18,007 bases of DNA from Clostridia bacterium (GTDB lineage: Bacteria > Bacillota > Clostridia > Christensenellales > Aristaeellaceae): the NCBI GenBank assembly GCA_045617125.1, contig JAZLIA010000019.1:1-18007 (forward strand), written 5' to 3'. The position numbers and the translations under genes are program-made. Each line of letters opens with the position of its first letter. The first letter of the stretch is position 1. A model generated the notes under the pieces. It did no database searches. It was not told the origin of the DNA and worked only from the letters and a program-made list of their open reading frames with translations. Shown piece after piece: positions 1 to 18,007 of the stretch.

Positions 1-962
1 AGGAATACCGCCAGTATGACAATAATCCCGGTAATCGCATAAGTCACATACGTGGCATTGAGGGTCACGTTCAGCCGGGCAAGGATGAAATTCAGTCCGT
101 TTCGAATGACAACCAGCAAAAGCGCGCCGATCATTGCGCCGACGGTGCTTACGGAACCTCCCGCGGCTGCGCAGCCGCCGATGTATGCTCCTGCGATGGC
201 ATCCAGCTCCATTCCGTTTCCCGTGGCAACGGTGATGGTCGCAAAAGAAGCGCTCCAGAGGATGGCCGCAGCTCCCGCCATCAAGCCGGAAAAGGTAAAC
301 GCCCTCACCTTCAGCCCCGCTGTGTCAAGCCCTGCTATCATGGCTGCTTTTTCTGAGCTTCCGGTCGCAAGAATATATCTTCCCGTTTTTGACTTTCTGA
401 AAAACCATCCGACCCATATTCCCAGAAGGATCGCCCAGATCAGCCCTGTCGGGATGCTGTGATAAGATGAAAATAAACGGTTGTACCAGGAGTCTGTCGG
501 AAAAAGGATGTAGGGCTCATTTCCAAATAAAGCTGCCGCACCCCGGACAAACGTCATGGAGCCGAGTGTCACGATGAACGGGGGAAGCTTGAATCTTGCC
601 ACCAGCTGGCCGTTGATAAACCCGATCAGCGCACCGTTGAGAAGCATGACCGGAATGACACCCCACAGCGGCATTCCAAGCTCGTGCAGCTTTCCGGCGA
701 TCACCGCTGAGGCGATGCATACTGCGCCGGAGGAAAGATCCGTGCATCCCAGCGCGATAGCGAAGGCTGCGCCCAGGGACAATACGATATACGGAGAGGC
801 CGACTGCCCGATGCTCACAATATTATATGAACTGAGGAAGTTGTTGTTAAGCAGCGTGATGATCTCCGAGAGGAGGATCAGCGTGAACAGCAATATCCGG
901 ATGTTTTTATGCTCGATGAACTTCGATCTGACCTGTTCTCTTGTGATCTTTTTATTCCCCAT
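1..962 (-). CDS. Sugar ABC transporter permease (CUT2 / RbsC-AraH type), C-terminus cut off by the window edge
   Basis: This gene is absent from the supplied ORF track because it has no stop codon in the window. Manual minus-strand translation from the ATG at 962-960 stays open to position 1: MGNKKITREQVRSKFIEHKNIRILLFTLILLSEIITLLNNNFLSSYNIVSIGQSASPYIVLSLGAAFAIALGCTDLSSGAV...ATGNGMELDAIAGAYIGGCAAAGGSVSTVGAMIGALLLVVIRNGLNFILARLNV... It has multiple hydrophobic spans and the G-x-ELDAIA-(x3)-IGG block typical of RbsC-like (BPD_transp_2) permeases. Its ATG overlaps the stop of the upstream ATPase gene by 11 nt, which suggests translational coupling. Confidence 0.85.
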   Translation of the reverse strand, partial: MGNKKITREQVRSKFIEHKNIRILLFTLILLSEIITLLNNNFLSSYNIVSIGQSASPYIVLSLGAAFAIALGCTDLSSGAVCIASAVIAGKLHELGMPLWGVIPVMLLNGALIGFINGQLVARFKLPPFIVTLGSMTFVRGAAALFGNEPYILFPTDSWYNRLFSSYHSIPTGLIWAILLGIWVGWFFRKSKTGRYILATGSSEKAAMIAGLDTAGLKVRAFTFSGLMAGAAAILWSASFATITVATGNGMELDAIAGAYIGGCAAAGGSVSTVGAMIGALLLVVIRNGLNFILARLNVTLNATYVTYAITGIIVILAVF

Positions 963-2460
963 TTCCGTTATTCCTCCCGCCTGTAGCATAATACATGATA
1001 TGTTCAGGTGTAACGCCGCCTGCAGGAAGCTCTCCTTGCGGAGTTCCCTCATACATGACGATCACTCTGTCGCAGAGCGCCTGGATCTCCTCTGTTTCCG
1101 AGCTGATCAGGATGATCGAGTGCCCCTCCTGCGCCAGGTCTTCGATGATCTGATAGATCTCATCCTTTGCACCGACATCGATCCCCCGGGTCGGTTCATC
1201 AAAAATGATGATCTGAAGGTTTTTCATCAGTGCTCTCGCGATAATGACCTTCTGTCGGTTTCCGCCGGACAGATCCTCGATGTTTTTAGAGTAGGCTGCG
1301 CATACGGTTCCCACTTTTTCGTTCTGCTTTACTGCGTCATGCCATATCGCTTCATCATCCACCCGAAGCCCCGATGCGTAGCGCCCAAGGCTGGAAACGG
1401 CGGTGTTGAAGATGATGTTCTTTCCGACGATCAGGCCTTCTTCATTCCTGTTTTCGGAAAGGTAGCCGATTCCAAGCTTCACTGCGTCCGCCGGGGAGGA
1501 TATCCGAACCGTACGCCCGTTTACCGTGATCGTGCCGCCGGAGATTGGATCTATTCCGCATACGGCCCTGGCAACTTCTGTTCTGCCAGAGCCCATCAGG
1601 CCGGCGAGGCCGAGGATCTCTCCTTTTTTCAGATGGAAATTTACGTCATGGAGATAATCGTGCGTGCCCAGGCTGCGCACATCCAGAACGACCGGAGCAT
1701 CCTCCTTTACACGGCTTCTCTCTTTTGTTCTGAGGCCGACTTCCTTTCCCGTCATGTAATAGATGAGCTGCTGCCTTGTCATTTCCGATGTGGCCCTGCA
1801 AACCACAAATTCTCCGTTTCTCATCACCGTGATCCTGTCAGAGATTTCAAACAGCTCATCCAGCCTGTGAGAAATATAAATGATGGAGATCCCCTCTTCT
1901 TTTATTTTTCTTATCAGACCGAAGAGGTTTTTAACATCCTTATCGCCAAGGGCTGTTGTCGGCTCGTCCATAATGATCAGCTTTGGTTTTCTTGATTTTA
2001 CAGCCGCGATCTCTATTAGCTGCTGTTCTGCCGGGGACAGCCTCCCCATTTTTTCTCTGGGATCGATATGCAGGTCCACTTCATTGAGAAGCTGCACACT
2101 CTCCCGTATCATGCGTTCGTCATCAACCGAGAGGCCCTTCATCGGTTCTCTGCCGAGAAACATGTTCTGAGCGACCGTCAGGTCCTTCACAATGCTGAGC
2201 TCCTGATGGAGCATGAATATCCCGGCTTTCTGTGCTTCCGCCACGTTTCTGAACCGAACGGCTTTACCGCAGAAGCGAATCGTGCCTTCCTCAGGAGGCA
2301 AAATCCCGTACAGTACATTCATCAGAGTGGATTTTCCGGCGCCGTTGGCCCCGATCAATGCATGGATCTCCGACATCTCCACTTGGATCCTTCCGTTCTT
2401 GAGCGCCATGCACCCCGGAAAGGATCTTGTTATGCCTTCCATTAAAAGTAATTCCTGCAC
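952..2460 (-). CDS. Sugar ABC transporter ATP-binding protein with two nucleotide-binding domains (CUT2 family, RbsA/MglA/XylG-like)
   Basis: ORF 952..2535. NBD1 has Walker A GANGAGKST, signature LSPAEQQ and Walker B LIIMDEPT. NBD2 has the degenerate Walker A GLMGSGRTE typical of CUT2 second domains, signature LSGGNRQKV and Walker B IIIFDEPTRGID. I place the start at GTG 2460-2458, preceded by AGGAGG (2471-2466) with a 5-nt spacer, giving about 502 aa. The ATG at 2535 lies inside a near-consensus promoter. Confidence 0.9.
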   Translation of the reverse strand: MQELLLMEGITRSFPGCMALKNGRIQVEMSEIHALIGANGAGKSTLMNVLYGILPPEEGTIRFCGKAVRFRNVAEAQKAGIFMLHQELSIVKDLTVAQNMFLGREPMKGLSVDDERMIRESVQLLNEVDLHIDPREKMGRLSPAEQQLIEIAAVKSRKPKLIIMDEPTTALGDKDVKNLFGLIRKIKEEGISIIYISHRLDELFEISDRITVMRNGEFVVCRATSEMTRQQLIYYMTGKEVGLRTKERSRVKEDAPVVLDVRSLGTHDYLHDVNFHLKKGEILGLAGLMGSGRTEVARAVCGIDPISGGTITVNGRTVRISSPADAVKLGIGYLSENRNEEGLIVGKNIIFNTAVSSLGRYASGLRVDDEAIWHDAVKQNEKVGTVCAAYSKNIEDLSGGNRQKVIIARALMKNLQIIIFDEPTRGIDVGAKDEIYQIIEDLAQEGHSIILISSETEEIQALCDRVIVMYEGTPQGELPAGGVTPEHIMYYATGGRNNGNGE

Positions 2461-2506
2461 GTTTTCCTCCTGAAAAAATGAAATCGGAAGCGGGTCATCT
2501 TTCCGT

Positions 2507-2535
2507 ATTATATATCCATGAAGTTGTATGTTCAA
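2507..2535 (-). promoter_or_regulatory. Sigma-A-type promoter for the ABC transporter genes
   Basis: The minus strand reads TTGAAC (2535-2530), a 17-nt spacer, then TATAAT (2512-2507). It sits about 45 nt upstream of the AGGAGG/GTG start. Confidence 0.55.
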
Positions 2536-2542
2536 GCAAGGT

Positions 2543-2596
2543 GTGCAAATAAACGGGGCTCACGCAGCCATTCCAAGCTGTGCTTCAGCCCCGTAA
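2543..2596 (-). terminator. Putative intrinsic terminator of the 5'-nucleotidase gene
   Basis: On the minus strand, ACGGGGCT (from 2594-2587) pairs with AGCCCCGT (from 2560-2553) around an internally self-complementary segment. The hairpin is followed by TTATTTG and begins 15 nt after the stop at 2611-2613. Confidence 0.5.
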
Positions 2597-2610
2597 ACAT
2601 ATCACCTGTT

Positions 2611-4509
2611 TCAATTCTTTCCTGTTTTTTTCTTCTTGCGGTGATGACGGATGGGCAGCACGATCGCACACACGATGGCGATAAGAAGCACGGCGGCTCC
2701 GCCGATCAAAAGAGGAATGATGGGGGTGGCGGTGCCGGGATGCGAGATCGCTTTGATCCCGTTTTCGCTCACCTTGATTTTGCGGCCCTGAGGGCTGGAA
2801 TAAACATCAGGAAGAAGGGAAACGCCGTCCGCGTCTTTATCGAAGCTCATGAGATAATCGCGGAACGCCGCCCATTCCTTGAGCTCGTTCCCATTTTGAT
2901 CCAGAAGCTCCATTTCGTACAGATCTGTGACAGGGGTGCCGTCGGAATTCACCGGGGTGATCGTAAGAATGCCCTTGGTGAGGCCGTTGAGCATGCCCAG
3001 CATGTTGATGGCATACATGTTGGCGGCGACGCGGTAGAGCTTTTTATTGTCGATCTTTTCACGGGTGCCGTCTTTGCGAACAAGACAGATATCGGTGATG
3101 CGGTCCAGAAGGACACGCTCGGTGTTGAAGGTGTATGTGAGACCCGCATAGCTCATTTTGATGGAGCTTACCATGGGGCCGAGGCTGGCGTCCAGCTCGC
3201 ACAGCAGCTTCAGCTCCCTGCCGGTGATCCATGCGCTCACGATGGGATGACCGGCGCTGCCGTCGGCGCCCACGCCCAGGGAGCAGATCTCGAAGGCATC
3301 GGCTGTGGTGATATCACCCTTGCGGATGGAGCCGCGAATGGTGCCAAGACCTACCAACGCCACGTCGATATCGGTGATGCCCGCCTGCTCCGCCGCGTAA
3401 AGATAGGAATCGGCGATCAGGTCGCCGGTGGTGTATTCCTGATGAGTGGCATACATTTCATCCAAAGGGATCATATCGAAGGAGGAACGGCAGATCACCG
3501 TGTCAAAATCGGTGGGAGAGGATGAAAGATAGGTGTCGTTCACGACCTTGCGGAAGGCGTCCACCTTCTCCGCCATTGCGGGGTCTTCCCTGACGGAACC
3601 GTCAACGGGAAGGAGACGGTATTCCTTTACCTTTACTTTCCCGTTCTCCACTGTGAAGGTGAGCTTTCCCAGGTTGGACAGGTATTCGCCGCAGCAGACG
3701 ATCACGGTGTCGCCCACAAGAGCAGGCTCCCGATAGGCGCTGTGGGTGTGCCCGCTTACGATGATATCGATATCCGGCACCGCCCTGGCCAGTTCCGCGT
3801 CTTCCCCTTCGCCCAAGGAAGAGGTGCCGGTGTGGGACAGAACAATGATCACATCGCAGCCGTTTTCCAGCATTTCAGGAACCCATTTCTGCGCGGTTTC
3901 GATATAATCGCTGAAGCTCACGTCACTTTGTACACATTCGATGGAATCATAGCCCATCAGGCCCAGTACGCCGATCTTGTGACTGCCTTTTTCTATCACG
4001 GTGTAGGGCTTCACTCTGGCTGCTTGAAGAGCGTCCTTCAGTTGCTGCTGTTCCTGTGTAAGCTCACCTGTCAAATTCAGGTTGGCCTGAACAAGCGTGG
4101 GTACCTTTTCTTCGCATGCGGCGTAAGAACGCAGCATTTCAGCTACTCCGGAGGCGCCGTAATCAAATTCGTGATTTCCCAGCGTGGTCACCTCGCAGCC
4201 GCACAGGCCCAGCATGCCCAGCTCAAAGGCATCGGTAAAAATGGATTGAAACAGGGTGCCCATGGAAAAATCACCGGCATCCAGGTACAGGGTGTTTTCG
4301 TCACGATTTTCTTCTATCAGGGTCATCAGCCGTGCCGCGCCGCCATGCTCAAGCAGACCGGAGCTGCTCTGCGAAACGGTGGGATAATAGTAATCGTGTA
4401 TATCATGGGTAAAAAGCAGGGTAAGCGTTTCGTCCTGAGCGGCAAAGACCGGCATGCTGCAGCACAGCAAAACGAAGCAAAGCAGGAAACAGAGTGTTTT
4501 TTTGAGCAT
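2611..4509 (-). CDS. Secreted bifunctional metallophosphatase / 5'-nucleotidase (UshA/CD73 family) with a C-terminal membrane anchor
   Basis: 632-aa ORF. The N-terminal signal peptide is MLKKTLCFLLCFVLLCCSMPVFA/AQD. Calcineurin-like phosphoesterase motifs are present: THDIHD, DAGDFSMGT, GNHEFDYG, LSHTG, SGHTHS. A 5'-nucleotidase C-terminal-like half follows. The C-terminal hydrophobic helix PIIPLLIGGAAVLLIAIVCAIVLPI is followed by RHHRKKKKTGKN. The RBS GGAGG lies 9 nt upstream of the ATG at 4509. Confidence 0.9.
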   Translation of the reverse strand: MLKKTLCFLLCFVLLCCSMPVFAAQDETLTLLFTHDIHDYYYPTVSQSSSGLLEHGGAARLMTLIEENRDENTLYLDAGDFSMGTLFQSIFTDAFELGMLGLCGCEVTTLGNHEFDYGASGVAEMLRSYAACEEKVPTLVQANLNLTGELTQEQQQLKDALQAARVKPYTVIEKGSHKIGVLGLMGYDSIECVQSDVSFSDYIETAQKWVPEMLENGCDVIIVLSHTGTSSLGEGEDAELARAVPDIDIIVSGHTHSAYREPALVGDTVIVCCGEYLSNLGKLTFTVENGKVKVKEYRLLPVDGSVREDPAMAEKVDAFRKVVNDTYLSSSPTDFDTVICRSSFDMIPLDEMYATHQEYTTGDLIADSYLYAAEQAGITDIDVALVGLGTIRGSIRKGDITTADAFEICSLGVGADGSAGHPIVSAWITGRELKLLCELDASLGPMVSSIKMSYAGLTYTFNTERVLLDRITDICLVRKDGTREKIDNKKLYRVAANMYAINMLGMLNGLTKGILTITPVNSDGTPVTDLYEMELLDQNGNELKEWAAFRDYLMSFDKDADGVSLLPDVYSSPQGRKIKVSENGIKAISHPGTATPIIPLLIGGAAVLLIAIVCAIVLPIRHHRKKKKTGKN

Positions 4510-4541
4510 ATCATGATTCCTCCGAGAGTAAGATCATGAAT

Positions 4542-4572
4542 ATTATAACACGTATTTCGGTATTTGCTTCAA
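4542..4572 (-). promoter_or_regulatory. Putative extended -10 promoter for the 5'-nucleotidase gene
   Basis: The minus strand reads TTGAAG (4572-4567), a 19-nt spacer ending in TGT, then TATAAT (4547-4542). This is a TGnTATAAT extended -10. The spacer to the -35 is long, so that element is weak. Confidence 0.4.
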
Positions 4573-4690
4573 TTCTTTTATGAACGGCCGTTTTTTTCCG
4601 CTACCGCGGTTCACGATAGCCTTTCCATATCGGCACCGTCACCGTATTTTCATACTGTCAGGGTACGCCGAATATGCCGAAAACAGGGGG

Positions 4691-4719
4691 TTGACAAAAG
4701 CGGATTTGGCGGGTATACT
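4691..4719 (+). promoter_or_regulatory. Near-consensus sigma-A promoter for the small ORF / GNAT unit
   Basis: TTGACA (4691-4696), an exact 17-nt spacer, then TATACT (4714-4719). It is followed by the strong RBS AAGGAGGGAGG (4734-4744). Confidence 0.65.
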
Positions 4720-4752
4720 GCAAACCATATTTCAAGGAGGGAGGAACGGCCG

Positions 4753-4860
4753 ATGATCCGCGCTGCGCTGTCTTATAACGGTACGAATGATAACTGGGAC
4801 GTTTATGGTAACGGCTCTGATTTTTCGTATTTGTTTCAGGCAGCGGAAAAAGACGTGTAA
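4753..4860 (+). CDS. 35-aa small ORF, either a candidate leader peptide or a micropeptide (MIRAALSYNGTNDNWDVYGNGSDFSYLFQAAEKDV)
   Basis: The ATG at 4753 lies 8 nt after a GGAGG-rich RBS and about 27 nt after the predicted transcription start of the 4691-4719 promoter. The stop is TAA at 4858-4860, 20 nt before a strong terminator hairpin. I recognise no family. The longer 98-aa version in the track (4564..) begins upstream of the promoter and has no RBS. Confidence 0.45.
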   Translation: MIRAALSYNGTNDNWDVYGNGSDFSYLFQAAEKDV

Positions 4861-4880
4861 TCGACCGGGAACATCCCGCC

Positions 4881-4917
4881 AATCGCCTGCCTGAAACGGC
4901 AGGCGATTTTATTTTTC
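4881..4917 (+). terminator. Rho-independent terminator (candidate attenuator) between the small ORF and the GNAT genes
   Basis: A perfect 11-bp stem pairs AATCGCCTGCC (4881-4891) with GGCAGGCGATT (4898-4908) around the 6-nt loop TGAAAC. It is followed by TTATTTTT. Confidence 0.75.
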
Positions 4918-4951
4918 CAGAAGATGGACAGCAGAAAGGAAGAAAAAGACG

Positions 4952-5422
4952 ATGATACGCAAGGCGACGATGAAGGATGCGGAACGGGTGAACGAACTAA
5001 GGAAGATGGTGAACGACATTCATGTGGAAGGCCGGCCGGATATTTTCAGGCCCGGTTTTTGTCAGGAATTGCAGGACCAGGTGATGAACTACATCGATCA
5101 GGAAAACTTTGGGATCCTGCTGGAGGAGCAGGATGGGGAGATCCGCGGCATGGTGATGCTCGACTGGATCGACCGGCCTGAGTCTCCTTACAATCGGGCC
5201 CGTAAGTTCTGTCATGTGGCGGAGATCGCAGTGGATGAACGCTTCCGCAGGATGGGAGTGGGGAAAGCCCTGATGGAAGGGATGAAGACGGAATGCCGAA
5301 AGCGCGGCGTCAAACGGATCGAACTGGACGTGTGGGCATTCAATGACGCGCTGGCGTTTTATGAAGCAGAAGGGTTTACGGTATTCAGGAGGTTTATGGA
5401 ATATGAAGTTGAAGATGCTTGA
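4952..5422 (+). CDS. GNAT family N-acetyltransferase (single domain, 156 aa)
   Basis: An acetyl-CoA binding motif A-like block is present: VDERFRRMGVGKALMEGMKTECRKRGVKRIELDVWAFNDALAFYEAEGF. The RBS AAGGAAG lies upstream of the ATG at 4952. Size and layout are typical of GNAT proteins. Confidence 0.9.
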   Translation: MIRKATMKDAERVNELRKMVNDIHVEGRPDIFRPGFCQELQDQVMNYIDQENFGILLEEQDGEIRGMVMLDWIDRPESPYNRARKFCHVAEIAVDERFRRMGVGKALMEGMKTECRKRGVKRIELDVWAFNDALAFYEAEGFTVFRRFMEYEVEDA

Positions 5423-6389
5423 TCTGGAACAGGCCGGGAAGGTCTATGAATTCGTTTCGGCGATGCCTGCTGACGAGAACGGGTTTGGGTCGGAATTTTC
5501 CGGGTGTACGCGGGAAGAGTTTGTCCGCCTGGTGGAACGCGCGGAAAAAGCGCGGCGCGGGGAAGATCTGCCGGCGGGATGGGTGCCCCAGACGCAGTAT
5601 ATCCTGTGGAACGATGAGGATATTCCGGTCGGGCTGTTCCATTTCCGTCAGCATCTATGCCCTTCGCTGAGAGAGAGGAGCGGACATATCGGCTATGCCA
5701 TCCGGGAAGGATACCGGGGACGGGGGTATGCTGCCGAGGGCCTTCGGCTGATGATCGAGGAAGCAAAAAAGACCGTGCCGGAGCCTGAGCTGCTCCTTGG
5801 CGCATTAAAGAGCAACAAGGCTTCGCTCGCGGTGCAGAAAAAGAACGGTGCGATCCCCATGCTGGAAACGGAGGATTACCTGCTGAGTCGGATCCCGCTG
5901 GAGCGGACCCGGGTCCCGATCGTTGCGGGAGAGGATAGCCCTTTTTTTGAAGTTGACGGTATGACGGATGGCGAGGTCATGCTGAAGGTGGAGAAACTGA
6001 GCCCTGCGGACCCGGAAAAGCAATGGCTGCCCGCGTATCATTTCTTTATCTGTCTAACGGACGGGACCCGGATCGGCAGCTGTGACCTTCGGCTGGGCCA
6101 TAACGAGAAGATCTATTATGGCGGAAATATCGGTTACAGCGTGGATGAACCGTATCGCGGGCACCGGTATGCCGCCAGGGCGGTAGGTCTGCTGAGAAAA
6201 CTGGCGGCGAGGCACGGGATGGATTTTGTGCTTATCACCTGCGACTGGCAGAACGCCGCTTCGGCGCGAACCTGTGAACTGGCAGGATGCAGGTATATCG
6301 AAACCGTGGAGCTTCCGGAATATAACGATATGTACCGGGAAGGCATGAGAAAAGTGATGGTATGGCAGCTGATGAGTATGAAGGAATAA
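5403..6389 (+). CDS. Tandem-domain GNAT acetyltransferase (two RimJ/RimL-like Acetyltransf_3-type halves, about 328 aa)
   Basis: The first half contains GHIGYAIREGYRGRGYAAEGLRLMIEEAKK...LKSNKASLAVQKKNGA. The second half contains GNIGYSVDEPYRGHRYAARAVGLLRKLAARHG...DWQNAASARTCELAGCRY. Both match the pattern IGY-(x5)-RG-(x)-GYA...N-(x2)-S-(x5)-GF/C. I place the start at ATG 5403, 10 nt after AGGAGG (5387-5392), overlapping the upstream GNAT gene by 20 nt. The track's start at 5343 has no RBS. Confidence 0.85.
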   Translation: MKLKMLDLEQAGKVYEFVSAMPADENGFGSEFSGCTREEFVRLVERAEKARRGEDLPAGWVPQTQYILWNDEDIPVGLFHFRQHLCPSLRERSGHIGYAIREGYRGRGYAAEGLRLMIEEAKKTVPEPELLLGALKSNKASLAVQKKNGAIPMLETEDYLLSRIPLERTRVPIVAGEDSPFFEVDGMTDGEVMLKVEKLSPADPEKQWLPAYHFFICLTDGTRIGSCDLRLGHNEKIYYGGNIGYSVDEPYRGHRYAARAVGLLRKLAARHGMDFVLITCDWQNAASARTCELAGCRYIETVELPEYNDMYREGMRKVMVWQLMSMKE

Positions 6390-6407
6390 CAGGAGCTGCC
6401 AACCCCT

Positions 6408-6857
6408 TTATTGCAGGATGGCCCGGCACAGGGTCTCGGCAAAGCTTTCGAGACCGATACGGTCCTCTTCAGTGAAACGGTTTAGATCCGGGCTGTCCAG
6501 ATCCAGTACGCCGATGATGCGTCCGTCCTGGTGCAGGGGGATCACCAACTCGGAATTGGAAGCACTGTCACAGGCAATGTGGCCGAGAAACCGGTGGACA
6601 TCGGGAACCAGGATGGAACGATCCTCTTTCACGGCGGTGCCGCAGACACCTCGGCCGACAGAGATCTCGATGCAGGCGGGTTTGCCCTGGAAGGGACCAA
6701 GAACGAGACGATCGCCTCTAAGATAGTAGAAACCGGCCCAGTTGAGGCGGTCCAACCGCTGCCAGATCAGGGCTGAGGCATTGGCAAGATTGGCAACGCC
6801 ATGGGGAACGCCTTCGGTGAGAGCGGCGATCTCGCGCGTTAGGGAAACATAATCCAT
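6408..6857 (-). CDS. msrC: GAF-domain free methionine-(R)-sulfoxide reductase (YebR/MsrC family)
   Basis: The protein runs MDYVSLTREIAALTEG...NWAGFYYLRGDRLVLGPFQGKPACIEISVGRGVCGTAV...HIACDSASNSELVIPL...IGVLDLDSPDLNRFTEEDRIGLE. This closely follows the conserved fRMsr blocks, FQGK-x-AC-x-x-I-x-x-GRGVCGTA and HIACD-x-ASNSE-x-V-x-PL, including the three catalytic/resolving Cys positions. The start at ATG 6857 is preceded by AAGAGGTG. The track's start at 6953 would overlap the upstream gene. Confidence 0.85.
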   Translation of the reverse strand: MDYVSLTREIAALTEGVPHGVANLANASALIWQRLDRLNWAGFYYLRGDRLVLGPFQGKPACIEISVGRGVCGTAVKEDRSILVPDVHRFLGHIACDSASNSELVIPLHQDGRIIGVLDLDSPDLNRFTEEDRIGLESFAETLCRAILQ

Positions 6858-6876
6858 GGAAAAGCACCTCTTATCT

Positions 6877-8379
6877 TTATTCGTTTGTGCGTTCCTCCGG
6901 GAAGGCGGAAAGAAGCGGTTCCACATCGGTTTTTCCCTTGATGCGGCGGTCAATATAGTTTTTTGTGATCTTTCTTACCATTCCGCACAGAGCAACGACG
7001 CCGATCAGGTTGGGGAGTGACATCAATCCGTTGAAGGTATCGCTCAGGTCGATCGCCAGGCTGGTATCCAGGATGGAGGAAAACAATATGGCGGCAATGA
7101 ACACCACCTTGTACACCCAGGTGGAACGGGTGCCGAACAGGAATTCCCAGGCTTTTTTGCCGTAGAAGCTCCATCCCAGAACGGTGCTGAAAGCAAACAG
7201 TGTGACGGCAATGGCGATAAAGATCCCGCCGAAGGAACCGAAGTTTTTGGTAAAGGCTTCGGTGGCCAGGCCCAGCTTCGTGGCTCCGGTGAGAGATGCG
7301 CCGGTGTTCAGGTCCACGATCCCGCTGGTGAGGATCACCAGCGCGGTGAGGGTGCAAACGATGAGGGTGTCCACAAACACCTCAAAAATGCCCCACAGGC
7401 CCTGAGCGACCGGTTCCTTCACGTCGGAGGCGGAATGGACCATCACAGAAGAACCTAGCCCGGCTTCATTGCTGAACACGCCGCGCTTGAAGCCCCAGCT
7501 CATGGCTTCGGCGATCACTGCGCCGCCGATGCCGCCGGCAGCGGAGCGGAAGTTGAATGCGCCGCGGAAAATGGAGCCCAGTGCCGGCAGGAGCTGATCG
7601 ATATTCATGAACACAATGATCAGGGAACCCGCAATATAGAACAGGGCCATGAAGGGGACGATCTTTTCGTTGGTTTCCGCAATGCGCTTCAGACCGCCCA
7701 GAATGACCAGCGCCGCTACGATGAGCAGAATGGCTCCGATGATCAGGCTGCCTGTGCGGCTGCTGTTCAGGGAGGCATCACCGGAGAGGCTGGCGGCTAC
7801 GTTCAGCACGCTTTCGCGGATGGACGATATCTGCCCCATGTTGCCGATGCCGAAGGAAGCCATAACGGCAAATACCGAGAACAGCACGGCCAGCACCTTG
7901 CCGAGCGTTTTGCAGTGAGGCTTGCTGCCAAGGCCGTCTTTGAGGTAATACATAGCTCCGCCGCACCATTCGTTCTCCTTGTTGCGGCGGCGGTAAAAAA
8001 TTCCCAGCACATTTTCGGAATAGTTGGTCATCATGCCCACGATAGCGGCGATCCACATCCAGAACACAGCGCCGGGCCCGCCCATTGTGATGGCATAGGC
8101 TACACCGGCGATGTTGCCGGTGCCGATGGTGGCGGAAAGAGCGGTGCACAGAGCCTGAAACTGGCTGATGCTGTGCTTGTCAGAGGATTTTACGGTCTTT
8201 TTTGAGAAGAGCTTTCCAATGGTTTCCTTCATCGTGTGACCGAAGTGGGTGAACTGGAAAAAACCGGTCAGCACTGTCATGAGCACCCCTGTGCCGATGA
8301 GCAGTGTGAGTGCGGGAGCCCCCCATACCACGTCGTTTACCGCCGTATTGATCTGGGAAATGACAGAAGTGACATCCAT
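6877..8379 (-). CDS. Alanine/glycine:cation (sodium) symporter, AGCS family
   Basis: The protein is multi-pass. It carries the AGCS signature region ISQFQALCTALSATIGTGNIAGVAYAITMGGPGAVFWMWI. It lies downstream of a glycine riboswitch. I place the start at ATG 8379 (MDVTSVISQINTAVNDVVWG...), 7 nt after AAGAGGG. Confidence 0.9.
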   Translation of the reverse strand: MDVTSVISQINTAVNDVVWGAPALTLLIGTGVLMTVLTGFFQFTHFGHTMKETIGKLFSKKTVKSSDKHSISQFQALCTALSATIGTGNIAGVAYAITMGGPGAVFWMWIAAIVGMMTNYSENVLGIFYRRRNKENEWCGGAMYYLKDGLGSKPHCKTLGKVLAVLFSVFAVMASFGIGNMGQISSIRESVLNVAASLSGDASLNSSRTGSLIIGAILLIVAALVILGGLKRIAETNEKIVPFMALFYIAGSLIIVFMNIDQLLPALGSIFRGAFNFRSAAGGIGGAVIAEAMSWGFKRGVFSNEAGLGSSVMVHSASDVKEPVAQGLWGIFEVFVDTLIVCTLTALVILTSGIVDLNTGASLTGATKLGLATEAFTKNFGSFGGIFIAIAVTLFAFSTVLGWSFYGKKAWEFLFGTRSTWVYKVVFIAAILFSSILDTSLAIDLSDTFNGLMSLPNLIGVVALCGMVRKITKNYIDRRIKGKTDVEPLLSAFPEERTNE

Positions 8380-8423
8380 ATAAAAGCCCTCTTTTCTGTA
8401 TTCTGAATACGGGAGCTTTTCTG

Positions 8424-8456
8424 CAATCAAAAAGCGGAGAGATATCCCTCTCCGCA
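8424..8456 (-). terminator. Intrinsic terminator forming the expression platform of the glycine riboswitch
   Basis: The minus strand reads GCGGAGAG-GGATAT-CTCTCCGC (8455-8434) followed by TTTTTGATTG. It lies between the second aptamer and the symporter RBS. Confidence 0.65.
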
Positions 8457-8493
8457 GAAAAACGATCCCTTTGCCGCGATGCGGCAGATCCAG

Positions 8494-8668
8494 TTCCGTC
8501 CTTTTGCCTGAGAGATTCAGCTTTTTACAGCTGTTGCACCTTCGGCACCGCCCCGTTTCCGGGCGGATTCTCCGGAATGCCGTCCGCGTACAGTCTTTTT
8601 ACCTGAGAGTGTTGCTCCTTCGGCGTTCCCTGGGGAACCTTTCCTGCACGCTTCCTTCGGCCCGTATT
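8494..8668 (-). promoter_or_regulatory. Tandem glycine riboswitch (two aptamers)
   Basis: Aptamer 1, read on the minus strand, is GCGUGCAG-GAAAGGUUCCCCAGGGAACGCCGAAGGAGCAACACUCUCAGGUAAAAAGA-CUGUACGC, with an 8-bp P1 helix. Aptamer 2 is CCGGAGAAUCCGCCCGGAAACGGGGCGGUGCCGAAGGUGCAACAGCUGUAAAAAGCUGAAUCUCUCAGGCAAAAGGACGG. Both carry the conserved CCGAAGG-x-GCAA and CUCUCAGG-x-AAAAGGAC cores. The genomic context, upstream of an AGCS symporter, is the classic one. Confidence 0.85.
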
Positions 8669-8679
8669 CGATTGATAAT

Positions 8680-8708
8680 AATATACTCAATGAAAAACGA
8701 TTTGTAAA
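8680..8708 (-). promoter_or_regulatory. Putative promoter of the riboswitch-symporter unit
   Basis: The minus strand reads TTTACA (8708-8703), a 17-nt spacer, then TATATT (8685-8680). The -35 begins only 10 nt after the stop of the upstream gene. Confidence 0.45.
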
Positions 8709-8717
8709 GAGGAAATT

Positions 8718-10538
8718 TCAATAGGTGCATTTCAGGGAAATGCGGTTCACCTTGCCGTTATCGGCATAATAGCACAGCACCATCCGGGCATCGTCATTCC
8801 GGAAGTAAATATATTCGATACGGTAGCTGTTTTCATCGGTTTTGTAGATCATGCCGGTGCCCATCGCGTCATCGTGGTAAAGGCTGCGGCTGCCGTCCTG
8901 ATTTTCAGGCTGACCCATATCCCGGAAAAGCACGATCACATCTTCGGGACGGATGCCGACCCGTGTGGAGCGGGGCGCGGTCATGGAAGGAGAGGAGGTC
9001 TCCACATAGTAGAGGATGTAGCCCTTTTCTGAGGAATAGAAGCGGGCTTCACCCCAGCTGTAGCTGAGCCGGGTGCACACATTCGGGTTGGAATTGTCGT
9101 CCACCTCGGTCTCTTCGATGGGCTGACCGTATTTGCGAATGAAAGCGTCGCGGTTGGTCTTCATCATCGTGAAGCCCGAAAACTCATCTCCGCTGTTGAA
9201 ATAACGTTTAAACGGCTGCAGGATCTCATATTCCACATCCAGTTCGTTGCTGACCTTGCCGAAGCTGTCCACGCATACCGCCTTGAGATGCACCGAATTG
9301 CCGCCAGGCAGCTTGATGGGTTCGCCGGTGTAGATGGGAGAATTGGAGGTGGGTGAGGTGCTGTCGATGGTGTAGTAAATGGTCACGTCGAAATCATTCA
9401 GGTTTCTGAGCCTTACGCTGGCGGAATTGTAGGTGTCGCTGGCCAGGGAAGGATAGGGAGCCACCGGGTTGGGAAGAGTGACTGTGTAGTTCACGTTCAG
9501 TTCATCGCTTACAAGCTGACTGGAAACGCACACGGCATGCAGCGCGTGGTAGCCTTCTTTCAGCTCAATAGGGCCTGTATAAAGCGTTCCGTCTTCCGGA
9601 AGGTTCCCGAATCCAAACAGGTAGTAGATCTCAAACCCGTCGGAGGAAGACAGCTCCAGCGTTTTGTAGGAGGAATACTTGCCGCCGCCCAGGTTGGCAG
9701 TGGGAGGTTTGGGAAGCATTTCGTTCCGTTCCCGGTTGAAATAGCTGTCGCCGGTGTTTTCGTAGGCGGTTTTCATGAAAGCGGCCGCTTCCACCAGACG
9801 CCCCTGGGAGCGCATCAGGCGGATGATATTTTTGTAGGCCAGGGAGGTGGTTTTGTCCAGATCCCGATACATGGTGACAAACACGCTTTCGGCATCTGCG
9901 CTTCGGCCTGCGGCTTCGTAGGCTTCTGCCAGAAGCTGAAGCTTCTCGTACAGGTCCTCTTTTGCGGGCTCCTGCTTCCAGGCTTTTTCATATATGGCAA
10001 TGGAATCGTCGATATAGCCCTGATCCAGCAGTTCTGTCCCATAGGACCACAGCGCTTCTGCAGAGGTTTCCCGGCCCATTCTGGCCAGGATGAGCTGGCC
10101 GTGATCCGTAAGGTTCAGGTAAAGGAATGCCGATACGCCGGCGGCCAGAATCAGCGCAAGGATGACCACGGCCACGGCGGACCAGTTGATCATCACCTTC
10201 CGCACAGAATAGGTCCTGCGATGATTTTGGTGGAATATAAGTCCCTTCCTGCCGGTCGCTTCCTCATCCTGTTCCGGCTTTTTTCCGGGCGTGACAAAAC
10301 GGGTGTCGATGCCTTCATCCGCCCGAAGCCGCCGTCTTTCACTGATGGGGGCATCGGGAACGGCGTTCACTTCCGGTTCCTGACGGGTGAAGCTGATGCG
10401 GGGAGCGGAGGGCGCCGCGCTGCTGCCCTGACGGATGCTTCCGACCCGGGAAGGATCCTGACGGGCGATCGGCTCGCCGCATACGCTGCACATTGCGGCG
10501 TGTTCCGGCAGGATATTGCCGCATTTTTTACAGATCAA
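8718..10538 (-). CDS. Zinc-ribbon / single-TM / TPR-like / Fn3-like-repeat protein of unknown function (606 aa)
   Basis: The N-terminus has a CxxC...CxxC zinc ribbon (MICKKCGNILPEHAAMCSVCGEPI). A low-complexity linker and one TM helix (WSAVAVVILALILAAGVSAFLYL) follow. The extracytoplasmic part is helical and TPR-like. It also has two repeats resembling the chitobiase/beta-hexosaminidase C-terminal Fn3-like fold: IYYLFG...DGTLYTGPIELKEGYHALHAVCV and IYYTIDSTSPTSNSPIYTGEPIKLPGGNSVHLKAVCV. The start codon is TTG, 9 nt after AAAGGAG. Confidence 0.8.
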   Translation of the reverse strand: MICKKCGNILPEHAAMCSVCGEPIARQDPSRVGSIRQGSSAAPSAPRISFTRQEPEVNAVPDAPISERRRLRADEGIDTRFVTPGKKPEQDEEATGRKGLIFHQNHRRTYSVRKVMINWSAVAVVILALILAAGVSAFLYLNLTDHGQLILARMGRETSAEALWSYGTELLDQGYIDDSIAIYEKAWKQEPAKEDLYEKLQLLAEAYEAAGRSADAESVFVTMYRDLDKTTSLAYKNIIRLMRSQGRLVEAAAFMKTAYENTGDSYFNRERNEMLPKPPTANLGGGKYSSYKTLELSSSDGFEIYYLFGFGNLPEDGTLYTGPIELKEGYHALHAVCVSSQLVSDELNVNYTVTLPNPVAPYPSLASDTYNSASVRLRNLNDFDVTIYYTIDSTSPTSNSPIYTGEPIKLPGGNSVHLKAVCVDSFGKVSNELDVEYEILQPFKRYFNSGDEFSGFTMMKTNRDAFIRKYGQPIEETEVDDNSNPNVCTRLSYSWGEARFYSSEKGYILYYVETSSPSMTAPRSTRVGIRPEDVIVLFRDMGQPENQDGSRSLYHDDAMGTGMIYKTDENSYRIEYIYFRNDDARMVLCYYADNGKVNRISLKCTY

Positions 10539-10577
10539 GCGCGTTCTCTCCTTTCACGGCCTGTATGGCTGGGGATT

Positions 10578-11471
10578 TCAGTTTTCGTGAGCCGCTTCCT
10601 CGGCTTTCTGAGCTTCCAGGGCACGCAGAGCTTCATAAGCGGGGTCCTTTTCATCAAACTCGCGCACCGGAGCCTCGTCTCCCAGAATTTCGATCGCGTT
10701 GCGCAATTCAATATAATCCAGATATCCGGTCTCTTCGCTGGCAGCCAGGGCCTTGAGGGGGCCCAGGGCTTTTTCATTGCCCAGCTTGCCCAGAAAATCG
10801 GCCAGCACGGCGCAGCGGTCCCGGTGATCGTTCAGAAGGTTCATCAGGGTGACGAACACCTTTTCTTCCGGGTCCGGATAATGGCACAGCAGGGAGCAAA
10901 GGCATTCCTTTCCGGGATCGGTGGCGTCTGCAAGGCGGGCGGTCATGGCGTTTACAGGCTTTTCTCCCATGGAGGAAAGGCTTTCCAGCGCATTTTCGGC
11001 CAGCTCATTGATGCAGCCTTCTCCGTTTTCTTCCTCTGATTCTTCCTGCATCCGGGCGACCCAGTCGATATACAGATCCATCGGGAGCTCGCTTCCGATC
11101 TCACGCAGCACGGCCACCGCCAGCATACGGGCCTCCTGGGGCGCACGCTCCTTTTTGAGCAGGTCATAGAGCGGTTTTTCAGCTGAGCTGTTCATTTCGC
11201 TGAGACGGTTCAGAAGCATATCCGGTACGGGTACACGCTGCTTGATGTAATCCTCCAGATGGTTTACCAGCATTTTCGCATTGTCAAACTGATCAAAATA
11301 ATGTCCGGGGGCAATGTTGCCAAGCCAGTCCACAGGCTGCTCCAACCACTCGCCGTACACTTCGGGCATTTTTGCTTCCATCTGGTCATAATTTTTGTAT
11401 TCCTTCTGATGCTCCCGGAGCCACTGGCTCAGATAACGCTGAAATTCCTTGTCAAAATTGATACACTTCAT
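10578..11471 (-). CDS. Acidic helical-repeat (HEAT/PBS-lyase-like) protein, function unknown (about 297 aa)
   Basis: The ORF is coherent. HEAT-like repeat signatures include LADFLGKLGNEKALGPLKALAASEE and AVAVLREIGSELPMD, and the C-terminal tail is acidic. I place the start at ATG 11471 (MKCINFDKEF...) after GAAAGGGG. The track's start at 11489 is a GTG that overlaps the stop of the upstream gene. Confidence 0.7.
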   Translation of the reverse strand: MKCINFDKEFQRYLSQWLREHQKEYKNYDQMEAKMPEVYGEWLEQPVDWLGNIAPGHYFDQFDNAKMLVNHLEDYIKQRVPVPDMLLNRLSEMNSSAEKPLYDLLKKERAPQEARMLAVAVLREIGSELPMDLYIDWVARMQEESEEENGEGCINELAENALESLSSMGEKPVNAMTARLADATDPGKECLCSLLCHYPDPEEKVFVTLMNLLNDHRDRCAVLADFLGKLGNEKALGPLKALAASEETGYLDYIELRNAIEILGDEAPVREFDEKDPAYEALRALEAQKAEEAAHEN

Positions 11472-11485
11472 GGTAACGACCCCTT

Positions 11486-12739
11486 TCACAGATCATTTTT
11501 GCCGATCTGGCGCAGCCTGCGCCGGATGGCGGGAGAAAAGGAAGACAGATCCGTCCGGATCAGGGAGAAACGGCGTATCCCGGAGGCATGCAGGCCATAA
11601 AGGAGGATGGCATCCTGCCAGAGATCTGGGTTGTTTTCAATCCGGGCCCGCATTCCGGGGGTGAGATGGGAAAACACATTGTCAAAGGCTTTTCTGACCT
11701 GTTCCGGGTTTTTTCCACCGGTGAACAGCAGGCAGGTGTGATAAAGCTTTTTGCGGATGCTTCCCCGTTTTTTATGGTTTTCTTCAAGCAGCGCGTCTCT
11801 CAGCTTCTTTTCATTTTTTGTGATCATATGTGTTTCCACCAGCGGATCCATGCGCAGAGCCTGAGCGCGGTATTCCTTTGCCTGCGCTTTTTCACCGGGC
11901 AAAAGCTCACAGCATTGGGCGGCTAAAAGCAGAAATTCGGCACAGTAGGGATAGCGGCTGAGCCAGGCCTTTGCCAGAGACAGTGCATCCTGAACCCGTC
12001 CGCATTCCAGACAGGTTTTGCCAAAGAGCAGCGCGTCTGTCATGCTCGTGCATAATGGCAGGGCGGAAAGCATGGCTGCTGTGGCGGTGACCGGTTCGTG
12101 CATCTGGGTGGCTGCACGGAGCATCAGCAGATGGAGGACCAGGTTCTTTTGTTCACTCTGTTCGACTGTATCCCGTAAAAGAAGGAAGGTCTCCGCTCCC
12201 TTCTTTTCATCCAGCAGCCCAAGGATCCTATTCAGGAACCGGGCTTGCTTCCCGGGAACGTTTTTCAGCAGCACCTGTTCTTCGCTCAGGTAACCTTCGC
12301 GCCACCGGTCCCAAAGAACGCATTGAATGCTGATATGAGTTTTGCCCACCTGAAACTGTCGGTCCATTCCGTTCAGCAGAGCTTCCGCGTGATTGGCTTC
12401 CGGCCCGTAAGGACAGAAAAACAAAAACCTTTCCAGTGCGGCCCGGGCGGCGATATACCGTCCTCCCACAGCGGCATTGACTCCTGCCAGGTAATAGCCT
12501 ACAGGGGGAAGGGCATGGTCGTGATACAGGCGCAGAAGCTCCCGATCGGAAGCCTGCAGGCAGCTCAGATTTGTCAACGTACGCGCCAGCTCCAGCCGGG
12601 CTTCAATGCTGCCGGTCTCTGCTGCCATGCGCAGATACCGCACACACGAGGGCATGTCTTCTCTTGTCCGGTATTCCTCTGCCCGGTCCAGATAGAATCG
12701 GGTATTCTGTCTGAAAAGCAGGACCGTGTTTTTTTCCAT
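11486..12739 (-). CDS. TPR-like all-helical cytoplasmic protein, function unknown (417 aa)
   Basis: This is a long ORF in the operon strand and frame. It has repeated amphipathic helix pairs with A/L/Y-rich TPR-like spacing, for example YYLAGVNAAVGGRYIAARAALERFLFF and LSLAKAWLSRYPYCAEFLLLAAQCCELL. Its ATG at 12739 lies 1 nt after the hslO stop (TGAtATG). Confidence 0.7.
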   Translation of the reverse strand: MEKNTVLLFRQNTRFYLDRAEEYRTREDMPSCVRYLRMAAETGSIEARLELARTLTNLSCLQASDRELLRLYHDHALPPVGYYLAGVNAAVGGRYIAARAALERFLFFCPYGPEANHAEALLNGMDRQFQVGKTHISIQCVLWDRWREGYLSEEQVLLKNVPGKQARFLNRILGLLDEKKGAETFLLLRDTVEQSEQKNLVLHLLMLRAATQMHEPVTATAAMLSALPLCTSMTDALLFGKTCLECGRVQDALSLAKAWLSRYPYCAEFLLLAAQCCELLPGEKAQAKEYRAQALRMDPLVETHMITKNEKKLRDALLEENHKKRGSIRKKLYHTCLLFTGGKNPEQVRKAFDNVFSHLTPGMRARIENNPDLWQDAILLYGLHASGIRRFSLIRTDLSSFSPAIRRRLRQIGKNDL

Positions 12740-12740
12740 A

Positions 12741-13640
12741 TCAACGGGTCGCCGATTCCAGAAGACGGATCAGCTGGTCCTTATCAAAATGCTGTGCCGT
12801 GCGGCAGAAATAGCAGGTGAGGTCGGCTTTGCCGTCCTCTTTTATCAGCTGTTCCAGTTCGCTGCGCCCCATCGCGATCAATGCCTTTTCCATTTTTTCA
12901 CGGCTGCAGTCGCACTGCCATTTGAGCGGTTCCCTGGAAAGCAGCTGGAGATCCATATTTTCAAACCAGTTTTCCGCCAGCTTTTCCAGCGGCATGTCTG
13001 CCACTTCTCTGCTGATGTAGTAGAAGAAGGGAGAACGGGCTTCCAGCATGTCGAGCGTTTCCTCGCTGCATCCGGGCATGGCCTGCACAAGGATGCCGCC
13101 GGATGAAAGACAGGCTCCCTCATGCATAAGGCATCCCAGACTTACCAGCGAGGGCTGCTGCTCGCTCACGGTGAAGTAACTGGCAAAATCCTCCGCCAGT
13201 TCCCCGGAAACCAGGTTCACCTGTCCCACATAGGGCTCGCGCATGCCCAGATCCTTTACCACCGTGAGCCGGCCTTCATGACCGATATAGCCGCCCACAT
13301 CCAGGTGCCCGTCTTTTTTGAGGGGCAGGGTCACCTGGGGATTGGTCGCCGTGGCCTTCACATTTCCGCCATGGGCTACCGCGGTCAGCTTTCCCGCAGG
13401 GCCATCGCCTGCCACCGTAACGGTGACGCTGGCGTCCTTATCTTTCATCTGCACTCCCATCATTGCCGCGGCGGTCATCAGCCGGCTCATTGCGGCGGCG
13501 GCCACATCCGAAGGCTGATGGATACGGATCATGTTCCGGGTCATTGCCGTCGTGCGGCACAGCAGCACCCGGGCTTCTCCTCCGCGTACGCTGAAATGCA
13601 GCATATCATCGGGCAGATACATCACATTTTCGTTTGCCAT
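12741..13640 (-). CDS. hslO: Hsp33 family redox-regulated molecular chaperone
   Basis: The Hsp33 fold-length protein carries the diagnostic C-terminal zinc centre: CDCSREKMEKAL...(x)...CYFCRTAQHF, which gives CxC...CxxC. The N-terminal region reads FSVRGGEARVLLCRTTAMTRNMIRIHQPSDVAAAAMSRLMTAAAMMG. The start at ATG 13640 lies 7 nt after AAGGAG. Confidence 0.92.
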   Translation of the reverse strand: MANENVMYLPDDMLHFSVRGGEARVLLCRTTAMTRNMIRIHQPSDVAAAAMSRLMTAAAMMGVQMKDKDASVTVTVAGDGPAGKLTAVAHGGNVKATATNPQVTLPLKKDGHLDVGGYIGHEGRLTVVKDLGMREPYVGQVNLVSGELAEDFASYFTVSEQQPSLVSLGCLMHEGACLSSGGILVQAMPGCSEETLDMLEARSPFFYYISREVADMPLEKLAENWFENMDLQLLSREPLKWQCDCSREKMEKALIAMGRSELEQLIKEDGKADLTCYFCRTAQHFDKDQLIRLLESATR

Positions 13641-13642
13641 GT

Positions 13643-14380
13643 TCAGGCTCCTTTTTCGCATACGGTAAATATGCGTTCGTCTTTATCGGCAGGCGCGTCC
13701 ATTCGCATGCCGCCGAAGAAAGCAATGTTTTCAAAACCGGCCTGGAGGAGCAGGCTTCTCAATTCGTCACAGGTCCAGGCCCGCTGGGTCTGCTCTTCCC
13801 GGGTGCGGATAAACCGCTCCGTTTCGTTTTCACGGGTAAATATCGAAAGCTCCATCTTTACGGTGCGGGTCTTTTCATGCCAGGTGTTCAGCCAGATATA
13901 GGCGCAGTCATCCTCGTCCAGAGTGAGGATATTGCTGCCTAAGACGTTTCTGAGCTTATAGGATGAGGAAAAGTCGAAAAGCAGCTTTCCTCCCGGCTTC
14001 AGACCCTTCCAGGCTGAAGTGAAAAAGCGCAGGGCGTCCTCCTTGGAGAGAAGATAATTGACCCCGTCACAGGTGGCCAGCACGGCATCCTGAGGCCGCA
14101 TCACCTGAAGAAACCGCATGTCCTGCCTGATATAGGGGATCTGCAGTCCGCGGGCACGGCTTTTTTCCATTGCGCGCTGCAGCATTTCTCCGGACAGGTC
14201 TGCTCCGGTCATGCTGAGCCCCGCTTCTCTGAGGGGGATGGTGATGGACCCGGTGCCGCAGGCACATTCCGTTACCCGCAAAATGCCCGGACCCAGCAGA
14301 TCAAGATAGTGCCGGGCCCAGGCGGTGTAATCCACATCCTGCATAAGCAGGTCATATACATTTGCAAAATCCGTATACAT
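13643..14380 (-). CDS. Class I SAM-dependent methyltransferase (245 aa)
   Basis: Motif I is VTECACGTGSITIPLREAG (E/DxGxGxG type), followed by the acidic post-I residue in GADLSGEMLQRA and the motif II-like DAVLATCDGVNYL. Its stop lies 2 nt before the hslO ATG. Confidence 0.88.
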   Translation of the reverse strand: MYTDFANVYDLLMQDVDYTAWARHYLDLLGPGILRVTECACGTGSITIPLREAGLSMTGADLSGEMLQRAMEKSRARGLQIPYIRQDMRFLQVMRPQDAVLATCDGVNYLLSKEDALRFFTSAWKGLKPGGKLLFDFSSSYKLRNVLGSNILTLDEDDCAYIWLNTWHEKTRTVKMELSIFTRENETERFIRTREEQTQRAWTCDELRSLLLQAGFENIAFFGGMRMDAPADKDERIFTVCEKGA

Positions 14381-14388
14381 GGCGGTGC

Positions 14389-15459
14389 TTACTCAGTTTT
14401 TTCAGTCTGATCCGGGTTTTCATCCTGCATATTGGAAAGCAGGTCATCTTCCTCGTCCTCCAGATCCTTGTCGGCCAGGCCGATATTGGTGCGGGCGCCG
14501 GGGATCCGGGGATTCAGATATTTTTCAAACACGGCGTTGGTGAAAGAGGCGTGAATGAAACGGGTGAGAGAATTGCCGAGCAACGCATACCATGCGGCGA
14601 TCAGAAGCATCGCGGTCAGCCAGTTGAGGCCGAACAATTGCACAGCCAGAAAGAACAGCGCGGTGGGCACCAGGGAGACCAGACGCACGCCTACGGTTTG
14701 CGGCAGACGGGCCAGGGCCAGGATCAGACTGTTTTTCACCAGCTGACGGAAGGTGACCTTGTAGCCCACCATCATGGGATAGGCGATCACCAGGGCCAGG
14801 AACCACACGAAGGCCAGCACCACGATCAGCATTTGAAGCACGGTGAAAAGCAGGGAGTTTTTAGTCGCCGCCATCTGACCGTAGAACTGCCAGCATTCCG
14901 CCACGATGAACGGCACCAGAGCGGAGATGGCGCTGATGCCAAGGCCCTGCTTCCAGTTATCCTTCACGGCATCCTTGAAATCGCTCCAGATGAAAGCATG
15001 CTCGTCCCGTGCCCAGTTGCGGGTCACGTAAGCCATGCCCGCCTGAACGGGGCCGGTGATCAGAATGCAGGGGATCAGGAACAGACACATCTGCGTGATC
15101 ATGCCCCACATCCAGGAGGAGCCTTGGGTCTCATCCGCTTCCGCCAGTTCCCGGAGGGCTTCAGGGGCTTCAGTGACCACACTTTCATTGGTTTCAGTGT
15201 TATAGGAAGTGATATAGCCTGTTTCCTTATATTCGGAAAGGGAACTGCTGATCATTAGGGCATTGCTGATGAAATAGATGACCACAACGATGGTGGGAAG
15301 AAATGCAAGAACAGTCATCAGGTTCATCCTGATCAGACCGGAAATGCGGATCCTCAGCATTTCCCAGAAAAGCTGCCAGCGGTTGGTGGGAAGATCGCTT
15401 TTCTTGAAATCACCTTTCCCGGCTTTTCCGTAAAAATAGTTATTCATCAGGCGGCCCAT
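14389..15459 (-). CDS. Multi-pass membrane protein, DUF624/YesL-like N-terminus, acidic C-terminal tail
   Basis: The N-terminus MGRLMNNYFYGKAGKGDFKKSDLPTNRWQLFWEMLRIRISGLIRMNLMTVLAFLPTIVVV follows the pattern seen in clostridial DUF624 proteins: a short basic stretch, then F-x-E-x-x-x-R-x-x-x-x-L-x-x-x-NLL. By eye there are at least six hydrophobic helices. The tail is DKDLEDEEDDLLSNMQDENPDQTEKTE. ATG 15459 is preferred because it lies 8 nt after GGAGG; the ATG at 15465 is only 2 nt from the RBS. Confidence 0.75.
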   Translation of the reverse strand: MGRLMNNYFYGKAGKGDFKKSDLPTNRWQLFWEMLRIRISGLIRMNLMTVLAFLPTIVVVIYFISNALMISSSLSEYKETGYITSYNTETNESVVTEAPEALRELAEADETQGSSWMWGMITQMCLFLIPCILITGPVQAGMAYVTRNWARDEHAFIWSDFKDAVKDNWKQGLGISAISALVPFIVAECWQFYGQMAATKNSLLFTVLQMLIVVLAFVWFLALVIAYPMMVGYKVTFRQLVKNSLILALARLPQTVGVRLVSLVPTALFFLAVQLFGLNWLTAMLLIAAWYALLGNSLTRFIHASFTNAVFEKYLNPRIPGARTNIGLADKDLEDEEDDLLSNMQDENPDQTEKTE

Positions 15460-15493
15460 GAACATACCCTCCTCAGAAATCGGTTATTCTCAT

Positions 15494-15531
15494 ATTATAG
15501 CATAGGGGTGCGGAGTGTGAAAAGCTTTTTT
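15494..15531 (-). promoter_or_regulatory. Putative extended -10 promoter with an upstream A-tract for the six-gene hslO operon
   Basis: The minus strand reads AAAAAAAGC (a UP-like A-tract), TTTTCA (15523-15518), an 18-nt spacer ending in TGC, then TATAAT (15499-15494). This is a TGnTATAAT extended -10. It is followed by the GGAGG RBS and the ATG at 15459. Confidence 0.5.
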
Positions 15532-15588
15532 TCCGCTGTGTGCATGCGGCAGCGGATAAATAGAAAACAAAGCAGAGCAACCGTCCGC

Positions 15589-17316
15589 TCATGTTATTGG
15601 CTCCGGAAAGGGGATCACAAAGCTGAATTCGCTGCCCTGGCCGGGTGAGGAGATCAAATGGATCTGAACGCCCAGCTTCTGCATGATCTCCCTTGCGATA
15701 GCCAGCCCCAGGCCGCTTCCCTTGTCGCTGCGGCTCTTTTCAGCCTGGTGGAAACGCTCAAAAGCCAGGCGGCAGGTTTCCTCATCCATGCCGATGCCGT
15801 TGTCTTTCACAAAGAAGCGCACGCCCTTTTCTTCCCGAAGGGCTCCCAGAATGACTCTGCCGCCCGCCGGAGTATATTTTCGGGCATTATCCAGAAAGAT
15901 GGTCAAAACCTGGCTGAGCCGGTCTTCATTGGAAAGCACGATGGGGATCTCTCCGGCGGGCAGCTCTTTTTCCAGGGAAAGAGAAGCCTTCTCGAAAAGA
16001 CTGCCGTTGCGGTCCCACAGATCATACACCAGCTCCACCGGATCCACCTTTTCTGTTTCAAATGCGTTGGTATCGGCCTGAAGGCCGCTGAGCTCCAGCA
16101 GATCGTTCACCAGGCGGGAGAGGCGGTTGCTTTCATCGGCGATGATATTGTAACAGCGGTTCCGGTCGCTTTCACTGGTGACCATATCGTCCCGAAGGCC
16201 TTCCGCCAGCCCCCGGATCGAGGCAAGCGGCGTGCGCAGCTCGTGACTGATGTTGGCCACATAATCGTGGCGGGTCCGCTCCAGACGTTCCTCTTCGGTC
16301 ACATCCCGGATAAGCGCCACATTTCCTGCGTTTTCCTCTCCGTCTGTTGGAAGGGGCGTTATGGTGTACTGCAAAATCCGTTCCCCGGCGGGGAGCCGTC
16401 CTGTGACCGGCTGATCTGTTTTTTCAGACAGGGCCTGCCATACGGTGCTGAACTCTTTGGTGTCCCTTCCGCCAAGCAGGCGAAGCGCGGCGCTGTTGGA
16501 ATGCAGAAGGGTGCCGTTTCCGTCGGCGGCCAGGATGCCTTCGCTGAGACCTTCCAGGATCAGGGTCATGGTCTCTTTTTCGTGACGCAGGTCCGTGATC
16601 ATGTGCCGGATGGCCTCGGTCATGTAGTTGAAAGTCTGTGCGATCTCTCCGACCTCCCCGGTCAGGTTCTCCGGAAGAGAGTAGCTTTCCCCTTCCCTTA
16701 TGCGGTTGGCAGCGTCGGTGAGGAGCCTTACAGTGCGGGTACCGCGCCGGGCAAAGAACCATCCCGGTAGCAGAATAAGCAGGATCAGAAGGGGAAAGGA
16801 CAGCAGCATCCTGAGCCGCAGACCGGAATTGACAGAGGACGGGTCCATTCCCGGTACCCCTGTGAGCACATAACCCTCACCGGTTTTTTCAAGCAGGATC
16901 CGATAAGAAGCAGAGGGATTAGCACGCAGGGAAAATTCCAGGATCGTGCTGTTTTCCGCCTGATCCATCAGCTCCCGCAGCTGTTTTGCGATCTCTTCGC
17001 CGTTCAGGATCTGACCGGCCCGGTCGGAAGCGGCAATGGGCAGCCTGTCTGGGCTATAGAGCACCCAGAAGGCGTCGGAGATGTTGAGGATCGGGTTCAG
17101 CTGCATTTGCAGGTCGTGAGGGCTGAAGCGTCCGTCTGTGCCGGAATACAGCAGTTCCTTGCCTGCAAGGTGAGCCCGGGCAAGCTCAGTTTCCCACACG
17201 GCGGAATAGGAAACATCTGAAAAATAGCAGGAAAGCAGAAAGGAACCGAAGGAGACCAGCAGCATGCAGCATAGCAGCAGCAGCAGAAAACGGGAAAGAT
17301 AGGAAGCTTTACGCAT
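15589..17316 (-). CDS. Sensor histidine kinase (TM, about 135-aa extracytoplasmic domain, TM, HAMP, PAS, HisKA, HATPase_c)
   Basis: The H-box is ANISHELRTPLASIRG. The N, G1 and G2 boxes are in FLDNARKYTPAGG, VKDNGIGMD and GSGLGLAIAREI. Two TM helices are present (FLLLLLCCMLLVSFGSFLLSCYF and LLSFPLLILLILLPGWFFA). A HAMP-like segment follows TM2. Its start overlaps the response-regulator stop by 8 nt (ATGCGTAA). Confidence 0.92.
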   Translation of the reverse strand: MRKASYLSRFLLLLLCCMLLVSFGSFLLSCYFSDVSYSAVWETELARAHLAGKELLYSGTDGRFSPHDLQMQLNPILNISDAFWVLYSPDRLPIAASDRAGQILNGEEIAKQLRELMDQAENSTILEFSLRANPSASYRILLEKTGEGYVLTGVPGMDPSSVNSGLRLRMLLSFPLLILLILLPGWFFARRGTRTVRLLTDAANRIREGESYSLPENLTGEVGEIAQTFNYMTEAIRHMITDLRHEKETMTLILEGLSEGILAADGNGTLLHSNSAALRLLGGRDTKEFSTVWQALSEKTDQPVTGRLPAGERILQYTITPLPTDGEENAGNVALIRDVTEEERLERTRHDYVANISHELRTPLASIRGLAEGLRDDMVTSESDRNRCYNIIADESNRLSRLVNDLLELSGLQADTNAFETEKVDPVELVYDLWDRNGSLFEKASLSLEKELPAGEIPIVLSNEDRLSQVLTIFLDNARKYTPAGGRVILGALREEKGVRFFVKDNGIGMDEETCRLAFERFHQAEKSRSDKGSGLGLAIAREIMQKLGVQIHLISSPGQGSEFSFVIPFPEPIT

Positions 17317-18007
17317 CCTCTTTCACCTCGACCTTATATCCGACCCCGTATACCGATTTGAGCAGGATATCGGTGTTTTCCGGCAGCTTTTTCCGGATGC
17401 GCTTGATGCCGGTGTCCACCACACGGGGGTCGCCGTTGAAATCAAAGCCCCAGATGCTGTCCAAAAGCTGCTCCCTTGTGAACACCTGCCGGGGGTGGCT
17501 GGTCATCAGATGGAGGATCTCCACCTCCTTGGGGCTGAGCAGCACCGGAGCACCGTCCACGGTGACTTCATAGCACTTCAAGTCGATCCTTGTGTTGCCC
17601 ACCGTGAGCACATTCTGGTCGGGATACACCTGCATCTGGTTCATTCTGCGGAAAATGACCTGGATGCGGGATACCACCTCGCGGGGGGAGAAGGGCTTCA
17701 CGATGTAGTCATCAGCGCCCAGGGCAAAGCCCAGCAGCTTATCCACCTCCTCGCCCTTGGCGGTGAGCATGATCACCGGCACGGAGGAGACCGCCCGGAT
17801 ATCCACGCACACCTGGGTGCCGCTTCGGCCGGGCATCATGATATCCAGGATCACCAGGTCGGGCCTCATCCTTTCAAAGGCTTCCATCACCTGATCGCCG
17901 CGGAATACGGAATAAACGTCATAATCCTCCCGTTCCAGATACATCCTTAAAGATTCGTGGATCCCGATCTCGTCATCAGCGATCAGGATCAGCTTTTTCT
18001 TACTCAT
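17309..18007 (-). CDS. OmpR/PhoB-family response regulator (receiver plus winged-helix DNA-binding domain)
   Basis: The receiver motifs are LIADDE, the phospho-acceptor context LVILDIMMPG, LTAKG and DDYIVKPF. The C-terminal trans_reg_C-like region reads LSPKEVEILHLMTSHPRQVFTREQLLDSIWG...RVVDTGIKRIRKKL...VYGVGYKV. The ATG lies exactly at the window end (18007). Confidence 0.92.
   Translation of the reverse strand: MSKKKLILIADDEIGIHESLRMYLEREDYDVYSVFRGDQVMEAFERMRPDLVILDIMMPGRSGTQVCVDIRAVSSVPVIMLTAKGEEVDKLLGFALGADDYIVKPFSPREVVSRIQVIFRRMNQMQVYPDQNVLTVGNTRIDLKCYEVTVDGAPVLLSPKEVEILHLMTSHPRQVFTREQLLDSIWGFDFNGDPRVVDTGIKRIRKKLPENTDILLKSVYGVGYKVEVKEDA

Follow-up and report, generated by a model that had tools for sequence, protein, structure and literature searches.

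A short ORF and a terminator ahead of two acetyltransferase genes

The window, by which we mean the whole 18,007-nt stretch of Clostridia bacterium DNA analysed here, contains a pair of GNAT N-acetyltransferase genes preceded by a leader with its own promoter, a small open reading frame (ORF) and an intrinsic terminator, all on the forward (+) strand. The leader opens with a sigma-70-type promoter at 4691-4719, composed of a -35 hexamer TTGACA (4691-4696), a 17-nt spacer and a -10 hexamer TATACT (4714-4719). A first-pass annotation of the sequence had named this promoter, and a promoter scan confirmed it at the same coordinates, scoring 11/12 consensus positions and returning it as the sole good + strand promoter within 4300-6600. 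Transcription would start ∼7 nt past the -10 box, near 4726. The Shine-Dalgarno sequence AAGGAGGGAGG (4734-4744) ends 8 nt before an ATG at 4753, which begins a leader ORF of 35 codons plus TAA (4753-4860) encoding MIRAALSYNGTNDNWDVYGNGSDFSYLFQAAEKDV; direct reading of the sequence agrees with the earlier description of a very strong ribosome binding site followed by a 35-codon ORF. Other sources also call the leader ORF as a gene, in 8 protein clusters, and no Pfam or NCBIfam family matches the peptide.

The intrinsic terminator (4881-4916) begins 20 nt past the stop codon of the leader ORF. As first described, its stem is a perfect 11-bp helix (4881-4891 paired with 4898-4908, 7 G-C pairs) closed by a 6-nt loop (4892-4897) and followed by a T-run, TTATTTTT, at 4909-4916. 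A scan of the window upheld the claim that the interval from the terminator to the GNAT1 ATG (4952) contains no promoter-like site. Downstream of the terminator there is likewise no + strand promoter able to serve GNAT1 in the window or in the related loci L001 and L016, and in locus L004 the gap between terminator and GNAT1 is just ∼22 nt. An alternative promoter for GNAT1 was therefore rejected, as none usable is found downstream of the terminator.

Pfam confirmed that two GNAT genes follow the leader from 4952. The first gene under the proposed control, GNAT1 (4952-5422), encodes a 156-aa N-acetyltransferase (Acetyltransf_1, E=1.4e-16), and its Shine-Dalgarno sequence (∼4936-4943) lies outside the alternative pairings described below. 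GNAT2 (about 5403-6389, with the start at 5403 or 5415) encodes a protein of ∼328 aa with two GNAT domains, in which Acetyltransf_3 (E=1.4e-22) and Acetyltransf_1 each match two stretches. The start of GNAT2 overlaps the end of GNAT1, and the two are thus probably translationally coupled. The closest solved relative of GNAT1 in a PDB sequence search is BH1408, whose function is unknown, and the same search with GNAT2 returned nothing. Against the NCBIfam resistance equivalogs neither GNAT gave a match above cut-off, with the best (ArsN1, AAC and Sat4) far below, and a plasmid search gave no match. The Pfam, NCBIfam and PDB sequence searches revealed no recognisable tie of either GNAT to Asn or Asp metabolism. 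In some related loci a PNP_UDP_1 nucleoside phosphorylase gene is added to the operon.

Conservation of the leader and its alternative helices

The leader was found at 13 further loci from uncultured Clostridia, giving 11 distinct sequences with the window included; this comparative set represents one narrow clade. It is always located directly upstream of the same GNAT1-GNAT2 pair, which is present in every homologous locus extending far enough, and the gene on the leader's other side varies (5′-nucleotidase, M48 peptidase or PFL). A leader-peptide search with a padded query matched just 2 proteins, and a profile built from five leader peptides reached the 8 clusters, all belonging to the same leader-GNAT operon type. 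A genome scan with GNAT1 recovered just 2 species representatives. A JGI metagenome scan with the pattern AAYGGYTCYGWTTTTTCGTAT gave 7 loci, all of them unrelated chance matches; no further copy of the leader was found, and the scan added no member to its family. The leader is absent from GNAT1 homologues found outside the gene pair (58-66% identity; L006/L007, L023 and L024), and those of 62-66% identity leave no room for it. One further GNAT1 homologue, at L025, is preceded by a different, unrelated structured leader, a hint that attenuation may recur across the GNAT family.

The first-pass annotation did not recognise the leader as a described one, and Rfam 15 agrees: there was no relevant match in the window or at 4500-5000 with E up to 10, where snoRNA/sRNA noise alone was returned, and no gathering-score match in four homologous loci. 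A known leader or riboswitch was rejected on these searches. Elsewhere in the window, the sole Rfam matches are glycine riboswitches at 8494-8656.

Within the aligned leaders, the -35 hexamer is the same throughout, and the -10 hexamer reads TATACT, TATATT or TATAGT. The GGGAGGAACGG portion of the Shine-Dalgarno sequence is invariant (11/11 sequences), as are the ATG and TAA of the ORF, whose length ranges from 34 to 36 codons; the sole ORF-internal indels are two of 3 nt each, and the reading frame is kept. Twelve peptide residues are invariant (M1, I2, L6, D16, V17, N20, G21, S22, S25, Y26, Q29 and A30). At the nucleotide level, where the encoded amino acid is the same, the codon is also the same in 72-86% of cases for the leader vs 53-67% for GNAT1. 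L001 and L004 share 95% identity in the leader vs 73% in GNAT1.

The first-pass annotation proposed that part of the ORF could sequester the terminator. The segment GTTTCAGGCAG (4833-4843) is indeed the exact 11-nt reverse complement of CTGCCTGAAAC (4887-4897). An exact complement of at least 11 nt between 4881-4897 and the 155 nt upstream arose in 2/20,000 dinucleotide-preserving shuffles, and together with an analytic estimate of 2.4e-4 this agrees with the chance level given earlier. As RNA, the 5′ arm of this candidate antiterminator (GUUUCAGGCAG, 4833-4843) covers codons 27-31, and its 3′ arm (CUGCCUGAAAC, 4887-4897), designated segment 3, consists of the last 5 nt of the terminator 5′ arm and the entire loop, which makes the two helices mutually exclusive. 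Both the ORF frame and this complementarity are conserved in the 11 distinct sequences. Ten core antiterminator pairs are kept in 11/11 sequences, and slid controls drop to 31-43% paired. At pair 4835-4895 the homologues have U-A in 6 sequences and A-U in 5, with none unpaired, a compensatory swap that ties an ORF codon (Phe/Tyr) to the terminator loop; as one pair at the single split between two leader types, this covariation represents one evolutionary event. In the terminator stem, all positions pair in all 11 sequences (100%), 3 pairs of the lower stem are compensatory, and 0/500 shuffles reach the observed covariation score. The upper stem and loop, which are common to the antiterminator, are frozen while the lower stem covaries.

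The full leader folds far below shuffled sequences (z = -4.5), and its minimum free energy (MFE) fold adds an element missed in the first pass. In the MFE fold of 4726-4920, nucleotides 4833-4845 pair with the 5′ part of the ORF; the antiterminator competing with the terminator is supported by the homologues but is not used in the MFE fold of the window. The ORF-internal hairpin (4769-4786 with 4825-4842, ∼-28 kcal/mol) would sequester the antiterminator arm. Its 5′ strand, segment 1 (4769-4786, codons 6-12), would act as an anti-antiterminator, with pairing in the window extending to 4766-4787, and its 3′ strand, segment 2 (4825-4845, codons 25-31), holds the antiterminator 5′ arm. Both the window MFE and the RNAalifold consensus contain the hairpin. 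Its conservation suggests that it forms: over the 11 sequences 95% of cells are paired, with neither covariation nor compensatory changes. Because it would keep the antiterminator arm paired on a leader free of ribosomes, the predicted layout is a four-segment, trp/bmrB-like one.

Between segments 1 and 2 lies an inner hairpin (GGGACGUU / AACGGCUC, 4796-4817) whose stem is 100% paired in 11/11 sequences, with an unpaired conserved U-tract (UGAUUUUU, 4818-4825) directly 3′ of it. A further helix in the RNAalifold consensus joins ACCG after the stop codon (4864-4867) to CGGU/CGGC just 5′ of the ATG (4747-4750), a pairing that would close the whole ORF as one domain; it is 97% paired in the 11 sequences, without covariation and with one C-A mismatch in the window, and its significance is uncertain. 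A CCC at 4875-4877 is also able to pair with the GGG of the Shine-Dalgarno sequence.

This degree of structure raises the question of whether the RNA fold itself is the sensor, with a riboswitch ligand or an RNA-binding protein controlling antitermination and the ORF being incidental or modulating. Conservation of the ORF follows RNA stems over amino acids: invariant columns make up 35/42 of the paired vs 24/60 of the unpaired positions (p=1e-5), although this comparison is partly circular, since the consensus fold penalises variable columns. Several amino acid changes preserve pairs, as at codon 11, where M/T exchanges U-G for C-G, and in the compensated F/Y swap described above. Moreover, G4833 is an invariant third-codon base while its codon encodes L, M, R, Q, S or T across homologues, and the leader as a whole is conserved as much as or more than the enzyme gene. 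The fold energy relative to shuffled sequences fits such an element as well. On the other hand, a near-perfect and ideally spaced Shine-Dalgarno sequence with an invariant ATG and TAA would be unexpected in a non-translated RNA, and the frame is kept over both 3-nt indels though the GNAT1 genes differ by 30%. The lack of any Rfam match, even with E up to 10, also speaks against it, as does the structure itself, which amounts to a single long, imperfect hairpin lacking any obvious junction of several helices or conserved pocket in an internal loop. We consider control by a ligand or protein unlikely.

The conserved peptide could instead point to a free-standing small-protein gene with its own promoter and terminator, encoding a signalling peptide, a RiPP-like GNAT substrate or an antitoxin-like partner; the GNATs would then be expressed by constitutive partial read-through and the complementarity would be non-regulatory. 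In peptide gene clusters, a small structural gene is commonly followed by a leaky terminator. Between the two clades the leader peptide is about as conserved as GNAT1 (56-69% vs 65-68% amino-acid identity), its 12 invariant residues would suit a functional product, and GNAT1 weakly and non-specifically matches a RiPP N-acetyltransferase model, far below its cut-off. However, pure coding does not predict a terminator loop that co-varies with an ORF codon, unusually conserved synonymous sites or a third-position G that is invariant under six amino acids. The peptide also belongs to no Pfam or NCBIfam family, and the genes called in the related loci include no transporter or export gene, RiPP-type leader protease or other in-operon modification enzyme; peptidase genes occur solely as separate neighbouring genes of the opposite strand. 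A free-standing gene is thus very unlikely.

Predicted effects of a translating ribosome

The reading we prefer, at a probability of roughly 70%, is that of a ribosome-mediated transcription attenuator of the trp/bmrB type controlling the two-gene GNAT operon, as the first-pass annotation had suggested. The evidence for it is comparative (the conserved frame, the terminator covariation and the antiterminator pairs kept in 11 distinct sequences) together with predicted folding. The antiterminator is ∼5 kcal/mol weaker than the terminator (-15.6 vs -20.5 kcal/mol), and it sequesters 5/11 nt of the terminator 5′ arm, so that segment 4 (4898-4908) could displace it by branch migration. When the full leader was folded at equilibrium with a ribosome footprint placed at every codon, the terminator always won. 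The switch would therefore have to be kinetic. Since a kinetic switch cannot be judged from the full leader at equilibrium, truncated (nascent) transcripts were folded in its place.

In the nascent-transcript model of the window, the antiterminator has a probability of 0.005-0.13 without a ribosome, which rises to 0.5-1.0 with the P site on codons 1-15, in line with the earlier proposal that a ribosome stalled early in the ORF leaves the arm free; placing the modelled ribosome over segment 1 releases segment 2. At P-site codons 24-34 the probability falls to ∼0, a clear blocking effect. It had been claimed that a ribosome on codons 27-35 or on the stop codon would cover the arm. The model agrees for P-site codons 24-34 but gives no reliable blocking from the stop codon, where the ribosome reaches back to ∼4843 only and barely covers the antiterminator arm; in many homologues a stop-codon ribosome fails to block the antiterminator in the model. 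All 11 homologues follow the same trend with ribosome position, and in three of them the antiterminator probability is already 0.4-0.6 in the no-ribosome model.

From these predictions a mechanism can be proposed in which segment 1 (4769-4786) pairs with segment 2 (4825-4845) as a long hairpin within the ORF, segment 2 alternatively pairs with segment 3 (4887-4897) as the antiterminator, and segment 3 alternatively pairs with segment 4 (4898-4908) as the terminator. On a leader without a ribosome, 1:2 and then 3:4 would form and transcription would end at ∼4910-4916. A ribosome passing unhindered through codons 24-35 would cover segment 2 or allow its re-capture by segment 1, again leading to termination. 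A ribosome held between the start codon and ∼codon 15-22 would instead occupy segment 1, leaving segment 2 free as segment 3 emerges, and if 2:3 formed before segment 4 was synthesised, RNA polymerase would read into GNAT1-GNAT2. Possible triggers that slow the ribosome include a translation inhibitor, a shortage of Asn/Asp-tRNA or general translation stress. The inner hairpin and U-tract (4796-4825) are a candidate RNA polymerase pause signal, which may hold the polymerase and let a ribosome load; we infer this pause, as well as translation of the ORF and termination and read-through in vivo, from the arrangement of the leader.

Known attenuators and the possible signal

The leaders of E. coli trpL and of his, leu, thr, ilv and pheA are attenuators of amino-acid biosynthesis. 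The GNAT leader would share with trpL the four-segment logic of 1:2, 2:3 and 3:4 pairing, with the leader ORF overlapping segment 1. In both, a stall on segment 1 would free segment 2 for the antiterminator and lack of translation would lead to termination. The trp leader also has a pause hairpin, which offers one analogy for the role suggested for 4796-4825; an early leader hairpin could be the pause signal that synchronises ribosome and polymerase in both systems. Trp-type leaders carry tandem regulatory codons for the end-product of their operon, and their ORF stops before segment 2, whereas the ORF here spans segments 1 and 2. The window has none of the tandem regulatory codons of the trp/his/leu/thr class, and the genes downstream are GNATs, not biosynthetic genes. 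In the ermC and cat systems, leader peptides act by translation attenuation, unmasking the Shine-Dalgarno sequence of a resistance gene. The likeness is that a ribosome stalled on a leader ORF remodels downstream pairing; the structure regulated here would be an intrinsic terminator followed by its U-tract, and the alternative pairings do not involve the Shine-Dalgarno sequence of GNAT1.

A closer parallel in layout is the bmrB leader of the Bacillus subtilis bmrBCD operon, where ribosome-targeting antibiotics induce ribosome-mediated transcription attenuation (PMC4191407); trp-type attenuators are also discussed in that paper and in PMC1183508. Both systems come from Firmicutes and have a promoter-proximal small ORF co-transcribed with the regulated genes, and in both a terminator, antiterminator and anti-antiterminator that are mutually exclusive, as predicted for the GNAT leader, lie in or next to the ORF (PMC4191407). 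In both the antiterminator is weaker than the terminator, such that slow translation would give it time to form, and neither peptide has single-amino-acid runs (PMC4191407). They differ in that bmrB has 53 codons, encloses its terminator within the coding sequence and controls an ABC exporter (PMC4191407), while the leader here has 35 codons, a terminator 20 nt past the stop and two GNATs downstream, with no evident sequence similarity between the two. Antibiotic induction has been demonstrated for bmrB (PMC4191407) and is one candidate trigger for the GNAT leader.

In reports on vmlR and yxjB/tlrB (B. subtilis), lmo0919 (Listeria) and msrD, a short upstream ORF with a terminator and antiterminator likewise couples drug-induced stalling to read-through of a resistance gene (PMC9226507, PMC6851288, PMC10314930). 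As described there, RNA polymerase pausing is needed in these antibiotic-responsive leaders because it gives the ribosome time, and the pause suggested for the GNAT leader can be likened to the NusG-dependent pauses at vmlR and yxjB (PMC9226507, PMC6851288, PMC10314930). Those leaders control ABC-F proteins or rRNA methyltransferases and have known inducers (PMC9226507, PMC6851288, PMC10314930). The GNAT leader is unrelated to them in sequence, and its GNATs have no above-cut-off resistance match. Our literature search found no description of a leader-peptide attenuator preceding GNAT genes, and the leader is most likely a previously undescribed example of a well-known mechanism.

What such an attenuator would sense is a separate matter. 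The first-pass annotation held that the leader peptide is not enriched for a single amino acid. This stands for the window, which has no tandem identical codons and reads Tyr-Gly at codons 18-19, but not for several relatives: 4/11 homologues encode NNN (AAT AAT AAC) at codons 18-20, which leaves room for amino-acid sensing. The same attenuator would then stall at Asn codons (perhaps also Asp or Tyr) within codons 9-20 when the charged tRNA is scarce, either through starvation or through inhibition of an aminoacyl-tRNA synthetase by a compound that the GNATs detoxify. The zone in which a stall would be productive has an excess of Asn (N9, N12, N14 and N20 in the window) and D16 is invariant, and these Asn/Asp codons sit where a stalled ribosome is predicted to yield the antiterminator. 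GNAT2 falls in Acetyltransf_3, the RimJ/RimL family, and the RimL and MccE members acetylate aminoacyl-adenylate mimics. The nucleoside phosphorylase gene present in the operon at some loci would also be in keeping with this version. Even so, 4-6 Asn per 35 codons is a statistically mild enrichment, the Asn codons lie within conserved stems, such that their conservation may be at the RNA level, and the GNATs have no recognisable link to Asn/Asp metabolism. Together with the lack of an identical-codon run in the window, this leaves amino-acid sensing a doubtful version of the attenuator.

Returning to the attenuator in general, it is conceivable, if rather speculative, that the leader is the sensor of an inducible detoxification operon, in which a specific translation poison arrests ribosomes at an early point of the ORF and so induces the GNATs that inactivate it. 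Candidate poisons would be an aminoacyl-nucleoside antibiotic or a compound that inhibits an aminoacyl-tRNA synthetase and so makes Asn/Asp-tRNA scarce, and in some strains the nucleoside phosphorylase may contribute. If true, uncultured Clostridia would possess a resistance module of a new kind that induces itself.

Attenuation of this sort is a textbook mechanism, and the conceptual gain is accordingly modest. If confirmed, the attenuator would add a new leader family to the ribosome-sensing attenuators, from uncultured Clostridia in which few such switches have been described, and would mark two uncharacterised GNATs as genes induced when translation is disturbed. Screening for compounds or starvation conditions that induce read-through would then offer a route to their substrates. 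Its practical value would be a testable regulatory handle for this orphan acetyltransferase operon, which may be linked to antibiotic tolerance.

The leader and its operon

The leader lies on the + strand, and its promoter (TTGACA from 4691, 17 nt, TATACT to 4719) scores 11/12 in the promoter scan, which found no other good + strand promoter in 4300-6600. The SD sequence AAGGAGGGAGG stands 8 nt 5′ of the ATG at 4753, which begins an ORF of 35 codons ending in TAA at 4858-4860. An 11-bp terminator with a 6-nt loop (4881-4891/4898-4908), followed by TTATTTTT, was recovered by the terminator scan and the repeat finder, and the latter also returned the exact 11-nt complement 4833-4843/4887-4897, a length reached only twice when the upstream leader was shuffled 20,000 times with dinucleotides preserved. 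The first-pass annotation had read each of these features from the sequence at the same positions, and the set is real. The leader is followed on the + strand by two acetyltransferase genes, GNAT1 (4952-5422, 156 aa, GNAT domain match) and GNAT2 (~5403-6389, ~328 aa, a two-domain GNAT by its domain matches), whose start overlaps the GNAT1 end. A 5′-nucleotidase/metallophosphatase gene (2611-4509) diverges from the operon upstream, and a GAF-domain gene (6408-6953) converges onto its end.

A genome scan with GNAT1 as query yielded two Clostridia MAGs (loci L001 and L002), both with promoter, SD, ORF and terminator, while protein searches returned GNAT1 homologues and leader peptides annotated elsewhere as 34-36-aa genes, the contigs of which make up loci L003-L005 and L015-L022. 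Eleven distinct leader sequences were thus assembled, window included. Every locus that is long enough carries the same GNAT1-GNAT2 pair directly 3′ of the leader, the gene on the other side varies (5′-nucleotidase, M48 peptidase or pyruvate formate-lyase), and GNAT1 homologues (62-66% identity) that lie in a different gene context (L006/L007, L023, L024) leave no space for a leader; together these observations argue that the element belongs to the GNAT1-GNAT2 operon. As far as the databases searched show, it is confined to one narrow clade of uncultured Clostridia, and a DNA-pattern scan of JGI metagenomes for the leader gave chance matches only.

The operon itself varies. An extra PNP_UDP_1 nucleoside phosphorylase gene (L003 4766-5563, L019 4170-4970, L020 3355-4155) or MgtC-family gene (L016/L017; L016 4291-4992) separates GNAT2 from the convergent GAF gene, which in the window follows GNAT2 directly. 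The gap between terminator and GNAT1 is 22-40 nt in other loci but holds 130-240 nt extra in L001 (2812-3000) and L016 (2655-2738); this insert is AT-rich with short repeats (GAATTATGAATTATGAATGATAAGTGATGAATT), includes a GC-rich repeated block in L001, and yielded no + strand promoter able to serve GNAT1. L017 has the same leader sequence as L016, but its GNAT1 (1307-1777) is broken into fragments of 50 and 90 aa, through a frameshift, pseudogene formation or misassembly.

Within the leader, no variation occurs in GGGAGGAACGG, the ATG or the TAA (alignments A2 and A3), the only two indels inside the ORF are exactly 3 nt each (one deletion, one insertion), and ORF length stays at 34-36 codons across homologues. 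Since this pattern persists despite nucleotide divergence of up to 30% between the adjacent GNAT1 genes, it points to a translated frame and not a chance ORF.

Three predicted, competing pairings

The terminator is 100% paired across the leader sequences, with compensatory changes in three lower-stem pairs and a covariation score reached by 0/500 shuffles. The 10 core pairs of the antiterminator (4833-4843/4887-4897) are intact in 11/11 sequences, and sliding the partner by 1-3 columns as a control lowers pairing from 93% to 31-43%. At pair 4835-4895, six sequences have U-A (type A: window, L002, L018, L019, L020, L022) and five have A-U (type B: L001, L016, L004, L015, L005), with no unpaired intermediate. 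This swap converts codon 28 from Phe to Tyr as a terminator-loop base changes in step, a joint change that coding constraint alone does not seem to explain. The third base of one codon, G4833, never varies even though homologues use that codon for L, M, R, Q, S or T, and the terminator part common to the antiterminator (CUGCC and the loop) is frozen, in contrast to the lower stem outside it, which covaries. The codon 28 swap, invariant G4833 and the frozen shared part support the antiterminator pairing. Because the swap divides the two leader types, it counts as one evolutionary event; the antiterminator has a single covarying pair, and the anti-antiterminator described below has none. The antiterminator takes up only 5/11 nt of the terminator 5′ arm, so strand displacement by the 3′ arm (4898-4908) is possible. 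The L019 leader differs from that of L020 only by three extra nucleotides, GAA, in the terminator loop (~2640-2650; CUGAAGAAACGG), which reduce the length of uninterrupted antiterminator pairing.

The antiterminator/terminator pair of the first-pass annotation stands, but a hairpin inside the ORF had been overlooked. Both the window MFE and the RNAalifold consensus predict that 4769-4786 (codons 6-12) pairs with 4825-4842 (codons 25-30), enclosing an inner hairpin (4796-4817), with a folding stability in the window of about -28 kcal/mol. As this structure holds the antiterminator arm, it is predicted to act as an anti-antiterminator. It is 95% paired over 11 sequences with zero compensatory changes. 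Invariant ORF columns comprise 35/42 paired and 24/60 unpaired positions (p=1e-5), a test that is partly circular; same-amino-acid codons are identical in 72-86% of cases in the leader vs 53-67% in GNAT1, and L001 and L004 share 95% identity in the leader but 73% in GNAT1. These conservation figures lend the hairpin indirect support.

Other features of the leader were noted. Immediately 3′ of the inner hairpin (GGGACGUU/AACGGCUC) comes UGAUUUUU, which is unpaired yet conserved, and this hairpin with its U-tract (4796-4825) looks like an RNA polymerase pause signal. CGGU just 5′ of the ATG (4747-4750) is complementary to ACCG just 3′ of the stop (4864-4867), a conserved match extended to 7 bp in L005 (CGGUCAU/AUGACCG), and the SD GGG (4739-4741) to a downstream CCC (4875-4877). 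No covariation was found for either complementarity; in the finished leader RNA such pairings could close the whole ORF and mask the SD. Leader and GNAT1 phylogenetic signals are discordant between L001/L016 and L004/L015, where leaders are 91-95% identical and adjacent GNAT1 genes 73%; GNAT1 of L001/L016 is nearer that of the window (83-85%), yet their leaders are only 76-77% identical to the window leader. Such discordance implies that the B-type leader is under very strong constraint or that leader and gene recombined at their junction.

Modeled ribosome position and the folding decision

In equilibrium folding, the terminator (-20.5 kcal/mol) beats the antiterminator (-15.6 kcal/mol) at every ribosome footprint position, so the decision must be kinetic, as in the bmrB leader (PMC4191407). 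We modeled nascent transcripts with the 3′ end at 4897-4902, where 4887-4897 has just emerged, and a ribosome footprint of 27 nt. In the window, the antiterminator probability is 0.005-0.13 with no ribosome, 0.5-1.0 with the P site at codons 1-15 and about 0 at codons 24-34. All 11 homologues share this footprint-dependent trend, with the no-ribosome probability already 0.4-0.6 in L018, L020 and L004. The earlier proposal that a ribosome occludes the antiterminator arm agrees with the model for codons 24-34; its extension to a ribosome sitting on the stop codon is the least secure part, as such a ribosome covers back only to ~4843 and its modeled footprint fails to block the antiterminator reliably.

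The leader would therefore terminate transcription both when it is not translated and when translation is unhindered, and a ribosome halted within the initial half to two-thirds of the ORF would permit read-through into GNAT1-GNAT2. By analogy with known pause signals, a polymerase pause at the inner hairpin and UGAUUUUU (4796-4825) may give the ribosome time to load.

Relation to known leaders

Among textbook systems, this switch is related to the E. coli trp leader, and the window leader would work as four-segment ribosome-mediated attenuators do. Its closest analogue is the Bacillus subtilis bmrB leader, which likewise combines a small ORF with a terminator, an antiterminator and an anti-antiterminator, where the antiterminator is the weaker of the pair and slowed translation induces (PMC4191407). 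Rfam searches of the window and four homologous loci placed this leader in no known family, a check that the first-pass annotation had suggested, and our literature search found no published leader-peptide attenuator ahead of GNAT genes. Amino-acid biosynthesis attenuators are defined by tandem cognate codons before biosynthetic genes, an arrangement that is absent here, and the leader was not assigned to that class.

No codon is repeated in tandem in the window leader peptide. Asn codons are common where a stall is predicted to be productive, with AAT AAT AAC at codons 18-20 in four homologues, and because these codons also lie within conserved stems, either amino-acid sensing or RNA-level constraint may account for them. 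As for the enzymes, every NCBIfam match of the GNATs falls far below cut-off; the PDB sequence search gave BH1408, of function not known, as the nearest solved relative of GNAT1 and no relative of GNAT2. A plasmid match search found none.

Two further leaders came to light. On the - strand of the window, adjacent glycine aptamers (8494-8656; RF00504, 56.5 and 52.1 bits) lie upstream of a sodium:alanine symporter family gene (6877-8430; Pfam Na_Ala_symp, E=2.7e-134), consistent with a typical tandem glycine riboswitch ahead of a transporter gene. In L025, a Logan contig (SRR27277138), a GNAT1 homologue of 58% identity (558-1028) is preceded by a different leader (190-470) that cannot be aligned by eye with that of the window and has no Rfam match. 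A promoter (TTGACA-17-TATGAT, 194-222) is followed by an SD with a 20-codon ORF (MMQNLHFAQHNTYYYRRICL, 248-310); the predicted fold is highly stable (z = -6.76) and includes a terminator formed by a long hairpin and a U-run (~419-465). This different structured leader suggests that attenuation-type leaders arose more than once ahead of the GNAT1-related family.

On the comparative evidence, the attenuator interpretation of the first-pass annotation is essentially right once the anti-antiterminator is added, and we put at roughly 0.7 the probability that the leader is a ribosome-mediated transcription attenuator of the GNAT operon. It would then be an additional, comparatively supported example of a well-known switch mechanism.
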